Translations under genes and position numbers: made by a program
Notes under the pieces: model-generated
The model's input: only the letters and a program-made list of their open reading frames with translations
What the model was told of the DNA's origin: nothing
Database searches by the model: none
Sequence record: OQ067374.1
DNA from: Escherichia phage a20
Direction: 5' to 3' (one strand)
Length of the DNA stretch: 64,000 nt
In this document: positions 1 through 64,000 of the stretch, one piece after another
Position numbering within the stretch: the first letter of the stretch is position 1
Layout: every line of letters starts with the position of its first letter

Positions 1-122
1 TAATTCCAGCGGCGGTTTTAAATTCATGGAGAACTTTAAAAATCATCCCAGGGATTCCAACACCTTTTAATTGGACTGTTTGTGCTATTAAAAATTTCAT
101 ATTTTTCCACTTACTAAAGAAA

Positions 123-157
123 TCATTATACTCTAATCCGTCCTTGGATGTACACTA
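123..157 (-). promoter_or_regulatory. early sigma70-type promoter, PeSL-like
   Basis: minus strand reads GTGTACA-N18-TATAAT; member of a recurrent promoter family. Confidence 0.5.
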
Positions 158-769
158 CTTAATGAAATTAATTTCTACCGGATGAACAACAGGTTGAGCA
201 GTGATATATTGAGTAATTGCTTTCATGACTAGAGCTTCAGAACCAGGATTTTTCTCAACGAATTCACGTGCTTGGTTATGAGCTTCAAGTTCACTTAGTA
301 AACCACTTCGTTGGCATCCACGGTCTTGAGTACCCTGTTCAGATAAAAAGACGACGATGTATTTTTCATCGTCGTAGGGCTTAGCCAGTTGAGCAAATGT
401 TCCTTTACTTCCAAAAGGAGAGTTATGTCGCCACATCACGCCGTGAGGAGTTTCAACCTTCGTATATTCGTGCGGTCCATTTTTCTTAGTTTCTTGATGT
501 GGAACTTCATAGACCTTAGGGTTAGGACATTCAATAAAATGCTCATCTAAATCGGTCGAGAATATTAAAGTAAAACAATTACTGAATTTACCAACACCGG
601 CCTGATAAATTTTACCTTCAGAAGTTCTAATTTCACAAACTGAGCCGGCATCAGTAACTTCTAAAACTTCAAAAGGCTCAATAAGGTCATATGAGAACAT
701 GTTTTTAAGGCGTGGAGTAATATCCCCATTTTTAAAATTCATTTTATAAAAAGTATTAACTTTAAACAT
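155..769 (-). CDS. hypothetical protein (T4 30.x region); start moved to ATG 769
   Basis: ORF track 155..799; ATG at 767-769 preceded by GAGGAAATT SD and an upstream hairpin. Confidence 0.5.
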   Translation of the reverse strand: MFKVNTFYKMNFKNGDITPRLKNMFSYDLIEPFEVLEVTDAGSVCEIRTSEGKIYQAGVGKFSNCFTLIFSTDLDEHFIECPNPKVYEVPHQETKKNGPHEYTKVETPHGVMWRHNSPFGSKGTFAQLAKPYDDEKYIVVFLSEQGTQDRGCQRSGLLSELEAHNQAREFVEKNPGSEALVMKAITQYITAQPVVHPVEINFIK

Positions 770-780
770 AATTTCCTCAG

Positions 781-797
781 TGGGAGCCGAAGCTCCC
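781..797 (-). other. RNA stem-loop with UUCG tetraloop just upstream of SD
   Basis: gggagccgaagctccc palindrome; on minus RNA GGGAGC-UUCG-GCUCCC. Confidence 0.5.
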
Positions 798-804
798 AAT
801 TAAT

Positions 805-1170
805 TTAGATATCAAATTCGTTAAGAACTACATCAAAGATTGCTTCGAGATGTTCAGGTTTAGCTCGGTTACTCAGGATATGACGAATCCAAGTTTTAAC
901 CAGAAGTTTACGATTAACACCATTCCAGCAAGGATGAGTACCTAAATCACGCTGACGGAAATCATCATCTAATGCAATTTTAAAATTTGAACCTTCCATC
1001 GTGATTGAAACCGTGATACCGTTTTCAAATCGCATATAAACGTAATTAGGAGTCATGCACTGTTCGATTTCACAAACTGTACCGTTTTCGTGTTTCCATA
1101 AGCAAATAACTTCAGAAGAACCAGCGATACCGTTAGAAACATATTTACGTTCGAAGTTGATGTAGTTCAT
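805..1170 (-). CDS. hypothetical protein (T4 30.x region)
   Basis: 121-aa ORF packed in operon, own upstream promoter. Confidence 0.5.
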   Translation of the reverse strand: MNYINFERKYVSNGIAGSSEVICLWKHENGTVCEIEQCMTPNYVYMRFENGITVSITMEGSNFKIALDDDFRQRDLGTHPCWNGVNRKLLVKTWIRHILSNRAKPEHLEAIFDVVLNEFDI

Positions 1171-1207
1171 TTTATTCTCCAGATGTTTAAGTTGTTTGTT
1201 GGTACAG

Positions 1208-1241
1208 GTCTATAATAACATAACCTGTACCAAAGTAAACT
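1208..1241 (-). promoter_or_regulatory. early promoter, PeSL-like
   Basis: minus strand GTTTAC-N17-TATTAT flanked by inverted repeat GGTACAGGT/ACCTGTACC. Confidence 0.55.
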
Positions 1242-1244
1242 GTT

Positions 1245-1613
1245 TTATGCAACTTTAATCCAATTGTCTAAATTTAAAACACCTTTGGCTTTCATTTTTT
1301 CTATCAGGTTATCTGCTGTAATGCGTCCATTTTGATACCATGTAACATCTTCAGAGTAACCAGTTTCTTCGTCAACATATGTTTCTGAACGAATTTTACC
1401 GGTAATAATAGTTTTTAATTCGTATGTGTCACCTGTGAAAAAGTTTGCTAACACAATTTTCCAAGAGAAATCATCAGAAGGACCTTCAGGGGTCATACAA
1501 CCTACGAACTCAAATTGCTCTTTGTATAACATCCACTGGAATTCTTTAATTTCGATAGCTTTATAACCATCGTGGTCTTTACATTTGATGTATGAGTTCA
1601 GATTGATTTTCAT
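1245..1613 (-). CDS. hypothetical protein (T4 30.x region)
   Basis: 122-aa ORF with ATG start downstream of promoter 1650..1686. Confidence 0.5.
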   Translation of the reverse strand: MKINLNSYIKCKDHDGYKAIEIKEFQWMLYKEQFEFVGCMTPEGPSDDFSWKIVLANFFTGDTYELKTIITGKIRSETYVDEETGYSEDVTWYQNGRITADNLIEKMKAKGVLNLDNWIKVA

Positions 1614-1649
1614 TTTGTTCTCCAGGTTGTTTTATTGATTAGATGGTAC

Positions 1650-1686
1650 AAGTCTATAGTAACACATCCTACAGGAGAGTAAACAT
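1650..1686 (-). promoter_or_regulatory. early promoter, PeSL-like
   Basis: minus strand GTTTAC ... TACTATAGAC. Confidence 0.5.
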
Positions 1687-1720
1687 CTTTTTAAACTTTT
1701 TCTGCCCTAAACGCACAAAA

Positions 1721-1738
1721 GGGAGACCGAAGTCTCCC
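1721..1738 (-). terminator. UUCG-tetraloop hairpin followed by U-run
   Basis: gggagaccgaagtctccc then UUUUG on minus RNA, 3' of small ORF stop at 1744. Confidence 0.5.
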
Positions 1739-1743
1739 TAAAA

Positions 1744-1923
1744 TTATGCAATAACCTTTCCAAAACGAGAAGCATCATCTCGAAGAACTGCACGTGCTCT
1801 GCGCATGATCTTCTCAACTGTTTGATTAATACGAGAGTTCGACCCACGCTTGTATCCAGCGCGTTTAGAGGTACCATCAACTTTCTTTTCAACTGCTTTC
1901 TTTGCTTTAGCTTGTTTTGCCAT
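1744..1923 (-). CDS. small basic protein, 59 aa (MAKQAKAKKAVEKK...), missed by ORF track
   Basis: ATG-initiated ORF below the 60-aa cutoff; competing track ORF 1707..1892 is a TTG-start frame. Confidence 0.4.
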   Translation of the reverse strand: MAKQAKAKKAVEKKVDGTSKRAGYKRGSNSRINQTVEKIMRRARAVLRDDASRFGKVIA

Positions 1924-2076
1924 TATAAATTCTCTTTAAATGAAAATGCAGGACTTATTGACATTGCCTGCGCAAGCCCTCAAGGGGAACATAGGTTTTG
2001 GATATTTAACGACAGGATAACCATAAACCCGTCATCATACCAACCACGACTTAGACAGATAACCTTTTTCTGACGC

Positions 2077-2110
2077 GTGATAGTACAAAATACATTCAAG
2101 AGGTACACCG
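2077..2110 (-). promoter_or_regulatory. putative early promoter
   Basis: minus strand GGTGTAC-N17-TACTAT in the 295-bp gap downstream of rIII. Confidence 0.35.
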
Positions 2111-2136
2111 TAAAACTGCCGGGGTCTTAAAACTAT

Positions 2137-2154
2137 AATGATTCGCAAATCATT
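2137..2154 (-). terminator. putative stem-loop/terminator downstream of rIII
   Basis: inverted repeat AATGATT-nnnn-AATCATT followed by AUAGUUUU on minus RNA. Confidence 0.3.
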
Positions 2155-2217
2155 AATCAGACAGTTCGACGGCTCCTCGATTTTCTAGCCGCACTAAGGT
2201 AGCGAATCACCTAAAAC

Positions 2218-2466
2218 TTATTTAAGGGTAATAACAAAATGACGTACTGCTTTACGAGCTGCAGAAGCCAAAGGCTTAGCATATTTCAGTTCATCTTTTG
2301 CTTCCAGTTCAGAGGCCAAAGCTGCCTGTACCGGGTTCAGATGTTTGAAATATCGCAGGATTTCAAGAGCTTCGGCTTCAACATCAATAGATGCGCCATA
2401 GTTTTCGTGGCCGTTATTCCATGCGTTTCGTTGCAGTTCAAGAGCGTGTTGTAATTGTTTAATCAT
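2218..2466 (-). CDS. rIII: rIII lysis-inhibition accessory protein
   Basis: 82 aa; sequence and position match T4 rIII from memory. Confidence 0.85.
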   Translation of the reverse strand: MIKQLQHALELQRNAWNNGHENYGASIDVEAEALEILRYFKHLNPVQAALASELEAKDELKYAKPLASAARKAVRHFVITLK

Positions 2467-2582
2467 TTTAAATTCTCAATTCGAGATAATATTTAGTAGC
2501 CACGTTCGTCTGAATTTCACTTCCTTTCGACAAGTCTCTCAGTTGTAGGCTACCGCTTAGAAGAGTGTTCTCTTCATATAGT

Positions 2583-2590
2583 TATTTATA
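2583..2590 (-). promoter_or_regulatory. late promoter TATAAATA
   Basis: exact TATAAATA on minus strand between gene 31 stop and rIII. Confidence 0.5.
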
Positions 2591-2923
2591 TCACTTATAA
2601 AGACACGGAATAGCTTTATAGTGGCATGTTACGAATTTCTGTTTAATTTCTTTAGGTTGTTTAAGTCCCAAAGCCACAAATGGATGTGGAACATTTCGAA
2701 TTTGTCCAACTGGTAGTGGAGTCAAATCACCGACTTCAACAAAACCTTTAGGAACATCAGGACCTACAGAATGAACTACACATAGTTCAGGAACTTCACC
2801 TTGAACACGTTTACCAATCACAAGTCCTGATTCGGTAACTTCTTCATCACCTGCTTGAGCGGGTTCAGAAACCAGAATGACATATTCACCAACGGCACGA
2901 ATTGGGAGTTGTACTTCAGACAT
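2591..2923 (-). CDS. 31: gp31 co-chaperonin (GroES-like)
   Basis: 110 aa, [21 protein letters not shown]... near-identical to T4 gp31. Confidence 0.92.
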
Positions 2924-2980
2924 CTTATTTCCTTGTTGTTTAACGATAGATTAATAATACCATACTATTCGTAAAGCATA

Positions 2981-3277
2981 TTACATAAGAAGCAAACGTT
3001 CTACCGGAGTACCATCAACCGAAATTACTTTATCAAGGCGGAAAGAACGCCACTGACCTAACTCGGTATCGAATGCTCGAACTGATTCACGAGGTTCAGA
3101 ACGAACTTCTGTTGATGGGTTACTATTTTCATATTTGACTTCAAGTTCATCGCGGGAGGCAAACATCGTACGAACATCACCGTTAGCCTTTTCAAACACA
3201 ACACAATGAACGCCTACAGACAGAATAGTTTTAATACGTTCACGAAGAACCATAGTTTCTTGTTCAGTTAAAATCAT
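2981..3277 (-). CDS. hypothetical protein (31.1/31.2 position); ATG start at 3277
   Basis: track ORF begins at GTG; ATG 3 nt after cd stop (TAATATG). Confidence 0.5.
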   Translation of the reverse strand: MILTEQETMVLRERIKTILSVGVHCVVFEKANGDVRTMFASRDELEVKYENSNPSTEVRSEPRESVRAFDTELGQWRSFRLDKVISVDGTPVERLLLM

Positions 3278-3278
3278 A

Positions 3279-3860
3279 TTATTCACCACAAAAGTTTCGA
3301 ATTTGTTCCCAATTCAGAGAACGAAGATTATTACGAGAGTACTGAATTACTTCAATACCGGCTTGTTTTAGAATGTCTGCCCAATTTTCAGGAGATCGGT
3401 CATATAATTCTGCATATACAACCTTTTTAATACCTGACTGTGTAATAGCTTTAGTGCAATCAGGGCACGGAGAAAGCGTAGTATATAACGTAGCACCTTC
3501 AATAGAATTACCTTTACGAGCTGCAAACAAAATTGCATTCAATTCCGCATGGATTTCGTTATTAGCAGACCATGCACTATGAGCGGCCCGATGTTCTTTA
3601 GCCAAAACAAAATTATCCACCCGTCCAAATGCTGTAGTGCCTTCTTTATGCCCAGCAACGATGACCGGGCTTGGTTTATTCTTCAACCAACCGTTTTCGG
3701 ATGCATGTTCGCAACAGTTTGTACCACCTGAAGGAGAGCCATTATAACCTGTAGAAATAATGCGCCCATCTTTTTCAATGACGGCACCAACTTTCCATGA
3801 ACAACATTTTGATTCTTGAGAAATCAGATATGCAATCTGAAGGTATGTGCTAGCTTTCAT
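3279..3860 (-). CDS. cd: dCMP deaminase
   Basis: 193 aa; zinc-deaminase motifs (CAE, PCxxC) and match to T4 Cd. Confidence 0.9.
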   Translation of the reverse strand: MKASTYLQIAYLISQESKCCSWKVGAVIEKDGRIISTGYNGSPSGGTNCCEHASENGWLKNKPSPVIVAGHKEGTTAFGRVDNFVLAKEHRAAHSAWSANNEIHAELNAILFAARKGNSIEGATLYTTLSPCPDCTKAITQSGIKKVVYAELYDRSPENWADILKQAGIEVIQYSRNNLRSLNWEQIRNFCGE

Positions 3861-4852
3861 TATTGAACCTTATTAATATGAGTTAACAGCTCTTTAGTTT
3901 GTTCCCAACTGATGCACGCATCGGTAACGGAAACGCCATAGGACATATTATCAGAAATTTTTTGATTTCCTTCATGTAGGAATGATTCTATCATAATTCC
4001 TTTGACCAAATCATTAGCTGCTAAATTTTTACCAATACCAATTTGATTGCTATAATGCCCAGCAGCGTTTGCATGGCTACAGTCAACCATTACATAATGA
4101 TTCAGACCTACTGCACTTGCTTTGTTAGAAGCTTCTTGAATATCAGAAGAATGATAGTTCGGGCCGTTGGTCCCGCCACGCAATACGATATGCGTATTCT
4201 GATTACCTTCAGCTTCAACAATGCCTACAGTACCATCGACGTCCATACCCATATACCGATGAGGCCAGGCGGCACTATACATCGCGTCTGTAGCTACTTT
4301 AATAGAACCATTGGTTGCGTTCTTGAAGCCTACGCACATCGGTAGACCTGAAGCAATTTCACGATGTGTCTGACTTTCAGTCGTACGGGCGCCAATAGCA
4401 ACCCATGAGAAAATACCAGAAAGATACTTAATCGTGAATGGGTCTAATACTTCAGTTGCTAATGGAAGTCCCATACGTAGAAGTTTACGACACAATGTTC
4501 GTGCAACTATAAGACCGTGGTTCATATCAAAACTTCCGTCAAGATATGGATCATTTACAAGACCTTTCCAACCTACGGTAGTTCGAGGCTTTTCAAAATA
4601 AACGCGCATCACTAACAGAACATTAGGAAGACGAGTTTGAAGTTCAGCCAAACGTTTGCCGTATTCAACAGCAGCAATAGGGTCATGAATTGAACAAGGA
4701 CCTACAACAATAAGTTTGCGTGGGTCTTCACCGTTCATAATCGAATTAACTTGTTCGCGATGAGAAGCCACTTGTGATGCGTAAGCTTCCGACAAAGGAA
4801 TAATCTCAGCCAGTTCTTTTGGAGAAATAAGTTTTCCGACGACAGGTAACAT
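3860..4852 (-). CDS. class-I DAHP synthase (AroG/AroF/AroH-like)
   Basis: 330 aa; KLIVVGPCSIHDP, KPRTTVGWKGL, GARTTESQ motifs; SD AAGGA; stop overlaps cd start (TAATG). Confidence 0.85.
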   Translation of the reverse strand: MLPVVGKLISPKELAEIIPLSEAYASQVASHREQVNSIMNGEDPRKLIVVGPCSIHDPIAAVEYGKRLAELQTRLPNVLLVMRVYFEKPRTTVGWKGLVNDPYLDGSFDMNHGLIVARTLCRKLLRMGLPLATEVLDPFTIKYLSGIFSWVAIGARTTESQTHREIASGLPMCVGFKNATNGSIKVATDAMYSAAWPHRYMGMDVDGTVGIVEAEGNQNTHIVLRGGTNGPNYHSSDIQEASNKASAVGLNHYVMVDCSHANAAGHYSNQIGIGKNLAANDLVKGIMIESFLHEGNQKISDNMSYGVSVTDACISWEQTKELLTHINKVQ

Positions 4853-4972
4853 AACAATCCTTAGGAGATATAAACAGATTCTGATTCAACAATACCTTTA
4901 ACCGGATTAGACAGGCTAAGTTGGTAGTGCTCAGATTTATGACCATTCTCGATAGTAATTAGATAGCTCTCA

Positions 4973-5209
4973 TTATAGTGTTCCATATACTCGAGTTGCT
5001 TCAACTAAACCGTCACTGCCTAATTTAAGGCTAGTAATCTGGTCACCATCTTTAGGATTAACGATTATGAGAAAAGAACGTGGAGATTCTTGAATAACTC
5101 GTAATGTTGCATCCTGGAAACGTTCAGACACTTTATTGATGAGTGCTTGAGCAAATTCTTTTACTTTAATCTGAAATTCGTGTACTGTAATTGGGTTTTC
5201 ACTTAGCAT
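4973..5209 (-). CDS. hypothetical protein (cd.x region)
   Basis: 78-aa ORF with own promoter. Confidence 0.5.
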   Translation of the reverse strand: MLSENPITVHEFQIKVKEFAQALINKVSERFQDATLRVIQESPRSFLIIVNPKDGDQITSLKLGSDGLVEATRVYGTL

Positions 5210-5235
5210 TTCGATTTCCTCATTGTGTTGGTAGA

Positions 5236-5270
5236 GTCATAGTATCACAACTCTACCATGTTGTAAACCA
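5236..5270 (-). promoter_or_regulatory. early promoter, PeSL-like
   Basis: GTTTAC ... GATACTATG with inverted repeat GGTAGAGT/ACTCTACC. Confidence 0.5.
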
Positions 5271-5546
5271 TTAAATTGCTTTGCATTCAATTTTTTGTGT
5301 ACCGAAATTGATATCACATTGGATAACTAAATCGCCGTCAAGATCAAATACCACGATGACGTGTGCAGACCCAGGGAGAAGAGTAATAGCAATAGAATCT
5401 ACTTGGTCTGGGAGCAAAGCATTGAGTACATGAGTTACTTGAGCATGAACTCTGAGTTCGGCTGCATTATCAAGCACTTCAAACATATTATTAGCAATAA
5501 TCTGACTGAAGACTACCTTTACAATTTCAGAATAAGTTGGGAACAT
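5271..5546 (-). CDS. hypothetical protein; start moved to ATG 5546
   Basis: ATG start avoids overlap with upstream ORF. Confidence 0.45.
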   Translation of the reverse strand: MFPTYSEIVKVVFSQIIANNMFEVLDNAAELRVHAQVTHVLNALLPDQVDSIAITLLPGSAHVIVVFDLDGDLVIQCDINFGTQKIECKAI

Positions 5547-5553
5547 AATTACC

Positions 5554-5778
5554 TCAGTGTACAGTGTGCACTTTAACTCGAACAACAAATCGCTCGGTTG
5601 GTTCACCTACAGGAACAAACTCTACATGATATTCACCTTTGTAACGAGTATTCAGATCATTACGAATTCCTGCGAGTTTGTTGATTAATGTAGGACTCAT
5701 ATTAAGTCCCACTAGTTTACGAAGCATTTTGTATGCTTCATCTTCGATTTCATGATGTTTATCATACATAGTTTTCAT
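5554..5778 (-). CDS. hypothetical protein (cd.x region)
   Basis: 74-aa ORF, ATG start. Confidence 0.5.
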   Translation of the reverse strand: MKTMYDKHHEIEDEAYKMLRKLVGLNMSPTLINKLAGIRNDLNTRYKGEYHVEFVPVGEPTERFVVRVKVHTVH

Positions 5779-5949
5779 TTAACCATTCAATTGCTTGGTC
5801 AACACTATCGAAAATAGCACCATCCAAACGTTCTTCATGCTCATAGTCCAGCACATCAATACCGAACTGTCCATTTACTAAAGGCCAGGCTACAAACAAA
5901 TATTCTTTATGCTGTTCGATGGCCTCAATCACTTCATATAATCGTTTCA

Positions 5950-5950
<1 letters not shown>
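5762..5950 (-). CDS. hypothetical protein (cd.x region)
   Basis: 62-aa ORF, ATG overlapping pseT stop. Confidence 0.5.
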
Positions 5951-7036
<1,086 letters not shown>

Positions 7037-7037
<1 letters not shown>

Positions 7038-7336
7038 TATTTTATTCCTAAGAAAGTTTCAAGAATACGAATGTTATGCTCGCGCCGGTCTTTATTAATT
7101 TCAGCAACGTTTTTATTAATTGACGTACTTCTAACGTTTGAAGAAATAAATTTAATCATATGACTTTTGAGTTGTTGCAAATCCAACCCTTTTTCTTTAG
7201 CAGCTTTACGAAGAGCTTTACCTGCTTCATCTAGTGCCTTTGCTGCATCTTTGTCATAATTGACAAGTGACATTCCACGGCAGATATCAATATACTCATC
7301 CGACCGTTTGATGTAATTCTCTAGTAATGTTTTCAT
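7037..7336 (-). CDS. hypothetical protein (pseT.x)
   Basis: 99-aa ORF downstream of promoter 7362..7395. Confidence 0.5.
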
Positions 7337-7361
7337 TTAGATTTCCTCAATTATCCATGGG

Positions 7362-7395
7362 AGCATTATACTCTGCTCCCGAGAGTTTGTAAACT
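7362..7395 (-). promoter_or_regulatory. early promoter, PeSL-like
   Basis: GTTTAC ... AGTATAATG with inverted repeat GGGAGC/GCTCCC; near-copy at 38006..38039. Confidence 0.55.
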
Positions 7396-7618
7396 ATTTT
7401 ACTAAAGATTCGATATACTCATGAAGAGCTTTAGTCGCTACTGCCCACTTGTTCTGATATTCATTTTTCAGATTAGCACGAGACTGAACTAACAAGCGGT
7501 CGTTAGTCGGGGGCAAAGATTCTAATCGTTGAATCTGACGGCCGTAAATCATAGCCGCCATTTCAGAGTCATAGATAAGTCCTTTAAGGTATTCATGCTG
7601 TTCTTTAGTCATTGGCAT
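7394..7618 (-). CDS. hypothetical protein
   Basis: 74-aa ORF. Confidence 0.5.
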   Translation of the reverse strand: MPMTKEQHEYLKGLIYDSEMAAMIYGRQIQRLESLPPTNDRLLVQSRANLKNEYQNKWAVATKALHEYIESLVK

Positions 7619-7899
7619 TTTTCCTCTTTTAAACCACTACGATAATAACATAACATAGTCTTCTGGTCATGTACATATCTTTTTACGTCGTTTAACCAGA
7701 TACGAAATTCTTGAGAGTCTTCAAATGGCATTCCAACCCACGGATTACCATCAATAACCTTTACTTGCCATTTCTGGTTATATTCAACAATAGATTCAGG
7801 CCACGGCGGATGTAAAGTTTCTTTAGGGCTTAAGGGCACATCCTGAGTACATCCAACTAGGAGACCAATAGATAATACAGCCACAGTTAATTTAATCAT
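7609..7899 (-). CDS. predicted lipoprotein
   Basis: signal peptide with LVGC lipobox. Confidence 0.55.
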   Translation of the reverse strand: MIKLTVAVLSIGLLVGCTQDVPLSPKETLHPPWPESIVEYNQKWQVKVIDGNPWVGMPFEDSQEFRIWLNDVKRYVHDQKTMLCYYRSGLKEEKCQ

Positions 7900-8252
7900 T
7901 CTGAGAGCTTCCTGAGGTCTTCTGCAAAGGAATCGAAGGACCTGTTGATTTGTTTTTCGACCAATCCTGGCTTACTTGCCACCACGTTCTTCTTCTTCGA
8001 ATCCTTACGGAGCTTTTCATTTTCGGCCTTAAGTTGGTCAACTAAAACACGGTTCTTATAAGTCATTTCTTCGATTGACTGATATTGAACCTTGAAGTCG
8101 TCTAATACTTTAGCATTGTTTTTAGCGGTCTCTTTGACAGAAGCTAATTCAGTATTCAACGAATCAACTTTGTTGTTTAAGACAACTATTGTTACCGTAG
8201 AAACTAGAGCAAAAGCTGCTACTATAACATAAATCGGATTTACTTTAAGCAT
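7896..8252 (-). CDS. predicted membrane-anchored coiled-coil protein
   Basis: N-terminal hydrophobic helix then charged heptad-like region. Confidence 0.5.
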   Translation of the reverse strand: MLKVNPIYVIVAAFALVSTVTIVVLNNKVDSLNTELASVKETAKNNAKVLDDFKVQYQSIEEMTYKNRVLVDQLKAENEKLRKDSKKKNVVASKPGLVEKQINRSFDSFAEDLRKLSE

Positions 8253-8740
8253 GTTTTAATAATCTCAATGATTTCATCTCGGGATAATCCATTGATAAGA
8301 ACGGTTTTCAAACCATCACACTGGATTTTGTACGATTCAAACAATACACACAACTCTTCTGCTGTATGATATGGGCTTGAGATTCCGAGACGGTTGAATT
8401 TGTCGGTAAGAGGGTCGCAAATAATATAGAATTTGATACCTGCGATATGTACGTTTGGTTGACTAATATTAATGAACACATTAGCGTCATATTTAGTCAA
8501 ATTGTTTTGAAGAAATTCTACCATAGCATTAACTGCTTCTGGCATCGCTTCGCGTTTCTCTTCAGCGTATCGGGTTGAATACTCTTTTTGTTTTACTTTC
8601 TTTTTAAGATTTTTGGCCAGTGTAACACGTAGGTCAGTAAGATAACCAACTGGACGTCCTTTCTTAAAGACCCGGATTCCGTCAGTTGTGTCTCCAAAAG
8701 CGTTTACGACCATATCGTTAGTAATCAATTGCATATTCAT
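8240..8740 (-). CDS. alc: Alc-like transcription terminator protein; start moved to ATG 8740
   Basis: 166 aa versus T4 Alc 167 aa; position between pseT and rnlA; strong SD GAGGAGAAAATT. Confidence 0.6.
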   Translation of the reverse strand: MNMQLITNDMVVNAFGDTTDGIRVFKKGRPVGYLTDLRVTLAKNLKKKVKQKEYSTRYAEEKREAMPEAVNAMVEFLQNNLTKYDANVFINISQPNVHIAGIKFYIICDPLTDKFNRLGISSPYHTAEELCVLFESYKIQCDGLKTVLINGLSRDEIIEIIKTCLK

Positions 8741-8766
8741 AATTTTCTCCTCGTGTTGTTGATAAA

Positions 8767-8800
8767 CCCATAGTATCACCATCCTTGGTGTTTGTAAACC
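8767..8800 (-). promoter_or_regulatory. early promoter, PeSL-like
   Basis: GTTTAC-N17-GATACTATG. Confidence 0.5.
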
Positions 8801-8801
8801 G

Positions 8802-9935
<1,134 letters not shown>

Positions 9936-9951
9936 TCAGTTAGTTTTTTTT

Positions 9952-9984
9952 AAATTGTACCACAATCCTTGTGGTATGTAAACT
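9952..9984 (-). promoter_or_regulatory. early promoter
   Basis: GTTTAC-N18-TACAAT with inverted repeat CCACAA/TTGTGG. Confidence 0.5.
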
Positions 9985-10393
9985 ACTTTTTCTTATGTTG
10001 GATATTCCAAGGCGGGTTGAACTTTTTGATAAAAAGTGGTTCTTCAAGGTCCATTGTTGCGATGGTCATTGAACCAAGTTCGTTGGTGACTGAAAGGTCA
10101 AAACATTGGCGGGCCCAGAATTCAACCTTTTTGCCTTGCATTAAGGCATCCAAAATCATAAGTGATTTTCTTGAATCTGAAGTCTGGTCTTTTCGATTTA
10201 TGGCTGTTCGATAATAGTTAATGCGTTTCTTTAAATTCTTGGTTTTACCAATATACACAAGTTCGTCATCTATAGCAATAGCGTATATGACATTTTTCTT
10301 ATTAGGGACATCAACTGTTTTAATTGTTGCATCTTCTAATAGCTCCAATTCTGTATATTTAATAAAGGAATATTCGGCGGCAATATCTTTCAT
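9983..10393 (-). CDS. denA: endonuclease II (GIY-YIG type)
   Basis: 136 aa; position between rnlA and nrdB as in T4. Confidence 0.8.
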   Translation of the reverse strand: MKDIAAEYSFIKYTELELLEDATIKTVDVPNKKNVIYAIAIDDELVYIGKTKNLKKRINYYRTAINRKDQTSDSRKSLMILDALMQGKKVEFWARQCFDLSVTNELGSMTIATMDLEEPLFIKKFNPPWNIQHKKK

Positions 10394-10401
10394 AATAAAG
10401 T

Positions 10402-10415
10402 GGGACCGAAGTCCC
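10402..10415 (-). other. UUCG-tetraloop hairpin 8 nt upstream of denA start
   Basis: gggaccgaagtccc between nrdB stop and denA ATG. Confidence 0.45.
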
Positions 10416-10419
10416 GTCC

Positions 10420-10922
10420 TTAGAAATATTTTTTGTATGAATTGATTACATTTTGGTCTACATCATTATCAATTTGTGCGACAAGATAAGAACTGATTTC
10501 AACTTCCTGAGGAGCGGCTTGAACTAAATCAGAGTTCAGATATTCACGAATCCAAGGATACGGATGCTTGGTCGGAGCATCAGTGATTGGGCATGGCAAA
10601 CCACACTGTTTCATACGAGACACAGTCAAGTAATCAACAAAAGCACACATACTCTGCGTATTGATACCTGGACATGTACCGTCTTTAAAGAGGTGTGCAG
10701 CCCATTCCTTCTCTTGACTATTTACTTCCATAAAAATGTCAACTGCTTCTTGTTCACATTCTTTAGCAATTTGAACCCACTCATCACCATCAGTACCAGA
10801 TTGAAGTTGACGGATAATGTACTGAGTACCCTTGAGGTGGAGTTGTTCGTCACGAGCAATGAACTTCATAATCTTTGCATTACCTTCCATAATTTCCATA
10901 TTTTTATGGAAGTTAAAGGTAC
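10420..10922 (-). CDS. nrdB: ribonucleotide reductase beta subunit, exon 2
   Basis: C-terminal NrdB sequence; junction reconstructs FYVSFA-C-TFNF matching E. coli FYVSFACSFAF; spliced CDS 392 aa. Confidence 0.75.
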
Positions 10923-12012
10923 CGTATGTTCGATTGAGCTCGCTAATTCTCAACCCGTTCTCTTATGAACTGCTGCATGTTACCATGCAGTCCAGACTAT
11001 ATCACAATCCCGGAGGGATTCTCCCCATTTCGAGTCGCTTGACCCTACGTCCGAAGACTAGTCGTTGAACCTTGTTTTGCAATTGTCGCCGTGCCATCGT
11101 TTATATGTTGATGGTGATAAATCTTTCTTATCACAATATGGACAATTCAATTGAATTCTATTTGGATTTAATTTACATCTGTCATTATGTTTTAGATAAA
11201 ATCCAGGACCTTTACCAATGTGACCACAAAAATCACATGTGATTTCTTTTTGTGCAGGATGGGTCCCGTTCTTAACCATTTCTAATGTTTTTGCTGATGT
11301 TCTTTTCTTATGGTCTTCTGATAAGAAATGATGTGAACCGTCATTTACCCGTTTTGATTGAGTTTCTGACTGCATTTTACCACCGCAAAATACATGAGTA
11401 CCTTCTTTTATAGCTGCAATATTGCGTTCTTTAACTTTTGCAATATGCTCAGCTTGTTGAAAATTATGTATACCTAATGCAACTCTATTTAAATTAGATT
11501 TACGCTGTATTTCACCATCTAAAAGATGAAATGTACCATTTTCTATCTTAGATTTAATAGAGGCAATATTTTTAGCTCGTACTTCAGGGATATTAAAAAT
11601 CTGGATTTCTCTAGATTTTGCGGCTTTAGAAGCTAATTCAGAAATTTCTTCAGGAGAATATTTCATTCTAAGCTTTATAGCATGACAAGCCTGGTAATCT
11701 TTTTGAGCTAAATGTATATCATAATGTTCCTGTATAGAAAGGCACATCAAATTATCTAAATCATTATTTTCACGGTTACCGTCTTTATGATGGATTTCGT
11801 ATGTTCTTCCATCAGAATCTTTAGGTATAGGTCCGTTAGCATCTATCCAAATTTTTCTATAGTTCAATTGTGCATCCTCTTAAAAGTATAATCATATTTA
11901 TATTATACTAATTAAAGGTGCAAGCAAAACCTTGGCTGCTAGTTTTCCTATAAAGGACTTTCCAGCAATTAAAGGAGTTTTCGATAAACGTTACCGTTTA
12001 AAGGCGCATTTT
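10923..12012 (-). mobile_element. group I intron in nrdB (1090 nt) carrying I-TevIII
   Basis: exon 1 ends on U, intron ends on G; boundaries set by frame restoration and conserved Cys. Confidence 0.7.
11058..11867 (-). CDS. I-TevIII: intron-encoded HNH homing endonuclease I-TevIII, full length
   Basis: 269 aa with Cys-rich zinc-finger C-terminus; TTG start after AAGAGGA SD; late-promoter-like TATAAATA at 11887..11894. Confidence 0.7.
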   Translation of the reverse strand: MNYRKIWIDANGPIPKDSDGRTYEIHHKDGNRENNDLDNLMCLSIQEHYDIHLAQKDYQACHAIKLRMKYSPEEISELASKAAKSREIQIFNIPEVRAKNIASIKSKIENGTFHLLDGEIQRKSNLNRVALGIHNFQQAEHIAKVKERNIAAIKEGTHVFCGGKMQSETQSKRVNDGSHHFLSEDHKKRTSAKTLEMVKNGTHPAQKEITCDFCGHIGKGPGFYLKHNDRCKLNPNRIQLNCPYCDKKDLSPSTYKRWHGDNCKTRFND

Positions 12013-12688
12013 ACGCAAAAGATACATAAAAACGAATAGCTTCTAAGGCATTAATAACGTGCAAACAGAGGTAAAGAGATTTCATTAAAGCACGTTTAGC
12101 TTCGGCTTCTTGTTTAATAGCTCGGTTTAAACGAAAGTCGGCATCAGGAGATTCTTTAGCTAATTCTACAAATTCTTTAGCATTTTCCCAATAACGAGTT
12201 TTAACCAGAACATCATCGTAATAGCGACCAATAGATTCAGCTCGTTTCATGATTGCTTCGTCTAATACAATCTCATCAAATACCTTAGATGGGTCCGTAT
12301 AAAGATTTCGCATAATATGAGTATACGAACGAGAGTGAATAGTTTCACTGAATGTCCATGTTGCAACCCACGTATCTAATGAAGGGTCGGAAATCAGTGC
12401 CATAAGTACCGCAGATGGGGCCCTGCCTTGGATAGAATCTAATAATGATTGATACTTAAGATTGTTTGTAAAGATGTCCTGTTGGAACTGAGGAAGCTTA
12501 TTGAACTGCGCAGAGTCCAACATCAAGTTTACCTCTTCTGGGCGCCAGAAAAACGACAATTGCTTTTCAATAAGTTCTTCAAAAACTTTATGTCGCTGAA
12601 TATCATAACGTGCGAGGCCAAGACCAGAACCAAAGAACATTGGTTCATTCAAAACATCGACTTGTTGTGTGTTAAAAACTGTACTCAT
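12013..12688 (-). CDS. nrdB: ribonucleotide reductase beta subunit, exon 1
   Basis: 225 codons of NrdB N-terminus ending ...RFYVSFA. Confidence 0.8.
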
Positions 12689-12727
12689 TATATTTTCTCA
12701 CTTAGTTATTAACTCATCCATGAGTAA

Positions 12728-12750
12728 ATTATAATCAAAAGTCTTAAAGC
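12728..12750 (-). promoter_or_regulatory. putative MotA-dependent middle promoter for nrdB
   Basis: minus strand GCTTTA-N11-TATAAT; Mot box overlaps nrdA stop. Confidence 0.4.
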
Positions 12751-15008
12751 TTACAAGCAGAACAATCTTCAGCTTTAGGTGTTTCTAATTCATAGTCATC
12801 TGTACCTGACCCATCACGAGTGTTATGATAGTAGAGGTTTTTTCCGCCAAAGTACCAGAAGTAAAGCAGATCGTCAAGCATTACTGACATTGGCACTTTA
12901 CCTTTCTCAAATACTGCAGGGTCATAGTAAGTATTAGCAGAAGCAGATTGGCACACCCATTTCAACATGATAGCAACTTGGGTCAAATAAGGTTTATTAC
13001 CTTTCTTAGCAAGTTTCCACGCATAATCGTAAAGACTCATGTTATGTTCGATATTAGGAACAACCTGACGGAAGTTGCCTTCTTTAGATTCTTTAATACT
13101 TACTGGACCACGTGGGGGCTCAATCCCGTTTGTAGAGTTTGATACTTGACTGCTTGACTCACAAGGCATGAGTGCAGACAACGTTGAGTTACGAATTCCA
13201 TGTTCTTTGAGTTCAGCTCGAAGTTCTTCCCAGTCACATACGTAGTTCGGGGCTGCGATTTGGTCAATCTTTTTATTGTACCAGTCGATAGGTAATTCGC
13301 CTCTAGACCATTTAGTGTCTGAATAATACTCGCAACATCCTTTTTCTTTGGCGAGTTTGATTGATGCTTTGATAAGGCCATATTGCAATCTCTCAAACAA
13401 TTCATGAGTCAAATCGTTAGCGTCTTCATATGAAGCAAAGTTAGAAGCTAACCATGCAGCATAGTTCGTAACACCAACACCAAGATTACGACGCTTTTTA
13501 GCTTTTAAAGCTTCTGGAACCGGATAATCCTGATAGTCTAACAGGTTATCAAGTGCACGTACTTGTACTTCAGCAAGTTCATTAATTTTATCTTGGTCTT
13601 GCCAATCAAATTTATCCAATACAAAAGCAGATAATGTGCATAAACCAATTTCAGCATCAGGACCATTCACATCATTAGTTGGAATAGCGATTTCACAACA
13701 TAAGTTACTCTGACGAATTGGAGCTTTTTCACGAATAAACGGAGTGTAGTTATTCGTGTTATCAACAAACTGTGGATAAATTCGAGCAGTACCAGAACGT
13801 TCAGTCATGAACAATTCAAAGAGTTCTAGTGCTTTGATTCTTTTCTTTCTGATTGTTGGGTCTTTTTCAGCTTTCTCATAAAGCTCACGGAATTTATCTT
13901 GATCTTCAAAGAATGAGTAATATAGTTCGCCTGACATTTCGTGAGGGCTAAATAAAGTAATATAATCATTTTTACCAAGGCGTTCCATCATAAGGTCATT
14001 AATCTGAATTCCGTAGTCCATATGTCGAATACGGTTTTCATCCACGCCTTTGTTATTTTTCAGAACTAATAGGTTCTCTACTTCTAAGTGCCACATCGGA
14101 TAATACGCTGTAGCAGCACCACCACGAATACCACCTTGAGAACAAGATTTTACTGCAGTTTGGAAATGTTTCCAGAATGGAATAACACCCGTATGTCGAA
14201 CTTCACCCATACCGATCTTAGAACCTTCTGCACGAAGCATACCAACGTTGATACCAATACCAGCTCGTTTAGAAATATATTCAATAATTGATGCTGAAGT
14301 TTTGTTAATAGATTTTAACGAATCACCGGCTTCAATAACTACACAACTAGAGAACTGGCGAGTCGGAGTACGAGCACCTGCCATAATTGGAGTAGGCAAT
14401 GAAACTTGATGAGTAGAAACGGCGTCATAAAAACGAATAATATGTTTCAAACGGTCATGAGTTTCGTCTTGGTGTAAGGCCATGCCAATAGCCATGATAG
14501 CAAACTGTGGAGTTTCATAAATCTTCCCGGTTGTTTTATCTTTAACTAGATATTTTTCTTTAAGCTGCATAGCACCAGCATAAGTCAGGTCAAAGTCTCG
14601 TTCATGTTTAATCTGTGAATCGAGATAAATGATTTCTTCTGCTGAATATTGAGACAACAGCTCAGGGTCATATTTGCCTTCATTAACACAATAAGAAATA
14701 TGGTCGATAAAAGCAGGCGGTTCAAACTGCCCATATACATCTTTACGAAGTGCAAACATTAGCCCTTTGGCGGCGACATACTGATAATCAGGTTCTTCGA
14801 CAGAAATCGAGTTAGCTGCAACTTTAATACAAATCTTCTGGATATCTTTGGTGCTCATCCCATCGACAAGATGGGTCTTAATTTCTTCGTACAATTCATA
14901 TGGGTCAATTTGTGTTCCTTCACATTGCCAAGTTAAGACTTGAATAATTTTCTGTGCATCAAAATTTTGGGATACACCTGAATTTTTCACTACTTTAAAA
15001 TTATACAT
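12744..15008 (-). CDS. nrdA: ribonucleotide reductase alpha subunit
   Basis: 754 aa, class Ia RNR large subunit; same length as T4 NrdA. Confidence 0.92.
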   Translation of the reverse strand: MYNFKVVKNSGVSQNFDAQKIIQVLTWQCEGTQIDPYELYEEIKTHLVDGMSTKDIQKICIKVAANSISVEEPDYQYVAAKGLMFALRKDVYGQFEPPAFIDHISYCVNEGKYDPELLSQYSAEEIIYLDSQIKHERDFDLTYAGAMQLKEKYLVKDKTTGKIYETPQFAIMAIGMALHQDETHDRLKHIIRFYDAVSTHQVSLPTPIMAGARTPTRQFSSCVVIEAGDSLKSINKTSASIIEYISKRAGIGINVGMLRAEGSKIGMGEVRHTGVIPFWKHFQTAVKSCSQGGIRGGAATAYYPMWHLEVENLLVLKNNKGVDENRIRHMDYGIQINDLMMERLGKNDYITLFSPHEMSGELYYSFFEDQDKFRELYEKAEKDPTIRKKRIKALELFELFMTERSGTARIYPQFVDNTNNYTPFIREKAPIRQSNLCCEIAIPTNDVNGPDAEIGLCTLSAFVLDKFDWQDQDKINELAEVQVRALDNLLDYQDYPVPEALKAKKRRNLGVGVTNYAAWLASNFASYEDANDLTHELFERLQYGLIKASIKLAKEKGCCEYYSDTKWSRGELPIDWYNKKIDQIAAPNYVCDWEELRAELKEHGIRNSTLSALMPCESSSQVSNSTNGIEPPRGPVSIKESKEGNFRQVVPNIEHNMSLYDYAWKLAKKGNKPYLTQVAIMLKWVCQSASANTYYDPAVFEKGKVPMSVMLDDLLYFWYFGGKNLYYHNTRDGSGTDDYELETPKAEDCSACKL

Positions 15009-15636
15009 AATAATTCCATGTTGGATAATTTGATGATTTTAGACGGCGTCTAACCGTTTGGGTGCTCATAGATAAAATTATTGACGCTTCATTTAATGTA
15101 TCATATATTACGTCGTTTATAATTACTTTCTTTGCAAATGGATTCTTAGCTCCTATCATAGCATTAGAAATAGCTTGCTTAGTTGATTCTTTTAATGGGA
15201 CTCCTTTAGAAATTTTTGATTTAATTTTTATATTGTATTGTCCACGTTTTTTACCTAATAAAGAATTTCGTATCTTTTCTTTAGTCTCTTCAGATTTAAC
15301 ATGTCCTAGTTTGGAACGAGATATTTTATCTTTTGTTTTTTGGTCTAATTTTCGCCCTTTAAGCAAATCAACCATTTTTGCTCTAGTCCATCCAAATTCT
15401 TTATTATTTCTAGAACTCATTAAATTAACCGCGGTTGCTAAACCTAAATTGTTCGGATATATTTTTAATAAAAGAAGATGAGCCAAATAATGTTCTGAAT
15501 ATGTTAATTTAACTAGATTGTATGACTCATTGGTGCCACCTAAACATTTTGGGATTATATGATGCCATTCACCATCTATATCTTCAAAATTTCTTTCTTT
15601 ATTTACCAAGTTTTTATATATTTTTAAATAATCCAT
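15001..15636 (-). CDS. free-standing HNH homing endonuclease (Mob-like); start moved to ATG 15636
   Basis: HNH motif WHHIIPKCLGGTNESYNLVKLTYSEHYLAH plus NUMOD-like repeats; stop overlaps nrdA start. Confidence 0.7.
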   Translation of the reverse strand: MDYLKIYKNLVNKERNFEDIDGEWHHIIPKCLGGTNESYNLVKLTYSEHYLAHLLLLKIYPNNLGLATAVNLMSSRNNKEFGWTRAKMVDLLKGRKLDQKTKDKISRSKLGHVKSEETKEKIRNSLLGKKRGQYNIKIKSKISKGVPLKESTKQAISNAMIGAKNPFAKKVIINDVIYDTLNEASIILSMSTQTVRRRLKSSNYPTWNYYV

Positions 15637-15687
15637 AGTATAATCCACTTTGTAGTATCAACGGGATAGTATTTATCCCGTTAATTT

Positions 15688-15710
15688 ATTATACACTTTT
15701 AAACTGAAGC
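15688..15710 (-). promoter_or_regulatory. putative middle promoter upstream of HNH gene
   Basis: GCTTCA-N11-TATAAT on minus strand, followed by hairpin AACGGGATA...TATCCCGTT in the leader. Confidence 0.35.
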
Positions 15711-15711
15711 G

Positions 15712-15966
15712 TTAATTATCCTCAGCAATAATTTCTTTATATTCTTTAGGAGTCAAGACTGTGATATTGAAATAAACCAACGGTTCTTTTTCTATACCGA
15801 ATCCACCACAGAATTCACGATATTCATAAATTCGTTCATGTGAATAACAAATGAATCGTTCACCTTTAACTGTGATTTCACTATTCGGTGAAGGGATATC
15901 TAGTTCGGTAGGATTTTTCATTTCAAAAATTGTGGTGCCATATGAATTAATAAAACGTAAAATCAT
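15712..15966 (-). CDS. hypothetical protein (nrdA.x position)
   Basis: 84-aa ORF, ATG start right after td stop. Confidence 0.5.
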   Translation of the reverse strand: MILRFINSYGTTIFEMKNPTELDIPSPNSEITVKGERFICYSHERIYEYREFCGGFGIEKEPLVYFNITVLTPKEYKEIIAEDN

Positions 15967-16278
15967 TTATACCGCCATTTTAGCTTTGATAGTTGGATGA
16001 GATTCATAATTTTTAAGAACGAAATCAGAATGTGTCATCGTTCCAGTAACCCAGTCCATTTGGATTTTTGTAGGCCAATTCTCAAAATTACTAGGCCAAT
16101 TAATTTCAAGAGAACACAACTCTTTAGGTTCACGACGAAGAACTTCTTTGCATTGTTCTACATGATTGCTGTAGATATGCGTGTTGCCGCCTGAGAACAC
16201 TAAATCACCTGGGATAAGGTTACACATCTTCGCTACAATATGCGTCAAGGCAGCGTACGAGGCAATGTTGAACGGTAG
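15967..16278 (-). CDS. td: thymidylate synthase, exon 2
   Basis: begins LPFNIASYA...; joined with exon 1 gives 286 aa as in T4. Confidence 0.9.
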   Translation of the reverse strand, partial: LPFNIASYAALTHIVAKMCNLIPGDLVFSGGNTHIYSNHVEQCKEVLRREPKELCSLEINWPSNFENWPTKIQMDWVTGTMTHSDFVLKNYESHPTIKAKMAV

Positions 16279-17294
16279 CATTATGTTCAGATAAGGTCGT
16301 TAATCTTATCCCGGAATTATATCCAGCTGCATGTCACCATGCAGAGCAGACTATATCTCCAACTTGTTAAAGCAAGTTGTCTATCGTTTCGAGTCACTTG
16401 ACCCTACTCCCTAAAGGGATAGTCGTTAGGCATTTATGTAGAACCAATTCCACTTATCAGATTTTACACGGTAAGTAACTAATCCTGATGAAATTTCAAA
16501 ATGTCTAGCCGCATCGGCTGCACATTCAAAAATAATCCCATCGCATGAAATCTTTTTGATGTTAGCTGGCTTTTTGCCTTTCATCTTTTCAGATAGTTTA
16601 GTTTTAGTTTTTTCTGAATGTTTGTGATTAAAGAACGGGTTATTTTCACCTGAACGTTTTCGGCACTTTCCACAAGTATCGGCCGAAGATGGTATGCGAA
16701 CACCGCATTTACAAAACTTGTGGTTTTCTGGATTCCATCGGCCATTTTTACTTCCGTGTTTACCATAAAGAGCTTTCCGACCATCAGGACCAAGCTTAAG
16801 CATCTTAGCTTTAACAGTTTCAGCTCGTTTCTTAGCAATTTCTTCTTTTAATGGATGATTTGAAAGCACATCACCAAAAGACGCATCAGCAATATTATAT
16901 CCATTAATTTTAGAATTTAGCTCTTTAATCCAAAAATTTTCTCGTTCAATAATCAAATCTTTCTCATATGGAATTTCTTCCAGTACAGAGCATTCAAAAA
17001 CATTACCATGTTTATTAAAAGACCTTTGAAATTTTATAGAAGAGTGAACACCGTTTTCAAGGTCTTTAAAATGTCTCTTCCATCTTTTCTCAAAATCTTT
17101 AGCACTTCCAACATACACTTTACCGTTTAAAGTGTTTTTAATCTGATAAATTCCGCTTTTCATAAACACCTCTTTTTATATAGAAGTATTTATTAAAGGG
17201 TAGTCCTACAATTTAGCACGGGATTGTCTACTAGAGAGGTCCCCCGTTTAGATAGATTACAAGTATAAGTCACCTTATACCTAGGCCTAAATTA
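16279..17294 (-). mobile_element. group I intron in td (1016 nt) carrying I-TevI
   Basis: 5' end reads UAAUUUAGGCCUAGGUAUAAGGUGACUUAUACUUG..., 3' end ...CAUAAUG; matches T4 td intron length and remembered sequence. Confidence 0.9.
16426..17163 (-). CDS. I-TevI: intron-encoded GIY-YIG homing endonuclease I-TevI
   Basis: 245 aa from ATG 17163; MKSGIYQIKNTLNGKVYVGSAKDFEKRWKRH... near-identical to T4 I-TevI. Confidence 0.92.
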   Translation of the reverse strand: MKSGIYQIKNTLNGKVYVGSAKDFEKRWKRHFKDLENGVHSSIKFQRSFNKHGNVFECSVLEEIPYEKDLIIERENFWIKELNSKINGYNIADASFGDVLSNHPLKEEIAKKRAETVKAKMLKLGPDGRKALYGKHGSKNGRWNPENHKFCKCGVRIPSSADTCGKCRKRSGENNPFFNHKHSEKTKTKLSEKMKGKKPANIKKISCDGIIFECAADAARHFEISSGLVTYRVKSDKWNWFYINA

Positions 17295-18666
<1,372 letters not shown>

Positions 18667-18675
18667 TGTATTTTC

Positions 18676-18918
18676 TCAAACAGACTTTTTCACAATTTTC
18701 CAATCAGCTTTAAATTGGTCGACATCCGAGTGATAAATCCAGAATCCGGATGATATACCATCTTCGTAGAGTGGACATCCATCACATTCTTCGTTCCAAC
18801 CCATTTCACGTAAAGCTTCTTCGGCTTGTTCAAGGAGTTCAACATCTTTACCAACGATGTTGAAGTACCATTTACCTCTAACTTCAGAATCTTTGATACT
18901 CTGGCGTTGCAATCTCAT
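18676..18918 (-). CDS. hypothetical protein (frd.x); start moved to ATG 18918
   Basis: AAGGAG SD 8 nt upstream of ATG. Confidence 0.5.
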   Translation of the reverse strand: MRLQRQSIKDSEVRGKWYFNIVGKDVELLEQAEEALREMGWNEECDGCPLYEDGISSGFWIYHSDVDQFKADWKIVKKSV

Positions 18919-18948
18919 TTTATTCTCCTTCACTTTTATTTGATAGGG

Positions 18949-18982
18949 CTACTATAACATAACCCTATCTGATTGTACACTA
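18949..18982 (-). promoter_or_regulatory. early promoter, PeSL-like
   Basis: GTGTAC ... TTATAGTAG with inverted repeat GATAGGG/CCCTATC. Confidence 0.5.
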
Positions 18983-19372
18983 CTTTTTAAAAGTTTTTTG
19001 CAAAAGATTGATGATTTCGTCGACGTTGGTTTCATCTACGATACAATGGATTTTTGTTACACCTAAAGCTATACCTTCGTTAGTAGTTTGAGACTTTACT
19101 AAATCTACCTCAGTAAAGTATTTGAACTCGTCAGGATAAATCTCAAAATAAGTTTCAATTTCACCACCGGCAGAACATACAGTACCGTCTTCCATAGTTA
19201 CACTTACTACGTTTGACGTATCGCTATCATAATCAGGTTCCATTCCGTTTACAACAAAACTAGGCCCGTGGAGTTCAATCAATTTTAACATCTTAGCGTT
19301 ATTGTGTGGTGCTTCTTGAACAAAGTCGTCTTTAAATAAAGGGTTAATGATATAAGATTTTCCGATTTCCAT
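18980..19372 (-). CDS. hypothetical protein (frd.x/32.1 position)
   Basis: 130-aa ORF. Confidence 0.5.
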   Translation of the reverse strand: MEIGKSYIINPLFKDDFVQEAPHNNAKMLKLIELHGPSFVVNGMEPDYDSDTSNVVSVTMEDGTVCSAGGEIETYFEIYPDEFKYFTEVDLVKSQTTNEGIALGVTKIHCIVDETNVDEIINLLQKTFKK

Positions 19373-19397
19373 TTTGATTTCCTCATGTTGTTGATAG

Positions 19398-19432
19398 GTC
19401 TATACTAACACATCCAGGGAAGAAGTAAACAA
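19398..19432 (-). promoter_or_regulatory. early promoter, PeSL-like
   Basis: GTTTAC ... TAGTATAGAC. Confidence 0.5.
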
Positions 19433-19461
19433 CTTTTTCGGCAATTTACAGATACTCAAAA

Positions 19462-19479
19462 GGGAGACCGAAGTCTCCC
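19462..19479 (-). terminator. UUCG-tetraloop hairpin after gene 32
   Basis: gggagaccgaagtctccc followed by UUUUG on minus RNA. Confidence 0.55.
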
Positions 19480-19485
19480 AATTTA

Positions 19486-20388
19486 TTATAGACCAGCTAA
19501 CAGGTCATCGAGGTCGCCATCATCAGAGGATGAGGTAGAGCTCATGAAGTCATCTTCAGTTTTTGCAGAACTAAAGGCTTCCATGTCTTTATCAAAATCG
19601 TCAAGGTCAGAAGCAACTTTATCTGCAACAGAAGCTGCTGCGGCTGCTGCACCACCAAGAGCGGCAGTACCAAGAACCTTAGCGAAAGATTCATTTAATT
19701 TTTCAAAGGATTTGAACTGGTCTTTAGCCGTCAAAGTAGTAAGGTCTACCATCTGGTCATATAGTTCTTTCTGGAATGCTTCGTCATTAATACGAGGAAT
19801 TTCAGATTGACCCAAGAATTTAGATTCGTCATAGTTGCTAAAACCTGAAACCTGCTTAGCTTTCAGAACGAAGTTAGCACCTTCAAACGGACAAGTAACA
19901 TCAACTGGAGTTTCACCCATTTCAGTATCAACAGCAATCATTGCATTGATTTTGTCCCAAATCTTTTTACCGAAACGATATTTAAATACTTTACCTTCGT
20001 TATCTGGAGCTTGAGGGTCTTTAACAACCAGAATATTAGCCCAATAAGAAGTTTTACGTTTCAGTTGAGAATATTCATTTTTATTGGTATTGTACAGGTC
20101 GTTTTTACTAATGTACTGACATACAGGACAAGAGTCGTAATCACCGTGTGTAGAAGAGCAATTTTCAATATACCATTTACCATTTTTCTTGAACCCGTGG
20201 TTAACAAGAATTGCAAATGGTAGTGCATCATCAGTTTTTGCTGGCAAGAAACGAATTACCGCTTGACCATTACCTGATGCATCTAGCTTCAGCTTCCATT
20301 CGCCTTTATCTTCTGAAGAGAAACCTTTGTTACCGTTCAGTTTAGCCATTTGAGCAGCGAGGTCAGCAGTAGATTTACGTTTAAACAT
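19486..20388 (-). CDS. 32: single-stranded DNA-binding protein gp32
   Basis: 300 aa; near-identical to T4 gp32 including acidic C-terminus. Confidence 0.95.
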
Positions 20389-20468
20389 TATATTTACCTT
20401 TTATTTAGATTATTTAATTTATTTACAGTTGGTTGCTACGACACTTATACCTCGTAGCTGGTATGATT
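20389..20468 (-). promoter_or_regulatory. gene 32 leader: candidate translational operator with hairpin
   Basis: GCUACGAGG...CGUAGC stem followed by AU-rich UAAAUAAAUUAAAUAA tract before the SD. Confidence 0.5.
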
Positions 20469-20476
20469 TATTTATA
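20469..20476 (-). promoter_or_regulatory. late promoter TATAAATA upstream of gene 32
   Basis: exact TATAAATA on minus strand. Confidence 0.45.
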
Positions 20477-20505
20477 AAGTAATTTTAACACACAAGAAAT
20501 AAAGC

Positions 20506-21159
20506 TTAATACTTACATGATTTGATTGTTTCTATGAACAATTTCTTAGCAGCATTTCCATCGATTTGAAGTATTTTTCGATATGCCTTTAATTTGGTAG
20601 AATAATTTTGCCAAACTAAGTTATCGGTGAGTTCGTCGTGCTTATCTATAATATTCAAAAACGAGTCCAACAATAAGAAAGTTTCAAATGAAATTATATT
20701 GCTTTGTAGCAATTTAAATATGTAGCTCGACTGAACGTTGTTATTATAATCAAATATCTCTTGAAGCGCACTAACTTCAACTTTCTTACTGAAATAGTAG
20801 ATGTTACGTACGTCTTCAGCAAACGACTCTTTAGCTTGTTTGAGACGTCCAATATATTCCCTATAGAAAACTAATGCATCAGCGTCCGATATCTCACCAA
20901 TCCATGCGTCTTGGTTAGCAACTAAGTTGCTTATGAATATCAAGGTGAGTTCCTTCAATTTATATTTCTCTGCTAGTTTTTCAAAGAAATATTTATCTCG
21001 GCGTTTTTGATACGCATTATCCGAAACACGCATGCACCAGTTATATTTGATTACATCATACCGACCACCAAAGTGGTTTTTGCACATCAAGTATAGTTTA
21101 TATACTGATTTACCGTTAATATAACGTTCTCCGTCAGGAGGCATGCGTATTTTAATCAT
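20506..21159 (-). CDS. 59: gp59 helicase loader
   Basis: 217 aa; T4 gp59 length and position. Confidence 0.85.
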   Translation of the reverse strand: MIKIRMPPDGERYINGKSVYKLYLMCKNHFGGRYDVIKYNWCMRVSDNAYQKRRDKYFFEKLAEKYKLKELTLIFISNLVANQDAWIGEISDADALVFYREYIGRLKQAKESFAEDVRNIYYFSKKVEVSALQEIFDYNNNVQSSYIFKLLQSNIISFETFLLLDSFLNIIDKHDELTDNLVWQNYSTKLKAYRKILQIDGNAAKKLFIETIKSCKY

Positions 21160-21494
21160 AATAAGAAATCTAACGTATTAGTTTTTTCACCACGAGCAAC
21201 TGATGGGCGAAGCATGTTTTCGTCAATTGCTTCGCTTGTAATTTTTTCAACAATTCCTGTAGGAATAAATTTAGCAAATTGTGTTTCTGGAATAGAATTT
21301 TCTTCCAAGAAAGCAGTTGTTGCTTCTAAATAAGACATACCAAATTGTTCAACCATAGATTCGATAATGAATCCGTTTTCTTGGCGGTCAAGCAATTTAG
21401 CGATATCATCTTTATCGTGTTTTACTGCTAATTCTTGTTCAGACAAACCGGCCTCATCAACCGGTTTAATATCACTTAGTGAAAACTGTGTCAT
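21156..21494 (-). CDS. 33: gp33 late-transcription co-activator
   Basis: 112 aa; T4 gp33 length and position. Confidence 0.85.
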   Translation of the reverse strand: MTQFSLSDIKPVDEAGLSEQELAVKHDKDDIAKLLDRQENGFIIESMVEQFGMSYLEATTAFLEENSIPETQFAKFIPTGIVEKITSEAIDENMLRPSVARGEKTNTLDFLL

Positions 21495-21741
21495 AAAGCT
21501 CGACTACCTCTTCGTTTTCAGCTTCAAATTGGTCACGAGCGTCTTTATGATAAAGAGCTAACAAACGATTAAACATTTTTCCATCAACGCCAAGCTCTTC
21601 TTTAGCACGAGTACGAATGTCTTTAATCAGTTCATTATAACCAGAAATTTTAAGTTTGTTATCGGAAGCTTCCTTGACTAGTTTAGCCAGTTCTTCACCA
21701 TGCACATCTTGATTAAATTCAACTGCTTCTTTCTTAGCCAT
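21472..21741 (-). CDS. dsbA: DsbA dsDNA-binding protein; start at ATG 21741
   Basis: 89 aa from MAKKEAVEF... matching T4 DsbA. Confidence 0.8.
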   Translation of the reverse strand: MAKKEAVEFNQDVHGEELAKLVKEASDNKLKISGYNELIKDIRTRAKEELGVDGKMFNRLLALYHKDARDQFEAENEEVVELYDTVFTK

Positions 21742-21748
21742 GTTTACC

Positions 21749-22666
21749 TCAGAATTCATTAATTACACTTGTTAATTTAGAAAGACCAGATTTTACAAAG
21801 TATGAATAAATCTTGCCTTTAGGTTGTGGTTTATATGAGTTATAATACTCTATAATGGTTGAAGCAATATTATCAGGGATATAATCAAAATCAATGAGAA
21901 CCAAATTTTCTTGATACCGTTTATATTCTTCAGCACTTAATAATACTTCAGCTTGAGAACGGTCGTTAGCAATTGCTTCAATAATTGATGTTTTCATGCT
22001 TGGAGTTCGTTCACCATCAACTCTGGTAAACCAGAAGTCGCCACGAACTCGAACCGATGCGACACCATCCTTACGGTCACCTTTAAGAATTTTAGTCATG
22101 CAATCAATTTCAGCAGAACCGTTCTTAATTTTAACCCATTTTTTCTGTGGTGGCGACCACTGTTTAACGTTAGGATATTTGTGTAATTGTGTAAAGTCAC
22201 CATCTGATGCAACAATACATACCTTATGACCAGCTAATGACAAATATTTAGTTAATACACCGATATGGTCATCCGCTTCATACTTGTCAATATCCATTAC
22301 AACGTATGGCATGTATTTCTTAATCTCATCAACAACTTGATGGAGTGCAGTAAAATATCCTTCCCAATCCCACTTTGAAGCTTCACGATCGGTTTTGCGA
22401 TTTTTCTTGTAATAGTAAGCAAAGTCACGACGCCAATAACCTGAAGTAGCATTATCCATACACAATACAAATTTTGTATAGCCTTGCTTACGGAACATCA
22501 CTACGTTTTTACGAATTGAATTCAAGATTACATGTCGAACCATTGGAACAGTAATTTTATCACCGTCTTCAAAGTTGTTTAATGCGGCTGCCAACGCAAT
22601 GTTACTAAAGTCGGCAAGTGCAATACCTTCTTTGTAATCTTCATCCAACATCATTTCTAAATCCAT
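21749..22666 (-). CDS. rnh: RNase H (5'-3' exonuclease, FEN family)
   Basis: 305 aa; same length as T4 RNase H, start MDLEMMLDEDYKEG. Confidence 0.9.
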   Translation of the reverse strand: MDLEMMLDEDYKEGIALADFSNIALAAALNNFEDGDKITVPMVRHVILNSIRKNVVMFRKQGYTKFVLCMDNATSGYWRRDFAYYYKKNRKTDREASKWDWEGYFTALHQVVDEIKKYMPYVVMDIDKYEADDHIGVLTKYLSLAGHKVCIVASDGDFTQLHKYPNVKQWSPPQKKWVKIKNGSAEIDCMTKILKGDRKDGVASVRVRGDFWFTRVDGERTPSMKTSIIEAIANDRSQAEVLLSAEEYKRYQENLVLIDFDYIPDNIASTIIEYYNSYKPQPKGKIYSYFVKSGLSKLTSVINEF

Positions 22667-22694
22667 ATGAACCTCTTGTTCAGTTAGTCAACTT

Positions 22695-22730
22695 GTCTAT
22701 AGTAACACACTCATTTGAAAGCGTAAACTG
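22695..22730 (-). promoter_or_regulatory. early promoter for rnh, PeSL-like
   Basis: GTTTAC-N17-TTACTATAG on minus strand. Confidence 0.5.
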
Positions 22731-22731
22731 G

Positions 22732-22739
22732 TATAAATA
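22732..22739 (+). promoter_or_regulatory. late promoter TATAAATA for gene 34
   Basis: exact TATAAATA about 30 nt upstream of AAGGA SD and ATG 22770. Confidence 0.65.
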
Positions 22740-22769
22740 AGTATTATTGAAACAATAAAGGAAAAACGA

Positions 22770-25700
22770 ATGGCCGACATCAAACGTAAGTTCAGAGCCG
22801 AAGACGGTCTGGACGCCGGTGGCGACAAGATTGTTAACGTAGCATTAGCCGACCGTACAGTAGGTACTGATGGCGTAAACGTTGACTTCCTGGTACAAGA
22901 AAACACCGTTCAAGTATATGATTCTACGCGTGGATATAACAAAGGATTTGTTGTTCTTTATGACAACCGTTTATATCAAGCAATAAATGATATCGTGTCT
23001 CCTTCCGGGGCATTTAACCTTTTACAATGGCGTGCAGTTCGTACTGATGCACAATGGATAACTGTCGCTTCTGGGACTTATCAACTTTCTTCAGGTGAAT
23101 CGATTTCGGTTAACACTGGTGCCGGCAATGATATGGTTTTCACGTTGCCAAATGCGCCGGTTGATGGTGACACTATTGTTTTGGCTGATATTGGTGGAAG
23201 AACCGGGACAGTTAAAGTACAGATTAACGCGTCTGTGCAGAGTATTTTAAACTTTAGAGGCGAACAAGTTCGTACAGTTTTAATGACGCGTCCGCGTTCA
23301 CAACTAGTGTTTGTGTTTAGTAATCGTTTGTGGCAGATGTATATTACCGATTATGGTAAAGAATCAATCACTGTTACACCTGCGACACCATATCAAGCAC
23401 AAGCAAATGATTTTATCGTTCGTCGTTTTACTAGTGCAGCACCAATCAACATTACACTTCCACGTAATGCTAACAATGGTGATATAATCAGCCTAGTCGA
23501 TTTAGATAAATTAAACCCACTGTATCATACGATTATTAAAACATTTGATGATACAACGTCTATTGGCGAAGTCGGGACTCATATCGTCGAAGGTAGAACT
23601 TCTTCTGACGCGTTTTTTGTTTTTGATGCTGCAAGTAGTTTATGGCGTATATGGGAAGGCGACCAGAAATCGCGTCTTCGTATTATCCGTGCGGATTCAA
23701 ATATTCGCCCAAATGAAGAAGTTCTTATTTTTGGTACAAATAACGCTACAGCAGAAACTATTAACCTTACGCTTCCTACAGGAATTTTGACCGGTGATAC
23801 TGTTAAAATTTCAATGAACTACATGCGTAAAGGCCAAACAGTAAAAATTAAAGCTGCCGAAGGTGATACAATTGCTTCTTCTGTTGCATTACTTCAGTTC
23901 CCTAAACGTTCTGAATATCCACCTGATGCTCAATGGGTCTCTGTTACTGAACTAGAATTCAATGGCACTACTTCATATGTTCCTGTATTAGAATTAGCGT
24001 ATATCGAAGACACCGTTGCTGGTACAAGTTATTGGGTTGTTCAACAAAACGTCCCAACTGTAGAACGTGTCGATGCTGGAACTGATGCTACACGAGCTCG
24101 TTTAGGTGTTATTGCTCTTGCTACTCAAGCGCAAGCAAATGTTGATTTTGAAAATTCTCCGGCTAAAGAAGTTGCTATTACTCCTGAAACGTTGGCAAAT
24201 CGTACAGCAACTGAAGCTCGACGTGGTATCGCTAAAATTGCTACAACAGCACAAGTTAACCAGAATTCCACAGCAGCATTTGTGGACGATACTATTGTTA
24301 CGCCTAAAAAACTAAATGAGCGTACAGCAACTGAAACTCGTCGCGGACTTGCTGAAATTGCTACTCAGGTTGAAACCGATGCTGGTCTTGATGACACAAC
24401 GATTATTACACCTAAGAAATTGCAGGCACGTCAGGGTTCTGAAACACTATCTGGTATAGTTAAATATGTATCAACTACTTCTGCTACTCCTGCTGAAACT
24501 CGTGGGGCTGCAGGCACTAACGTTTATAATAAAACCGTAAATAATTTAACTATTTCTCCTAAAGCCCTTGACCAATATAAAGCAACTTATGCTCAACAAG
24601 GTGCAGTAATTTTAGCTGTTGATAGTGAAGTAATTGCCGGACAATCTCAAGCAGGTTATTCTCACGCTGTAGTAACTCCTGAAACACTACATAAGAAAAC
24701 TTCTACTGATGGACGTATTGGTTTAATTGAAATTGCTACGCAAGCAGAAACTAATGCTGGGACTGATTATACACGTGCAGTAACGCCTAAGACGTTAAAT
24801 GATAGGAGAGCGACGGAAGGATTATCCGGCATAGCCGAACTTGCTACGCAAGTCGAATTTGATACTGGAACTGACGATACTCGTATCTCAACTCCACTGA
24901 AAATTAAAACTCATTTTGATTCTTCTGACCGTACCAGTGTTAATTCTGATTCCGGACTTATTGAAGAAGGAACCTTGTGGAACCATTATACTCTTGATAT
25001 TTCTAAAGCAAATGAAACACAACGTGGTACACTTCGCGTAGCGACTCAGGCAGAATCTAATGCAGGAACTTTAGATGATGTTCTTATTACTCCTAAAAAG
25101 CTTTTAGGGACTAAGTCCACTGAAACGTCTGAAGGTGTAATTAAGGTTGCTACTCGGGCTGAAACTGTAACAGGAACTTCTGCTAATACTGCTGTATCGC
25201 CTAAGAATTTAAAATGGATTGTCCAGAATGAACCAACATGGGCTGCTACTACGGCAATTCGTGGATTCGTTAAAACTTCATCCGGTTCTATTACATTCGT
25301 TGGTAATGATACAGTTGGTTCTACCCAAGATTTAGAACTGTATGAAAAAAATAGCTATGCGGTATCACCATATGAATTAAATCGCGTATTAGCAAATTAT
25401 TTGCCATTGAAAGCTAAAGCCGTAGATAGTAATTTATTAGATGGACTAGATTCATCTCAGTTCATTCGTAGGGATATTGCACAGACGGTTAATGGTTCAC
25501 TAACCTTAACGAAACAAACTAATCTGAGTGCCCCTCTTGTATCATCTAGTACTGCTACGTTTGGTGGGTCAGTTTCGGCAAATAGTACATTAACTATTTC
25601 TAACTCCGGAACAGCTACTCGTCTGATTTTTGAGAAAGGACCTCAAACTGGAACTAACCCAGCACAGACGATGACTATCAGAGTTTGGGGAAATGAATTT

Positions 25701-26645
25701 GGCGGTGGTTCAGATACAACACGTTCTACTGTATTTGAAGTTGGCGATGAAACATCTAATCACTTTTATTCTCAACGTAATAAAGCTGGGAATATAACGT
25801 TTAGCATTAATGGTACTGTGATGCCAATAAATGTTAACGCTTCAGGCACGTTAAATGCGAATGGCGTTGCAACATTTGGTCGTTCAGTTACAGCCAATGG
25901 TGAATTCATTAGCAAGTCTGCAAATGCTTTCAGAGCAATTAGTGGTGATTACGGATTCTTTATTCGTAATGATGGCGGCAGCACATATTTTATGCTTACT
26001 GCATCTGGTGATCAGACCGGCGGATTTAATGGATTACGTCCATTATCAATTAATAATCAATCCGGTCAAGTAACGATTGGTGAAGGCTTAATCATTGCCA
26101 AAGGTGCTACTATAAATTCAGATGGTTTGACTGTTAACTCGAGAATTCGTTCTCAGGGCACTAAAACATCTGATTTATACACCCGCGCACCAACATCTGA
26201 TACAGTAGGATTCTGGTCAATCGATATTAACGATTCAGCCACTTATAACCAGTTCCCAGGTTATTTTAAAATGGTTGAAAAAACTAATGAAGTGACTGGG
26301 CTTCCATACTTAGAACGTGGCGAAGAAGTTAAATCTCCTGGTACATTGACTCAGTTTGGTAACACACTTGATTCGCTTTACCAAGATTGGATTACTTATC
26401 CAACAACTCCAGAAGCACGTACAACCCGTTGGACACGTACATGGCAGAAAACTAAAAATTCTTGGTCAAGTTTTGTTCAGGTATTTGATGGTGGAAACCC
26501 TCCTCAACCTTCTGATATTGGTGCTTTACCTTCTGATAATGCAACAATCGGAAACTTGACAATAAGGGATTTCTTAAGGATTGGTAATGTCCGCATTATT
26601 CCGGACCCTGTGAATAAATCTGTTAAATTCGAGTGGATTGAATAA
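22770..26645 (+). CDS. 34: long tail fibre proximal subunit gp34
   Basis: 1291 aa versus T4 1289; internal repeated motifs. Confidence 0.92.
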   Translation: MADIKRKFRAEDGLDAGGDKIVNVALADRTVGTDGVNVDFLVQENTVQVYDSTRGYNKGFVVLYDNRLYQAINDIVSPSGAFNLLQWRAVRTDAQWITVASGTYQLSSGESISVNTGAGNDMVFTLPNAPVDGDTIVLADIGGRTGTVKVQINASVQSILNFRGEQVRTVLMTRPRSQLVFVFSNRLWQMYITDYGKESITVTPATPYQAQANDFIVRRFTSAAPINITLPRNANNGDIISLVDLDKLNPLYHTIIKTFDDTTSIGEVGTHIVEGRTSSDAFFVFDAASSLWRIWEGDQKSRLRIIRADSNIRPNEEVLIFGTNNATAETINLTLPTGILTGDTVKISMNYMRKGQTVKIKAAEGDTIASSVALLQFPKRSEYPPDAQWVSVTELEFNGTTSYVPVLELAYIEDTVAGTSYWVVQQNVPTVERVDAGTDATRARLGVIALATQAQANVDFENSPAKEVAITPETLANRTATEARRGIAKIATTAQVNQNSTAAFVDDTIVTPKKLNERTATETRRGLAEIATQVETDAGLDDTTIITPKKLQARQGSETLSGIVKYVSTTSATPAETRGAAGTNVYNKTVNNLTISPKALDQYKATYAQQGAVILAVDSEVIAGQSQAGYSHAVVTPETLHKKTSTDGRIGLIEIATQAETNAGTDYTRAVTPKTLNDRRATEGLSGIAELATQVEFDTGTDDTRISTPLKIKTHFDSSDRTSVNSDSGLIEEGTLWNHYTLDISKANETQRGTLRVATQAESNAGTLDDVLITPKKLLGTKSTETSEGVIKVATRAETVTGTSANTAVSPKNLKWIVQNEPTWAATTAIRGFVKTSSGSITFVGNDTVGSTQDLELYEKNSYAVSPYELNRVLANYLPLKAKAVDSNLLDGLDSSQFIRRDIAQTVNGSLTLTKQTNLSAPLVSSSTATFGGSVSANSTLTISNSGTATRLIFEKGPQTGTNPAQTMTIRVWGNEFGGGSDTTRSTVFEVGDETSNHFYSQRNKAGNITFSINGTVMPINVNASGTLNANGVATFGRSVTANGEFISKSANAFRAISGDYGFFIRNDGGSTYFMLTASGDQTGGFNGLRPLSINNQSGQVTIGEGLIIAKGATINSDGLTVNSRIRSQGTKTSDLYTRAPTSDTVGFWSIDINDSATYNQFPGYFKMVEKTNEVTGLPYLERGEEVKSPGTLTQFGNTLDSLYQDWITYPTTPEARTTRWTRTWQKTKNSWSSFVQVFDGGNPPQPSDIGALPSDNATIGNLTIRDFLRIGNVRIIPDPVNKSVKFEWIE

Positions 26646-26653
26646 GAGGTATT

Positions 26654-27781
26654 ATGGAAAAATTTATGGCTAAGTTTGGACAAGGATACGTCCAAACGCC
26701 ATTTTTATCGGAAAGCAATTCAGTACGATTTAAATTAAGCATAGCGGGCTCTTGCCCGCTATCAACATCTCCTGCTTATATTAAGTTTCAAGATAATCCA
26801 CTTGGGTCTCAGGTTTTTTCCGTTGGATTAAACGTTCGTGTAATAAATCCTACAACAGGTGCAGTAGTTGAATCTAAGACATATAATTTCTCTACTGAAA
26901 ACGACGCCACGTCAAGTGCATTTGTTACTTTCATGGACACATATGCTTCAAATTTTATATTTGCTCTTGTTACCAACGCTAAAACAAACTTTCCACCTGA
27001 AGTTCTTGCATGGTTTACTAAAGCTGGGAGTTCTGCTATTCCATTAGCTCAACAAGTTTTAAATATAGTGGACATTTCTTATTCTGCATTTTATATTTCT
27101 GGTAAGAATGCTATAGCACTAGAACATATTAAGTATAGTAATAAGAAAACTTCAACCGACTATAGTACACCACTTGATGTTGTGTACGACACGATCGATG
27201 ATATTGGTGCTACCGGCTTCCCTAGTCGTACGTACGAATCGACAGACACATTTTTATCTGCTGTTGGAGGTACTAATAATGAAATTAAAAGGATGCCTAC
27301 AACGTCCATTATTACACCTCTCGCTGGGTATAAATTGAAGCCTGGAGATTTCCTTTATATGAAATTCCAACTAATGGCCGATGCTGATTTGTTAGCACAA
27401 GGGACGACACGACTTTCTATTCGTTTCTTTAAATCTCCTTCTACTTCACCTATTTCATTTAAGGATACAAACTTTGATGGGGTTGCAGGTGAATGGAAGA
27501 TATATGAAGACTACATAGAAATTCCTGCTGATGCCGACGGGTTCACGATTTATTGTTATCGTACAGCTCCAGTCGGGCAAGGTGGATTAAGAAACGTTAT
27601 ATTCACTGAAGTATCATGTAATGGAAGCGTTTCAAAACCTGCTGAGTTTGGTATAAATGGTATTCGTGTAAATTATGTTTCAGAGTCTTTAAGTGCCCCA
27701 GACATAATGACATTACCTACTCAATCTTCAACTGATACTGGTAAGGTATTTGGACAAGAATTTAAAGAAGCATCAGAATAA
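26654..27781 (+). CDS. 35: long tail fibre hinge connector gp35
   Basis: 375 aa; position and size as T4 gp35. Confidence 0.85.
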   Translation: MEKFMAKFGQGYVQTPFLSESNSVRFKLSIAGSCPLSTSPAYIKFQDNPLGSQVFSVGLNVRVINPTTGAVVESKTYNFSTENDATSSAFVTFMDTYASNFIFALVTNAKTNFPPEVLAWFTKAGSSAIPLAQQVLNIVDISYSAFYISGKNAIALEHIKYSNKKTSTDYSTPLDVVYDTIDDIGATGFPSRTYESTDTFLSAVGGTNNEIKRMPTTSIITPLAGYKLKPGDFLYMKFQLMADADLLAQGTTRLSIRFFKSPSTSPISFKDTNFDGVAGEWKIYEDYIEIPADADGFTIYCYRTAPVGQGGLRNVIFTEVSCNGSVSKPAEFGINGIRVNYVSESLSAPDIMTLPTQSSTDTGKVFGQEFKEASE

Positions 27782-27786
27782 ATTTA

Positions 27787-27804
27787 GGGAGACTTCGGTC
27801 TCCC
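27787..27804 (+). terminator. intrinsic terminator hairpin after gene 35
   Basis: GGGAGAC-UUCG-GUCUCCC followed by AUUUUU. Confidence 0.6.
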
Positions 27805-27811
27805 ATTTTTG

Positions 27812-27819
27812 TATAAATA
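27812..27819 (+). promoter_or_regulatory. late promoter TATAAATA for gene 36
   Basis: exact TATAAATA then TAAGGAGA SD and ATG 27844. Confidence 0.65.
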
Positions 27820-27843
27820 TGGTATACATATAAGGAGACAACT

Positions 27844-28509
27844 ATGGCCGATTTAAAAGCTGGTAGTACAACTGGCGGTGCCGTTATATGGCATCAAGGT
27901 AATTTCCCTTTAATGCCAGCAGGTGATGACGTCCTGTATAAAACGTTTAAACTCTATTCAGAATATAATAAACCACAAGCGGCTGATAACGATTTCGTTT
28001 CTAAAGCAAATGGTGGTACGTATGCCGCTCGAGTAACATTTAATAATGGTGTGCAAATACCATATGCTATAAACAATACAAACCAAAGCGGTATTTTTCC
28101 TGGTAACGGTGATGCAGCTACTTTTGTTACAGCAAATATTGACATCGTTTCGTGGTATGGTATTGGTTTTAAATCATCACAAGGATCCGCCGGGAGAACT
28201 GTAGTAATCAATACACGTAATGGTGATATTAATACAAAAGGCGTTGTGTCGGCAGCTGGTCAAGTAAGAAGCGATATGACTGCTCCGGTTGCAGCAAATG
28301 ATCTCACAAGAAAAGATTATGTTGATGGACGAATAAATATTGTTACGGATAACGCAAATTCCCGTGTATTGCGTAAAGGCGATACCATGACTGGTACTTT
28401 AACAGCACCAAACTTTTTCTCACAGAATCCGGCGTCTGAGGCTAATCATGTTCCTCGTTTCGACCAGATTGTAATTAAAGATTCTGTTCAAGATTTCGGC
28501 TATTATTAA
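27844..28509 (+). CDS. 36: long tail fibre distal connector gp36
   Basis: 221 aa, same as T4 gp36. Confidence 0.85.
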
Positions 28510-28517
28510 GAGGACTT

Positions 28518-31500
28518 ATGGCTACATTAAAACAGATACAATTTAAAAGAAGCAAAGTAGCAGGAGTTAATCCTACTGCAGCACAATTAGCCGAAGGCGA
28601 ATTAGCGATAAACTTAAAAGATCGAACTCTTTTTACTAAAGATGACCTCGGTAATATTATTAGCCTAGGCTTTGCTAAGGGCGGGGATATTAACGGTAAT
28701 GTAACTCAAAATGGCGATTATTTACAAAACGGTACATATAATCTTAATGGAAACCAGTTTGTTTATGCAGGAAAATATATTGAATTTTTACCTAAAATAG
28801 CTGGTAATGGCGCTTGGGCAAATCAACACCTAAATAAAGCCCCTATCTTTACAGATTTGAGTTCAACTACCTCAGTATCAGAATATCATCCTCTGATTAA
28901 GCAACGTTATAAAGACGGTACTTTTTCTGCCGGTACATTAGTAAACGAAGGTAGTTTTAAATTCCATTATATTGATGAAACCGGGACTTCAAAATATTGG
29001 ACTTTTAATCGAAATGGTAATTTCATCGTAGATTCCGGTAGTATTGAAGTTCGTACCGGTAATATTTCTGCTTCAGGCAATATAAACTCTGCTAATGGTA
29101 TTATCACCGGTCCTGAAATTGTTACTAAAAATATTAATTTTAGTACAAAAAGATTTGTAGCTAATGCTAACATTGGATATGATTGGGTTTCTTTACCTAC
29201 TTGGGTTTATAACCCACCGGCTGATGGTTCTGATAATACTACTAACGGTTTAAACTATTTGCGTAAATTGCGTGCATCAAGTGCATCAAGTATTTTCCAT
29301 GAAATTGCCGATTGCCGAAAAGGTAAGCCACAAGAAATTTCTTGGTGGACAGGTGTAGGCCCGGAATCTTTCCAATGGGCGTTTGATACCTCCGGTCGTA
29401 TTACTGCAGGTAAATCGATTTCGGTAGGTCTTCCTGATAATGGTACAAATGGACGTTATCCTTTAGATTCTGCGATTTCTATAGGTATTGCAATTGGTGA
29501 TAACGACACCGGTATTAAATGGGTCCGCGACGGTGTTATTGATTTCATGGCTAACGGTATTTCATCCGCTACCATTTTGAATAAAGGTATTAACAGCACT
29601 AAGAAATTGATGGTCGGTTATAGCCGCGATTCTGGTACTACTTGGGATTACCCAAATAACAACCAAGCAATGTTTACTGCGCGTACCGATGTTGATGGTA
29701 ATAATAATGGTGATGGTCAAACTCATATCGGTTATAGCAGTAATTCTAAAATGTATCACTATTTCCGTGGCACGGGTCGTATGTCCATTAGTATGGGTGA
29801 TGGGCTTCTTGTTGAGCCTGGCATTTTAGATATTAAAACCGGTTCAAATTCGTTAAATTTGCGTGCTGATGGTACCATCGCTTCTGTTCAAACATTAAAA
29901 CTTAATAATGGATTATATTTTAATGGTGATGGAACTAATGCTTCTCTAGTTTTTAAAGCAGCTTCAGGTATTGATGGCACTAAGCAAATTTTGTGGGAAG
30001 GCGGTACTCGTGCTGGTCAGAATAAAAGCTATGTAACTGTTAAAGCATGGGGTAATTCATTTAACGCATCTGGCGATCGTAATCGTGAAACGGTTTTTGA
30101 AGTATCAGATGGGCAAGGATATTATTTTTATTCACAGCGTGTGGCTCCAAGTGGCTCTGAAACTACTGGGCCTGTTGTAACCCAGTTCAATGGACAAGTT
30201 AATGCTAGAGGAAGTATTATTACTGACGGAAGTTTTAAAGTTAATGGATTAAGCACTTTAGTCGGTAATGTTACCATGTCTAATGGTTTGTTTGTCCAAG
30301 GTGGTTCTTCTATTACTGGACAAGTTAAAATTGGCGGAACGGCAGATGCATTAAGAATTTGGAATGCCGAATACGGTGCTATTTTCCGACGTTCTGAAGA
30401 TAAGCTTTATATTATTCCAACTCCGCAGAATGCCGGTGAATCAGGTGGTATTTCTAATTTACGTCCGTTCTATATTACATTAAGTGATGGTCAAGTTTCT
30501 ATGGACCATGTAGTAGATATAGGCGGCGGTAGATTTAAAGTAGATACAACCGGTACTACGGCTGGACAACGCATAACAGTAAATATGGCGTCAGATGCTA
30601 TTAGAATAAATGCCCCAACACAAGAATCTTCTAACTTCATCCAAGGACGTAAAGCGGATGTTCCGAAATGGTATTTAGGTATTGGCGATGGCGGTAACGT
30701 CGTTCGTATGCACAGTTACACCTACTCCCATGGTATTGCATTAAACTCTGATACGGTTGATATAGCTAAACCTCTTAGAATAGGTTCAGCTCAATTAGGT
30801 ACTGATGGTAATATCACCGGTGGTTCTGGCAACTTTGCTAACTTGAATACCACAATAAATAACCTTAAGACGGATATTGTGTCGAGTTATCCAATTGGTG
30901 CTCCGATTCCTTGGCCTACTGATACACCTCCTGATGGTTATGCCATAATGGAAGGTCAAACATTTGATGTTGGCTTGTATCCTAAGTTAGCTGCGGTGTA
31001 TCCTTCCGGCGCTCTGCCTGATATGCGTGGTCAAACTATCAAGGGTAAACCATCTGGGCGCGCTGTATTAAGTACAGAAGCAGACGGTGTTAAGTCACAT
31101 AGCCATAGTGCAAGTGCATCAAGCACAGATTTGGGTACTAAGACCACTTCTAGTTTTGATTACGGTACTAAAACATCTTCAAGCTTTGATTATGGTACTA
31201 AGACCAGCAATACCACTGGTAACCATAACCATACAGTGAGTGGTAATACTGGTTCTGCTGGTGCACACCAACATGCGCGTTCAGGCCCTCAGGTACAAGG
31301 CGGCATACCCACTAGCGTATTCTATGATGGATACAATAGTGCGGGTCCAAACGGCAACGCTAAATTCACTGCAACCGTGAGCGGTGCTACTGCATCGTCG
31401 AATATGGCCAAAACTTCTTCAGACGGTGCCCACACCCATAGTTGGTCAGGAACTACTAGCGCTACGGGTAACCATGCTCATACTGTGGGTATTGGTGCTC

Positions 31501-31643
31501 ATACCCATTCGGTAGGTATTGGTGCTCATACGCATACTGTTGCAATTGGTTCCCATGGACATACAATAACTGTAAATGCCACAGGAAATACAGAAAACAC
31601 AGTTAAAAACGTTGCTTTTAACTATATCGTTCGTTTAGCATAA
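28518..31643 (+). CDS. 37: long tail fibre distal subunit gp37 (receptor-binding)
   Basis: 1041 aa; C-terminal His-box repeats ([16 protein letters not shown]...) of the T4-type tip. Confidence 0.9.
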
Positions 31644-31673
31644 GGAGAAGGGACTTCTGTCCCTTTTTATAAT
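31644..31673 (+). promoter_or_regulatory. gene 38 translation initiation region with hairpin between SD and AUG
   Basis: GGAG ... GGGACUUCUGUCCC ... UUUUUAUAAU-AUG; resembles the split-SD arrangement described for T4 gene 38. Confidence 0.5.
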
Positions 31674-32225
31674 ATGAAACTCTATCACTATTATTTTGAC
31701 ACTAAAGAATTTTACAAAGAAGAAAATTATAAACCATTAAAAGGCGTAGGATTTCCGGCTCATTCGACACCAAAAAAACCTTTAGACCCTAAAGAAGGCT
31801 ATGCTGTTGTATTTGATGAACGCGAACAAGAATGGGTATATATTGAAGACCATCGTGGAAAAACAGTATGGACTTATGATAAGCAAAAAATTGTTATTGA
31901 CACTCCAGGTGCTCTTCAAAATGTTACTACAGAAGAACCTGGTGAATTTGACATTTGGACCGACGACGGGTGGAAGGAAGATGAAGCATATAAACGCGTA
32001 GTTCAACGTGATAAGAAAATTCATGAACTCTATAAATTATTCAGTGTTTTAAGTTCTCTTATTGACGCAGAGGTTGCTAATAGAGAAGAAAAACGAAAAT
32101 TTAAAGAGCTCAAAAAATTCTTTGCTCTTTTAGAAAAACATGAACATCTTGGCGGCGAATTCCCTAAATTCCCTGACCTTGAAAACAAATCTATTGTCAA
32201 AGCGATTATAAATATCTTTAAGTAA
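31674..32225 (+). CDS. 38: gp38 tail-fibre assembly chaperone (T4 type)
   Basis: 183 aa; MKLYHYYFDTKEFYKEENYKP... matches T4 gp38. Confidence 0.88.
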   Translation: MKLYHYYFDTKEFYKEENYKPLKGVGFPAHSTPKKPLDPKEGYAVVFDEREQEWVYIEDHRGKTVWTYDKQKIVIDTPGALQNVTTEEPGEFDIWTDDGWKEDEAYKRVVQRDKKIHELYKLFSVLSSLIDAEVANREEKRKFKELKKFFALLEKHEHLGGEFPKFPDLENKSIVKAIINIFK

Positions 32226-32234
32226 GGAGGTATT

Positions 32235-32894
32235 ATGGCAACACCAAAAGTGTCATTTTCGCCTAGTGATATTCTATTTGGGTTGCTAGATCGTATTTTC
32301 AAAGATAACGCTACTGGAAAGGTTTTAATGTCCCGAGTAGCGGTAATTATTCTTTTGTTCCTAATGGCACTAATATGGTACAAAGGAAGTATTTTGCTGG
32401 ATTATTATGTAAGAGCTAAGTATGATACTTATACTGAAATAATCCAAAAAGAACGAGCTTTACGTTTTGAATCTGCGGCTCTAGAACAACTGCAAATAGT
32501 TCATATCTCATCTGGTGCAGATTTTAGTGCTGTGTATTCTTTCAGACCTAAAAACTTAAATTATTTTGTCGACCTTATAGCTTATGAAGGCAAACTACCT
32601 AGCACAATTTCTGAAAAGTCCCTTGGCGGATTCCCGGTGGATAAAACGGCCGATGAATATATAATTCATTTAAGCGGCCGTCATTTCTCATCTAAATCAG
32701 AATTTGCATTTTTGCCTACAAAATCTAAGACTGCCGAACTTTCTTATATGTATAGCTGTCCATACTTTAATTTGGATAACATCTATGCCGGAACTGTGAC
32801 GATGTATTGGTATAAGGGGAATAATATACTTGAGGAGGACCGCTTAGCGGCTATATGCAACCAAGCGGTCCGAATACTAGGAAGGGCTAAATAA
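32235..32894 (+). CDS. t: holin T
   Basis: 219 aa; matches T4 holin including the N-terminal transmembrane segment. Confidence 0.92.
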   Translation: MATPKVSFSPSDILFGLLDRIFKDNATGKVLMSRVAVIILLFLMALIWYKGSILLDYYVRAKYDTYTEIIQKERALRFESAALEQLQIVHISSGADFSAVYSFRPKNLNYFVDLIAYEGKLPSTISEKSLGGFPVDKTADEYIIHLSGRHFSSKSEFAFLPTKSKTAELSYMYSCPYFNLDNIYAGTVTMYWYKGNNILEEDRLAAICNQAVRILGRAK

Positions 32895-33167
32895 TTAGTT
32901 GTTAGAATACATCGCTAAATGACGATAAATATTTTCAAAACCTTCATTGAATTCACTAATCAGTGTTTTCTTTTCTTCGGCAGTTAAATTTGTAATTAGT
33001 TTTCTAAAAGAATTCTGATTTAGCTGCCGACCATCTTTTTTAATTCCAATCTCATTCAAGAATCCGATGAAACTTGCTCGGTCTTCAACAATATCTTCCC
33101 TAGAGAATTTAATCAAAATAGAAGCAATAGTAATAATTTCACGTACGATTTCAATGTCTTTATTCAT
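32895..33167 (-). CDS. asiA: anti-sigma70 protein AsiA
   Basis: 90 aa; MNKDIEIVREIITIASILIKFSREDIVE... matches T4 AsiA. Confidence 0.92.
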   Translation of the reverse strand: MNKDIEIVREIITIASILIKFSREDIVEDRASFIGFLNEIGIKKDGRQLNQNSFRKLITNLTAEEKKTLISEFNEGFENIYRHLAMYSNN

Positions 33168-33213
33168 AACGTTTTATTCATTCCACTTAGTTGATATGGA
33201 TATAGTACCATTA

Positions 33214-33375
33214 TCAGTGTTGATTGTAAACGGCTTTTTCTACGCTTTTAACGTAATCAATGTAGTCTTCCTGTTCGTACGAGTTTAAGGCTAAGAACGA
33301 GGCTAATAGTTCATTATAGACTAAAGCCTCACGCTCACGTTCGGCCTCTACTACGTTCTGAAGATTATGACTCAT
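33214..33375 (-). CDS. hypothetical small protein; start uncertain
   Basis: track ORF 33214..33429 overlaps the upstream gene; internal ATG 33375 reduces overlap. Confidence 0.35.
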   Translation of the reverse strand: MSHNLQNVVEAEREREALVYNELLASFLALNSYEQEDYIDYVKSVEKAVYNQH

Positions 33376-33751
33376 ATTGTTCCTTATAACTATCAATGTA
33401 ATCCTGTATGTCAAAGAATGACATTTCATATTCTAGGACATTAAGAGCCCGTTCTTCAGTATAGTCAGAACCAAAGACGATAGTGATTTCACCAGGCTTC
33501 ATATGATTGAAATCGACACTAAAAGGAATACGAGAACATACTTCGTCTGCCATATCTACGATAACACTACGACACACTTCTCGGTTAACCTGATAAAGCT
33601 CTGCAAGTTCTTCACATCGAATAACAAGTTCAGTGGCAGGATTTTCTTTGATTTTAGTAAGCATAGTCTTTACCCTTATGTTTTTGTTTACGTTTAGATT
33701 GAAGTTCTGATTTCTTTTTGTCCTTATGGACGGAAGCCTTATTGAAATCAT
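33365..33751 (-). CDS. hypothetical acidic protein (position of T4 arn)
   Basis: 128-aa ORF, ATG coupled to upstream stop; Arn identity is positional guess only. Confidence 0.45.
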   Translation of the reverse strand: MISIRLPSIRTKRNQNFNLNVNKNIRVKTMLTKIKENPATELVIRCEELAELYQVNREVCRSVIVDMADEVCSRIPFSVDFNHMKPGEITIVFGSDYTEERALNVLEYEMSFFDIQDYIDSYKEQYES

Positions 33752-33966
33752 GTTTTGCTACAAGATTGTTCATAATGCTTTATAACCTCGTTTAAACATT
33801 TACTAGTGAAAGAAAACTTTTTAGCCACAGAACATTCGATAATGTGCTCTTTCAAATCTTTAGAGTCAGTATAACCCATCTCAGTAATAAAGTGGCGAAT
33901 TAAAGCTTTATTCTTATCATTAACAGAATTAAAATAATCTGCTTTAGAATCAATTATTCTCATCAT
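33748..33966 (-). CDS. hypothetical protein (arn.x)
   Basis: 72-aa ORF. Confidence 0.5.
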   Translation of the reverse strand: MMRIIDSKADYFNSVNDKNKALIRHFITEMGYTDSKDLKEHIIECSVAKKFSFTSKCLNEVIKHYEQSCSKT

Positions 33967-34231
33967 CTAATTTCCTTAATTGATATTGCAACGAGCTAAT
34001 AATTTCTTCATTCATTTTAATATACATGTCGCGCAAGAAAGGTTTTAACCCATCACGAATAATTGCTAACGTATCACCTTTACATAAATTAACCAAATAA
34101 GGATGGTCTAAAGCATCCCAACCAGGCTGATTAGCATACATACCATAATTTTCTTCCATCATAGCATTCAGGCGTTTGATATGATTAATGTGGGCTTCAA
34201 TAGCATCAATCTGGAGTTGTTTAAGATTCAT
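33950..34231 (-). CDS. hypothetical protein (arn.x)
   Basis: 93-aa ORF. Confidence 0.5.
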   Translation of the reverse strand: MNLKQLQIDAIEAHINHIKRLNAMMEENYGMYANQPGWDALDHPYLVNLCKGDTLAIIRDGLKPFLRDMYIKMNEEIISSLQYQLRKLDDENN

Positions 34232-34692
34232 TAGTAAAGGTCCTCAGAGTAAAGTTCTTTTTCATTACCGCCACGTTCAATACGTACCTGTCCAGCATAC
34301 GTTGCAATAATCATTGCTTCTTCACGAGTCCAGTAATTAGAGTATTGATCAATAAAGCCTTGGTCGTCGCCACAAACTTGCTGCGAGACTAATTGAGGAC
34401 CAACTATATCAAGTACTTCAGCCATATCTTTAGAGTAATGACGAGCACCTGGAATAATAAGAGTTCGTCCATCTTTTAATTTAAAACGGTTGGCTGCACA
34501 GACAATTCGTCGTTGGTACTTTTGGTTTTCATCCCAATACAGAGTCTGCCAACATATTTCAGGAACTTCATCTAAAACATTTTGTTCTGTATATTCACCG
34601 CCGTAAGAAGCTAATTTAGCAGCCAGACTTTCCGGAGTCTCACGAGATAAAGCTTTATCTAACAGAGCTAAACGTTCTTTAAAAGTTTTCAT
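34231..34692 (-). CDS. hypothetical protein (arn.x)
   Basis: 153-aa ORF. Confidence 0.5.
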
Positions 34693-35018
34693 TTAAACCA
34701 TCCTTTAATACGTTGCCAAATAGATTTTTGTGCTTGTTTATTTACACCAAACGAACGAATAACCGGTTGTGACTGCTGATATTCTTTATAATCTTCTTTA
34801 TAGATTTCGTAAGCTGCATCAACAAATGAACTGATCGCTGCCATGTAGTTTTTACGAAGGCCAAATGGCGCGTCATTATTTTCACGAATAACCGTATATT
34901 GGCCTGCTTTAATCTTTACAATTGTCCCTAAATAAGCCCCGTGGTACCAAATATCCCATCCTTCCTGAGTAGGTTCTGCACATTTACGAAGTTCGTTAAT
35001 AATATTCAGCTTATTCAT
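34689..35018 (-). CDS. hypothetical protein (arn.x)
   Basis: 109-aa ORF. Confidence 0.5.
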
Positions 35019-35028
35019 TATGTATTCC

Positions 35029-35661
35029 TCACAGTACGTTAGTTACAAGGGTAATGATTTCTTTGGACACATTAGGGAAGTCAATGTAAGTATATTTACC
35101 ACCGATCTTAATCTTAACATCATTTTCAAGAGAAGTAAACAGCTTTGATTCAGTTTCTGACATGTTGTATGCAAAGATTCTAAGAGCGCCATCTCGACGA
35201 ATTTCGATCTGACGAATACCTAGAACTCGTTTTGCAAATCGAACTTCCAAGTTACTACGGTTTTCACCAATTTCTTTAACTTCAACTTTATCTTTAATAT
35301 TTTCAAAAACAAAGTTTGCTAGTTCATGCATTTCAGGAGTAACTCCACGTGCTTTTCTAGTGTTACGTTTCTGAAGAAGTTCTGGAGCATTTTCTTGGGC
35401 AAAGAGGTCTGCAGCTTTTTGGATAATATCCATTGCTTCGCCTGTTGCTATAAGTCCATCACCGGATTTTTCGACTAAACCTTTCTTAATCAATACACCA
35501 ATGTTAGAGTTAACAACCGATGCATTGTATTCCGCTTCTAGAGCTTCACGGACATTGGCAGCAGTGGTGAAGTTGTTCTTAATGATATAAACCATTATTG
35601 CAGCAGTTTTTTCATTCAGAGCGTTTTCAGAAGCTTTGATGATGTAAGTAACTTTAGACAT
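35029..35661 (-). CDS. motA: MotA middle-transcription activator
   Basis: 210 aa; matches T4 MotA. Confidence 0.88.
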   Translation of the reverse strand: MSKVTYIIKASENALNEKTAAIMVYIIKNNFTTAANVREALEAEYNASVVNSNIGVLIKKGLVEKSGDGLIATGEAMDIIQKAADLFAQENAPELLQKRNTRKARGVTPEMHELANFVFENIKDKVEVKEIGENRSNLEVRFAKRVLGIRQIEIRRDGALRIFAYNMSETESKLFTSLENDVKIKIGGKYTYIDFPNVSKEIITLVTNVL

Positions 35662-35695
35662 TTTATTTCTCCAATTTGGTTGTTTTGTTTTGATA

Positions 35696-35731
35696 GGTCT
35701 ATAATATCATGTTTGAAGCATATGTAAACTG
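35696..35731 (-). promoter_or_regulatory. early promoter for motA, PeSL-like
   Basis: GTTTAC ... GATATTATAGAC. Confidence 0.55.
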
Positions 35732-35756
35732 TTTTGTGAGAAAAAAATGCACAAAA

Positions 35757-35772
35757 GGGAGCCGAAGCTCCC
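35757..35772 (-). terminator. UUCG-tetraloop hairpin followed by U-rich tract downstream of gene 52
   Basis: gggagccgaagctccc then UUUUGUGCAUUUUUUU on minus RNA. Confidence 0.5.
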
Positions 35773-35848
35773 TAATCATGTTTGTCTAACCAATACAGCC
35801 AAATCACTAGTACAGCTATTGCACCGAGAAATCCTAAGGCTAGGGCAC

Positions 35849-37174
35849 TCAAAGTGCCTCCAAGTCTTTAGTGTACTCTGTCACAACATCAGTAGACTTC
35901 CAATACTCATTTTCTTCTTTCTTAGCTTTAGCTTCTTCTGCTAGTTTACGTGCTTCGTCGGAAGTGATATGGAAGATGTTAAGACCTACCAGTTTATCGA
36001 CATGTTCTTTATACATTTCGATTTGTGCTAGCTCTTCAGTCAAAGCTTTACGAGTCTTGTCCTGAATCACAATTTCACCACTGATAACTTTTTTGATGAA
36101 GTGTGCCTTAGCAAAAGCAAGTTTAAATGCTTTTTCAGATTCAAGGATTTTGTTGTCAATACGTTTCTGAACGTAAGTCTTACGGACTTCAACAAAATCT
36201 TTGATTAAGTCCACTACGTTATCGTAGACAGCTAATTTACCCTTTTCATTAATCACTGTGATGTTTTGTGAACGACGTTCGATGAGACTAAAATCTTTCA
36301 TGATTTTTTCATGACGTAGCTCTTCATCATCAGGAAGCGAGTACTCTTTACGGAACTTCACCTTAAACCCAAAGCCGTGTTCACCACAATCATCTTCCCA
36401 AGAGATTAGACCTTTGTCTTCCAACGGGTCAAGAACCTTACTCACATACGTTTCACGGTCGAATTTATATGGGATTTCAGTTATCTGCATTTGAGTGCGA
36501 GATGTGAACTTATATGTTCCGTGAATCTCATAACGCCCATCAACTTCATGTACTTCGCCACGGAATTCCGGGAATTCAACTTTTGGCTTAGTGACATTTT
36601 TACCTTGAAGAGCTTGTAATACAGCCTTTTTTACCGATTTAAAACTATGAGGCAGAATATTTGTTGCGTAACCGGTTGCAATACCAGAAACACCATTCAA
36701 AAGAACTGTCGGAATAATAGGAAGATAGAATTTTGGTGGAATGTGTTCTTTATCTTCATGAGCTGGAGCATATTCAGTATCTTTATATACGTTATAGAAA
36801 TTTTTACTTACACGAGCAAAAATATAACGAGATGCTGCAGCTTTTTGGACTGTTCTAGAACCAAAGTTGCCCTGGCCATCTAACAGTGGATAGTTGTTGT
36901 TCCATGTGTTAGCCATTAATGCACCTGCATCTTGTGCAGAAGATTCACCGTGGTGATAACCTAAATCTGCAACACCGCCTGCAATTGACGCAAGTTTATG
37001 AAATTTTTCTTTATTACCACGAGCCAAATCTAATGCACGATGAACCACAAAACGTTGAACCGGTTTAAATCCATCAATCATGTTTGGGATTGCACGGTTT
37101 TCAACGGTGTACATCGCATATGCTAAGGCTTCGTTATCAATAATACTTTTTAGATTACGAGAATTCAATTGCAT
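35849..37174 (-). CDS. 52: DNA topoisomerase II medium subunit gp52
   Basis: 441 aa; GyrA-like N-terminal domain matching T4 gp52. Confidence 0.92.
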   Translation of the reverse strand: MQLNSRNLKSIIDNEALAYAMYTVENRAIPNMIDGFKPVQRFVVHRALDLARGNKEKFHKLASIAGGVADLGYHHGESSAQDAGALMANTWNNNYPLLDGQGNFGSRTVQKAAASRYIFARVSKNFYNVYKDTEYAPAHEDKEHIPPKFYLPIIPTVLLNGVSGIATGYATNILPHSFKSVKKAVLQALQGKNVTKPKVEFPEFRGEVHEVDGRYEIHGTYKFTSRTQMQITEIPYKFDRETYVSKVLDPLEDKGLISWEDDCGEHGFGFKVKFRKEYSLPDDEELRHEKIMKDFSLIERRSQNITVINEKGKLAVYDNVVDLIKDFVEVRKTYVQKRIDNKILESEKAFKLAFAKAHFIKKVISGEIVIQDKTRKALTEELAQIEMYKEHVDKLVGLNIFHITSDEARKLAEEAKAKKEENEYWKSTDVVTEYTKDLEAL

Positions 37175-37178
37175 ATTT

Positions 37179-37319
37179 TCACCATATTAATGAACGAATA
37201 ATCATTATAACATCTGAAATGAAAAGCACTACTTGGATTAGTCCAAACATCACACCATAGTACAGAACCGTAAGCAACAACAAGAGCCCGAAGGCTCCTG
37301 CTAAGATTTTCTTAATCAT
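37179..37319 (-). CDS. small hydrophobic protein, 46 aa, missed by ORF track
   Basis: ATG ORF MIKKILAGAFGLLLLLTVLYYGV...; T4 has small genes ac/stp here. Confidence 0.35.
   Translation of the reverse strand: MIKKILAGAFGLLLLLTVLYYGVMFGLIQVVLFISDVIMIIRSLIW
37204..37230 (-). promoter_or_regulatory. putative middle promoter for gene 52
   Basis: minus strand TGCTTTTCA-N12-TATAAT. Confidence 0.4.
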
Positions 37320-37465
37320 TACTCGCCTTTTAATACGTTAAGAAGCGCTAAGACCGCTAAGGTACCTTGTGATACGGCCTGTTGAAATACTGTTGTTTCG
37401 CCTGTAACTAAAGTGCTAACGAATAAAAACGACCAACACAGCAATGCAATAATCCATGCTACCAT
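37319..37465 (-). CDS. small hydrophobic protein, 48 aa, missed by ORF track (Ac-like by position)
   Basis: ATG ORF MVAWIIALLCWSFLFVSTLVTGE...; stop overlaps next start. Confidence 0.35.
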   Translation of the reverse strand: MVAWIIALLCWSFLFVSTLVTGETTVFQQAVSQGTLAVLALLNVLKGE

Positions 37466-37517
37466 TTTAATTACCTCAAAAATAAATTAAAGGCCTATTA
37501 AGCTAGGCCTATATAAA

Positions 37518-37964
37518 TTAGTAACTCTGCAGAATGAATTTGAAATTATCTGCCAGAAGACGGTTCATTTCAGTGAGTGTTTGATATTCTGATGTATGGT
37601 TGCGAGTGAATGCCAGAGCCAATTGTCCTTTACCGTAACCAGTGGTCAGTGGTTTCATGTTCTTAGCTGCAACAAAGATTACATCATATTCAATATTGTT
37701 AGTGCCCATAGTACGGGCTAGTTGCGAACGGCCTTGACGAATGTGAGAAAGAATTGCATCCAACCCTTGTTTAGAACGTTGACGTCCTACAAAGAATCGT
37801 GCTGCAACTTGACGCCAGTCAGATGAACCTTTAACAAAGAAGTAAAAACCTTCACGAGAACGAAACTCTTTAGAAACTTCAGAACCGTATTCGCCATTAC
37901 GAACTACTGCAACAACTTCACCGCCAACTGCCAGAAGGTCTTTACGAGTTAAATATTTGGACAT
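37518..37964 (-). CDS. ndd: Ndd nucleoid-disruption protein
   Basis: 148 aa; RQRSKQG...SHIRQ...SQLART...KPLTTG...[13 protein letters not shown] motifs match T4 Ndd. Confidence 0.88.
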
Positions 37965-38005
37965 GCTAATTTCCTCAATTGATTAATGTTTTTGTAATCC
38001 ATGAG

Positions 38006-38039
38006 AGCATTATACTCTGCTCTCAAGAGTTTGTACAAT
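38006..38039 (-). promoter_or_regulatory. early promoter, PeSL-like
   Basis: TTGTAC ... AGTATAATG; near-copy of promoter at 7362..7395. Confidence 0.55.
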
Positions 38040-38040
38040 T

Positions 38041-38241
38041 TTATTCGGTTATATCAGAACGTTCAAAAAGCTCTTCAACAGTTAAACATTCGGTGTCATC
38101 CTCAATAAAGAATCGGGTCCAATACGTTGGGGCGATGCAGTTATGAGTTTGTCCGGCTATAGAAGCTACACGAATAAGCTGCTGACCATTATTCAGGACA
38201 AATTTTTCACCAATTTCAACATCTTTAAAAAGCTTAGCCAT
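38041..38241 (-). CDS. hypothetical protein (ndd.x)
   Basis: 66-aa ORF. Confidence 0.5.
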   Translation of the reverse strand: MAKLFKDVEIGEKFVLNNGQQLIRVASIAGQTHNCIAPTYWTRFFIEDDTECLTVEELFERSDITE

Positions 38242-38265
38242 TTTGTGTTCCTCATATTTTGATAG

Positions 38266-38300
38266 GACTACTATACCATAATCCTACCTTGTTGTAAACA
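38266..38300 (-). promoter_or_regulatory. early promoter, PeSL-like
   Basis: GTTTAC ... TATAGTAG with inverted repeat. Confidence 0.5.
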
Positions 38301-38491
38301 ATTAAATTACATTAAAATATGTTAAAGCCAACCATGTTCCAGTGAACGAACATGCGATGTAAAAACCCGTATCACAAATTGTTCTTAGTACAATAAGAAG
38401 TGCATTTTTCATAAGTACCTCAATGCAATTGAAAATATTATACAAATCATAGGGATACTAAGCAACCATATTCCAATCCACATTTTAGAGC

Positions 38492-38755
38492 TCATATCTC
38501 AACTTCCGCGAGTTCCATATATCCTTTGTTGATAACCTCTTTAAGGTCTTTAGAAAGAATAACACCAAAATGGTCGTTCATATGTCCGTTAACTAAACGA
38601 GTTATTTCGGCTTCAGATGACATATAAGGCACGTCCGAGTCCCAGTGAGATAGGCCTAAATGGGTATAAATCATCCCTTCGTCATCTGCAGTGTTGTACA
38701 TTGAAACAAATTCGCCTGTTACTTTATGTTTTGCGTAGAAAAATTTAAATTTCAT
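38492..38755 (-). CDS. hypothetical protein (ndd.x)
   Basis: 87-aa ORF. Confidence 0.5.
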   Translation of the reverse strand: MKFKFFYAKHKVTGEFVSMYNTADDEGMIYTHLGLSHWDSDVPYMSSEAEITRLVNGHMNDHFGVILSKDLKEVINKGYMELAEVEI

Positions 38756-38777
38756 GATGTTATCCTCTTTTAGATAG

Positions 38778-38812
38778 GACTACTATATCATAGTCCTACT
38801 TAGTTGTAAACA
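38778..38812 (-). promoter_or_regulatory. early promoter, PeSL-like
   Basis: GTTTAC-N17-ATATAG with inverted repeat TAGGACTA/TAGTCCTA flanking the -10. Confidence 0.55.
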
Positions 38813-38823
38813 CTTTTATGAAA

Positions 38824-39381
38824 TTAAAGATGAAGATACCACCCGTTGTAGTTGCTCTTGCGGACGATTTTCTTTAGGTCTTCATGGTCTCCCACGAACT
38901 TTATAGAATAAGAGAAGACGTCAGGTGAGGTTTCTTTGACATCTAATATAATAATGCAATCTGCGACTCGATGGTTCAAGAAGGGCCCTATATTGATTCC
39001 ATTACCACCCGGATAATCACCACTGTATCCTGTGGTAACCGAAATCCATTTCGAATCCATCTGATGGGTCTTTACTTCTACGCGTAGACCACAGTACTTA
39101 GGATGAGCTAAAACGTCCCATGCATACGTGTAAGGGTCTTCTACGTCTTCATTACCTTTATTAACATATCCGTCTAGCCAATTTGCTACTACATACTCTG
39201 CAAAGACTGCAACCTTACAACGTCGAACAACGTCTTCTTTTATTTGACCTGGATCTTGTTTCAACGAGTACCGAGCAGTATCAGCGATCTTAACCTTCAT
39301 TTCGCTAGTCAAAAACTCATTCGACAGGATAAATGTCGGAAGACTCTTCAGCCTCAACAGCCCCAAGTTCGTCTTTACCAT
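38824..39381 (-). CDS. denB: endonuclease IV (DenB)-like; start chosen at ATG 39381
   Basis: 185 aa from this ATG equals T4 DenB length; position between ndd and rIIB; alternative starts at 39444 and 39300. Confidence 0.55.
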   Translation of the reverse strand: MVKTNLGLLRLKSLPTFILSNEFLTSEMKVKIADTARYSLKQDPGQIKEDVVRRCKVAVFAEYVVANWLDGYVNKGNEDVEDPYTYAWDVLAHPKYCGLRVEVKTHQMDSKWISVTTGYSGDYPGGNGINIGPFLNHRVADCIIILDVKETSPDVFSYSIKFVGDHEDLKKIVRKSNYNGWYLHL

Positions 39382-39604
39382 AGATACCTCTGATGTGTAG
39401 TTCGCCAAAATAAATGCGGTCACCTTCTTCAAGATATTCTGCATCTACAGGCGGAATTTCAATAACAACTTCGTCGCATTCTAACCAGCCGTAGTGTGCA
39501 TCGCCAGGATGTTTTACCAATTTAGCGCAATACACTGATTTACATTTATGATGGCCACGAAGATTAGCGATTTTGGATTCTGATACGTCAAATGGATGAA
39601 TCAT
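39317..39604 (-). CDS. hypothetical protein (denB.1 position)
   Basis: 95-aa ORF. Confidence 0.5.
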   Translation of the reverse strand: MIHPFDVSESKIANLRGHHKCKSVYCAKLVKHPGDAHYGWLECDEVVIEIPPVDAEYLEEGDRIYFGELHIRGIYGKDELGAVEAEESSDIYPVE

Positions 39605-39624
39605 AATTACCCCTAAAGAAAAAA

Positions 39625-39640
39625 GGGGACCGAAGTCCCC
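39625..39640 (-). terminator. intrinsic terminator after rIIB
   Basis: GGGGAC-UUCG-GUCCCC followed by UUUUUUCUUU on minus RNA. Confidence 0.6.
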
Positions 39641-39645
39641 AATTA

Positions 39646-40593
39646 TTATTCTGCAAATAATTCAGTAACGTCTGAAATTACTTCATAACGACATGTACGC
39701 ATCTTAGCATCACCATAGTCAACCGGGATGGATACAACATCACGTGGATGAACTTTAACTTTCACAACTTTATCTGAGCTTGAACCAAAGTGGCGAATAT
39801 AAGATTTAGCACAAACGTGGAGACCGCGAGAACAGGTTTGAGTATCATCGTCGTTAACTCGAGTACGAGGCATTGAAACAACTTTACCAGGCGAGTTATC
39901 AAATGTACCACTATAACAGTCTAAATAGTCCTTACGAACTACTTTCCATGCATAGAAATGTCCGTCTTCAGTGATTTCAATATCATTTGCAACCAAGAAG
40001 TCGAATAAACGTTGTACAGCTTTTTCGCTCGGGTTTTCTAACAGGTTTTCAAGGAACGGCAGATAGAATTTAAAGTCTTCACCTTTTTCCATTGAATCAA
40101 TAATACGGTTAACCAGCCCTGAACGAATCTCTATACCTTGATAAAATAAACTACCACCTTCAATAGTAACATTACCATCAACAAACTTAGTAATAGCTTT
40201 CTTGATGTTAATAAGTTCGACAGCTTTACTAAGGTTTCCTGCGACCAGATTAGCTTTAATTTCTTCAAAATTTGCATGACTTGATGGAGTCGCATTGTAT
40301 GCTACGCGTCCTTCAATAATTGAAATAAATTTAGATGACGCGTTCCATACGATTTCAGGACGATGTCCGCCGATAATAGGTTCATCATTTTCTGGAACTT
40401 CTTCGATTACATAAGAGGCATCGTTTGCTTCAGGGACAACGCCTTCCGCTTTAAAATTCTTAACAATCTTACGAAGAGTATCTGTTGAAATGTCGAAGTA
40501 ATCGGCAATTTCTTTACGGGTCCATTTGCCTGATTCAACCAGGCCGTAAGCTTCTAACTGTTCTTCTTGGGACAAGCATTTGATATTATACAT
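39646..40593 (-). CDS. rIIB: rIIB rapid-lysis protein
   Basis: 315 aa; position and size as T4 rIIB. Confidence 0.88.
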   Translation of the reverse strand: MYNIKCLSQEEQLEAYGLVESGKWTRKEIADYFDISTDTLRKIVKNFKAEGVVPEANDASYVIEEVPENDEPIIGGHRPEIVWNASSKFISIIEGRVAYNATPSSHANFEEIKANLVAGNLSKAVELINIKKAITKFVDGNVTIEGGSLFYQGIEIRSGLVNRIIDSMEKGEDFKFYLPFLENLLENPSEKAVQRLFDFLVANDIEITEDGHFYAWKVVRKDYLDCYSGTFDNSPGKVVSMPRTRVNDDDTQTCSRGLHVCAKSYIRHFGSSSDKVVKVKVHPRDVVSIPVDYGDAKMRTCRYEVISDVTELFAE

Positions 40594-40602
40594 AATGTTT
40601 CC

Positions 40603-42816
40603 TTATTTGGCCGCTTCCACGGCCTTCATGAATTTAACGATTTGAGCGACCTGTTCTTTTGAAAGAGTACCACGTCGTCCCATGTATTCTGACACAATAT
40701 GATAATTGGTTTCGAATTCAATAACCATTTTATCATCATTATCGTAAGCATTATCTTTAAGCTTATCGAAAATTTTAGCACACAATTCTAACTTCTTATT
40801 CAGTTCTCTGTTAGTAGCACCTGAGAATCGATTCCATCCCCAACGATTATTTACTGTTGAAAGTTTTGCAAAATCTTTACTGATTTCTTTGTTCTTAGAG
40901 CTAAAATACTTACTAAGGAAGTTAAGCTCTTCATTACGAGTAATATGATTCAAATAAGGCTGTGCTCTACGACTTGGTGATACATACTCATCATAATCCA
41001 CTTTATCAATTAGCGTAATATAGTCATTAATTGATTTTTCGAACAAGCATTCTACTTCACCAAGTTTACGAACTTTCTTAGCAATCTGTGGACGGACTAC
41101 AGTGAACTCTTTAATACCTGACAAATCAGCAATACGAGTCAAGAAATTAGAATCATAGTTCAACCAACCTTTATCTGCGTCAAGACATTCAGCGTTAGAA
41201 CGATTACGAATTACAACATAACCTTGAATCTCATCAGCTTTACCGGCCGGAATAAAGAGATCTTCTGATACCCAAACATCGTTTTCATTCTTAAAGAACC
41301 GATGAGCACTTGGGGATTTAGGACGAGGCTGCGATGAACGTTCTTTAACTTCAATCCATGGTTTAACTAATGCAAGAATTTCAGAGGTCTTATAAAATTT
41401 AAGGCTATCACCAGCGAAAATAACCTTTAATCGTTCCAGAAGTTTCATTGCAACTTCATCTTCCGGGTTAATGAATAATACGCTACTACCCCGTCCGGAA
41501 GGAACCTTATCAACGAGTGTTGATGCATCGGTGGAAGTCAAAGCATCGTTCAGAGCACGCATCATTGGTACGCGGCCTTTCACATCGTCAATAACAATAT
41601 CAATATGCTTACGACTAATACCTAGCAGGCTATTAATTGAAATAGTTGCAGACGAGCTTCCGCTTTCACGAATACGACGAAGTCGTGGATCTGAAACGAT
41701 ATCATATACAACGCCAAGGTTGCACCATTCAGGTCCCATTTTAAAACGTTTGTACAACTCAGAATAAGTTAGTTGTTCTTTAGAATATTTCAGTGATTCA
41801 ATATTAGAACCGGCTTTTTCCATGTATTTACGAGCAGAGTAACCAAGAGAATCGATTTCACGGAATACATGACGTGGATATTCACAATCAATCCATTTCT
41901 TAGAATCTTCAGCAAATAATTTTGCATCAATTTCTGCAACACGTTTATGAATATTTGCTACTGTACGTTTATCAAATGACAATGCTTCACGAGACGGGGC
42001 TACATCTAGTTCACCCATAGGGAATTTGATATAAGCTGTAGTGCATCGCGTCATCATCCATGTTTGTTCTTTAATAACACTTCCGATTGGATATACAATA
42101 CCACCATAAACAGCCATGATATTACCACGTTCACCCCATGGAGCTTCCTTGGCCAAATATACATCGTCAAATTCAGGAAAGTATTTAATATCTTTAACAC
42201 CACGAACTTCTGCAATATCGCCGAGAGGACGCATAACATAAGCAATTTCGGATGCGAACTTTTCAAAATCTTCTGGGTTAACCGGTACAACTACTTCTAC
42301 ACCCGTACGGTCATCGGGGCCCATCTTATCTACAAAGGTTGGCTTAATTTGTGGACCTGTGTCATCTTGGTAGATTACGTAACCACGAACTTCACCGTTG
42401 TGATAAGACGTAAGGTTAAACGTATCGGTATATGCTAGTGGAGCTTTAGAGCCGAGTCCGAATCCACCAATGAAATCGTTACTCGATGTTTTAGTTGAAG
42501 CAAAATACGAGTTATAGATTCCTGGCTCTTCGTCATTACCTCGAATGGTGAAATCACTCATACCAGGACCAAAGTCTCGAACTACAAAACGCGGGTCTAA
42601 ACGACCTGGAGCCTGAACAATAAACTTATCAGTGCAACCATTAAGAATTTGTCCATCGATACAGTTTGTGATTAATTCACGTACACAAGCCAATTCTTTG
42701 TTTGTATAAAGGTCATTAGACAAAATCTTATAAACTTTACTATTGCCTTGAATAGTGAATGCTGTGCTCTTACCGCCTGAACCAATAATCGTTTCTTTAG
42801 CCGTTTCAATAATCAT
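40603..42816 (-). CDS. rIIA: rIIA rapid-lysis protein
   Basis: 737 aa; position and size as T4 rIIA. Confidence 0.9.
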   Translation of the reverse strand: MIIETAKETIIGSGGKSTAFTIQGNSKVYKILSNDLYTNKELACVRELITNCIDGQILNGCTDKFIVQAPGRLDPRFVVRDFGPGMSDFTIRGNDEEPGIYNSYFASTKTSSNDFIGGFGLGSKAPLAYTDTFNLTSYHNGEVRGYVIYQDDTGPQIKPTFVDKMGPDDRTGVEVVVPVNPEDFEKFASEIAYVMRPLGDIAEVRGVKDIKYFPEFDDVYLAKEAPWGERGNIMAVYGGIVYPIGSVIKEQTWMMTRCTTAYIKFPMGELDVAPSREALSFDKRTVANIHKRVAEIDAKLFAEDSKKWIDCEYPRHVFREIDSLGYSARKYMEKAGSNIESLKYSKEQLTYSELYKRFKMGPEWCNLGVVYDIVSDPRLRRIRESGSSSATISINSLLGISRKHIDIVIDDVKGRVPMMRALNDALTSTDASTLVDKVPSGRGSSVLFINPEDEVAMKLLERLKVIFAGDSLKFYKTSEILALVKPWIEVKERSSQPRPKSPSAHRFFKNENDVWVSEDLFIPAGKADEIQGYVVIRNRSNAECLDADKGWLNYDSNFLTRIADLSGIKEFTVVRPQIAKKVRKLGEVECLFEKSINDYITLIDKVDYDEYVSPSRRAQPYLNHITRNEELNFLSKYFSSKNKEISKDFAKLSTVNNRWGWNRFSGATNRELNKKLELCAKIFDKLKDNAYDNDDKMVIEFETNYHIVSEYMGRRGTLSKEQVAQIVKFMKAVEAAK

Positions 42817-42828
42817 ATTTTTCTCTCA

Positions 42829-43029
42829 TCACAAGTTACGTTTAAAAATTTCTGCTACTTCAAGAAGTTCTTCTTTAGTAGCTGTATCGGTTTGTATTTT
42901 ATATCGAATTTCTTTAAAGCGTTCTTTAAAGGACTCTGCCGACTCGATATCAAAAAATCTTTGGATAAGCCGGAATTCCCGGAGCACTGCTTTATCAAAA
43001 AGTTCCAAGTCCACGTTATATGTTCTCAT
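42829..43029 (-). CDS. hypothetical protein (rIIA.1)
   Basis: 66-aa ORF. Confidence 0.55.
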   Translation of the reverse strand: MRTYNVDLELFDKAVLREFRLIQRFFDIESAESFKERFKEIRYKIQTDTATKEELLEVAEIFKRNL

Positions 43030-43054
43030 AATATTCTCTTCAGTAGATTCCTAG

Positions 43055-43105
43055 GGCACTATTACTAAAGACCATATAATCTATCATCTTATGTGTAATA
43101 GTGCC
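43055..43105 (-). promoter_or_regulatory. 11-bp perfect inverted repeat enclosing a promoter-like core
   Basis: GGCACTATTAC ... 29 nt ... GTAATAGTGCC. Confidence 0.4.
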
Positions 43106-43121
43106 TCAGGCTATTCAGGAT

Positions 43122-44222
43122 TTACGCTGTGAAGATTTTATCCCACATCGCAACAACTGCATCTCGGTTATACTTCTTCCATACTGCTTCAGCACGTTTA
43201 ACTCGAGCTTCGTATGTGTCAGTGAATTCTAATACAGCTTTTGTGTAAAGCGCAACTACTTCTTTCTTAGGAGTAGAGGAATCAATTTCTACACGCACAG
43301 TATCTGGGTCGTATTCGAATGTCGCATGAGGATAATCCTTAAAAACTAACTGGATTACAGGGACACCTTTAGAGATGGCTTCAATAGAACTATTCTCTAC
43401 CGTACCTGTGTCAGGACACGTATTAATAAGTGCTTTAGCCGTTTTAAGACGTTCCATGATTTCACTGTGTGGAGCATCAATAATAACAGGATATTTAGCT
43501 GGTGGTGCCCATTTACTAGGACAGTATCCTACACCATTTTCGCCTAGTGCTTTAATCGCTTCAAGAGCAACATCAGTACGACGCATTTTAGTGTCATAAC
43601 GTTGTGCACTAATAATCAGATCAGTCGCCGGAAGAACTTCAGGTTTCTCATTCAAACAAATAACCGGATAATCTTCGGCTTCAAACAACGGATTTGCTCG
43701 CCAATAATCATAATCGATTTTGTCAGTCAGACCTGAAGTCATATAACAATATTTGCGTTCAAATTCACGGAAGGCTTTAGTAGGAGCATAACTCTTACCG
43801 CCATTCTTATGAATTTGAATAGTCTGGTCCCAAATTTGAACAATGCCACGAGATACTGGTTCAAATGGTGTTGCCATAAAATTCTTATGAACTTTAGAGA
43901 GACCTGCGTCTTTAATTGCCTGAACGGTTAGTTTAGTCGGTTCCATAGTAACAACAAAATCGTATTCATGGATGCCGGCTAGTTCAACAATCTTACGAGC
44001 CATAGTATAACTCATACCTAGACTGAATTTAGTCAGATGACCAACAGGATGGTGTGTAACTTTCCAGTCACCAAACATGTCATTATCAAAGCCGATATAA
44101 TCAATATCGGCACCGATAGAAACTAAATATTTCAACACGTTCAAATGAACCGCTTCAAGACCACCTTGTACACGGTCAGGATTAAATGGGACTGCACGAG
44201 ATGGGATAAACATAACTTTCAT
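43122..44222 (-). CDS. putative GT-B fold glycosyltransferase
   Basis: 366 aa; N-terminal MKVMFI...GGLEAV and C-terminal GTVENSSIEAISKGVPVI resemble GT4-type donor-binding motifs; motif-level only. Confidence 0.5.
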   Translation of the reverse strand: MKVMFIPSRAVPFNPDRVQGGLEAVHLNVLKYLVSIGADIDYIGFDNDMFGDWKVTHHPVGHLTKFSLGMSYTMARKIVELAGIHEYDFVVTMEPTKLTVQAIKDAGLSKVHKNFMATPFEPVSRGIVQIWDQTIQIHKNGGKSYAPTKAFREFERKYCYMTSGLTDKIDYDYWRANPLFEAEDYPVICLNEKPEVLPATDLIISAQRYDTKMRRTDVALEAIKALGENGVGYCPSKWAPPAKYPVIIDAPHSEIMERLKTAKALINTCPDTGTVENSSIEAISKGVPVIQLVFKDYPHATFEYDPDTVRVEIDSSTPKKEVVALYTKAVLEFTDTYEARVKRAEAVWKKYNRDAVVAMWDKIFTA

Positions 44223-44250
44223 AATTAAGCCTTATTAAAATTAAAATGAA

Positions 44251-44266
44251 GCTCCCGAAGGAGCTT
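44251..44266 (-). other. UUCG-tetraloop hairpin between HNH gene and glycosyltransferase gene
   Basis: agctcccgaaggagct overlapping HNH stop codon. Confidence 0.45.
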
Positions 44267-45062
44267 AGGACATCCAACACATTTTATAACCTTTGCAGGT
44301 TCTGTTAGGATTATTTAATGCTTTCAATATATTAGAAGACCCTATATCTAAATACTCTCTTAATTCATAAAGATAGTTAAAATCAATAGTTTCACCTGTT
44401 TTTACACTTGTGATTCTTATAGGCCTTCTTTCATATTTAGATTTATACAACTCTCTAGTCTTAGCTTTAGTTTCTTCCGACCTAGGAGTGTATGGTTTAA
44501 ATCCTTTTGTTTTAAATGTTTCCATTCTTGATTTAGTTATTTTATCCTGGTGTTCTTTTGTTTTTACAGGTGCTTTTCGCCCATTCTCCCAAGATAACTT
44601 GTTGGCCTGTATTATTTTATCTATTGCTTCTTGCGTATGAGTTTTACCATAAAATGGATTTAATTCGCCTATACGTTGTGAAGCAATATGTGACATTAAT
44701 TCTCTTGTTGCTTTAGTATGTTTTTTACCTTTAAATGGGTTGCCGTTTTTAGCAATCCATTCTTTCATAAATCTAGAGTGCTCTTTAGAGAATTCTTGTT
44801 TAAGCCAATCATAATCTCTAGAATTTCTAGCTCCCATGTAAAAAGCTCTAATAGCCATAAGCATAGAACGGTTCTTATGAATTTTATAAAGCAATAAATG
44901 GGCGATAAAATGCTCTCTAGGGGTCATTTTAACTAGATTTGATTTATCATTACTCCCACCCATAGATTTTGGCAATATATGATGTGTCTCAGTATAATTA
45001 GGAATAATGCTGCGGTTTTTAGCCGCAGCGATAAGTTTATCATAAATTTTACGATAATTCAT
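44265..45062 (-). CDS. free-standing HNH homing endonuclease (MobA-like); start at ATG 45062
   Basis: HNH motif ETHHILPKSMGGSNDKSNLVKMTPREHFIAH with NUMOD-like repeats; ATG overlaps gene 39 stop. Confidence 0.7.
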   Translation of the reverse strand: MNYRKIYDKLIAAAKNRSIIPNYTETHHILPKSMGGSNDKSNLVKMTPREHFIAHLLLYKIHKNRSMLMAIRAFYMGARNSRDYDWLKQEFSKEHSRFMKEWIAKNGNPFKGKKHTKATRELMSHIASQRIGELNPFYGKTHTQEAIDKIIQANKLSWENGRKAPVKTKEHQDKITKSRMETFKTKGFKPYTPRSEETKAKTRELYKSKYERRPIRITSVKTGETIDFNYLYELREYLDIGSSNILKALNNPNRTCKGYKMCWMS

Positions 45063-46882
45063 TATCCTAGCATCCAATCTTTACGGAGTTCAGGGTCGTT
45101 ACCCATGAGCATTTCAAATAGTTCTTTCCAATTTTCAGGAAGTTTAACTACGTCGTACACAGGGTTTTGAATCATTTCTTTATATTCATCTCGCTGAAGT
45201 GAGCCCAATCCCTTGATGTATCGAATACTATGCTTAGGCAGTGTATCTTTAGCTTCTTCATACTCAGCTACAGTATAAAACCATTTTTGAGTTTTGCCAA
45301 TTTGTGCAATAATTACAGGCGTTTTAACAAAGCGAATACGTCCTTGTTCAAACAATTCAGGCCAATTACTAAAGAAAGCAAGCAAAGCTGGATAGATACT
45401 TCCAAGACCGTCATGATCGGCATCGGTCATAATTGCAATATTACGATAGTTCGTATTCTCTGCCTTTTCACCAAGAATAAGACCTGTGATAGCACAGATA
45501 TCAAAGAGCTCTTTGTTCTTCATCATATCAGCATATGACATACCCCAGCTATTCATCACCTTACCACGTAATGGGAATCCGCCGTGTAGTTCACGGTCAC
45601 GAACATCAATGAGATAACCAATTGCCGAATCACCTTCTGTTAAAAACAATGTCGTATCTGCATCTTTACCACATTGGTTAGCTTTAATATGCTTATGAAC
45701 CTTAGCTTTAGTTGCCTTTTTAGCTGCTTTAGTTTCTGCAGCCTTTTCTGCCGCCAATTTACGAGCTAATGCTGCTTCAACAATAGGCATAATCAAGGCT
45801 TCGTTTTTAAGAAGTGCCTGAGCAATTTTCTTAGCATCTAATTGGATATGATTACGAATATCACCATACGTTGACGTTAAACGTTCTTTAGTCTGAGAAT
45901 CAAAACGCATGTTGCTCATGTCTCTAATAAACATCAACATTGTGAGACATTCTTTAACACGAGCTTTAGTGACTTCAATACCCTTATATTTCTTTTTAAT
46001 ACCCGGCAAAAGATGTTCACAGATATCATCCATTACACATTCAACATGATGACCACCGTTTTTAGTATGGATGTTATTCACATAAGTTAAATGACGGAAG
46101 CCATCTGGTGATGTTGTGAATGCTATAGAGACTTTATCATTTTCTTGAATGATGTTATCTTCACCAAATTGTTTAGCAAATCGTTTAAAATTACCATCAA
46201 CCTTTTTACCATTAAATGTGAACTTGATATCAGGATAAACGACTGCCAATGTTTGAAGTCGGTCTAAAGTAATATCTAAATAAATTTGAGATAAATTATG
46301 CTCTTCAAATGAAGAGAAATCAGGAGTGAAGATTACTTTAGTGCCTTTACCTTTAGATTTCTTAGAAGACCATGATTTGTTTTCCATTCCGTTTGAACAG
46401 TTAACAGTGATTTCATTTTCGCCATCTGACGTGATGCCTGTAAACAACGTAGAGAAGATATTAGTTAAACTACTCCCGACGCCGTTCATACCACCAGTCT
46501 TGCGTTCAGAGTCATCACCAAAGTTACCACCAGCCTTTGGAATAGTCCAGGCTGCTACAGGCCCAGGAATTTGTTCACCTGTTTGGTCGGTAACTAAACC
46601 TTGAGGAATACCACGTCCGTTATCTTCCACCGAAACTTGATTATTTTTAATTTGCACATCAATTTTATTTGCAAACTTAAATGATGTACGAATAGCTTCA
46701 TCAACCGAGTTGTCAATAATCTCATCGATTAATTTAACCAGACCAGGAACATATTCAACTTGTTGATATTTACCAAACAAAAAACGCTCGTGTGCTTCTT
46801 TAGCCGAAGAACCAATATACATACCACTACGTTTCTTAATATGTTCTACATCTGACAATACCTTAATTTCATTTTTAATCAT
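45062..46882 (-). CDS. 39: DNA topoisomerase II large subunit, unsplit 39+60
   Basis: 606-aa continuous ORF with GyrB-like ATPase and Toprim regions. Confidence 0.88.
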   Translation of the reverse strand: MIKNEIKVLSDVEHIKKRSGMYIGSSAKEAHERFLFGKYQQVEYVPGLVKLIDEIIDNSVDEAIRTSFKFANKIDVQIKNNQVSVEDNGRGIPQGLVTDQTGEQIPGPVAAWTIPKAGGNFGDDSERKTGGMNGVGSSLTNIFSTLFTGITSDGENEITVNCSNGMENKSWSSKKSKGKGTKVIFTPDFSSFEEHNLSQIYLDITLDRLQTLAVVYPDIKFTFNGKKVDGNFKRFAKQFGEDNIIQENDKVSIAFTTSPDGFRHLTYVNNIHTKNGGHHVECVMDDICEHLLPGIKKKYKGIEVTKARVKECLTMLMFIRDMSNMRFDSQTKERLTSTYGDIRNHIQLDAKKIAQALLKNEALIMPIVEAALARKLAAEKAAETKAAKKATKAKVHKHIKANQCGKDADTTLFLTEGDSAIGYLIDVRDRELHGGFPLRGKVMNSWGMSYADMMKNKELFDICAITGLILGEKAENTNYRNIAIMTDADHDGLGSIYPALLAFFSNWPELFEQGRIRFVKTPVIIAQIGKTQKWFYTVAEYEEAKDTLPKHSIRYIKGLGSLQRDEYKEMIQNPVYDVVKLPENWKELFEMLMGNDPELRKDWMLG

Positions 46883-46904
46883 GTTGTCTCCTCGTTATGA
46901 AGGT

Positions 46905-46931
46905 ATTCTATCATCCGAAATCTAAAGCAAA
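46905..46931 (-). promoter_or_regulatory. putative middle promoter for gene 39
   Basis: minus strand TTTGCTTTA-N12-TAGAAT. Confidence 0.5.
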
Positions 46932-46933
46932 AA

Positions 46934-46945
46934 GGGCCGAAGCCC
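46934..46945 (-). terminator. hairpin with U-run after upstream gene
   Basis: gggccgaagccc followed by UUUUUG on minus RNA. Confidence 0.45.
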
Positions 46946-47368
46946 TTATTTAAATTTAATTTTCTGAAGTGCATCAATTGCAGCCAAACGCCCTTGTTCA
47001 CTTTTAACTGTAATGACCACATCGCCTGATACGATCACCGAACCATCAACAAATTCTATAGAGCCTTTTTTGAAATCGACAGCTGTATCTGGTTCCGGAA
47101 CTTCTTCAAAGAATTTAAATTCTGCACCATAAAGCAGAATATCACCTTGCATACTAATGATTGTACGTCCAGGTCCATCGGTTTCAGCGGCAATCATTGA
47201 AACACCATAACCAATCATCTCTTCTACAATAAAATCTCTTGATAATAAAACTGTATGCAGAGTAGTGTTAAGACGTTTACCAGTCGTATTAAGAATTCTC
47301 AAGAAATTATCTTCCTGTCCTTTGATAATACGATATTTCTTACCAACTTCAAAACCTTTAAAAGCCAT
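46946..47368 (-). CDS. hypothetical protein (position of T4 goF)
   Basis: 140-aa ORF immediately upstream of gene 39. Confidence 0.5.
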   Translation of the reverse strand: MAFKGFEVGKKYRIIKGQEDNFLRILNTTGKRLNTTLHTVLLSRDFIVEEMIGYGVSMIAAETDGPGRTIISMQGDILLYGAEFKFFEEVPEPDTAVDFKKGSIEFVDGSVIVSGDVVITVKSEQGRLAAIDALQKIKFK

Positions 47369-47370
47369 AA

Positions 47371-47550
47371 TTAACCCTTCTTAAGTAAGTCGTAAAAACC
47401 ACCGTTCACATGTTTAGGAGCAGAAACCCGACGAGTAGACAGACGATGACATTCAGGGCAAACATCGTTTTCTCGTTCAGAAATTCTTTTAATTTTTTCA
47501 TATTCATGACCACAATCTTCAGATTGACATTTATAGTCGTATAACGGCAT
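47371..47550 (-). CDS. small zinc-ribbon protein, 59 aa, missed by ORF track
   Basis: [17 protein letters not shown]...CPECH; two CxxC pairs; coupled to flanking genes. Confidence 0.5.
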   Translation of the reverse strand: MPLYDYKCQSEDCGHEYEKIKRISERENDVCPECHRLSTRRVSAPKHVNGGFYDLLKKG

Positions 47551-47963
47551 TATTGTTCCTTAAAGTGAGCTTTCAACATTTGATACAAAGACCATGCCTG
47601 GTCATTATTTTCGATAGTAATAGTCATCACAGGAAATTCAGACAATTCATCAAGTTCACCAGAATCTTGCTCTTCGGACGCTTGATACGGATTTCCAACT
47701 TCGTCAAAGAACTCTGCTTCATTCGTGGAGAGCCAGATAAAGTTTTCATCAAGGATATCACCGCCTGTTGCGTATCCAACCGTGCCAGTAGATGTCACAA
47801 TTTTAGTAGGACGACCAAGATGGTCAACATCTAATACTTTAAATGGTTCCATGCCAAGACGTCGTGCATAAATCCCATTATCAGTGTGGTCTTTAATAAA
47901 CTCTTCTTGGGCACGTTTATCTTTAAATTGGTACCATGAGTTAACGCGGAATTTATTAGCCAT
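47550..47963 (-). CDS. hypothetical protein; start at ATG 47963
   Basis: track ORF starts at TTG; ATG overlaps upstream stop. Confidence 0.5.
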
Positions 47964-48190
47964 TAGTAAGTTTCCTTCCAATAAGTTGTACCGTTTTCAG
48001 TGATTTCACGGAAGATACCATAGATAGGCATTTCATCGCCGAGTTTTTCGTAAACGTAAACCACTTCAGTGTAGCATAAAAATTCGGTCCAGTTTTTCTG
48101 TACAACAACTAAATCAGGATTAAACAGAACATCTTCAAACTCATCGATGTTTGAATCAGTAGTTACGTTTTTAATGATTTGACGTTTCAT
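47963..48190 (-). CDS. hypothetical protein; start moved to ATG 48190
   Basis: track start lies inside the upstream promoter; ATG 48190 has SD AAGAGGAGAA. Confidence 0.5.
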
Positions 48191-48214
48191 AATATTCTCC
48201 TCTTGTTTTGATAG

Positions 48215-48250
48215 GTCTATAGTATCATAGACCATAGTTGTTGTACATCA
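48215..48250 (-). promoter_or_regulatory. early promoter, PeSL-like
   Basis: ATGTACAA-N17-TACTAT with inverted repeat GGTCTAT/ATAGACC. Confidence 0.55.
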
Positions 48251-48772
48251 TTTTAGCAAAATAAAATCAACTTGTTCTGCCAATGAACGTCTAAACATTA
48301 ATTGACAACTTCCGAGGATGAAATCAGGTGCTTCATAGACCGCGATGTAGTATCCTTTAGCTTTCAAGAGTTCAACATCCACCTGGTCATCAAACCATGC
48401 ATAAACCGCGTCAACACTTTCAAATCCAAAATAGAACCCTTGAGCCCAATCTTCACTCAATTCAAATGTGTGCTCAATTCTATAGTATCTTAAGATATTT
48501 TGTTCAAGGAGTTTGTCTTCATTTACTGTAGGACGATTAGGGACATTATAGTTGTCGCCGTGATGGTAGAAGTTACCTGAGAGTATTCCATGCTTATCAA
48601 GGAACTCCCATGTTTCTTCAGAGTTGTCGGTGCCCGACCAACCGTATGGCGAACGAGGTTCTTTATTCCAAGAGGTTTCCCAAATTCTGACGGCTTTACC
48701 GTCTTCGATAGCAATTCCCGGTAATGATTCACGTTGAGTACAAAAACTACGTTCTACGCGGTAAACTAACAT
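48248..48772 (-). CDS. hypothetical protein (motB region)
   Basis: 174-aa ORF with SD AGAGGAGAAT. Confidence 0.5.
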   Translation of the reverse strand: MLVYRVERSFCTQRESLPGIAIEDGKAVRIWETSWNKEPRSPYGWSGTDNSEETWEFLDKHGILSGNFYHHGDNYNVPNRPTVNEDKLLEQNILRYYRIEHTFELSEDWAQGFYFGFESVDAVYAWFDDQVDVELLKAKGYYIAVYEAPDFILGSCQLMFRRSLAEQVDFILLK

Positions 48773-48795
48773 ATTATTCTCCTCTGGTTGATATG

Positions 48796-48829
48796 GTTAT
48801 AATACCAAAACCAGAGGAGAAGTAAACAA
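48796..48829 (-). promoter_or_regulatory. early promoter, PeSL-like
   Basis: GTTTAC ... TATTATAAC with inverted repeat CCTCTGGTT/AACCAGAGG. Confidence 0.5.
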
Positions 48830-48831
48830 CT

Positions 48832-49251
48832 TTATGCGAAAGCAGCTGGGCTATATTTTTTAATTTGGAATTCAGGAACTACCATGAACTGTCCAGCGAA
48901 AACGATGTTATAAAGCTTAACACCATCTTCTACCCAACGGTCGCTAATAAATCCGGCGATTTGCTTAGTTTTCCACGGTGTTCCATCAGTTGCCGCAGCA
49001 ATAGTGAATTCATGGTCTTTTTCAACAGAAACTGATCTGCATAGTCCCCATTTGAACGCTTTTTCTTCTGGTTCAATGAATTGGCTTTTAACGTAACCAA
49101 TGTTACCATCAGCGTCACGAACTTTAACTTCATTACGTCCAAAAACCGGATCGCTCACAGAAAGAACTTCAACCAACTTCCCGGCAACTTTAGAGCGAGA
49201 AGCAACAGATACATATACGTAATCACCTGTAGAGAGATTTACAATATTCAT
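48832..49251 (-). CDS. paralogous family protein A
   Basis: 139 aa; shares N-terminal ASRSK-AG-LVEV and C-terminal DRWVEDGVKLYNIVFAG with the next two ORFs. Confidence 0.6.
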   Translation of the reverse strand: MNIVNLSTGDYVYVSVASRSKVAGKLVEVLSVSDPVFGRNEVKVRDADGNIGYVKSQFIEPEEKAFKWGLCRSVSVEKDHEFTIAAATDGTPWKTKQIAGFISDRWVEDGVKLYNIVFAGQFMVVPEFQIKKYSPAAFA

Positions 49252-49260
49252 AATAATTCC

Positions 49261-49734
49261 TTAAGCTTTACGAGGAGACACATAGCGAGTGATTTCAGAT
49301 TCTTTAACAACTCGGAAGTCACCTAAGAATACGATATTGTATAACTTTTCACCATCTTCAACCCATTGGTCACTAATGAAGCCACACATAGTATCAGTTT
49401 TGCTTGGATAACCGTATTCGTCGATGAAATCAAATTCTTTATCAGTCTGGAATTCAACACCTTTACACAAGGCCCATTTGAACTGTACATTAGGCTCTGT
49501 GGATTCAACTTTTTCTCTTGAAGCAAGAGCACCACTCACAGGAGTTTCCAAAAATTTAGGACTTACGTAAGCGTACTGAGTTTCAGTTTTTCCAGAACTA
49601 GGAATGATTCGAACTTTAACTTCTTTAACACGACCAGTACCATTAGTACGAAGTCCTACCACTTCAACTAGACGACCTGCAGCTTTAGAACGAGATGCAG
49701 ACGATACACGCTTAATTTCACCAATAGTAATCAT
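49261..49734 (-). CDS. paralogous family protein B
   Basis: 157 aa; C-terminal FISDQWVEDGEKLYNIVFLGDFRVV. Confidence 0.6.
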   Translation of the reverse strand: MITIGEIKRVSSASRSKAAGRLVEVVGLRTNGTGRVKEVKVRIIPSSGKTETQYAYVSPKFLETPVSGALASREKVESTEPNVQFKWALCKGVEFQTDKEFDFIDEYGYPSKTDTMCGFISDQWVEDGEKLYNIVFLGDFRVVKESEITRYVSPRKA

Positions 49735-49758
49735 AATTTCTCTCTTTGTTTAAATTGA

Positions 49759-49793
49759 ATTCACTATACTCCATCCATCCTTGGATGTACAAC
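49759..49793 (-). promoter_or_regulatory. early promoter, PeSL-like
   Basis: TTGTAC ... AGTATAGTG. Confidence 0.5.
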
Positions 49794-49794
49794 A

Positions 49795-50289
49795 TTAATT
49801 AAGGATATTAACCACAGCACTACGTGGAACTACACTAAAATCACCTGCATGAACAACGTTCAGAAGTTCAACACCATTTTCAATCCATTGGTCAGTTACC
49901 CATCCATTTACTGGACCGGCGAACGGTCGACGAATTGAAACATATTTACACAACAAATCAGTAGGCTCAATAGGCTTAATCAGAGTACCGTACATACAAG
50001 CGATATCCATATCAATACAGATGTCTTTAACGGGTTCTACTTCTTCAATCAACAGTTCAAAGTCGGTGCTTGGAAGGGCGGTAGTAGAAATTGTACCGTA
50101 TGAATTTTTAATTTCTAAGAATAACCAAGGGCCTTCAGCTTGTTTGATAAAGTTAACAATAGTGAAACTATTACCTTGAGTGGCACCTAAAATTTCACAA
50201 AACTTTTCATAAGCTCGCACTGAAGCACCGTACCAGTTGATTTGTTTTTCGTCTTTCAGGATGTAAGTAGCCGTAGTATTGATATTCAT
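49795..50289 (-). CDS. paralogous family protein C
   Basis: 164 aa; C-terminal WVTDQWIENGVELLNVVHAGDFSVV. Confidence 0.55.
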   Translation of the reverse strand: MNINTTATYILKDEKQINWYGASVRAYEKFCEILGATQGNSFTIVNFIKQAEGPWLFLEIKNSYGTISTTALPSTDFELLIEEVEPVKDICIDMDIACMYGTLIKPIEPTDLLCKYVSIRRPFAGPVNGWVTDQWIENGVELLNVVHAGDFSVVPRSAVVNILN

Positions 50290-50317
50290 AATGTTTTTCC
50301 TGTTTGGTTAAGATAGA

Positions 50318-50352
50318 AAGATTATACTCCAACCATCCTTGGTTGTAAACTG
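50318..50352 (-). promoter_or_regulatory. early promoter, PeSL-like
   Basis: GTTTAC ... AGTATAATC. Confidence 0.5.
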
Positions 50353-50355
50353 GTT

Positions 50356-51033
50356 TTATCGCTGTTTTACACTTAACGGGTCAGGATTCTCAGGGACATC
50401 TTCAAGGCCAAGCGCATAACGCTGAGCATATTTTAACATCAAAATATCTTTAGCACAATCATGAATACTATCATGGGCAACGAATCCTTTTAGCGTACCC
50501 ATCGGTAATGGACACATACTTAATCCTCGTGTCAAAGAGTAAGCTTCGATTGCCGTACGAATATCACGTTGAGCCCAGAATTTAACAGGTTCTAATTTAT
50601 CAGTATCAATATCTGGTTCAAGAACACCTTCATCACGATAGAGGTCACGAATCAAATCGACCAAGATCGGGAAGTCAAAGCTCATACCACGGCACCACAT
50701 CTGTGATTTCCATTGGTCAACTTTATTAGCTCGGCAATAGTCTAAAAAGATTTTAATGCCTTCAAGCGTAGTGACATCGTCTTCAGACGGAGCCAAGTTT
50801 TTACGCGCTTCAACCGATTGTTCTTTCCACCATTTCATAGTTGATTTAGCGAAAACTCGCTTCCCTTTCTGAGAAGCTAAATTAAATTTAATTCGCTTAC
50901 CTCGTTGAACAAGTTCTTCAAATGATTCAACAACTTCAGGGTCGGAATTATATGCAATAACCGCAAGGTCAATAACAGCCGCTTTTGATGTATTGCCGAA
51001 TGTTTCAAAGTCTATAATAACATCAGTGCTCAT
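50356..51033 (-). CDS. dexA: exonuclease A (DEDDh 3'-5')
   Basis: 225 aa; N-terminal DFETFG motif and position as T4 dexA. Confidence 0.85.
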   Translation of the reverse strand: MSTDVIIDFETFGNTSKAAVIDLAVIAYNSDPEVVESFEELVQRGKRIKFNLASQKGKRVFAKSTMKWWKEQSVEARKNLAPSEDDVTTLEGIKIFLDYCRANKVDQWKSQMWCRGMSFDFPILVDLIRDLYRDEGVLEPDIDTDKLEPVKFWAQRDIRTAIEAYSLTRGLSMCPLPMGTLKGFVAHDSIHDCAKDILMLKYAQRYALGLEDVPENPDPLSVKQR

Positions 51034-51042
51034 AATTTTCTC

Positions 51043-52356
51043 TCAAATAAAATGGACGTCAAAACGACCACGAGTCGTGCCGACATACAATAACTGTTTA
51101 GCTAATTCTGAATCAGCATAATGGATACACGGTGTATAAACAAAGGCCGTGTCAACAGACATACCCTGGGCCTTATGGAAGGTTGATACTGGTAGTGCCT
51201 TCACCTTAGTGAACATACGTTTAGCATCCCAGAATTCGCTCCATGGAGCTTTACCACCTTTATTCCAGAATTTGTATGTTTCTGCAGTCTTAGCCAAAAA
51301 CAAATTGAATTTATAAAGCTCTTCTTCAGAAGAAATAACCTTTATATCTTCGCGGATATATTCTTCATCATCCCCATATGTTTCTACTGTAAGATTCCAG
51401 TATCGTATCATATATTCGCCTGAAACACCACGTGCTTTAACGAATGTAGACGTTTCTACAGCATCTCGAATACGAACGAATTGCCCGTTATTGAAAAGCA
51501 TTTCGGTCATATTTTTACCATCTAGCTTATATGTCTTAGTAAATGGCTCTTGTAGAACAATGACTTCGTCTTTAATAAATGGTTTTTCTGTTTCAAGAAG
51601 TTTTCGGCGAATAATTGAATTTAACTTGTCCACCGACTTATTTGTGAATGCCATCATTCGATTTTCGAAAAGGTCTTCAGGAGTTTTAACGACGTTAAAA
51701 TAGTTCATCATATACGATTTAAGGTCTGTATATCCATGAACACCGTGTCCATCAACTACTTTATCGTAAATCCATTTGCCATTACGAATATCAGTCGCAA
51801 CATCAATAATTGGTGCATTGCTACGTTTAACTTCTGTAAGGTTGCATTGCACGAAGTCTTTGTGAGTGAAGAAAGGACTTAGATACGCAGTTGATTCGCC
51901 TGGGTCTACCGGACGAATCTGGCATCGGTCGCCGATTCCAATTACTGTACACCATTTAGGGATACTAGCTAACATTATTTTAAACAGAGAACGGTCACAC
52001 ATTGACGCTTCATCAAATAACAGTACACGGCACAAGGCTAAGTCGGGAACCTTTTTCTGTTCAAACAATACGTTTTCTTCGTATGTAGTTGGGTTGATTT
52101 TAAGAATGCTATGAATAGTCGATGCTTCTTGACCTGCAAGTTTGCTTAGAACCTTTTTAGCAGCATGTGTAGGGGCTGCTAAAATAATACCTGATTCTCC
52201 AGAAGAAATAAGGGCTTCAACGATGAATCTAGTAAGGGTTGTTTTACCTGTACCAGCAGGCCCATTAATAGTTACGTGATGTTTCTTTTCTTTAATAGCG
52301 TTCATAACAACGTTGAAGGCGTTTTTCTGGCCTTCAGTCAAATCATCAAATGTCAT
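51043..52356 (-). CDS. dda: Dda DNA helicase (SF1B)
   Basis: 437 aa; Walker A GPAGTGKTT; matches T4 Dda. Confidence 0.92.
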   Translation of the reverse strand: MTFDDLTEGQKNAFNVVMNAIKEKKHHVTINGPAGTGKTTLTRFIVEALISSGESGIILAAPTHAAKKVLSKLAGQEASTIHSILKINPTTYEENVLFEQKKVPDLALCRVLLFDEASMCDRSLFKIMLASIPKWCTVIGIGDRCQIRPVDPGESTAYLSPFFTHKDFVQCNLTEVKRSNAPIIDVATDIRNGKWIYDKVVDGHGVHGYTDLKSYMMNYFNVVKTPEDLFENRMMAFTNKSVDKLNSIIRRKLLETEKPFIKDEVIVLQEPFTKTYKLDGKNMTEMLFNNGQFVRIRDAVETSTFVKARGVSGEYMIRYWNLTVETYGDDEEYIREDIKVISSEEELYKFNLFLAKTAETYKFWNKGGKAPWSEFWDAKRMFTKVKALPVSTFHKAQGMSVDTAFVYTPCIHYADSELAKQLLYVGTTRGRFDVHFI

Positions 52357-52664
52357 CGTAAAGTCCCTGCAATTGGAATACTAACAATACGGCCTGTGTC
52401 CAGGATTCGTTGATACAATCTTTGCGTCTCCGCATCTAGTTTAACGTGTTTCATTTCAAGCTTATTAAACCAGAACTTACGCGGAGTTTCGACCATTCTT
52501 AGAACTCCCATTTTTAAATCTGTTTTATACTGTGTTTTCAAAGTATCGAAAACTTTATCTGCAATATCCTTTCTAAAAAATACTGCAGGACGATGCTCAT
52601 CAAGTGGAACCGGGACAGTAAATCCTTCCATATCTCGATAAACTATTGCATATACATAAACCAT
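52353..52664 (-). CDS. hypothetical protein (dda.1)
   Basis: 103-aa ORF overlapping dda start. Confidence 0.5.
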   Translation of the reverse strand: MVYVYAIVYRDMEGFTVPVPLDEHRPAVFFRKDIADKVFDTLKTQYKTDLKMGVLRMVETPRKFWFNKLEMKHVKLDAETQRLYQRILDTGRIVSIPIAGTLR

Positions 52665-52666
52665 AA

Positions 52667-53413
52667 TTAACCTTTAATCAGTTGGAATAATGATGCGCTA
52701 AGTGGTAAGCCACGTTTCAATTTTAATTTACCAATGAAACCAATCTTTTCAAAACGTTGCAGACCTTGGATAACTTTATCATATGTATCGAAAAGCGATT
52801 CAGCGTCAGTTAATTTAGTTTTAGTTTTCCAGTCAGAGCCTTTAAGAAGAACGTTGAGTTTAGTAAGTTCATGGCCTTCTGCTTGATGTGAGCCATTAAT
52901 GCGTGCTTTCAAAGCAACAATTCTAAGTTTAGATTCGTTAGATAAAGGTTGATTTTTCATCATGTTCGCCATATGCTTAACACGATTTTCACGTTTTGCT
53001 CGGATTTTTAAAATAGTACCATAAACATTTTTAATTTGGGCCCATTTCTTCTCGTCGAGATTAAGTTTCTCTACTTTACGGGCAGAAGGATTAGCAATAC
53101 GTCTTGCAACAGCGTCACGTTTCTCAATAAGTTCTTCTAGTGTTAAATCAGAACGAGCCGTGTTATATTTTTTCTTAACTGGGATAACATTACCTTTAAT
53201 GTAGCCTATATCATTATTAAAACGTTCTAAGGATAATTTCTCACCTTCAACAGAGTTATTAAAAGATTCACCTGAGTAAGCGCAGACCTTTTGATCAAGA
53301 ATGTTTTTAAGGTAATTAAAGTCTAAGTTAAAATCCTTGGAGCGTCTCTTCGCAGAAGCTCTGGTGTGGTCAAGACGACGATTGATTTTGTTAATTTTAT
53401 TATTTGATAACAT
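52667..53413 (-). CDS. srd: Srd-like protein
   Basis: 248 aa; position between dda and modA. Confidence 0.55.
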   Translation of the reverse strand: MLSNNKINKINRRLDHTRASAKRRSKDFNLDFNYLKNILDQKVCAYSGESFNNSVEGEKLSLERFNNDIGYIKGNVIPVKKKYNTARSDLTLEELIEKRDAVARRIANPSARKVEKLNLDEKKWAQIKNVYGTILKIRAKRENRVKHMANMMKNQPLSNESKLRIVALKARINGSHQAEGHELTKLNVLLKGSDWKTKTKLTDAESLFDTYDKVIQGLQRFEKIGFIGKLKLKRGLPLSASLFQLIKG

Positions 53414-53458
53414 AATATTTTCCTCTGTCTTACGGACGTTAAGGTCATTTAGCTGATA

Positions 53459-53494
53459 AGTCTATAATATCATGCCCTCAGGTAGTGTACACTC
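53459..53494 (-). promoter_or_regulatory. early promoter, PeSL-like
   Basis: GTGTAC ... GATATTATAGAC. Confidence 0.5.
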
Positions 53495-53566
53495 TTTTTT
53501 CGTAAAATGCTTTAATTTTTTATGTGTTATAATGGTTCTGAGTTCCATCCGGTTATTCCAATTCAG

Positions 53567-54175
53567 TCAGTAACTGACAATAGACAGATTCCAGATTGTA
53601 TAACGTCCATCTTGAATAATAGAATCTACACGCAGTGTAGTCCCTATAGGGAGCATAAATTCACATTCGTCAGATATAAGTCTAGCATTAGACCGTCTTG
53701 TCGCTTCAGGGAAAGCTCCATTGAACTCACAAGATGGCGCAGCCAGAATCATGTTAAGCATATGTTCGCGGAAGTTGAAAGCAAATGGTGCATCTTTGAT
53801 GCAGAACATATTAAATGTTCCGTAAAAATTATACGAAGCAAAGTTACGTGCTACACCGAACACTGGGCTGAAGCTCATTACTCTGTCAAATTTAATAATA
53901 CTACCAATGCCTTTATCATCGAGTGTGGCCATAGTTTTCTTAGAGATTCCACGATACATTGTCTCAGGAACAGAAGACGACCAATTTCTACGAACAATTG
54001 CACTTAAATCTTGTTGGATGCTATCGGGCTTGTTTTCCATACACTGCCACAGTACACTTTGTTCAATGTCGCTGAATTGCTCATCGATTTTGTACTGAAG
54101 CATATCTTGATAATCTGGACATTGAGCACGACGAACCATTTCTTCAATTTCACACTCGTTATACGGCATAAACAT
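53567..54175 (-). CDS. modA: ADP-ribosyltransferase ModA
   Basis: 202 aa; position after modB; AGGAGA SD. Confidence 0.75.
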   Translation of the reverse strand: MFMPYNECEIEEMVRRAQCPDYQDMLQYKIDEQFSDIEQSVLWQCMENKPDSIQQDLSAIVRRNWSSSVPETMYRGISKKTMATLDDKGIGSIIKFDRVMSFSPVFGVARNFASYNFYGTFNMFCIKDAPFAFNFREHMLNMILAAPSCEFNGAFPEATRRSNARLISDECEFMLPIGTTLRVDSIIQDGRYTIWNLSIVSY

Positions 54176-54199
54176 TTAGGTTTCTCCTGTGGTTGATAA

Positions 54200-54235
54200 A
54201 GGTATAGTATCATCGTCTGTAGAGTTTGTACACTA
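54200..54235 (-). promoter_or_regulatory. early promoter, PeSL-like
   Basis: GTGTAC ... GATACTATAC. Confidence 0.5.
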
Positions 54236-54814
54236 AAAATTCAACATTTTCAAATGAATGATTTTGTATAATCGAGATAAAGGGTCATATTCTAAGTCTT
54301 CAATTTCCACAATCTCAAATCTAGAGATACCTGAGACCATGTACTCTCGTTCAGATTCAATCATATCTAGGACGTCAACACGCTTTTCTTCCATAACATG
54401 CTTAGGGTTCTTTCCGGCGAGTACAATGTTAATCATGTTTTGGTAGTAATCAAAAATGAATGGAGCATTCCTGAGACTAAGAATAGTGTACGTCTGATAT
54501 TCCCATCTCCCGGAGAATTGACGAGCTGTACTGAAATCAGTTGTGAATGATGTTACTCGTCCAGGAGACCAATGGCATCCAACAGAAAGAAGGGAAAGAC
54601 GTTCTACTTCTTCTGGAGTTACACCACGGTAGAGTTCTACTGGTACTGTAGAAGTCATATGCTTACGAACAAGATGGTCTAATTCATAGTGGAAATCCGG
54701 GTCTTCCTTAGAATCAGTGCAAGCCCAGAGAATGTTTTGTTCTTGGCGGGTGAATTTGCTATCAATCAGATTTGTTAGGTATTCACGTTCTTGAAGTTCA
54801 GATTGACATGTCAT
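54233..54814 (-). CDS. modB: ADP-ribosyltransferase ModB
   Basis: 193 aa; paralog of the adjacent modA. Confidence 0.7.
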   Translation of the reverse strand: MTCQSELQEREYLTNLIDSKFTRQEQNILWACTDSKEDPDFHYELDHLVRKHMTSTVPVELYRGVTPEEVERLSLLSVGCHWSPGRVTSFTTDFSTARQFSGRWEYQTYTILSLRNAPFIFDYYQNMINIVLAGKNPKHVMEEKRVDVLDMIESEREYMVSGISRFEIVEIEDLEYDPLSRLYKIIHLKMLNF

Positions 54815-54839
54815 GATAGACCTCCATTTAAAGATAAGC

Positions 54840-54872
54840 CTATCATAACACGAGAGGAGGGAATGTAAACTA
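54840..54872 (-). promoter_or_regulatory. early promoter
   Basis: GTTTAC-N17-TATGAT. Confidence 0.5.
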
Positions 54873-55022
54873 CTTTTTAAGCTTTCCTACTAAAGGTCCA
54901 TCAGGACCAGGTTGTTCTAACATGAATAAGGACGCTTTAAAAAGCAATGTCAACCCTTTCACCATTCGATACCATGTCTCGAAGTCTTTTTCCTTGATTT
55001 CTAGTAAGAATTTCTCTTTCAT
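54870..55022 (-). CDS. small hypothetical protein, 50 aa, missed by ORF track
   Basis: ATG ORF MKEKFLLEIKEKDFETWYRMVKG... Confidence 0.3.
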   Translation of the reverse strand: MKEKFLLEIKEKDFETWYRMVKGLTLLFKASLFMLEQPGPDGPLVGKLKK

Positions 55023-55198
55023 TTCCAAGGACTCCATGGTGGAGGGTCATCATAATAAGAGGCAAGGTCTTTCAGGGCTTCAACAGGTAAACTAAAGCCG
55101 TGTCGTTGTATAATACTATCTAGTTCATCAACAAGTTCACTACGATGCACTTTAGGAGCCTCAACTTCAGGCTCGTCAAACATACTCATAAGGTCCAT
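55019..55198 (-). CDS. hypothetical acidic protein; start at ATG 55198
   Basis: track ORF starts at GTG. Confidence 0.45.
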   Translation of the reverse strand: MDLMSMFDEPEVEAPKVHRSELVDELDSIIQRHGFSLPVEALKDLASYYDDPPPWSPWK

Positions 55199-55199
55199 A

Positions 55200-55664
55200 T
55201 TATTCACCTAAATAAAAACTAGGCTGCTCGGAGAATGTTTCTAGTGCTACACCTTTTGTCTTAAAAAATTTCCAAATGGCTCGTTGCAAATGGATTAAAT
55301 CTGCTAATGATGTAATAAAGTATTTTTTGGCAAAATACTTATGGTCTCGCTTTTCAAACAAGTCTAAACGCTTTTCAGGATTCACATAAACTGCATTTTC
55401 CGTAGATTCATACCCTAAGTCCTTTATGCCTTCTTCAAGACTAAACGGAGAATTTTTAGAATGAGTAATAGCTCCAACTCGCTCTACACGAATTTTGTAA
55501 CCTTTAGGAATCTGCAATTTGCAGAATTCTTCTACGATATATTGCGGATTATTTAGACTTTTGTTAATGAGAATAGCTATTTCTAGTGGAGTCTTATCTT
55601 CCACTGGTATATGTTTAAATGACTTGGCTTCAAGCAAATACATTTTAAATAACATAGCATCCAT
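55200..55664 (-). CDS. hypothetical protein (position of T4 mrh)
   Basis: 154-aa ORF. Confidence 0.5.
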   Translation of the reverse strand: MDAMLFKMYLLEAKSFKHIPVEDKTPLEIAILINKSLNNPQYIVEEFCKLQIPKGYKIRVERVGAITHSKNSPFSLEEGIKDLGYESTENAVYVNPEKRLDLFEKRDHKYFAKKYFITSLADLIHLQRAIWKFFKTKGVALETFSEQPSFYLGE

Positions 55665-55843
55665 TATAATTTCCTCGATGGTTCACCCATATAAAGTTTT
55701 ACAATACGTTCGCCTTCATCTTCGACGAGCTTTTCTTCATGTTTCTGGAATTCTTTAGCCATATTCTCTTCAAGAACATCCAGCCAATCTTCTGGACCGA
55801 CACCATCGTCCCAGCTTTTAAACCATTTAACTATCTTGTTCAT
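55664..55843 (-). CDS. hypothetical protein; start at ATG 55843
   Basis: SD AGGGAG upstream of ATG. Confidence 0.45.
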   Translation of the reverse strand: MNKIVKWFKSWDDGVGPEDWLDVLEENMAKEFQKHEEKLVEDEGERIVKLYMGEPSRKL

Positions 55844-56040
55844 TCGCAGCTCCCTGAGCTTGAACCACAATCAGAATAACTTGACCCAGAATCACCAGGC
55901 CAAGACGATACGTATGAATGATTATAACTTGAAGAGCTTGAAGCATTAACATGTTTTGTTTTTGGACGAACAACTTCTTCTATCATGCCGTCACCAATGT
56001 ATTCCCAAGCCTTTTCATGTGTATCAGGAATAGGCATCAT
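55840..56040 (-). CDS. hypothetical Ser-rich protein; start uncertain
   Basis: ORF ends in a Ser/Gly/Cys-rich tail; the longest form overlaps the upstream gene by about 100 nt. Confidence 0.3.
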   Translation of the reverse strand: MMPIPDTHEKAWEYIGDGMIEEVVRPKTKHVNASSSSSYNHSYVSSWPGDSGSSYSDCGSSSGSCE

Positions 56041-56053
56041 ACCTTCGCCTGGT

Positions 56054-56281
56054 TTAACAGCAAACAACTTCTTCAGCATCGTAAGCATTAATTGTTCCTC
56101 GAACAAAACGAACACCACCATCATCCCAACGGATTTCGGCATTAAATTTGATGTCTTCACCGTCCATCATGAATGAGTGTACGACTACGTCGTCATAATA
56201 TCCAAGACCGTACTTTAATGAAACTTCTTGAGCAATCAAAGCACCTAATGTGTTATTAGGTTTAATCCAACGATTTAACAT
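56054..56281 (-). CDS. hypothetical protein; start at ATG 56281
   Basis: SD AAGAGGAGAACAAT upstream. Confidence 0.5.
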   Translation of the reverse strand: MLNRWIKPNNTLGALIAQEVSLKYGLGYYDDVVVHSFMMDGEDIKFNAEIRWDDGGVRFVRGTINAYDAEEVVCC

Positions 56282-56355
56282 ATTGTTCTCCTCTTGAGTA
56301 AGTAAGAATATCTTAACACAGTTTTTAGTGGTTGTAAACTGTAGAAACAAAAAAA

Positions 56356-56373
56356 GGAATCCCGAAGGATTCC
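56356..56373 (-). terminator. intrinsic terminator after soc
   Basis: GGAAUCC-UUCG-GGAUUCC followed by UUUUUUUG on minus RNA. Confidence 0.6.
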
Positions 56374-56382
56374 TTAAATTAT

Positions 56383-56619
56383 TTAACCGCTTACTGGTGT
56401 AGGGGTAAACATTGCAGCGTTCTTAGTTTTCCAAGTTGCTGCATCAGAAACGACATCAGAATAAGCTGCCTTTTCTGATGGAAAGATTTGGTAATGAGAA
56501 TCTGCAATCCGATGTTCGTTTGAATAAATCTCAAACGGTACAGAAACTTCCATACCTTTAACTTCTTTGCCTTCACCAGCCGGATGTGTAAAGGTTTTGA
56601 TATTAACGTAACCACCCAT
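56383..56619 (-). CDS. soc: small outer capsid protein Soc
   Basis: 78 aa; GYVNIKTF...HYQIFPSEKAAYS matches T4 Soc. Confidence 0.88.
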   Translation of the reverse strand: MGGYVNIKTFTHPAGEGKEVKGMEVSVPFEIYSNEHRIADSHYQIFPSEKAAYSDVVSDAATWKTKNAAMFTPTPVSG

Positions 56620-56650
56620 AATTAACTCCTTTGTTGTTTAATTACAGGTG

Positions 56651-56658
56651 TATTTATA
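56651..56658 (-). promoter_or_regulatory. late promoter TATAAATA for soc
   Basis: exact TATAAATA then AAGGAG SD upstream of soc ATG. Confidence 0.65.
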
Positions 56659-56664
56659 ACTTAA

Positions 56665-57186
56665 TCAGTAACCATTATCCTGACGTTCAAAGTTGTGTTG
56701 GTTTTTCAAGTAGTAAAGTTTAAAGATTTCTTCAGCGGAAAGACCCAGACCTTGGAACATATTCAGAACAAAGTGGAGGATATCAATCATCTCGAATTTA
56801 ATTTCAAGCTGGTCTTCAGGAGACAGTTCATCGATACGACGATTTCGATATTCAGCATGTTGTGCTTTCCATGGCTTCCATACAGAGCTAGCGGTTTTCT
56901 CACCATTGCTCATACCACCAAGTGAAGTCAGCAGTTCACGGAATTCATCATCAATATAATCTTTCTGATTACGCAGCCAATCAACAACATCACCAGCAGT
57001 GGCCAATTCATCAGGATGTTTGTTATGTTCAGGCTTGTCATTTGCCAGACGAACCTGTAAAGATTTCTGCATATCAAGCATTACCTGCAGTGGGTCTTTA
57101 TCTTCGTGAATCAGAGCATTAAAATAAGCTTCTTCTGCTTTATCAACACCAGAAATAAGTTGTGAACATTCGTTAAAGTGTGCCAT
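56665..57186 (-). CDS. 56: dCTPase/dUTPase gp56 (MazG-like); start at ATG 57186
   Basis: 173 aa from ATG versus T4 171; position between soc and 61. Confidence 0.8.
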   Translation of the reverse strand: MAHFNECSQLISGVDKAEEAYFNALIHEDKDPLQVMLDMQKSLQVRLANDKPEHNKHPDELATAGDVVDWLRNQKDYIDDEFRELLTSLGGMSNGEKTASSVWKPWKAQHAEYRNRRIDELSPEDQLEIKFEMIDILHFVLNMFQGLGLSAEEIFKLYYLKNQHNFERQDNGY

Positions 57187-57219
57187 TATTTTTCCTTTCA
57201 ATTCAGTATAAGAGAGTTA

Positions 57220-57244
57220 ATTCTAACATTAATTTTATAAAGCG
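57220..57244 (-). promoter_or_regulatory. putative middle promoter for gene 56
   Basis: minus strand CGCTTTA-N12-TAGAAT. Confidence 0.4.
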
Positions 57245-57274
57245 TAATAAATAATAGGTAACTAAGGAGATATT

Positions 57275-57463
57275 ATGTTTAAACTTCCATCGTTAATCAA
57301 CGCTATTAAAGGCAATAAAAAGAAAACTGCAATAGTTGTAGGTGGCATTATTTCATGGAACTTCGGGATTGCACCGTTGTTAGTTGCCCATGGTGTTATG
57401 GTTCCTTCTGTTCCATTGGATACTGTAGTTGATTTGGCCTTTGCTATTATAGGGCTTGTTTAA
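57275..57463 (+). CDS. small hydrophobic protein, 62 aa, plus strand
   Basis: strong SD TAAGGAGATATT-ATG; sole plus-strand ORF in an early cluster; 3' end overlaps convergent gene 61 stop. Confidence 0.5.
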   Translation: MFKLPSLINAIKGNKKKTAIVVGGIISWNFGIAPLLVAHGVMVPSVPLDTVVDLAFAIIGLV

Positions 57464-58482
57464 ATCTTCGAATAACGAGATAATCTCATTTTAGCATGCA
57501 ACCCACTTGAAATATTCTGTTTCATATATTCTAAAATTTCTTGTGGTGTTGCATTTTCTTTCATTACCATATCATTCACATCCTTTGATCTCCATGGAGC
57601 TCGGTCCCAGAACATGACACGTTCGTCTGCATCAACTAATCGCTTCATGCGAGCTATAGTATCCGGATGCCTAGGTTCATTATCCATTACCCATACCCGA
57701 CGTTCTTTAAATGGTACCACATCTAAATCTATTGAGCCGCCTGTAATAGCGATTGCATTGGGTATGAATAAACTATCAATAGGGCCTTCCATTACCCAGA
57801 CGTCTCCTTCCTTAACACGTTCAACACCATAAATTTTTGTTGCAGACTCAAACGCTTTAATAGTGATATATTTCTGAGGAGCATCTTTACGAAGTGCACG
57901 TCCTTGGAATGACTCAGCCTTCCCATCTTTATTAAAAATAGGAATCACTAAACGTGGTTCGTGGATCTCTTTCTTATACGTACCAGGTTGAATCTTGTTG
58001 ACCAATTTGGGCCATTCTAATGTGAACCATAATCTGTTCCATGATTCTTTAGGAATACACCGAGACTTAACATATTTCACAATAGGATGCTCTTCAGGCA
58101 ACTTGTCCAGACGAGAACAAGACGGCAAAGAATTTATAGTCTTTTTCTCTGGCTCCGGCTTAGCTTCAGGAACCTTTTCAATCTTTGGTTCCATTCTAGC
58201 TTTTTCTTTACGAACTTCCATTAGATATTCGCGATAAAGCTCTTCATCATACTCTTTTAAGTATCCGGAAATTGTATTGTGGTATTGACAGTTATAGCAA
58301 TGTACATTACCAGGAGTACCGCCATAATACCAACCGCGAGCTTTCATTGCATCTGTCTGAGAGTCGCCACAAACTGGACAACGAAACGTTAATTTAAATG
58401 TGCTTGAATTATTGATTTGTCTAAAACGAGGGAGGTGAGAAAACGCACGATAAGCAAATTCATTATCTATCCATTCAGCCAT
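57460..58482 (-). CDS. 61: DNA primase gp61
   Basis: 340 aa; zinc-binding CPVCGDS...CYNC and Toprim region matching T4 gp61. Confidence 0.92.
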   Translation of the reverse strand: MAEWIDNEFAYRAFSHLPRFRQINNSSTFKLTFRCPVCGDSQTDAMKARGWYYGGTPGNVHCYNCQYHNTISGYLKEYDEELYREYLMEVRKEKARMEPKIEKVPEAKPEPEKKTINSLPSCSRLDKLPEEHPIVKYVKSRCIPKESWNRLWFTLEWPKLVNKIQPGTYKKEIHEPRLVIPIFNKDGKAESFQGRALRKDAPQKYITIKAFESATKIYGVERVKEGDVWVMEGPIDSLFIPNAIAITGGSIDLDVVPFKERRVWVMDNEPRHPDTIARMKRLVDADERVMFWDRAPWRSKDVNDMVMKENATPQEILEYMKQNISSGLHAKMRLSRYSKI

Positions 58483-58523
58483 AGTATTCTCCAGAGGCCT
58501 TAAATTAATTTAAGGCCATCATA

Positions 58524-58991
58524 TCACAACTTATTAATATTTACTTTAATTCGCTTTCTTTTCTTGGAAGGAATTTGGTCTGGACCTTTATTTACGACTG
58601 CACCTGTAGTTGTTCCTGATGCAATAGCTTGAGGACTGCCGCCTGAATCACCAGCAACCATATCCTCAAATAAAGGGAGTTCTTTAAATATTTCTTTCTG
58701 TTGTTCTTCCGTAATGTTATAGCGTGAAGCTACAGCACTCCAGGCAGACATCATTGAGGCCATTCCATTAAGACCCGGAACAGTGCTCATCATTCGCTTC
58801 ATTGAACGAACTGAAGCATGAAAAGGTGTATAAGCCGCTTTCTCTTCGGGAGTAGAAGGACGTTTAAGAACACTTCCACGTTCATCGATGATTTTGGCTT
58901 CGTATGCTTTCCATTCGGTAAAAGGTTTTTGCATTAGTCGAATAAACTTATATGCGTAAACAGAATCTATTGCAGTGTTAATAATACCCAT
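58524..58991 (-). CDS. hypothetical protein (61.1); start at ATG 58991
   Basis: SD AGGAGGT upstream; track ORF starts at TTG. Confidence 0.5.
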   Translation of the reverse strand: MGIINTAIDSVYAYKFIRLMQKPFTEWKAYEAKIIDERGSVLKRPSTPEEKAAYTPFHASVRSMKRMMSTVPGLNGMASMMSAWSAVASRYNITEEQQKEIFKELPLFEDMVAGDSGGSPQAIASGTTTGAVVNKGPDQIPSKKRKRIKVNINKL

Positions 58992-59010
58992 AGGTACCTC
59001 CTGAGTATAT

Positions 59011-59208
59011 TTAATCAATTACAAAGATTGCTTTGTCACCATTTATATCTGTGACTTCATATGTAGTGCCTTCATACCGTGGAATATTCCAAATTACACC
59101 GTCATTAGCTTTTACGCTAATATGGCATTGGTGTTTTGAAACAACTTCATAATCTTCAAAACTTGTAAAAACACTAATTTTAGAACCAGTGCAAATTGCA
59201 GTAGTCAT
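59011..59208 (-). CDS. hypothetical protein (61.2)
   Basis: 65-aa ORF. Confidence 0.5.
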   Translation of the reverse strand: MTTAICTGSKISVFTSFEDYEVVSKHQCHISVKANDGVIWNIPRYEGTTYEVTDINGDKAIFVID

Positions 59209-59209
59209 T

Positions 59210-59860
59210 TTAACCTCGATTCATAAATGCATTAAATATTTGGTCATCAACAGAAATTTCTAATTCGACTTCAATTGCTTCGGCCTTTTCTTCAGGTGGT
59301 AATTCGTATCCACACACTACAATTTTTTCATCGATATCAAAATATACAGAAGCAATACGATTAATGTTATTTTCAGTTAAGTCTAAATCAACATCAACAT
59401 CTTTTTGACCTACACTTAAAGGATAACTAATACGGGTTATTTTATTATCTTTAACAAAGAGTCCACCAACATACTCTGTACTACGTTTGAAGTTTACACG
59501 TTTCCGAATTGAAAGATATGATGCATCTTTACCGTGAGCTCGGCTCATAGGACATAATGAATAGCTAGAATAAGAGATGTCAAATCCTACACCTTCAATA
59601 TGAGCCAACGTGTCATGATTAAACCAATTATAATCATATGCCAAATCCATTATATTGTAATATGTGAAAGGCACAGGATTAACATCATATGTTGTACCTT
59701 TAAAATCTGCCCAGGCAACGATTTCGTTATCTTTAACAATTACAAAAATTACACCGAGATGGTATCCGTTATTATTTTCATTCGGCGTTATATTATAACA
59801 TTGTGCATTAGGAAATTTACCATATTTAAATGGCGCATTTTTGTGCATATAATAAATCAT
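59210..59860 (-). CDS. hypothetical protein; start at ATG 59860
   Basis: 216-aa ORF with no recognisable motif. Confidence 0.5.
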   Translation of the reverse strand: MIYYMHKNAPFKYGKFPNAQCYNITPNENNNGYHLGVIFVIVKDNEIVAWADFKGTTYDVNPVPFTYYNIMDLAYDYNWFNHDTLAHIEGVGFDISYSSYSLCPMSRAHGKDASYLSIRKRVNFKRSTEYVGGLFVKDNKITRISYPLSVGQKDVDVDLDLTENNINRIASVYFDIDEKIVVCGYELPPEEKAEAIEVELEISVDDQIFNAFMNRG

Positions 59861-59861
59861 A

Positions 59862-60155
59862 TTATTCACCTGTGATTTCGGTTACGATATCTTTGTTATC
59901 GAAATTAGGGTCACAATACAAAACATAGTTGTACTGCATGATACCGCCAGACTTAAGTTGTTCAACAACTTTATTAACCATATTAGGACGGTCTCGTTTA
60001 GTGATGTTCATGATATCAGAGAAGATTTGTTGTTCAACATCTTCTTGATTTGCAGTCATTGACCACTCACAGAGGTCTTTATCATAACCTGCCGTAACTG
60101 GAGCCGGTGCACATGATACTGCAAGTAAGATTGCTGCCAATGATAACTTTTTCAT
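59862..60155 (-). CDS. sp: Spackle periplasmic protein
   Basis: 97 aa; signal peptide and GYDKDLCEWSMTA...GGIMQYNYVLYCD match T4 Sp. Confidence 0.88.
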   Translation of the reverse strand: MKKLSLAAILLAVSCAPAPVTAGYDKDLCEWSMTANQEDVEQQIFSDIMNITKRDRPNMVNKVVEQLKSGGIMQYNYVLYCDPNFDNKDIVTEITGE

Positions 60156-60175
60156 TTTAACTCCTTAGTTGATTT

Positions 60176-60216
60176 GATAGGACTACTATACTATAGTACA
60201 TCTATAATGTAAACAA
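60176..60216 (-). promoter_or_regulatory. early promoter for sp, PeSL-like
   Basis: GTTTAC ... TATAGTAG with inverted repeat. Confidence 0.5.
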
Positions 60217-60218
60217 GT

Positions 60219-60467
60219 TTATTCTTTTTCGCGAATAATAATTACTTGTTGAGGCTGCTGAGCAGATTTCTTTTCGGCAACGATAGACCAAATTAAAGTT
60301 CCAATCCAACCAACCATCGTCCAGTTAAAGAGTAAAGATACAAAGAAGATTGCTGTTGTGCTTTTTGTGCCACGAATAAGTGCGATTACCCAAGGCAACA
60401 TGTAAATGATGATTGAACCAATACCTGCGATTAAAACTGCTACTGAACTAGCCACGAGTAATTCCAT
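60219..60467 (-). CDS. small integral membrane protein; start at ATG 60467
   Basis: 82 aa with two predicted TM helices; SD AAGAGGAAATTAAC. Confidence 0.5.
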   Translation of the reverse strand: MELLVASSVAVLIAGIGSIIIYMLPWVIALIRGTKSTTAIFFVSLLFNWTMVGWIGTLIWSIVAEKKSAQQPQQVIIIREKE

Positions 60468-60492
60468 GTTAATTTCCTCTTGATTTGTTATG

Positions 60493-60527
60493 TTTATAGT
60501 ATCTTGTTTTAACTTTGGTGTAACCAA
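60493..60527 (-). promoter_or_regulatory. early promoter
   Basis: GGTTACA-N17-TACTAT. Confidence 0.5.
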
Positions 60528-60896
60528 TTAATTAAATTTGTTTAAACGTTCAATACACTGGACGTAGTTATTCGCGATTTGTTTCTGGGTAGGCTCTTTA
60601 CCAGTTGTTTCAACATAGCGAATGAATGCGATTTCAGTAGCCTGTAAGCAATGTTCTTTAACGCGTTGTTCTTTTGACAATGCTACAGTATCAGAGTCAC
60701 GATAACGTTGAGCATGGGCATCAGCTTGAATCATTCGATTACCTACAGTAACCGGGTCTTCCACTTCAACTTTAGGTTGGTCGTACTGTTTAACATTCGG
60801 ATTGTAAATCAGTTGGCCAACGTTATTAGGGATAAAGCCATGGGCACCACATCCTGTTAATCCAAATACCATTGCTAAAGCGATTAATTTTTTCAT
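60528..60896 (-). CDS. predicted lipoprotein
   Basis: signal peptide with LTGC lipobox. Confidence 0.55.
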   Translation of the reverse strand: MKKLIALAMVFGLTGCGAHGFIPNNVGQLIYNPNVKQYDQPKVEVEDPVTVGNRMIQADAHAQRYRDSDTVALSKEQRVKEHCLQATEIAFIRYVETTGKEPTQKQIANNYVQCIERLNKFN

Positions 60897-60920
60897 TTCA
60901 ATTTCCTCTGTAGTTGATAG

Positions 60921-60956
60921 AAAGATAGTAACACAGTATGTGGGGCTTGTAAACAG
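60921..60956 (-). promoter_or_regulatory. early promoter, PeSL-like
   Basis: GTTTAC ... TACTATC. Confidence 0.5.
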
Positions 60957-60967
60957 TTATTTTAAAA

Positions 60968-61156
60968 TTATCGAAAATCTGCTTCGAAAACTTTCTCGTC
61001 ATTAACAAATGCTTTAACTAATGCTTTGTTCACTTCAGCAAGTTGTACCGTAACCCACTCGATTTCTTCGCGATCACCTGATAACATCATATCTTTAGTG
61101 AACATCTCACCGCTTTTAAACCAACCGATAAAAGTAACTTTAGTTAATTTGCTCAT
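60968..61156 (-). CDS. dmd: Dmd antitoxin; start at ATG 61156
   Basis: 62 aa MSKLTKVTFIGWFKSGEMFTKD...AEVNKALVKAF matches T4 Dmd. Confidence 0.8.
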   Translation of the reverse strand: MSKLTKVTFIGWFKSGEMFTKDMMLSGDREEIEWVTVQLAEVNKALVKAFVNDEKVFEADFR

Positions 61157-61470
61157 ATTTCCTCGCAAAATGCCCATTCAGCGTGATAAACTGTAGCGCC
61201 TTTAGTATCATTCATTTGAACTACATCTACCGGAGAAATTACTCGGTAGAGACGTGGTTCACCTCCATAAGAGCGTGCTGCTCGTCCTGCATAAATCTTT
61301 GCTAAACCGATATCTTCAGTAAAGAATACACGATCCAAGTTTTTCTTACGTCCAGTTTCAGACAGAACTCCTGTTTCTTCAGGAGGACAAAGCATGTTTT
61401 CGATGTTAGCTGAACTACTTGAACCGTGATAAAAAATCTTAAATTCTGCTTTACAATCGATGGTTTTCAT
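61153..61470 (-). CDS. hypothetical protein
   Basis: 105-aa ORF overlapping dmd start. Confidence 0.5.
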   Translation of the reverse strand: MKTIDCKAEFKIFYHGSSSSANIENMLCPPEETGVLSETGRKKNLDRVFFTEDIGLAKIYAGRAARSYGGEPRLYRVISPVDVVQMNDTKGATVYHAEWAFCEEI

Positions 61471-61491
61471 TTTGTTCTCCAGTAGTTGATA

Positions 61492-61527
61492 GGTCTATAA
61501 TAACACAACTACTGGAGAAGTAAACTT
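61492..61527 (-). promoter_or_regulatory. early promoter, PeSL-like
   Basis: GTTTAC ... GTTATTATAGAC with inverted repeat AGTAGTTG/CAACTACT. Confidence 0.55.
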
Positions 61528-61900
61528 AAAAACGTAATTTAGATATATCTGCGTTGATTTCGTTTTGGTTTGCGTCGTATGCAATTAAACGAACCGCTTT
61601 AGATGGGTCATTCAATGCATAGAAATGATGGAACATTGCTCGAACGATATCACCATTTACGAGTTCTACCTGGATAGGAGAACCTTTTTCGAGTTGGAAA
61701 TGTTCATAAGCTTTGATGGTTCGTAGATAATCAAGTTTTTGATTTCCGGCTCCAACTATTTGTACGATACGTTTGCCCATATTTTCCATACGAGATACAA
61801 TAGTTTTAGGAGCAAGAATAACGTAGGTTGCCAGTGGAGAAACTACTTCAACAGTTGTGTTTTCGGTGATTGCAGTAAAAATTGCTTGAGACATATTCAT
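61526..61900 (-). CDS. hypothetical protein
   Basis: 124-aa ORF. Confidence 0.5.
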   Translation of the reverse strand: MNMSQAIFTAITENTTVEVVSPLATYVILAPKTIVSRMENMGKRIVQIVGAGNQKLDYLRTIKAYEHFQLEKGSPIQVELVNGDIVRAMFHHFYALNDPSKAVRLIAYDANQNEINADISKLRF

Positions 61901-61926
61901 AATGTTTTCCTCTTGGTTGGTGTAAG

Positions 61927-61961
61927 TACATCATATCATGCCTAGAGGAAGATGTAAACCC
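61927..61961 (-). promoter_or_regulatory. early promoter
   Basis: GTTTAC ... GATATGATG. Confidence 0.45.
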
Positions 61962-61966
61962 CGAAA

Positions 61967-61982
61967 GGAGACCGAAGTCTCC
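61967..61982 (-). other. UUCG-tetraloop hairpin downstream of gene 41
   Basis: ggagaccgaagtctcc. Confidence 0.5.
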
Positions 61983-61988
61983 TTTTTA

Positions 61989-63431
61989 TTAAAATTTTAA
62001 CTCATTGGCTAAGCTATCTAGGTCAGCACGTGTTGCTTTGGCTTTACCTACGCGTTCCGTACGATTCACCTCTGCCTGACGCATCTGAGCACCTGCGTTT
62101 TCATTTACTGTGTTAGGTGTGTTCATGCCTTCTTGCTCAATCTCAATCCATTTCTGGTTGCCTTTACGTACACCCATCAGGAATTTATTCCACTTATTCT
62201 TATCACCATATCGTGATTTGATTTGTTTGATAAGTTGTTGTTCAGCTTGTGCAAGTTCTTCGGTTTCAATTACGGCCAACATGAAATCTGCCGTTGCTGG
62301 TAAACCTGCTGATTCTGCAATATCGCTCATGTTCATATCCGAAGCATCCCATGCTGCACGTCCTACTTGAGCTGCAGTCCATAGAACTGTTTCAGATTCT
62401 ACTGCTAATGCACGAAGTTCTTCTGCGATAGCTTTAACTAATGTGTAGCTATTTTCAGTGTAAACTCTGATACGACAAGACCCACAAATACCTAAGTAAT
62501 CAACCATGATTACAGATGGCACAAAGTTCTTCTTAAGTTTTAACTCATTAAGCAATGCACGAAATGTATTAGCATTAGCTCCACCGGTAGGATACTGTTT
62601 AACTACTAAACGTCCTAATGTGGATTTTGAACGCCATTTTTCCATCTTGGCTTTATATTCAGCATAAGATACGTTACCATCATCGATATCATCAAGTGAT
62701 ACGTCAAGCATGTTTGCATCTATACGCTTAGCGCAAACTTCTTCAGCCATTTCCATGGAAATATAAAGAACATTATGACCTGTTTGAAGATAATCTGCAG
62801 CAAGTGAACAAAGGCCTAAAGATTTACCAACGTTAACACCGGCCATTAAAACATTCAGTGTACCGGTTTCAGCACCACCTTTAGTGATTTTATTCAGAAT
62901 GTTTAATTTGAACGGGACCTTACGTGCTTTATTTAGATAAGAAAGCCAGCGTGCTTCGTAGTCTTCCATCCAGTCATGTCCAACATAACTATCAAACGAA
63001 ATTGAAAGTGCTTGACGCATAATATCAGGAATAGCTCCTACATCAGGCATTTTCTTGTTACGTTGTTCTGGAGGTAGTTCAGCATTAGACTGAATCTCAA
63101 TGATTTTGGATGTAGCATTATACATCGCTTTTTGCTGGACATATTTCTCAGTTTCTTTAACCAACCATTCGTGGTCTTCAGGAGTATCAGCCAATTTTTC
63201 AATTAGGTCTGAAGTTCCTTTATATTCGGCTTCAGTTAAAGAACTGTTATCTAAAGCCACCTTTAATGCATTGATAGATGGCATTGCATTATATTCGTTA
63301 ACGTGGCTCTTTATAATTTTAAAGACATTTTTTGCCGGTCCACGCTCAAAATACTCAGAATCCATATAAGGCCAGACCTTAGAAAAATAAGCCTGGTCGT
63401 ATACTAGATGAGACAAAATAATTTCTACCAC
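61989..63431 (-). CDS. 41: replicative DNA helicase gp41 (DnaB-like)
   Basis: 480 aa; MVEIILSHLVYDQAYFSKVWPYMDSEYF and Walker A GVNVGKS match T4 gp41. Confidence 0.93.
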   Translation of the reverse strand: MVEIILSHLVYDQAYFSKVWPYMDSEYFERGPAKNVFKIIKSHVNEYNAMPSINALKVALDNSSLTEAEYKGTSDLIEKLADTPEDHEWLVKETEKYVQQKAMYNATSKIIEIQSNAELPPEQRNKKMPDVGAIPDIMRQALSISFDSYVGHDWMEDYEARWLSYLNKARKVPFKLNILNKITKGGAETGTLNVLMAGVNVGKSLGLCSLAADYLQTGHNVLYISMEMAEEVCAKRIDANMLDVSLDDIDDGNVSYAEYKAKMEKWRSKSTLGRLVVKQYPTGGANANTFRALLNELKLKKNFVPSVIMVDYLGICGSCRIRVYTENSYTLVKAIAEELRALAVESETVLWTAAQVGRAAWDASDMNMSDIAESAGLPATADFMLAVIETEELAQAEQQLIKQIKSRYGDKNKWNKFLMGVRKGNQKWIEIEQEGMNTPNTVNENAGAQMRQAEVNRTERVGKAKATRADLDSLANELKF

Positions 63432-63440
63432 GATAACTCC

Positions 63441-63782
63441 TTAAAAGAATTTAAATTTTTTCTTGGTTCGTTCATTAAAAGCTTGTTGTACTTGCATTGT
63501 AACACATTTTTCAACATGTGGTGCAAGTTCTGCTTTTCTGTCCTGGTCAAGAACTGCAAAGTCCATTACGATTTTACCATCAACCCAGTCTAGTTTTGTA
63601 ATATAGACTATATGATGGGAACCGTCTTCAAGTGTAATCAGAATCTCTTGAATGACATTTTCCATTGCTGAACGGATAATTTTAAGAGATTCATTAAACA
63701 CTCGTTCTTTGCGAATGTCTTCCCCTTCCGAAGAAGGGGATTCATCAACGATTTCTAGATTTAAATCATCGAGATTATTCAT
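63441..63782 (-). CDS. 40: gp40 head-assembly protein; start at ATG 63782
   Basis: position between uvsX and 41; track ORF starts at TTG; ATG overlaps uvsX stop. Confidence 0.6.
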   Translation of the reverse strand: MNNLDDLNLEIVDESPSSEGEDIRKERVFNESLKIIRSAMENVIQEILITLEDGSHHIVYITKLDWVDGKIVMDFAVLDQDRKAELAPHVEKCVTMQVQQAFNERTKKKFKFF

Positions 63783-64000
63783 CGAAATCTTCCATTTCGT
63801 CAAGGTCGTTTTCTATATCTGCTGCAGACGGAGCATCAGAAGTTTTAACCGGAACTTTAGTTGTTGCTTTGCAATTAATAAGGTCATTAACAGCGTCATC
63901 AACTTCTTTAATAGAAGAGATAGCACCTAGTTTATATTTAGTTTCAATTGCATCTCGGAAAGGTTTGTGTTTAAACAAAGGTCCCCAGAATTCTACACAA
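63775..64000 (-). CDS. uvsX: UvsX recombinase, C-terminal fragment (5' end beyond window)
   Basis: ORF ends with acidic tail ...DLDEMEDFDE. Confidence 0.75.
   Translation of the reverse strand, partial: CVEFWGPLFKHKPFRDAIETKYKLGAISSIKEVDDAVNDLINCKATTKVPVKTSDAPSAADIENDLDEMEDFDE

Follow-up and report, generated by a model that had tools for sequence, protein, structure and literature searches.

The DNA analysed here (referred to as the window) is a stretch of 64,000 nucleotides from Escherichia phage a20 (OQ067374.1), a Mosigvirus (RB69/JS09-like). On its minus strand, nrdA, the gene for the large subunit of ribonucleotide reductase, is preceded by a free-standing gene whose product has the features of an HNH endonuclease. 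The components of this locus, given in window coordinates, are as follows:

12689..12743, minus: nrdA-nrdB spacer of 55 nt (nrdA stop at 12744, nrdB start at 12688), the mobE slot in T4, empty here
12744..15008, minus: nrdA, ribonucleotide reductase large subunit, 754 aa, the presumed target (ORF; annotation of near-identical records)
14979..15008, minus: recoded nrdA 5' end, 10 codons (MYNFKVVKNS) where the empty allele has 7 (MQVTKSS) (allele alignment)
14979..15659, minus: the whole putative mobile block, 681 nt where the empty-site allele has 56 nt (alignment of 7 carrier with 6 non-carrier loci)
15001..15636, minus: gene of the free-standing HNH endonuclease, 211 aa, ATG at 15636 and TAA ending at 15001 (ORF list and sequence)
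15008..15001, minus: ATGTATAA overlap, with the nrdA ATG and the endonuclease TAA within 8 nt (sequence)
15010..15159, minus: C-terminal I-TevI-type helix-turn-helix DNA-binding domain, residues 160-209 (Pfam PF20987, PDB, Foldseek)
15142..15342, minus: helical linker with NUMOD3-type repeats, residues about 99-165 (Pfam, alignment, model)
15469..15570, minus: HNH catalytic core, residues 23-56 (EWHHIIPKCLGGTNESYNLVKLTYSEHYLAHLLL), predicted beta-beta-alpha fold
15682..15660, minus: resident leader hairpin AACGGGATA-AATAC-TATCCCGTT, 9-bp perfect stem and 5-nt loop
15688..15715, minus: resident nrdA promoter, outside the element, MotA-box-like GCTTCA-N11-TATAAT or TTAACG-16-TATAAT
15712..15966, minus: upstream neighbour, nrdA.2 homologue (DUF5496, 84 aa; Pfam PF17600, 3.8e-12)

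The endonuclease gene and its predicted product

The first-pass annotation of this DNA had described an HNH ORF of about 211 codons ending at 15001, with nrdA starting at 15008, and this proved exact. The two genes share the sequence ATGTATAA, an overlap that makes translational coupling between the endonuclease stop and the nrdA start possible. An alternative endonuclease start, GTG at 15648, would give a product of 215 aa. The gene is intergenic, being flanked by the nrdA.2 homologue (38% identity to T4 NrdA.2, E = 1e-16) on one side and by an uninterrupted nrdA on the other; in the Logan contig L017, which has an identical arrangement, the NrdA protein contains the Pfam ATP-cone and RNR domains. 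An Rfam gathering scan of positions 9500..18500 returned no intron model, but carries little weight, as it also missed the nearby group I introns of td and nrdB.

The product of the ORF matches PHROG 655 ("homing endonuclease"; 8e-45), it retains the residues that are invariant in its family, and its copies are intact, all of which argues against a chance ORF. In GenBank the gene already carries the label "homing endonuclease" (PQ480333, OR352946, MK639187). It had been noted at first pass that an interrupted ORF, or identity with a T4 nrdA.x gene devoid of HNH motifs, would refute the proposed insertion of a homing element. The reading frame is unbroken in each of the eight copies examined and the HNH motif is intact, while BLASTP comparison with NrdA.1 (DUF4326), whose gene occupies this position in T4, gave E = 5.5, i.e. 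no similarity, and a diverged nrdA.1 was therefore rejected. An antisense ORF (15062..15481) was likewise dismissed as a gene, as it has no Pfam match. The variable sites among the eight copies (6 synonymous and 8 non-synonymous) are at most a weak sign of selection on the endonuclease.

An alignment of 79 family members revealed that the invariant residues H25, H26, P29, G34, N40, E48, H49, H53 and L56 are all kept in the a20 protein, including the H-N-H catalytic and metal-binding residues H25/H26, N40, H49 and H53. In an AlphaFold2 model (pLDDT 83.5 for the whole endonuclease and 93-96 in the core), two strands (residues 23-26 and 41-44) and a helix (46-59) form the predicted beta-beta-alpha fold of the HNH region. 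The Pfam matches all lie under the cut-offs of that database: HNH_5 scores 14.4 bits (cut-off 27.5), NUMOD3 matches at residues 111-130, and I-TevI_DNA-bd (PF20987) reaches 25 bits (cut-off 27; 1.8e-5). The linker can be aligned to the NUMOD3 part of the MobE-like proteins of phages mogra and VEc20, and appears in the model as a run of short helices. For the C-terminal domain, a PDB sequence search gave a marginal match (E = 0.27) to the I-TevI DNA-binding domain (1i3j), the only such match within a homing endonuclease. The same structure was the best Foldseek match (probability 1.00, E = 3.6e-3), followed by I-HmuI (1u3e; probability 0.82, E = 0.25), both with a TM-score of at most 0.47 on the target. 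Direct comparison with T4 MobE, which had been suggested at first pass, yielded 48% identity over residues 1-63 of the a20 endonuclease (63 residues; E = 2e-20), with an HNH subtype common to both proteins, and the MobE orthologue of mogra was 33% identical over 178 residues (E = 7e-27). These similarities identify the a20 protein as a putative T4 Mob-type HNH endonuclease.

Resident expression signals and the boundaries of the block

Upstream of the endonuclease gene, the sequence GCTTCA (15710..15705) is separated by 11 nt from TATAAT (15693..15688); a sigma-70 scan reads the same site as TTAACG-16-TATAAT, with 10 of 12 matches. The window contains 34 matches to GCTTNA-N11-13-TANNNT, mostly on the minus (coding) strand, against an expectation of 11.0 +/- 3.6, and since no shuffle reached this number, the MotA-box-like pattern class is apparently real in this phage. 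The 96-nt leader folds with -19.4 kcal/mol (z = -3.8). Endonuclease-free relatives have both the promoter and the hairpin in exactly the same sequence, directly 5' of nrdA. They are thus nrdA's own signals rather than parts of the element, which is promoterless. The first-pass annotation was therefore right that a MotA-box-like promoter and a leader hairpin precede the ORF, with the correction that neither is a feature of the element; in future annotations this promoter should be attributed to nrdA and not to the endonuclease. We also considered whether a hairpin might hide the ribosome-binding site of the endonuclease, in the manner of Aeh1 mobE, and rejected this since the fold leaves the start region without stable pairing.

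The first-pass annotation had also stated that T4 carries a Mob gene between nrdA and nrdB, a spacer of 55 nt in a20; both statements are correct. In T4 this gene is mobE, and the MobE orthologue of the Mosigvirus mogra occupies the same slot. The a20 spacer overlaps a MotA-box-like promoter for nrdB (12726..12750). The nucleotide-metabolism cluster of a20 contains three endonuclease genes within 6.5 kb, and the region of the element lies between two introns (in td and nrdB), each of which has a full-length endonuclease ORF.

The ORF is present in 11 phage records and the "empty" site in 116; only about 7% of Mosigvirus-type records contain the element. When 7 carrier and 6 non-carrier loci were aligned, the fixed differences between the two groups were confined to one block (15659..14979), whose junctions are the same in every carrier examined and whose left junction falls directly after the leader hairpin. 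Carrier WFL6982 and non-carrier mogra are identical over 307 nt on the upstream side of the block and over 600 nt on the downstream side. Between carriers, the cassette differs at no more than 9 of 681 nt, and the nrdA flanks at up to 31 of 600 nt. Origin of the empty allele by deletion from the carrier allele was rejected, since carriers lack 56 nt of its sequence. The td and nrdB introns are present in some carriers and missing from others (SSE1 and L017 have neither intron and nothing between nrdA and nrdB, and WFL6982 has no td intron), which indicates that the element moves independently of them. The distribution among records, the identical junctions, the zero-difference flanks and the HNH domain together support the earlier proposal of an alternative insertion site for an intronless homing element at the nrd locus. 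Two negative results from these 13 genomes count against homing: no fixed protective differences were found outside the block among the 7 carrier and 6 non-carrier loci, and no co-conversion tract is visible past the 30 recoded nucleotides.

The block also exchanged the nrdA ribosome-binding site and the first 7 codons of the empty allele, so the element is not simply placed next to nrdA; this exchange, absent from the first-pass annotation, is the most telling property of the locus. NrdA consequently begins with MYNFKVVKNSG in carriers and with MQVTKSSG in the empty-site allele, and among 981 nrdA-bearing phage records the former sequence is exclusive to the 11 carriers. It has the same length as the N-terminus of T4 NrdA and a different sequence, and one serine codon has switched family (AGT to TCA), which favours import from a diverged nrdA over local mutation. 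The only Shine-Dalgarno-like element before the carrier nrdA ATG is GGA, located within the endonuclease coding region, compared with GAGGA in the empty allele; RNA structure around the nrdA start is not supported (z = -0.5). The NrdA N-terminus of carrier phages should accordingly be annotated as part of the mobile cassette. Searches for the donor lineage yielded no candidate: a collection of 5.8 billion proteins contained one cluster at an identity of at least 90% and no relative at 50-90%, and in IMG/VR no match was obtained with a degenerate DNA motif for an nrdA beginning MYNFKVVKNSG, nor with a protein-based search for the locus.

Interpretation as a probable homing cassette and alternative explanations

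The 681-nt block is probably a cassette encoding a free-standing, promoterless homing endonuclease of the T4 Mob-type HNH group, with a target in or near the replaced nrdA start; this reading is drawn from sequence comparison. As a type, such an element is nothing out of the ordinary, being already known in phages: in T4, mobE has no promoter of its own and shares its transcript with nrdA, and the MobE protein nicks the neighbouring nrdB in its 5' region (PMC2790892; review PMC2988022). The a20 endonuclease gene would be read from nrdA's own promoter and form the first cistron of that message. When a cell is co-infected by a carrier and a relative that has no endonuclease, the C-terminal domain of the enzyme would bind the empty allele, the enzyme would nick or cut this allele in or near the nrdA start region, and repair templated by the carrier would copy the cassette into it. 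The carrier itself would be immune through the exchange of the recognised sequence for the recoded nrdA 5' end. This last step depends on the candidate target, placed solely by which bases are replaced, and a cut deeper in nrdA (MobE cuts 122-126 nt into nrdB) would leave the carrier without immunity, which counts against the scheme. Translation of nrdA may start from the weak GGA site, may be coupled to termination of the endonuclease at ATGTATAA, or may involve both. A more speculative extension, which we hold only tentatively, is that synthesis of NrdA has been made dependent on translation of the endonuclease ORF, a form of "addiction" by which phages that lose the element would be penalised; the recoded N-terminal strand of the NrdA ATP-cone, which is portable, would at the same time act as an immunity determinant against self-cleavage. 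It is suggested by the deletion of nrdA's own ribosome-binding site and by the position of the new start codon inside the stop region of the endonuclease.

The same facts could be read in the opposite direction, the gene being a retired or domesticated endonuclease that no longer homes and is kept because the cassette holds the only translation start of nrdA, so that its deletion would silence that gene, with the patchy distribution produced by ordinary recombination among co-infecting Mosigviruses. The loss of the original GAGGA, the new start within the endonuclease ORF, a frequency of about 7% that indicates no sweep, the weak substitution pattern (6 to 8) and the fact that activity has never been demonstrated for several T4 Mob genes (PMC2988022, Table 1) are all compatible with this explanation. 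We nevertheless consider it unlikely, since the invariant catalytic residues are all kept and all eight copies are full length, and since the cassette varies far less than the phage backbones around it and sits on a haplotype identical to that of a non-carrier, a pattern more in keeping with recent directed spread than with old linkage.

An active enzyme might serve mainly in interference competition or marker exclusion, cutting the nrdA region or other sites of competitors and lowering their yield, with conversion as a by-product. Its target gene family and architecture are those of endonucleases that exclude the flanking markers of competitors (competition of the I-HmuI type, cited in PMC2988022), and the density of endonuclease genes in the nucleotide-metabolism cluster would suit such a role; the sequence, however, offers nothing that distinguishes interference from plain homing, and exact, repeated junctions are what homing predicts. 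We regard this explanation as quite improbable. Passive mobilisation of the cassette in trans by a neighbour, i.e. I-TevI (td intron), I-TevIII (nrdB intron) or a MobE, has a precedent in the defunct I-TevIII, which is moved in this way by T4 MobE (PMC2790892), and candidate helpers are at hand in the full-length endonuclease ORFs of the two flanking a20 introns. Since SSE1 and L017 have neither intron and no gene between nrdA and nrdB, since WFL6982 is devoid of the td intron, and since the block of fixed differences spans just 681 nt with no extended co-conversion towards td or nrdB, this mode of transfer is barely credible.

Comparison with known systems

The closest parallel to the candidate a20 homing cassette is T4 mobE (Wilson & Edgell 2009, PMC2790892). 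The two proteins belong to the same HNH subtype and have HH..PKC.GG..NLV.LT..EH..AH in common. Both genes are free-standing and promoterless, and each overlaps an adjacent reductase gene and has a ribonucleotide reductase gene immediately 3' of it; like mobE, the a20 gene would depend on the nrdA promoter. They differ in location, as mobE is found between nrdA and nrdB and the a20 gene 5' of nrdA; the latter would be the first cistron, whereas mobE is the second. Moreover, T4 MobE (141 aa) is devoid of the I-TevI-type helix-turn-helix domain that is predicted in the C-terminal half of the a20 protein, and leaves the nrdB start intact, whereas the a20 element replaces the start of the gene downstream.

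The mobE gene of the Aeromonas phage Aeh1 (PMC3045599; reviewed in PMC2988022) also encodes a Mob-type HNH protein at a non-canonical site, affects the nrdA coding sequence and requires nrdA expression to accommodate the insert. However, it splits nrdA, which gives rise to two polypeptides, while in a20 the gene remains undivided, the exchange being limited to its first codons and its ribosome-binding site. In modular structure, i.e. an HNH core, NUMOD3-type linkers and a C-terminal helix-turn-helix, the a20 protein resembles I-HmuI, the HNH nicking endonuclease of Bacillus phage SPO1 (1u3e), and the DNA-binding domain of I-TevI (1i3j), although these enzymes are intron-encoded, the a20 gene is free-standing and the similarity is weak.

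The T-even nrd region is a hotspot in which different free-standing endonucleases occupy alternative slots, depending on the isolate. This is shown by the endonuclease genes hef and segH, found instead of mobE and mobC in certain relatives of T4 (Sandegren et al. 2005, cited in PMC2988022). They reside in the mobE and mobC positions, and none has been reported 5' of nrdA, where the a20 element is located. The Mosigvirus locus may serve as a natural test system, since it offers a carrier/non-carrier pair with identical flanks, a 56-nt candidate target and, in the same genus, a MobE at the T4 position. It could be used to address homing by HNH nicking enzymes, the minimal co-conversion tract and the dependence of host-gene translation on an endonuclease gene. 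Besides the known routes, represented by T4 mobE between nrdA and nrdB and by Aeh1 mobE inside nrdA, the a20 cassette would represent a third route by which Mob-type endonucleases have colonised the T-even ribonucleotide reductase locus, namely insertion before nrdA with exchange of its start.

The nrd locus of phage a20 and its endonuclease

Every gene in this part of the window lies on the minus strand. The HNH-type ORF directly preceding nrdA encodes 211 aa from an ATG, or 215 aa from a GTG further upstream. It ends in ...AAT TAT TAT GTA TAA, within which the nrdA ATG is embedded, giving an 8-nt overlap of the two genes (ATGTATAA). All elements of the first-pass annotation were recovered: the ORF, its overlap with nrdA, a promoter-like site, a hairpin, and a spacer of 55 nt between nrdA and nrdB.

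Features of the locus, in gene order
17840..18427, minus strand: frd, first in this order
After frd, minus strand: td exon 1, intron ORF (16426..17169) and td exon 2; the ORF in the td insert encodes a 247-aa I-TevI-type endonuclease (GIY-YIG, I-TevI zinc finger, I-TevI DNA-binding domain)
15712..15966, minus strand: DUF5496 gene (nrdA.2 homologue), 84 aa, between td exon 2 and the HNH ORF
15710..15688, minus strand: sequence GCTTCA-N11-TATAAT
15682..15660, minus strand: perfect 9-bp hairpin
15001..15636, minus strand: HNH endonuclease ORF, between the DUF5496 gene and nrdA
12744..15008, minus strand: nrdA
12011..12688, minus strand: nrdB exon 1, after nrdA
11058..11867, minus strand: full-length 269-aa HNH_3 ORF (Pfam, 6e-13) in the nrdB insert, between nrdB exon 1 and the rest of nrdB

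Counting those in the td and nrdB inserts, a stretch of about 6.5 kb contains three endonuclease genes. The 269-aa ORF, labelled 'intron-like DNA endonuclease' in phage NRG-P0074, looks like an intact I-TevIII, as opposed to the truncated T4 copy; not all carriers of the element upstream of nrdA have the nrdB insert. An Rfam gathering scan of 9500..18500 detected neither of the two group I introns (td and nrdB).

The predicted protein matches PHROG 655 ('homing endonuclease', 8e-45) and, below threshold in all cases, the Pfam families HNH_5, NUMOD3 and I-TevI DNA-binding domain. Residues 1-63 are 48% identical to T4 MobE and 47% identical to a Tequatrovirus MobE-like protein, while the full-length MobE orthologue of Mosigvirus mogra shows 33% identity over 178 residues. 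All residues invariant among 78 aligned database relatives (H25, H26, P29, G34, N40, E48, H49, H53 and L56) are retained. In the AlphaFold2 model (mean pLDDT 83.5), a beta-beta-alpha core is followed by several short helices in a row, and the C-terminus forms a small sheet with a helix-turn-helix; among PDB folds the model is closest to the I-TevI DNA-binding domain (probability 1.00), then to I-HmuI (0.82), with modest scores of the kind that an extended multi-domain protein should give. The ORF bears no relation to NrdA.1 (DUF4326), the product encoded at this position in T4, and is therefore not a T4 nrdA.x gene. All eight copies examined are intact, and their 14 variable sites (6 synonymous, 8 non-synonymous) leave the invariant residues untouched.

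A cassette that replaces the start of nrdA

Seven carriers of the element and six non-carriers were aligned from the nrdA.2 homologue through nrdA, and all fixed differences between the two groups fall within 15659..14979. At the left junction, both alleles share the promoter and hairpin (...ACTATCCCGTT) and diverge directly afterwards; they meet again at GGTGTATCCCAA, which is nrdA codon 11 in carriers and codon 8 in non-carriers. Between these points, non-carriers have 56 nt, TGGAGTAATGTCTATCAACCTATACTGAGGAATAT followed by ATGCAAGTAACTAAGAGCAGT, comprising the GAGGA ribosome-binding site of nrdA and the codons for MQVTKSS, and carriers have 681 nt: a 23-nt leader, the endonuclease gene and ATGTATAATTTTAAAGTAGTGAAAAATTCA, coding for MYNFKVVKNS. 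The two segments differ in content, which rules out either allele being a deletion derivative of the other. The position upstream of nrdA noted in the first-pass annotation is thus correct, but this is not plain adjacency, since in the aligned loci the start of nrdA was replaced as well.

NrdA is 754 aa long in carriers, as in T4 (MQLINVIKSSG...), and 751 aa in non-carriers. The recoded stretch keeps the V-x-K-x-S-G pattern common to T4 NrdA and the non-carrier allele, which, going by E. coli NrdA, corresponds to the first strand of the ATP-cone; this domain is recorded for the NrdA of a Logan contig (L017), identical to carrier NrdA. The recoded DNA is far from the empty allele, and its switch of a serine codon from AGT to TCA is impossible in a single step. 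When the first 31 residues were used as a tblastn query, the MYNFKVVKNSG start turned up in exactly 11 of 981 nrdA-matching phage records, namely the 11 carriers. The cassette thus brings an nrdA start with it, the simplest explanation being that this is what is left of a donor's nrdA gene.

The promoter and hairpin, read in the first-pass annotation as preceding the ORF, do so, but they do not belong to the element: all six non-carriers have both without a single base change, ahead of nrdA by 35 nt. The endonuclease gene is therefore a promoterless cassette that probably now heads the nrdA message as its first cistron. In T4, seven free-standing endonuclease genes, including mobE, are likewise promoterless cassettes relying on upstream promoters (PMC2988022). 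The pattern GCTTNA-N11-13-TANNNT has 34 matches in the window, three-fold more than the 11.0 +/- 3.6 expected (no shuffle reached 34), with a bias to the coding (minus) strand and often ahead of genes.

Examples of MotA-box-like matches from the pattern scan
12726..12750, minus strand: in the spacer upstream of nrdB
16350..16373, minus strand
17896..17918, minus strand
20743..20767, minus strand

This enrichment fits a T4-style system of middle promoters in a20. In T4, the spacer upstream of nrdB contains a known middle promoter (PMC2988022). Enrichment, strand bias and the match at the nrdB spacer make a MotA-box reading of 15710..15688 plausible; the site also scores as a predicted sigma-70-type promoter. 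On the minus strand, the hairpin would form the very 5' end of the nrdA transcript; on the plus strand (15660..15682) a T-rich run comes after it and the site scores as intrinsic-terminator-like, with no plus-strand gene close by.

Distribution and mobility

The region is 97-99% identical to Mosigvirus phages (RB69/JS09 group), NRG-P0074 being the closest match (99.2%). A 1.8-kb query was fully covered in 11 of 580 matching phage records, the remainder lacking about 625 nt of its middle part, and a 101-nt probe spanning the site identified the empty allele in 116 records. The Logan metagenome contig L017 contains a twelfth copy in unchanged position. Most carrier GenBank records already name the gene 'homing endonuclease', with one mislabelled 'group I intron endonuclease'. 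A large protein collection contained no relatives at 50-90% identity, so the lineage is isolated; the nearest full-length relatives show about 30-35% identity and the same domain order (HNH, NUMOD3, I-TevI-type). These relatives, P0004 (249 aa) and P0012 (274 aa), are encoded directly downstream of thymidylate synthase genes on contigs of unrelated metagenomic phages (L018-L022), which could be coincidence or a hint of a long tie of the lineage to nucleotide-metabolism genes.

Carrier WFL6982 and non-carrier mogra are identical on both sides of the block, over 307 nt upstream and over the first 600 nt downstream. Between carriers, the block itself differs at 0-9 of 681 nt, and the first 600 nt of nrdA at up to 31. 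A uniform cassette in diverged backbones points to recent horizontal spread. Both introns accompany the element in a20 and NRG-P0074, WFL6982 lacks the td intron, and SSE1 and the Logan contig L017 lack both, so inheritance of the element is not tied to that of I-TevI or I-TevIII.

Mosigvirus mar007P3 (LR027383.1, 1213..1518, equivalent to window 15009..15711) has a third allele at the nrdA.2/nrdA junction: a T4-like nrdA.1 (DUF4326, 101 aa) overlapping the nrdA start, without the promoter-hairpin spacer. The junction thus has three states, namely nrdA.1, short spacer, and spacer with endonuclease. In mogra (MN850579.1), a 232-aa MobE orthologue is encoded at 547..1245, between nrdA and nrdB, and the upstream site is empty; none of the genomes examined has both endonuclease genes.

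Proposed homing mechanism and comparison with known elements

T4 mobE and nrdA are transcribed together. In a phage lacking mobE, the enzyme nicks the neighbouring nrdB on its non-coding strand, 122-126 nt into the gene, whereupon repair copies mobE in (PMC2790892). By analogy, we propose that the nrdA transcript would yield the enzyme, which would recognise the empty allele in or close to the region where nrdA starts, and that recombination-dependent repair would copy the cassette in. Carriers would owe their immunity to the recoding of 30 nt and the loss of the 35-nt segment upstream. Deeper in nrdA, the 7 carriers show no fixed protective change relative to the 6 non-carriers, so an enzyme cutting there would cut its own genome; SegH and Hef reportedly do so (Sandegren et al. 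2005). Judging from the sequence, translation of carrier nrdA must depend on a weak GGA located six nt ahead of the ATG, on termination-reinitiation at ATGTATAA, or on both; no stable RNA structure was predicted at the endonuclease start or the nrdA start.

The junctions, the carriers and empty sites, and the Mob-type protein support the initial view of a free-standing homing element at an alternative site of the nrd locus. A literature search found no description of an HNH element ahead of nrdA with an exchanged gene start. The a20 element belongs to a familiar kind and occupies a new site; it is of value as an experimental system although no surprise to specialists. In T4, in keeping with the first-pass annotation, mobE occupies the interval between nrdA and nrdB; its relatives have the same position in VEc20, ESh29 and Mosigvirus mogra, and Aeh1 mobE sits inside nrdA (PMC3045599), whereas the a20 element lies ahead of nrdA, with the start of this gene exchanged.

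Follow-up and report, generated by a model that had tools for sequence, protein, structure and literature searches.

The rIIA.1 to gene 39 junction of Escherichia phage a20 holds a gene for a proposed DNA arabinosyltransferase of the RB69 gp3 type and a separately mobile HNH homing endonuclease gene

Results and discussion

Organization of the locus

The window analysed here is a stretch of 64,000 nucleotides from Escherichia phage a20 (OQ067374.1). Between rIIA.1 and gene 39 it carries a gene for a 366-aa glycosyltransferase and a gene for a Mob-type HNH homing endonuclease (Table 1). The genes rIIA and rIIA.1 lie downstream of the transferase gene, and a fused gene 39 lies upstream of the HNH gene. 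An earlier sequence-only reading of the window had placed both open reading frames at this junction, in agreement with the ORF list, and had named gene 60 and mobA as the T4 content of the corresponding junction; the T4 record does show genes 60, 60.1 and mobA there.

The transferase ORF begins MKVMFIPSRAVPFNPDRVQGGLEAV and includes GTVENSSIEAISKGVPVI. The HNH ORF is listed as 44265..45077 from a TTG start, and the ATG at 45062 yields the 265-aa protein considered here. A terminator-like hairpin is located just past the HNH stop codon and upstream of the transferase start. It carries a terminator annotation in related phages and is the ancestral gene-39 terminator. In a sigma-70 promoter scan the signal was no better than in shuffled sequence.

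Table 1. Features at the rIIA.1 to gene 39 junction of phage a20, with positions in the window
Feature	Position	Strand	Remarks
rIIA.1, downstream neighbour of the transferase gene	42829..43029	-	Pfam T4_RIIA1, E=2e-30
GT-B glycosyltransferase gene, 366 aa	43122..44222	-	Ortholog of RB69 ORF003c/gp3 and HY126 glycosyltransferase
Segment ~99-100% identical in vB_EcoM_F1	44174..45430	.	Background identity ~70-80%
Terminator-like hairpin, AAGCTCCTTCGGGAGCTT then CATTTT	44249..44266	-	Same sequence and position in RB69
Mob-type HNH homing endonuclease gene, free-standing, 265 aa, NUMOD3 motifs	44265..45062	-	
Insertion of 800 bp vs RB69-type genomes	44277..45076	.	BLAST break points vs RB69 and junction alignment
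Fused topoisomerase II large-subunit gene 39 (60plus39 type), 606 aa	45062..46882	-	
Diverged patch, final ~140 nt of gene 39	45062..45202	-	

Identity and distribution of the transferase

The 366-aa protein was used as tblastn query against 50,697 phage records. Phage NHEP10 encodes the identical protein (100%), and RB69ORF003c (gp3, NP_861693) shares 98.9% identity with the query. Copies with at least 95% identity were found in ~155 Escherichia and Shigella Mosigvirus records, and full-length homologs with ~42% identity in 55 Acinetobacter phage records, there as two copies per genome. The gp3 family as a whole comprises 211 records and is restricted to Mosigvirus, with one copy, and the Acinetobacter phages, with two. 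This conservation, together with the family matches of the HNH protein to phrog_655 and NUMOD3 described below, makes it untenable that either ORF is a chance reading frame. In RB69 the transferase gene is, as in a20, located between rIIA.1 and the fused gene 39. Both RB69 and NHEP10 have matching neighbours, with the transferase directly abutting gene 60plus39. The Bas47 ortholog was annotated "putative hmC-arabinosyltransferase" in GenBank in 2021. A comparison with the arabinosyl-hmC transferase candidates of other T4-like phages had been proposed from the sequence, and the protein proved to be that very candidate, RB69 ORF003c (PMC6024577).

Named protein families were of little help. Pfam and NCBIfam gave no match to the 366-aa protein, even at E=1, and in PHROGs only the unannotated family phrog_8302 matched. 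When eight family homologs were scanned against Pfam, none reached the cut-off; weak sub-threshold GT4-conflict matches were obtained with two of them (P0010, E=0.0028; P0006, E=0.066). A word-indexed search of 5.8 billion proteins returned 5 clusters for the family and a profile search returned 10, and an exhaustive phmmer search of 1.84 billion representatives identified only ~10 true members. The latter search also gave a weak bridge, P0018 (E=5e-5), which itself passes Pfam Glycos_transf_1 and aligns with transferase residues 248-352 at 35% identity, spanning the E281-A-I-S-K-G-V-P helix. With no match to a named family, some ten homologs and a single weak bridge, the transferase therefore cannot be placed by sequence alone; its fold and the literature do place it.

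Fold and GT4-like features

A profile search of PDB sequences had 9IQZ/9IR0 as its sole match, 99% identical with four substitutions. Foldseek identified 9IQZ as "phage HY126 glycosyltransferase" and 9IR0 as the same protein "with UDP", both released on 2025-07-16. The HY126 work is reportedly that of He et al., Nat Chem Biol 2026; a full-text literature search for the codes 9IQZ and 9IR0 retrieved unrelated chemistry papers only. Both RB69 gp3 and the HY126 protein (9IQZ apo, 9IR0 with UDP) have 366 aa, as in a20, with 99% identity and TM-scores of 0.95-0.97, and the a20 protein differs from the RB69/HY126 protein by four amino-acid substitutions. By analogy with this 99% identical protein, and given the title of entry 9IR0, the a20 transferase probably binds a UDP donor.

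The AlphaFold2 model of the transferase, for which an alignment of 11 sequences was used as input, has a pLDDT of 90.8 and a pTM of 0.87. The protein consists of two Rossmann-like domains, with C-terminal helices that cross back to the N-terminal domain, which corresponds to the GT-B architecture. The nearest folds to the model are those of the GT4 enzymes PimA, BshA, MshA and WaaG, at 10-15% identity. With these enzymes, as well as sucrose-phosphate synthase, the transferase shares the GT-B fold of two Rossmann domains, the N-terminal GG loop, an Arg/Arg pair that opens the C-terminal domain and the ribose-binding Glu in an E-A-x-S-x-G-V-P helix.

The family alignment shows no variation at G20/G21 and little or none at R208, R214, E276 and E281. 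Hence both the glycine-rich loop after the first strand and the ribose-binding Glu of the C-terminal E-A-x-x-x-G-x-P-V helix are present in the transferase; that Glu, the nearly invariant E281, aligns together with its helix with the Glycos_transf_1 protein P0018. In the same alignment the GT4 EX7E motif is incomplete: the first Glu is replaced by T272/G273, and the family has an invariant E276 instead. Since the first EX7E Glu is missing and the curated HMMs remain unmatched, the protein is a divergent GT4-like GT-B glycosyltransferase rather than a textbook member. Besides the low identity and the lacking Glu, its proposed acceptor, DNA, sets it apart from the GT4 enzymes mentioned.

The assignment to a GT4-type GT-B fold, made from the letters alone, thus agrees with a solved near-identical structure, with the AlphaFold2 model and with the GT4 fold neighbours, and the motifs on which it was based, around G20/G21 and E281, are genuine GT4-like features. 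A prediction lacking the GT-B fold had been named as the outcome that would overturn it; because both the near-identical solved structure and the model have that fold, the assignment stands. The 366-aa gene is the known gene gp3/ORF003c of Mosigvirus phages, whose product is the proposed DNA arabinosyltransferase. It is real but not new, given that it has already been published under these names and that a near-identical PDB structure exists.

The HNH homing endonuclease gene and its insertion

The HNH protein hits the "homing endonuclease" family phrog_655 with E=2.6e-57 and exceeds the cut-off of Pfam NUMOD3 (E=5e-9); HNH models match it weakly, with E=0.002-0.009, below their cut-offs. The first 45 residues show 55.6% identity to the T4 mobA remnant, which bears out the earlier description as a Mob-like HNH endonuclease. 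As in T4 MobA and MobE, an N-terminal HNH domain is followed by NUMOD3 repeats. Further features shared with the Mob family are the start at the gene-39 stop codon, the presence/absence polymorphism and the co-conversion tract. Whereas T4 mobA interrupts the topoisomerase gene, which is thereby divided into 39 and 60, the a20 gene is intact and occupies the very 3' end of an undivided gene 39, of which it re-uses the last codons and the stop.

According to the junction alignments, the 800-bp insertion is bordered by a 6-bp direct repeat, TGGATG. The HNH ATG overlaps the new gene-39 stop codon (TAATG), and the HNH ORF ends with TGG ATG TCC TAA, which corresponds to the ancestral last codons and stop of gene 39, with the ancestral terminator hairpin next to it. 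Full-length copies of the HNH gene were found by megablast in 27 of the 164 matching records; the remaining records, RB69 included, match a 54-nt flank only. Between transferase and gene 39, a20 has an HNH gene where RB69, NHEP10 and Bas47 have none.

The insertion is accompanied by a local change in gene 39. Its last 140 nt show ~30 differences between HNH-carrying and HNH-less Mosigviruses, and HNH-carrying genomes from two genera have one and the same patch sequence. The rest of the gene has 0-4 differences per 60 nt in comparison with NHEP10 and Bas47; the same 0-4 per 60 nt holds for RB69, except at the 5' end, where 24 further differences are found in RB69 alone. Judged from these comparisons, the patch looks like it was imported with the endonuclease gene, and it may include the endonuclease's target region. 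As an 800-bp unit, the gene has entered the topoisomerase gene at its final codons, and it would spread alone, HNH-less alleles being cleaved and then repaired by recombination. The HNH gene is an ordinary selfish Mob-type homing endonuclease gene, separate from the transferase.

Elsewhere in the window, further homing endonuclease genes are found: one for a Mob-like HNH protein at 15001..15648 and a GIY-YIG ORF at 16426..17169.

The arabinosylation cluster and the place of gp3

Arabinose was detected in RB69 DNA by Thomas et al. in 2018, and ORF003c was then picked as the likely RB69 arabinosyltransferase by means of custom HMMs, HHpred and Phyre2 (PMC6024577). More recently, Lee et al. (NAR 2026) described RB69 DNA as containing mono- and di-arabinosylated 5-hydroxycytosine rather than hmC. 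They ascribe the hydroxylated base to a ThyA homolog, propose RB69 gp46:47, encoded within the arabinose gene cluster, as first transferase, and list gp3 as a proposed, unconfirmed "beta-arabinosyltransferase 2" (PMC13326640). The same study reports that gp76 and gp77 of Acinetobacter phage DLP3 jointly put a third arabinose on RB69 DNA in vitro, using UDP-Araf, and that the single transferases have no activity alone and are inactive on 5-hydroxycytosine DNA (PMC13326640). In 2025-26, 5-hydroxycytosine was reported as the base and a second-arabinose role was proposed for gp3 (PMC13326640, PMC13390438). For Bas46 and Bas47, double arabinosylation is mentioned in PMC12923530.

The distribution of the two transferase types was compared. 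The core cluster, RB69 gp45-48, is present with at least 95% identity in ~153 records, as compared to ~155 with gp3. The cluster transferase (the RB69 gp47 half) was found by tblastn in 348 phage records from many genera, which include JS98-like coliphages, phages of Klebsiella, Enterobacter, Edwardsiella, Serratia and Proteus, and the mono-pentosylated Shewanella phage Thanatos. Among the matches listed it is annotated beside a ThyA homolog. Since gp3-type genes occur in 211 records from two phage groups, as against 348 records from many genera, they are an accessory layer. For phages with 0, 1 or 2 gp3-family copies, the DNA is reported to be mono- (Thanatos), di- (RB69, NP, Bas46/47) or tri-arabinosylated (DLP3), respectively.

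DLP3 gp77 and gp76 (ADLP2_047 and ADLP2_048 in DLP2) are full-length homologs with 42-43% identity in which the invariant residues of the a20 transferase are conserved. They use UDP-Araf on arabinosylated 5-hydroxycytosine DNA, a trait that by analogy is proposed for a20 gp3 as well. DLP2 has the closest Acinetobacter homolog and its paralog side by side within the arabinosylation cluster. DLP3, with two paralogs in the cluster, is tri-arabinosylated, whereas Mosigvirus has a single gp3 copy ~20 kb from the cluster and is di-arabinosylated. The window stops in gene 40, just before the position of the RB69 cluster, and from its relatives a20 is expected to carry the cluster.

The most likely function of gp3 in a20 is the addition of the second arabinose, a role deduced from homologs and gene distribution. 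The cluster-encoded transferase (RB69 gp46:47) would install the first arabinose on 5-hydroxycytosine. The 366-aa gp3 enzyme would then take UDP-arabinofuranose and add a second arabinose to arabinosyl-5-hydroxycytosine, and the resulting di-arabinosylated cytosine would shield the genome from host nucleases. We put a probability of roughly 0.8 on the combined reading, in which gp3 is a GT4-like DNA transferase for the second arabinose and the HNH gene encodes a functionally unrelated, independently spreading homing endonuclease.

An alternative to the T4 alpha- and beta-glucosyltransferases that puts another sugar on phage DNA had been suggested for the 366-aa protein, and this idea is supported. 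No sequence homology to either T4 enzyme was detectable in the a20 transferase; the T4 genes have another map position, and their products combine glucose with hydroxymethylcytosine rather than arabinofuranose with 5-hydroxycytosine. The suggestion that hydroxymethylcytosine would carry a different sugar holds in part: the sugar is indeed different, namely arabinose, but the base is now described as 5-hydroxycytosine (PMC13326640, PMC13390438).

Alternative explanations

Two other roles for the transferase have to be weighed against addition of the second arabinose. It could be the primary transferase, linking the initial arabinose straight to the modified cytosine, which was the original HMM- and HHpred-based proposal for ORF003c in 2018 (PMC6024577). 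The inactivity of the isolated DLP3 transferases on 5-hydroxycytosine DNA speaks for this, in that the assignment of the first step is itself provisional. Nevertheless, in arabinosylating lineages it is a different GT-B gene that adjoins the 5-hydroxy-dCMP synthase, and this includes phages that have the cluster transferase without any gp3, such as Thanatos and the JS98-like, Klebsiella, Enterobacter and Serratia phages. Moreover, reported chain lengths of 1, 2 and 3 go with 0, 1 and 2 gp3-family copies, and the gp3 homologs DLP3 gp76 and gp77 lengthen the chain on DNA that carries arabinose beforehand, which together makes a primary role for gp3 improbable. A sugar transfer to something other than DNA, be it a component of the host envelope, a protein or a small molecule, had also been considered, and the closest structural neighbours, PimA, BshA, MshA and WaaG, do use lipids, small molecules or polysaccharides. 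This likeness is at the level of the fold, with 10-15% identity, whereas true gp3 homologs occur solely in phages whose DNA is arabinosylated, those of Acinetobacter phages are located within the DNA-modification cluster, and gp3 homologs modify DNA in vitro. A non-DNA substrate was rejected on account of this distribution and of the in vitro activity of the homologs, and we consider it hardly credible.

The linked endonuclease had further been taken to suggest that both genes form a mobile cassette, that is, that transferase and HNH gene move jointly between phage genomes. They are adjacent, and the endonuclease-centred tract found in Tequatrovirus F1 reaches 49 nt into the start of the transferase ORF, so flanking DNA can travel along. 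Yet the HNH gene is missing from the transferase locus in some 137 of the 164 related records, among them those of RB69, NHEP10 and Bas47, and F1, FN and fPS-90 possess the HNH gene but no functional transferase. The bounds of the 800-bp insertion fall precisely within gene 39, the GC content of the HNH segment is ~0.31 as opposed to 0.39-0.40 for the transferase, and other, independent homing endonuclease genes occur within the 64-kb window. The cassette idea was rejected in view of the independent distribution, the exact insertion bounds and the distinct GC content; joint movement is very unlikely. The transferase gene, present in essentially all Mosigviruses, is fixed in that genus, and the endonuclease gene, which 27 of the 164 records contain, moves independently. 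A shared cassette is not supported, with RB69 lacking the HNH gene and a Tequatrovirus having it with only 49 nt of the transferase.

Transfer into T4-like phages

The HNH element is shared by two Tequatroviruses, vB_EcoM_F1 and FN, and by fPS-90, a phage of Yersinia. As far as T4 nucleotide 2494, the F1 genome follows T4 with 98.3% identity; from there it is ~99-100% identical to the a20 window from 44174 to ~45430, a tract of 1.26 kb, after which identity falls to 70-80%. Of the transferase ORF, this tract contains only the initial 49 nt, which are fused to the final 37 nt of T4 gene 60. From its boundaries, the segment is best read as a co-conversion tract centred on the HNH gene.

It was thought that a recombination barrier isolates RB69-type phages. 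We tentatively suggest, as a scenario that we consider rather doubtful, that the homing endonuclease carried Mosigvirus DNA, with the 49-nt transferase start, into F1, FN and fPS-90 and so breached this barrier. Our search of the literature, of partial coverage, found no earlier description of such endonuclease-driven transfer between genera. This putative transfer centred on the endonuclease, with a transferase fossil left in T4-like phages, is the only mildly new item of the locus.

Conclusions

With its transferase gene the a20 window adds one more near-identical copy to what was already established for RB69, HY126, Bas46/47 and NP. If the scenario of transfer between genera is true, endonuclease-driven repair would cross the barrier that separates phages with arabinosyl-5-hydroxycytosine from those with glucosyl-hydroxymethylcytosine, and the chain-extending transferase itself could in principle pass between lineages. 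Cytosine arabinosylation decides which host defences, among them restriction enzymes, CRISPR-Cas, type IV nucleases and DNA glycosylases, are evaded or triggered by a therapeutic T4-like phage, and it is the chain-extending transferase that determines whether the phage DNA carries one sugar or two.

Arabinosylation genes

In RB69 the arabinosylation cluster, comprising the genes for a nucleotide kinase, the first transferase and 5-hydroxy-dCMP synthase together with UDP-arabinose genes, starts beyond uvsX, about 1.3 kb past the point matching the window end. Since the window stops in gene 40, short of that start, the remaining pathway would lie just outside it. The annotation of the RB69 first transferase as two ORFs (046c and 047c) was ascribed to a sequencing error (NAR 2026, PMC13326640). 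Homologs of this transferase were identified in 348 phage records from many genera, a distribution far wider than that of the family of gp3, the proposed second DNA arabinosyltransferase.

Coordinates of the features discussed, in the window unless a phage locus is named
Feature	Coordinates	Strand	Size
Ribonucleotide-reductase-like ORF	12744-15008		754 aa
Second Mob-like HNH ORF	15001-15648	-	215 aa
Putative intron-interrupted td gene	15967-17169	-	
Thymidylate synthase C-terminal-like ORF	15967-16281	-	104 aa
GIY-YIG endonuclease-like ORF	16426-17169	-	247 aa
HNH gene	44265-45062	-	
Cross-genus patch	44174-45430 = vB_EcoM_F1 locus (L003) 2473-3730		~1.26 kb
Topoisomerase II large subunit (gene 39, fused 60plus39 type)	45062-46882	-	606 aa
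Diverged gene 39 end	45062-45202		last ~140 nt
Gene 40, at window end	63441-64000		
RB69 first-transferase gene	RB69 locus (L005) 17598-18498		

Other endonuclease-like ORFs

The second Mob-like HNH ORF, directly upstream of the ribonucleotide-reductase-like ORF, shows 34% identity to the first HNH gene across about 145 residues. The GIY-YIG ORF adjoins an ORF resembling the C-terminal part of thymidylate synthase, which suggests a td gene interrupted by an intron with an I-TevI-like endonuclease.

Evidence for exchange around the HNH gene

Whereas T4 has split genes 39 and 60 and a 50-nt translational bypass, the window carries a single fused gene without either. Its last 140 nt or so differ from Mosigviruses lacking the HNH gene at about 30 positions, and the encoded C-terminus reads ...GNDPELRKDWMLG as compared to ...GDDSELRKEWMS in the latter. 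The same end sequence occurs across HNH-carrying genomes from two genera. The diverged end is probably an import that accompanied the endonuclease gene, and it is a candidate for a target region resistant to cleavage.

The cross-genus patch is approximately 100% identical between this Mosigvirus window and vB_EcoM_F1, a T4-like Tequatrovirus with 98.3% identity to T4 as far as T4 nt 2494. The terminator and the HNH gene both lie within it, along with the opening 49 nt of the arabinosyltransferase ORF and some 370 nt from the 3' end of gene 39. In vB_EcoM_F1 the patch is fused to the final 37 nt of T4 gene 60. Such a patch speaks for an exchange of DNA, centred on the endonuclease, between phages whose DNA modifications differ.

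What the first reader, a model, noticed from the sequence alone, without database searches (positions are those of the whole stretch)
48832..50289. Tandem trio of paralogous genes upstream of dexA
Three consecutive ORFs of 139, 157 and 164 aa share a conserved C-terminal module (G-F/W-I/V-S/T-D-x-W-V/I-E-D/N-G-x-x-L-x-N-I/V-V-x-x-G-D/Q-F-x-V-V). The first two also share an N-terminal motif (ASRSK-AG-LVEV). The N-terminal halves have diverged strongly and the block has two internal early promoters. This pattern fits duplication followed by diversification of a targeting domain on a constant module.
Basis: seen in the sequence. Interest (0 to 1): 0.5.

Follow-up and report, generated by a model that had tools for sequence, protein, structure and literature searches.

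The report
Known motB.1–motB–motB-like phage gene trio
The three similar genes are real, but they are the already described motB.1, motB and second-motB early genes of an RB69-like T-even phage, which share a small C-terminal domain; the finding is ordinary, although it exposed a one-base error in the T4 reference genome that truncates MotB.1.

Summary
Three consecutive minus-strand ORFs of 164, 157 and 139 aa share a C-terminal module (BLASTP E 1e-9 to 1e-30; family profiles 98% probability). All three pass Pfam's threshold for PF17613 (motB). The window is a Mosigvirus (RB69/JS09-like, about 97% identical to phage mobillu). The genes are motB.1, motB and the "similar to motB" ORF010c named in RB69's 2003 annotation.

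Patterson-West et al. 2021 already reported that MotB and MotB.1 share a CTD on different NTDs, proposed a duplication, and noted that RB69 has two motB copies. The finding is therefore already known.

Corrections: the trio lies downstream of dexA in transcription, not upstream. Only one promoter-like site is internal; one heads the block and one follows it.

Additions from this work:
- The module is acidic to neutral, while MotB's NTD is basic.
- All three genes are under purifying selection (dN/dS 0.09–0.29).

Side finding: the T4 reference (NC_000866.4/AF158101.6) alone carries an extra G that truncates MotB.1 from 143 to 119 aa. RB69's 29-aa "ORF012c" is a similar frame-break remnant.

The parts
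50321..50349 (-). Sigma-70/T4-early-type promoter-like site (G-TTTACA-17 nt-TATAAT) in the dexA-motB.1 intergenic region; it heads the block
   Evidence: 11 of 12 consensus matches, the best in the 5.7-kb scan; sequence read; conserved in RB69 and mobillu (A2). Consensus match only; activity was not tested.
49795..50289 (-). motB.1-type gene, 164 aa: an acidic protein (pI 4.6) with an N-terminal beta-barrel domain (residues 1-83), a disordered linker (86-108) and the shared C-terminal module
   Evidence: phrog_2333 E 8e-82 and Pfam PF17613 at 33 bits against a cutoff of 25; 37% identity, E 5e-27, to T4 MotB.1; AF2 model pLDDT 78.7; dN/dS 0.16-0.29; charge.
49804..49956 (-). Shared C-terminal module in the 164-aa protein (residues 112-162)
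   Evidence: hhalign boundaries; pLDDT about 90 with strand order beta-beta-beta-beta-3_10-beta.
49763..49791 (-). Second promoter-like site (TGTACA-17 nt-TATAGT) between motB.1 and motB; part of a 66-nt promoter/5'UTR repeat (49724-49789 vs 50282-50347, 71% identical)
   Evidence: spacer CCAAGGATGG(T/A)TGGAGTATA shared with the first promoter.
49261..49734 (-). motB orthologue, 157 aa: basic KOW/SH3-like NTD (residues 1-63, pI 10.4, net +7), disordered linker (66-81), CTD (85-151)
   Evidence: Pfam PF17613 E 1.7e-41 and phrog_1671 E 5.6e-67; 91% identical to RB69 MotB and about 48% to T4 MotB; 100% identical to the phage a20 protein P0121; AF2 pLDDT 80.9; charge; dN/dS 0.25-0.29.
49282..49473 (-). 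Shared C-terminal module in MotB (residues 88-151; it carries a 13-residue hairpin insertion relative to MotB.1)
   Evidence: hhalign; DSSP of the model.
48832..49251 (-). Second, shorter motB copy, 139 aa (orthologue of RB69ORF010c 'similar to motB'); it starts 9 nt after the motB stop, with its own Shine-Dalgarno sequence (AAGGA) and no promoter, so it is probably co-transcribed with motB
   Evidence: 97% identical to RB69ORF010c; E 2e-26 to T4 MotB; Pfam PF17613 at 77 bits; orthologues at >=80% identity in 207 of 761 phage records; dN/dS 0.09-0.12.
48853..49047 (-). Shared C-terminal module in the 139-aa copy (residues 69-133)
   Evidence: Mapped from alignments A1 and onto the hhalign boundaries.
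48248..48826 (-). Context only: promoter-like site (48826-48799) and motB.2 orthologue (174 aa). It is not a member of the paralogous family
   Evidence: 34% identity, E 2e-16, to T4 MotB.2; no PF17613 hit.

Best explanation
The block is the motB.1 - motB - second-motB early-gene cluster of a Mosigvirus (RB69/JS09-like T-even coliphage). It lies between dexA and motB.2/cef and is transcribed leftward, probably by host sigma-70 RNA polymerase from T4-early-type promoters (one ahead of motB.1, one ahead of motB, with the second copy co-transcribed). All three proteins are small, with two beta-barrel domains joined by a disordered linker. They share one ~50-residue C-terminal barrel (Pfam PF17613), predicted here to be SH3/Tudor/KOW-like. 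MotB and its short copy carry a KOW-like N-terminal barrel. The MotB.1-type protein carries a different (LSm/SH3-like) N-terminal barrel. For function I extrapolate from T4 MotB (48% identical): an abundant early protein that binds DNA without sequence specificity, reshapes H-NS-DNA complexes, de-represses part of the H-NS regulon and doubles burst size. My mechanistic inference, at about 40% confidence, has three parts. (1) DNA binding resides in MotB's basic N-terminal barrel. (2) The constant, acidic-to-neutral C-terminal barrel is a protein-protein module, used either for self- or hetero-association of the paralogues or for docking on a common partner at the nucleoid. (3) The paralogues therefore bring different N-terminal activities to the same place. 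Shown here: homology, gene order, promoter consensus, predicted folds, charge and purifying selection. Inferred: every functional statement.
Confidence: 0.85

Rival explanations
1. This is the published 2021 model. The shared C-terminal module is a cold-shock-like OB fold and is the nucleic-acid-binding domain. All three paralogues would bind DNA or RNA through it, and the variable N-terminal domains would supply partner or regulatory specificity.
For: HHpred-based assignment in PMC7827196, with closest hits in the aIF5A structures 1BKB and 2EIF. The module is the most conserved part of the family (A3 and A4), as expected for a catalytic or binding core. T4 MotB's CTD is mildly basic (pI 7.9).
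Confidence: 0.2
2. This is an arms-race reading. The paralogues are host-range or anti-silencing accessory genes, each tuned to a different nucleoid-associated protein or xenogeneic silencer (H-NS, StpA, Hha, prophage- or plasmid-borne H-NS paralogues). Duplication and N-terminal swapping would then be driven by host variation.
For: T4 MotB co-purifies with both H-NS and StpA and de-represses H-NS-regulated and prophage genes. Copy number and N-terminal architecture vary between closely related phages, and chimeric copies exist (P0156, P0213 and P0055). RB3 combines a T4-like motB.1 (dN 0.42) with a Mosigvirus-like motB pair (dN 0.076). The locus lies in a dispensable early region.
Against: No direct MotB-H-NS contact could be shown without DNA. 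dN/dS values indicate purifying, not diversifying, selection over whole genes. No functional data exist for any paralogue other than T4 MotB.
Confidence: 0.2
3. This is a redundancy or decay reading. Only motB is functional. The 139-aa copy and the motB.1-type gene are duplicates drifting towards loss, as the frame-broken motB.1 in the T4 and RB69 reference sequences might suggest.
For: The 139-aa copy has lost the linker and the net positive charge of the NTD. T4 delta-motB.1 has no phenotype under laboratory conditions. The T4 and RB69 reference records show broken motB.1 frames.
Against: All three ORFs are intact here. dN/dS is lowest for the 139-aa copy (0.09-0.12) and 0.16-0.29 for motB.1. 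The 139-aa copy is conserved at >=80% identity in 207 records. The T4 break is unique to the reference record: 13 other T4, RB55 and RB59 records among the 25 listed lack it, and the intact 143-aa protein is seen on 256 contigs.
Confidence: 0.03

Closest known systems
T4 MotB (gene motB, 'modifier of transcription'; Pfam PF17613; Patterson-West et al. 2018 and 2021)
   Same: The 157-aa protein is its orthologue: about 48% identity over the full length, the same two-domain plan, the same position next to motB.1, and a basic NTD with the SRSKAAG-LVEV motif. The 139-aa protein is a full-length paralogue (E 2e-26).
   Different: This phage has two tandem motB-type genes instead of one. The second copy lacks most of the linker and the net positive charge of the NTD. 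The CTD is predicted here to be SH3/Tudor-like rather than the published OB fold. No functional data exist for these copies.
T4 MotB.1 / RB69 MotB.1 (phrog_2333; 'Category 2' of Patterson-West 2021; LSm-like family of Kim et al. 2025)
   Same: The 164-aa protein matches T4 MotB.1 over both the NTD and the CTD (37% identity, E 5e-27). It lies immediately 5' of motB and is an acidic protein.
   Different: It is about 20 residues longer than the true T4 protein (143 aa), because its linker contains an extra conserved motif (D-M-D-I-A-C-M-Y-G-T-L-I-K-P). Unlike the T4 reference (119 aa) and RB69 reference (132 + 29 aa) annotations, the gene is intact here and shows the complete module.
RB69 locus dexA - motB.1 - ORF012c - motB - ORF010c - motB.2 - cef (AY303349, 2003)
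   Same: Same gene order and content. ORF010c is 97% identical to the 139-aa protein and MotB is 91% identical to the 157-aa protein.
   Different: The RB69 record has two single-base insertions in motB.1 that split it into a 132-aa product and the 29-aa ORF012c. The window and mobillu have one 164-aa ORF (A2).
SH3-like small beta-barrels (Tudor, PWWP, chromo, and the KOW domains of NusG/Spt5)
   Different: There is no sequence-level membership: no Pfam KOW or Tudor hit, and only 5-19% identity in the structural alignments. No aromatic cage or KOW signature was examined. The resemblance is of fold only.

Membership tests
Pfam PF17613 (motB, modifier of transcription) | Whole-protein score above the curated gathering cutoff (25 bits) | tested here: met
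   Scores of 142.2 bits (157 aa), 77.2 bits (139 aa) and 33.0 bits (164 aa, C-terminal part only). Every homologue found carries the precomputed PF17613 hit.
MotB orthologue group (T4 motB / phrog_1671) | Full-length similarity that includes the KOW-like N-terminal domain with the SRSK-AG-LVEV motif | tested here: met
   157 aa: phrog_1671 E 5.6e-67; 91% identical to RB69 MotB and about 48% to T4 MotB. 139 aa: phrog_1671 E 1.3e-51; E 2e-26 to T4 MotB. The 164-aa protein does not meet this feature; it matches in the CTD only.
MotB orthologue group (T4 motB / phrog_1671) | Conserved position in the dexA-cef early region, adjacent to motB.1 | tested here: met
   Gene order compared with T4, RB69, RB3, mobillu, NicPhage and phiC120.
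MotB orthologue group (T4 motB / phrog_1671) | Non-specific DNA binding, co-purification with H-NS/StpA, and toxicity on expression | not testable with these tools
   Known only for T4 MotB. Supported here only by the basic NTD (pI 10.4).
MotB.1 group (phrog_2333) | MotB.1-type N-terminal domain plus the EDGVELLNVVH-type C-terminal module, encoded immediately 5' of motB | tested here: met
   phrog_2333 E 8.3e-82; E 5e-27 to T4 MotB.1 over residues 3-136; alignment A3; synteny.
LSm-like fold family of Tevenvirinae (GoF, MotB.1, Frd.2; Kim et al. 2025) | N-terminal bent five-stranded antiparallel beta-sheet (LSm/SH3-like) | tested here: inconclusive
OB fold, cold-shock DNA-binding-like (SCOPe b.40.4.5), as proposed for the MotB CTD | Five-stranded OB barrel, typically with a helix between strands 3 and 4, and structural similarity to CspA or the aIF5A C-domain | tested here: not met
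T4 early (sigma-70) promoters | Strong -35 (G)TTTAC(A) and -10 TATAAT hexamers with 17-nt spacing, upstream of an early gene | tested here: inconclusive
   Site 50349-50321 matches 11/12 and site 49791-49763 matches 9/12. Both are conserved in relatives. No transcript data exist, and the total number of hits in the region is not above the shuffled expectation.

The most novel reading that the evidence does not exclude
The constant C-terminal barrel is not a DNA-binding OB fold. It is an SH3/Tudor-like protein-interaction module through which MotB, the second MotB copy and MotB.1 co-assemble, or dock on one common partner, at the host nucleoid. The trio would then work as one multi-component nucleoid-remodelling system. 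As a corollary, all published work on T4 MotB.1 (119 aa, 13.8 kDa, synthesised from NC_000866.4) used a protein that lacks the last 28 residues of this module. Its reported lack of activity and the AF3 models would then not describe the natural 143-aa protein.
Probability: 0.25. Interest if true: 0.45.

Novelty: already known. Interest (0 to 1): 0.2.

Why it matters
The finding adds nothing new as it stands. The paralogy, the shared CTD with different NTDs, the duplication hypothesis and the extra motB copy in RB69-like phages were already annotated in 2003 and published in 2021.

Three practical points came out of the check:
1. The intact 164-aa gene in this window, together with re-sequenced T4 genomes, shows that the T4 reference MotB.1 (UniProt P39415, 119 aa) is truncated by a single extra G found only in the reference record. 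It also shows that RB69's 29-aa "Category 3" peptide is a frame-break remnant. This affects how the 2025 MotB.1 experiments should be read.
2. Structure prediction favours an SH3/Tudor-like barrel over the published OB fold for the shared module.
3. Charge partition points to the N-terminal KOW-like barrel, not the shared module, as MotB's DNA-binding part. This gives a simple domain-dissection experiment.

Tried and rejected
- A sequence search of the PDB with MotB found nothing meaningful (best E 0.32, to an unrelated Rap phosphatase).
- Chance similarity was rejected.
- Pseudogene or decay status of the extra copies was rejected by dN/dS and conservation.
- I considered a programmed frameshift in T4 motB.1. 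I rejected it because the extra G occurs only in AF158101.6/NC_000866.4 and in none of the other T4, RB55 or RB59 records listed.
- A deep profile search of 1.84 billion representatives looked for the module fused to enzymatic or other informative domains. It found only 26 clusters, all short proteins of 43-251 aa, so it gave no functional clue from domain context.
- The Foldseek search against viral models returned mostly family members, plus weak two-barrel phage proteins that were not informative.
- The nearby GoF-like pair (143 and 140 aa) is not significantly similar by BLASTP (E 0.038), although both hit phrog_622.
- Several loci fetched by accession or in parallel calls were not visible to the Python sandbox. 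The dN/dS analysis therefore used only RB3 and mobillu.

Full report
**1. What is there**

All genes in this part of the window are on the minus strand. In transcription order they are:
- dda (52356-51043)
- dexA (51033-50356)
- a 164-aa ORF (50289-49795)
- a 157-aa ORF (49734-49261)
- a 139-aa ORF (49251-48832)
- a 174-aa ORF (48772-48248)
- cef, goF, 39.2, a goF-like ORF and the fused gp60+39 topoisomerase subunit

The finding's coordinates match the three ORFs exactly. The trio lies downstream of dexA in the direction of transcription, not upstream.

**2. Is the similarity real?**

Yes.
- The 139 and 157 aa proteins align over their full length (42% identity, E 1e-30).
- The 164-aa protein matches both only in its last ~40-80 residues (E 6e-10 and 1e-9).
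- Profile-profile comparison of alignments of the two families gives 98.2% probability, E 5e-14, over 51 columns. MotB residues 88-151 align to 164-aa protein residues 112-162, with a 13-residue hairpin insertion in MotB.
- At the DNA level, a 23-nt segment encoding DQW(V/I)E(D/N)G recurs in all three genes. A 66-nt promoter/5'-UTR segment is duplicated ahead of the first two genes.

**3. What the genes are**

All three proteins exceed the gathering threshold of Pfam PF17613 "motB, modifier of transcription" (142, 77 and 33 bits against a cutoff of 25). The PHROG search puts the 157 and 139 aa proteins in the MotB-like family phrog_1671 and the 164-aa protein in phrog_2333.

The DNA is 96-98% identical to many Mosigvirus genomes such as mobillu, PhAPEC2, p000v and the O157 typing phages. 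The MotB protein is 100% identical to that of phage a20.

Comparison with reference annotations gives the following assignments:

| Window ORF | Assignment | Evidence |
|---|---|---|
| 157 aa | MotB | 91% to RB69 MotB, about 48% to T4 MotB |
| 139 aa | RB69ORF010c "similar to motB" | 97% identical |
| 164 aa | MotB.1 | 37% identity, E 5e-27, to T4 MotB.1 |
| 174 aa | MotB.2, unrelated to the family | |

**4. Prior knowledge**

Patterson-West et al. 2021 (PMC7827196) state the following:
- One gene may have arisen by duplication of the other.
- The homologues fall into categories that differ in their NTD.
- RB69 has two motB copies, one motB.1 and a 29-aa peptide.

The 2018 paper (PMC6070864) shows that T4 MotB is toxic, binds modified and unmodified DNA non-specifically, co-purifies with H-NS and StpA, and doubles burst size. 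Kim et al. 2025 (PMC12152347) assign the MotB.1 NTD to an LSm/SH3-like family together with GoF and Frd.2.

The observation and its interpretation are therefore already in the literature.

**5. Expression signals**

- The best sigma-70 match in the region is G-TTTACA-17-TATAAT at 50349-50321, ahead of motB.1.
- A weaker site, TGTACA-17-TATAGT at 49791-49763, precedes motB and shares its spacer sequence with the first.
- The 139-aa gene starts 9 nt after the motB stop, with its own Shine-Dalgarno sequence and no promoter.
- A further site at 48826-48799 precedes motB.2.

So one promoter heads the block, one is internal and one follows it. These are consensus matches only, and the total count in the region is not above the shuffled expectation.

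**6. Structure**

AlphaFold2 models were built from alignments of 26-28 homologues.
- The 164-aa protein model has pLDDT 78.7. Its domains are residues 1-83 and 116-163, and its linker (86-108) is disordered.
- The MotB model has pLDDT 80.9. Its domains are residues 1-63 and 85-151, and its linker (66-81) is disordered.
- The shared module is modelled at pLDDT about 90 as four or five strands with a 3_10 turn before the last strand, which is SH3-like topology.

**7. Charge and selection**

- MotB's NTD is strongly basic (pI 10.4, net +7), while its CTD is acidic (pI 4.7).
- The MotB.1-type protein is acidic throughout (pI 4.6).
- The 139-aa copy is about neutral.
- dN/dS against RB3 and mobillu is 0.29/0.16 for motB.1, 0.29/0.25 for motB and 0.12/0.09 for the second copy.

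All three genes are therefore maintained by purifying selection.

**8. Distribution**

- The second motB copy has orthologues at >=80% identity in 207 of 761 phage records that encode a MotB-type protein. The other 554 records give <60%, where only motB proper is hit.
- The second copy occurs in Mosigvirus and also in the Tequatrovirus RB3, which keeps the T4 position of motB.2.
- The MotB.1-type module occurs on proteins of 143-145, 164-169, 179-183 and 245-252 aa, and behind KOW-like NTDs.
- The whole family is small. A profile search of 1.84 billion representative proteins found only 26 clusters at 50% identity, all of them short proteins.

**9. Most likely mechanism**

This section is inference. 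Host RNA polymerase transcribes the block immediately after infection. MotB coats DNA through its basic KOW-like barrel and remodels H-NS-DNA complexes, as shown for T4 MotB.

The conserved, non-basic C-terminal barrel is more likely a protein-protein module. It could mediate self- or hetero-association, or docking on a shared partner. Through it the second copy and the acidic MotB.1-type protein would act at the same site with different N-terminal activities. I give the identity of the genes about 0.85-0.9 confidence and this mechanistic partition about 0.4.

The rivals are:
- the published model in which the CTD is a DNA-binding OB fold
- an arms-race model in which each paralogue targets a different nucleoid protein
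- simple redundancy or decay, which the selection data disfavour

**10. Side finding**

The T4 reference (NC_000866.4 = AF158101.6) reads GGATTGGAAGATGG, where T4 "wild" (KJ477684), clone OL964745 and this window read GGATTGAAGATGG or its equivalent (A5). The extra G ends MotB.1 at 119 aa (...DQWIGRWR*). It leaves the rest of the module, EDGVELLNVVHAGEYSVVPRSAVVAILN, as an overlapping 29-aa ORF.

A 61-nt query centred on the site is 100% identical only to the two reference records. Of the 25 records listed, 13 others align with a one-base gap: 11 T4 records (including T4T, KJ477684-6, MT984581, OL964735/45 and OZ209023/57) plus RB55 and RB59. The repaired 143-aa protein is identical to P0010, which is seen on 256 contigs.

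UniProt P39415 carries the 119-aa, 13.8-kDa form. Kim et al. 2025 quote 13.8 kDa and had the gene synthesised, with NC_000866.4 as their stated T4 reference sequence. By inference, their MotB.1 lacked the last 28 residues of the conserved module.

RB69's record likewise has two single-base insertions relative to this window and to mobillu. They produce the 132-aa MotB.1 and the 29-aa ORF012c, the "Category 3" peptide of the 2021 paper (A2).

**11. Verdict**

Novelty is "already known" and interest is low (0.2). The residual value lies in three points: the correction to the T4 and RB69 motB.1 gene models, the SH3-like rather than OB prediction for the module, and the testable proposal that the module is an interaction domain rather than a DNA-binding domain.

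Noticed in passing
L002 (NC_000866.4) 3719-3815, i.e. about record position 7,305; compare window 49870-49890: The T4 reference genome (AF158101.6/NC_000866.4) carries one extra G in motB.1 (GGATTGGAAGATGG). This truncates the protein to 119 aa (UniProt P39415, 13.8 kDa). Among the 25 records listed, 11 other T4 records plus RB55 and RB59 lack the G, and they encode a 143-aa protein (P0010, seen on 256 contigs). Published MotB.1 constructs were synthesised with NC_000866.4 as the stated reference and so probably lack the last 28 residues of the conserved module.
   Followed up: yes
L003 (RB69 AY303349) 3377-3873, against window 49795-50289: RB69's record has two one-base insertions relative to this window and to mobillu. 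They split an otherwise 164-aa motB.1 into a 132-aa product and the 29-aa ORF012c. That ORF is the 'Category 3' peptide of Patterson-West 2021, so it is a frame-break remnant (a sequencing error or a strain mutation), not a separate small gene.
   Followed up: yes
window 49972-50016 (residues 92-106 of the 164-aa protein); P0029-P0051, P0055, P0218-P0222: A conserved short motif, D-(M/F/T)-D-(I/V)-(A/L)-(C/S)-(M/A)-Y-x-(T/C)-(L/P)-(I/V)-K-P, lies in the disordered linker just before the C-terminal module. In the 180- and 250-aa family members the same motif sits at or near the N-terminus. T4 MotB.1 lacks it. It looks like a short linear interaction motif, or a trace of past gene fusions.
   Followed up: partly
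window 46949-47368 (-) and 47553-47981 (-): This is a second possible paralogous pair in the same early region. GoF (143 aa) and the RB69ORF005c-like protein (140 aa) both hit phrog_622 (E 2e-39 and 2e-19). They are not significantly similar by direct BLASTP (E 0.038).
   Followed up: partly
L006 (RB3 KM606994) 294-2220: RB3, a Tequatrovirus, is mosaic at this locus. It has T4-type gene order (motB.2 next to dexA) and a T4-like motB.1 (dN 0.42 against the window), but a Mosigvirus-like motB plus second copy (dN 0.076). This indicates recombination within the cluster. Chimeric MotB proteins (P0156, P0213) point the same way.
   Followed up: partly
P0227 (43 aa, metagenomic): This protein joins the N-terminus of MotB.2 (MKIYRVESSFSIL.YED) directly to the tail of the MotB.1 module (GVELLNVVHAGDFSVVPRSAVVAILN). 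It is evidently an in-frame deletion that removed most of motB.2 and motB.1 in some T4-like phage.
   Followed up: no
L001 (mobillu) 3962-4480, against window 49261-49734: In mobillu and many database entries motB is annotated as 165-175 aa, with an N-terminal extension (MEYNEFNLNKERE...) that reads through the promoter-like element. In this window that extension is not in frame and the ORF is 157 aa. The long forms are probably start-codon mis-annotations.
   Followed up: no
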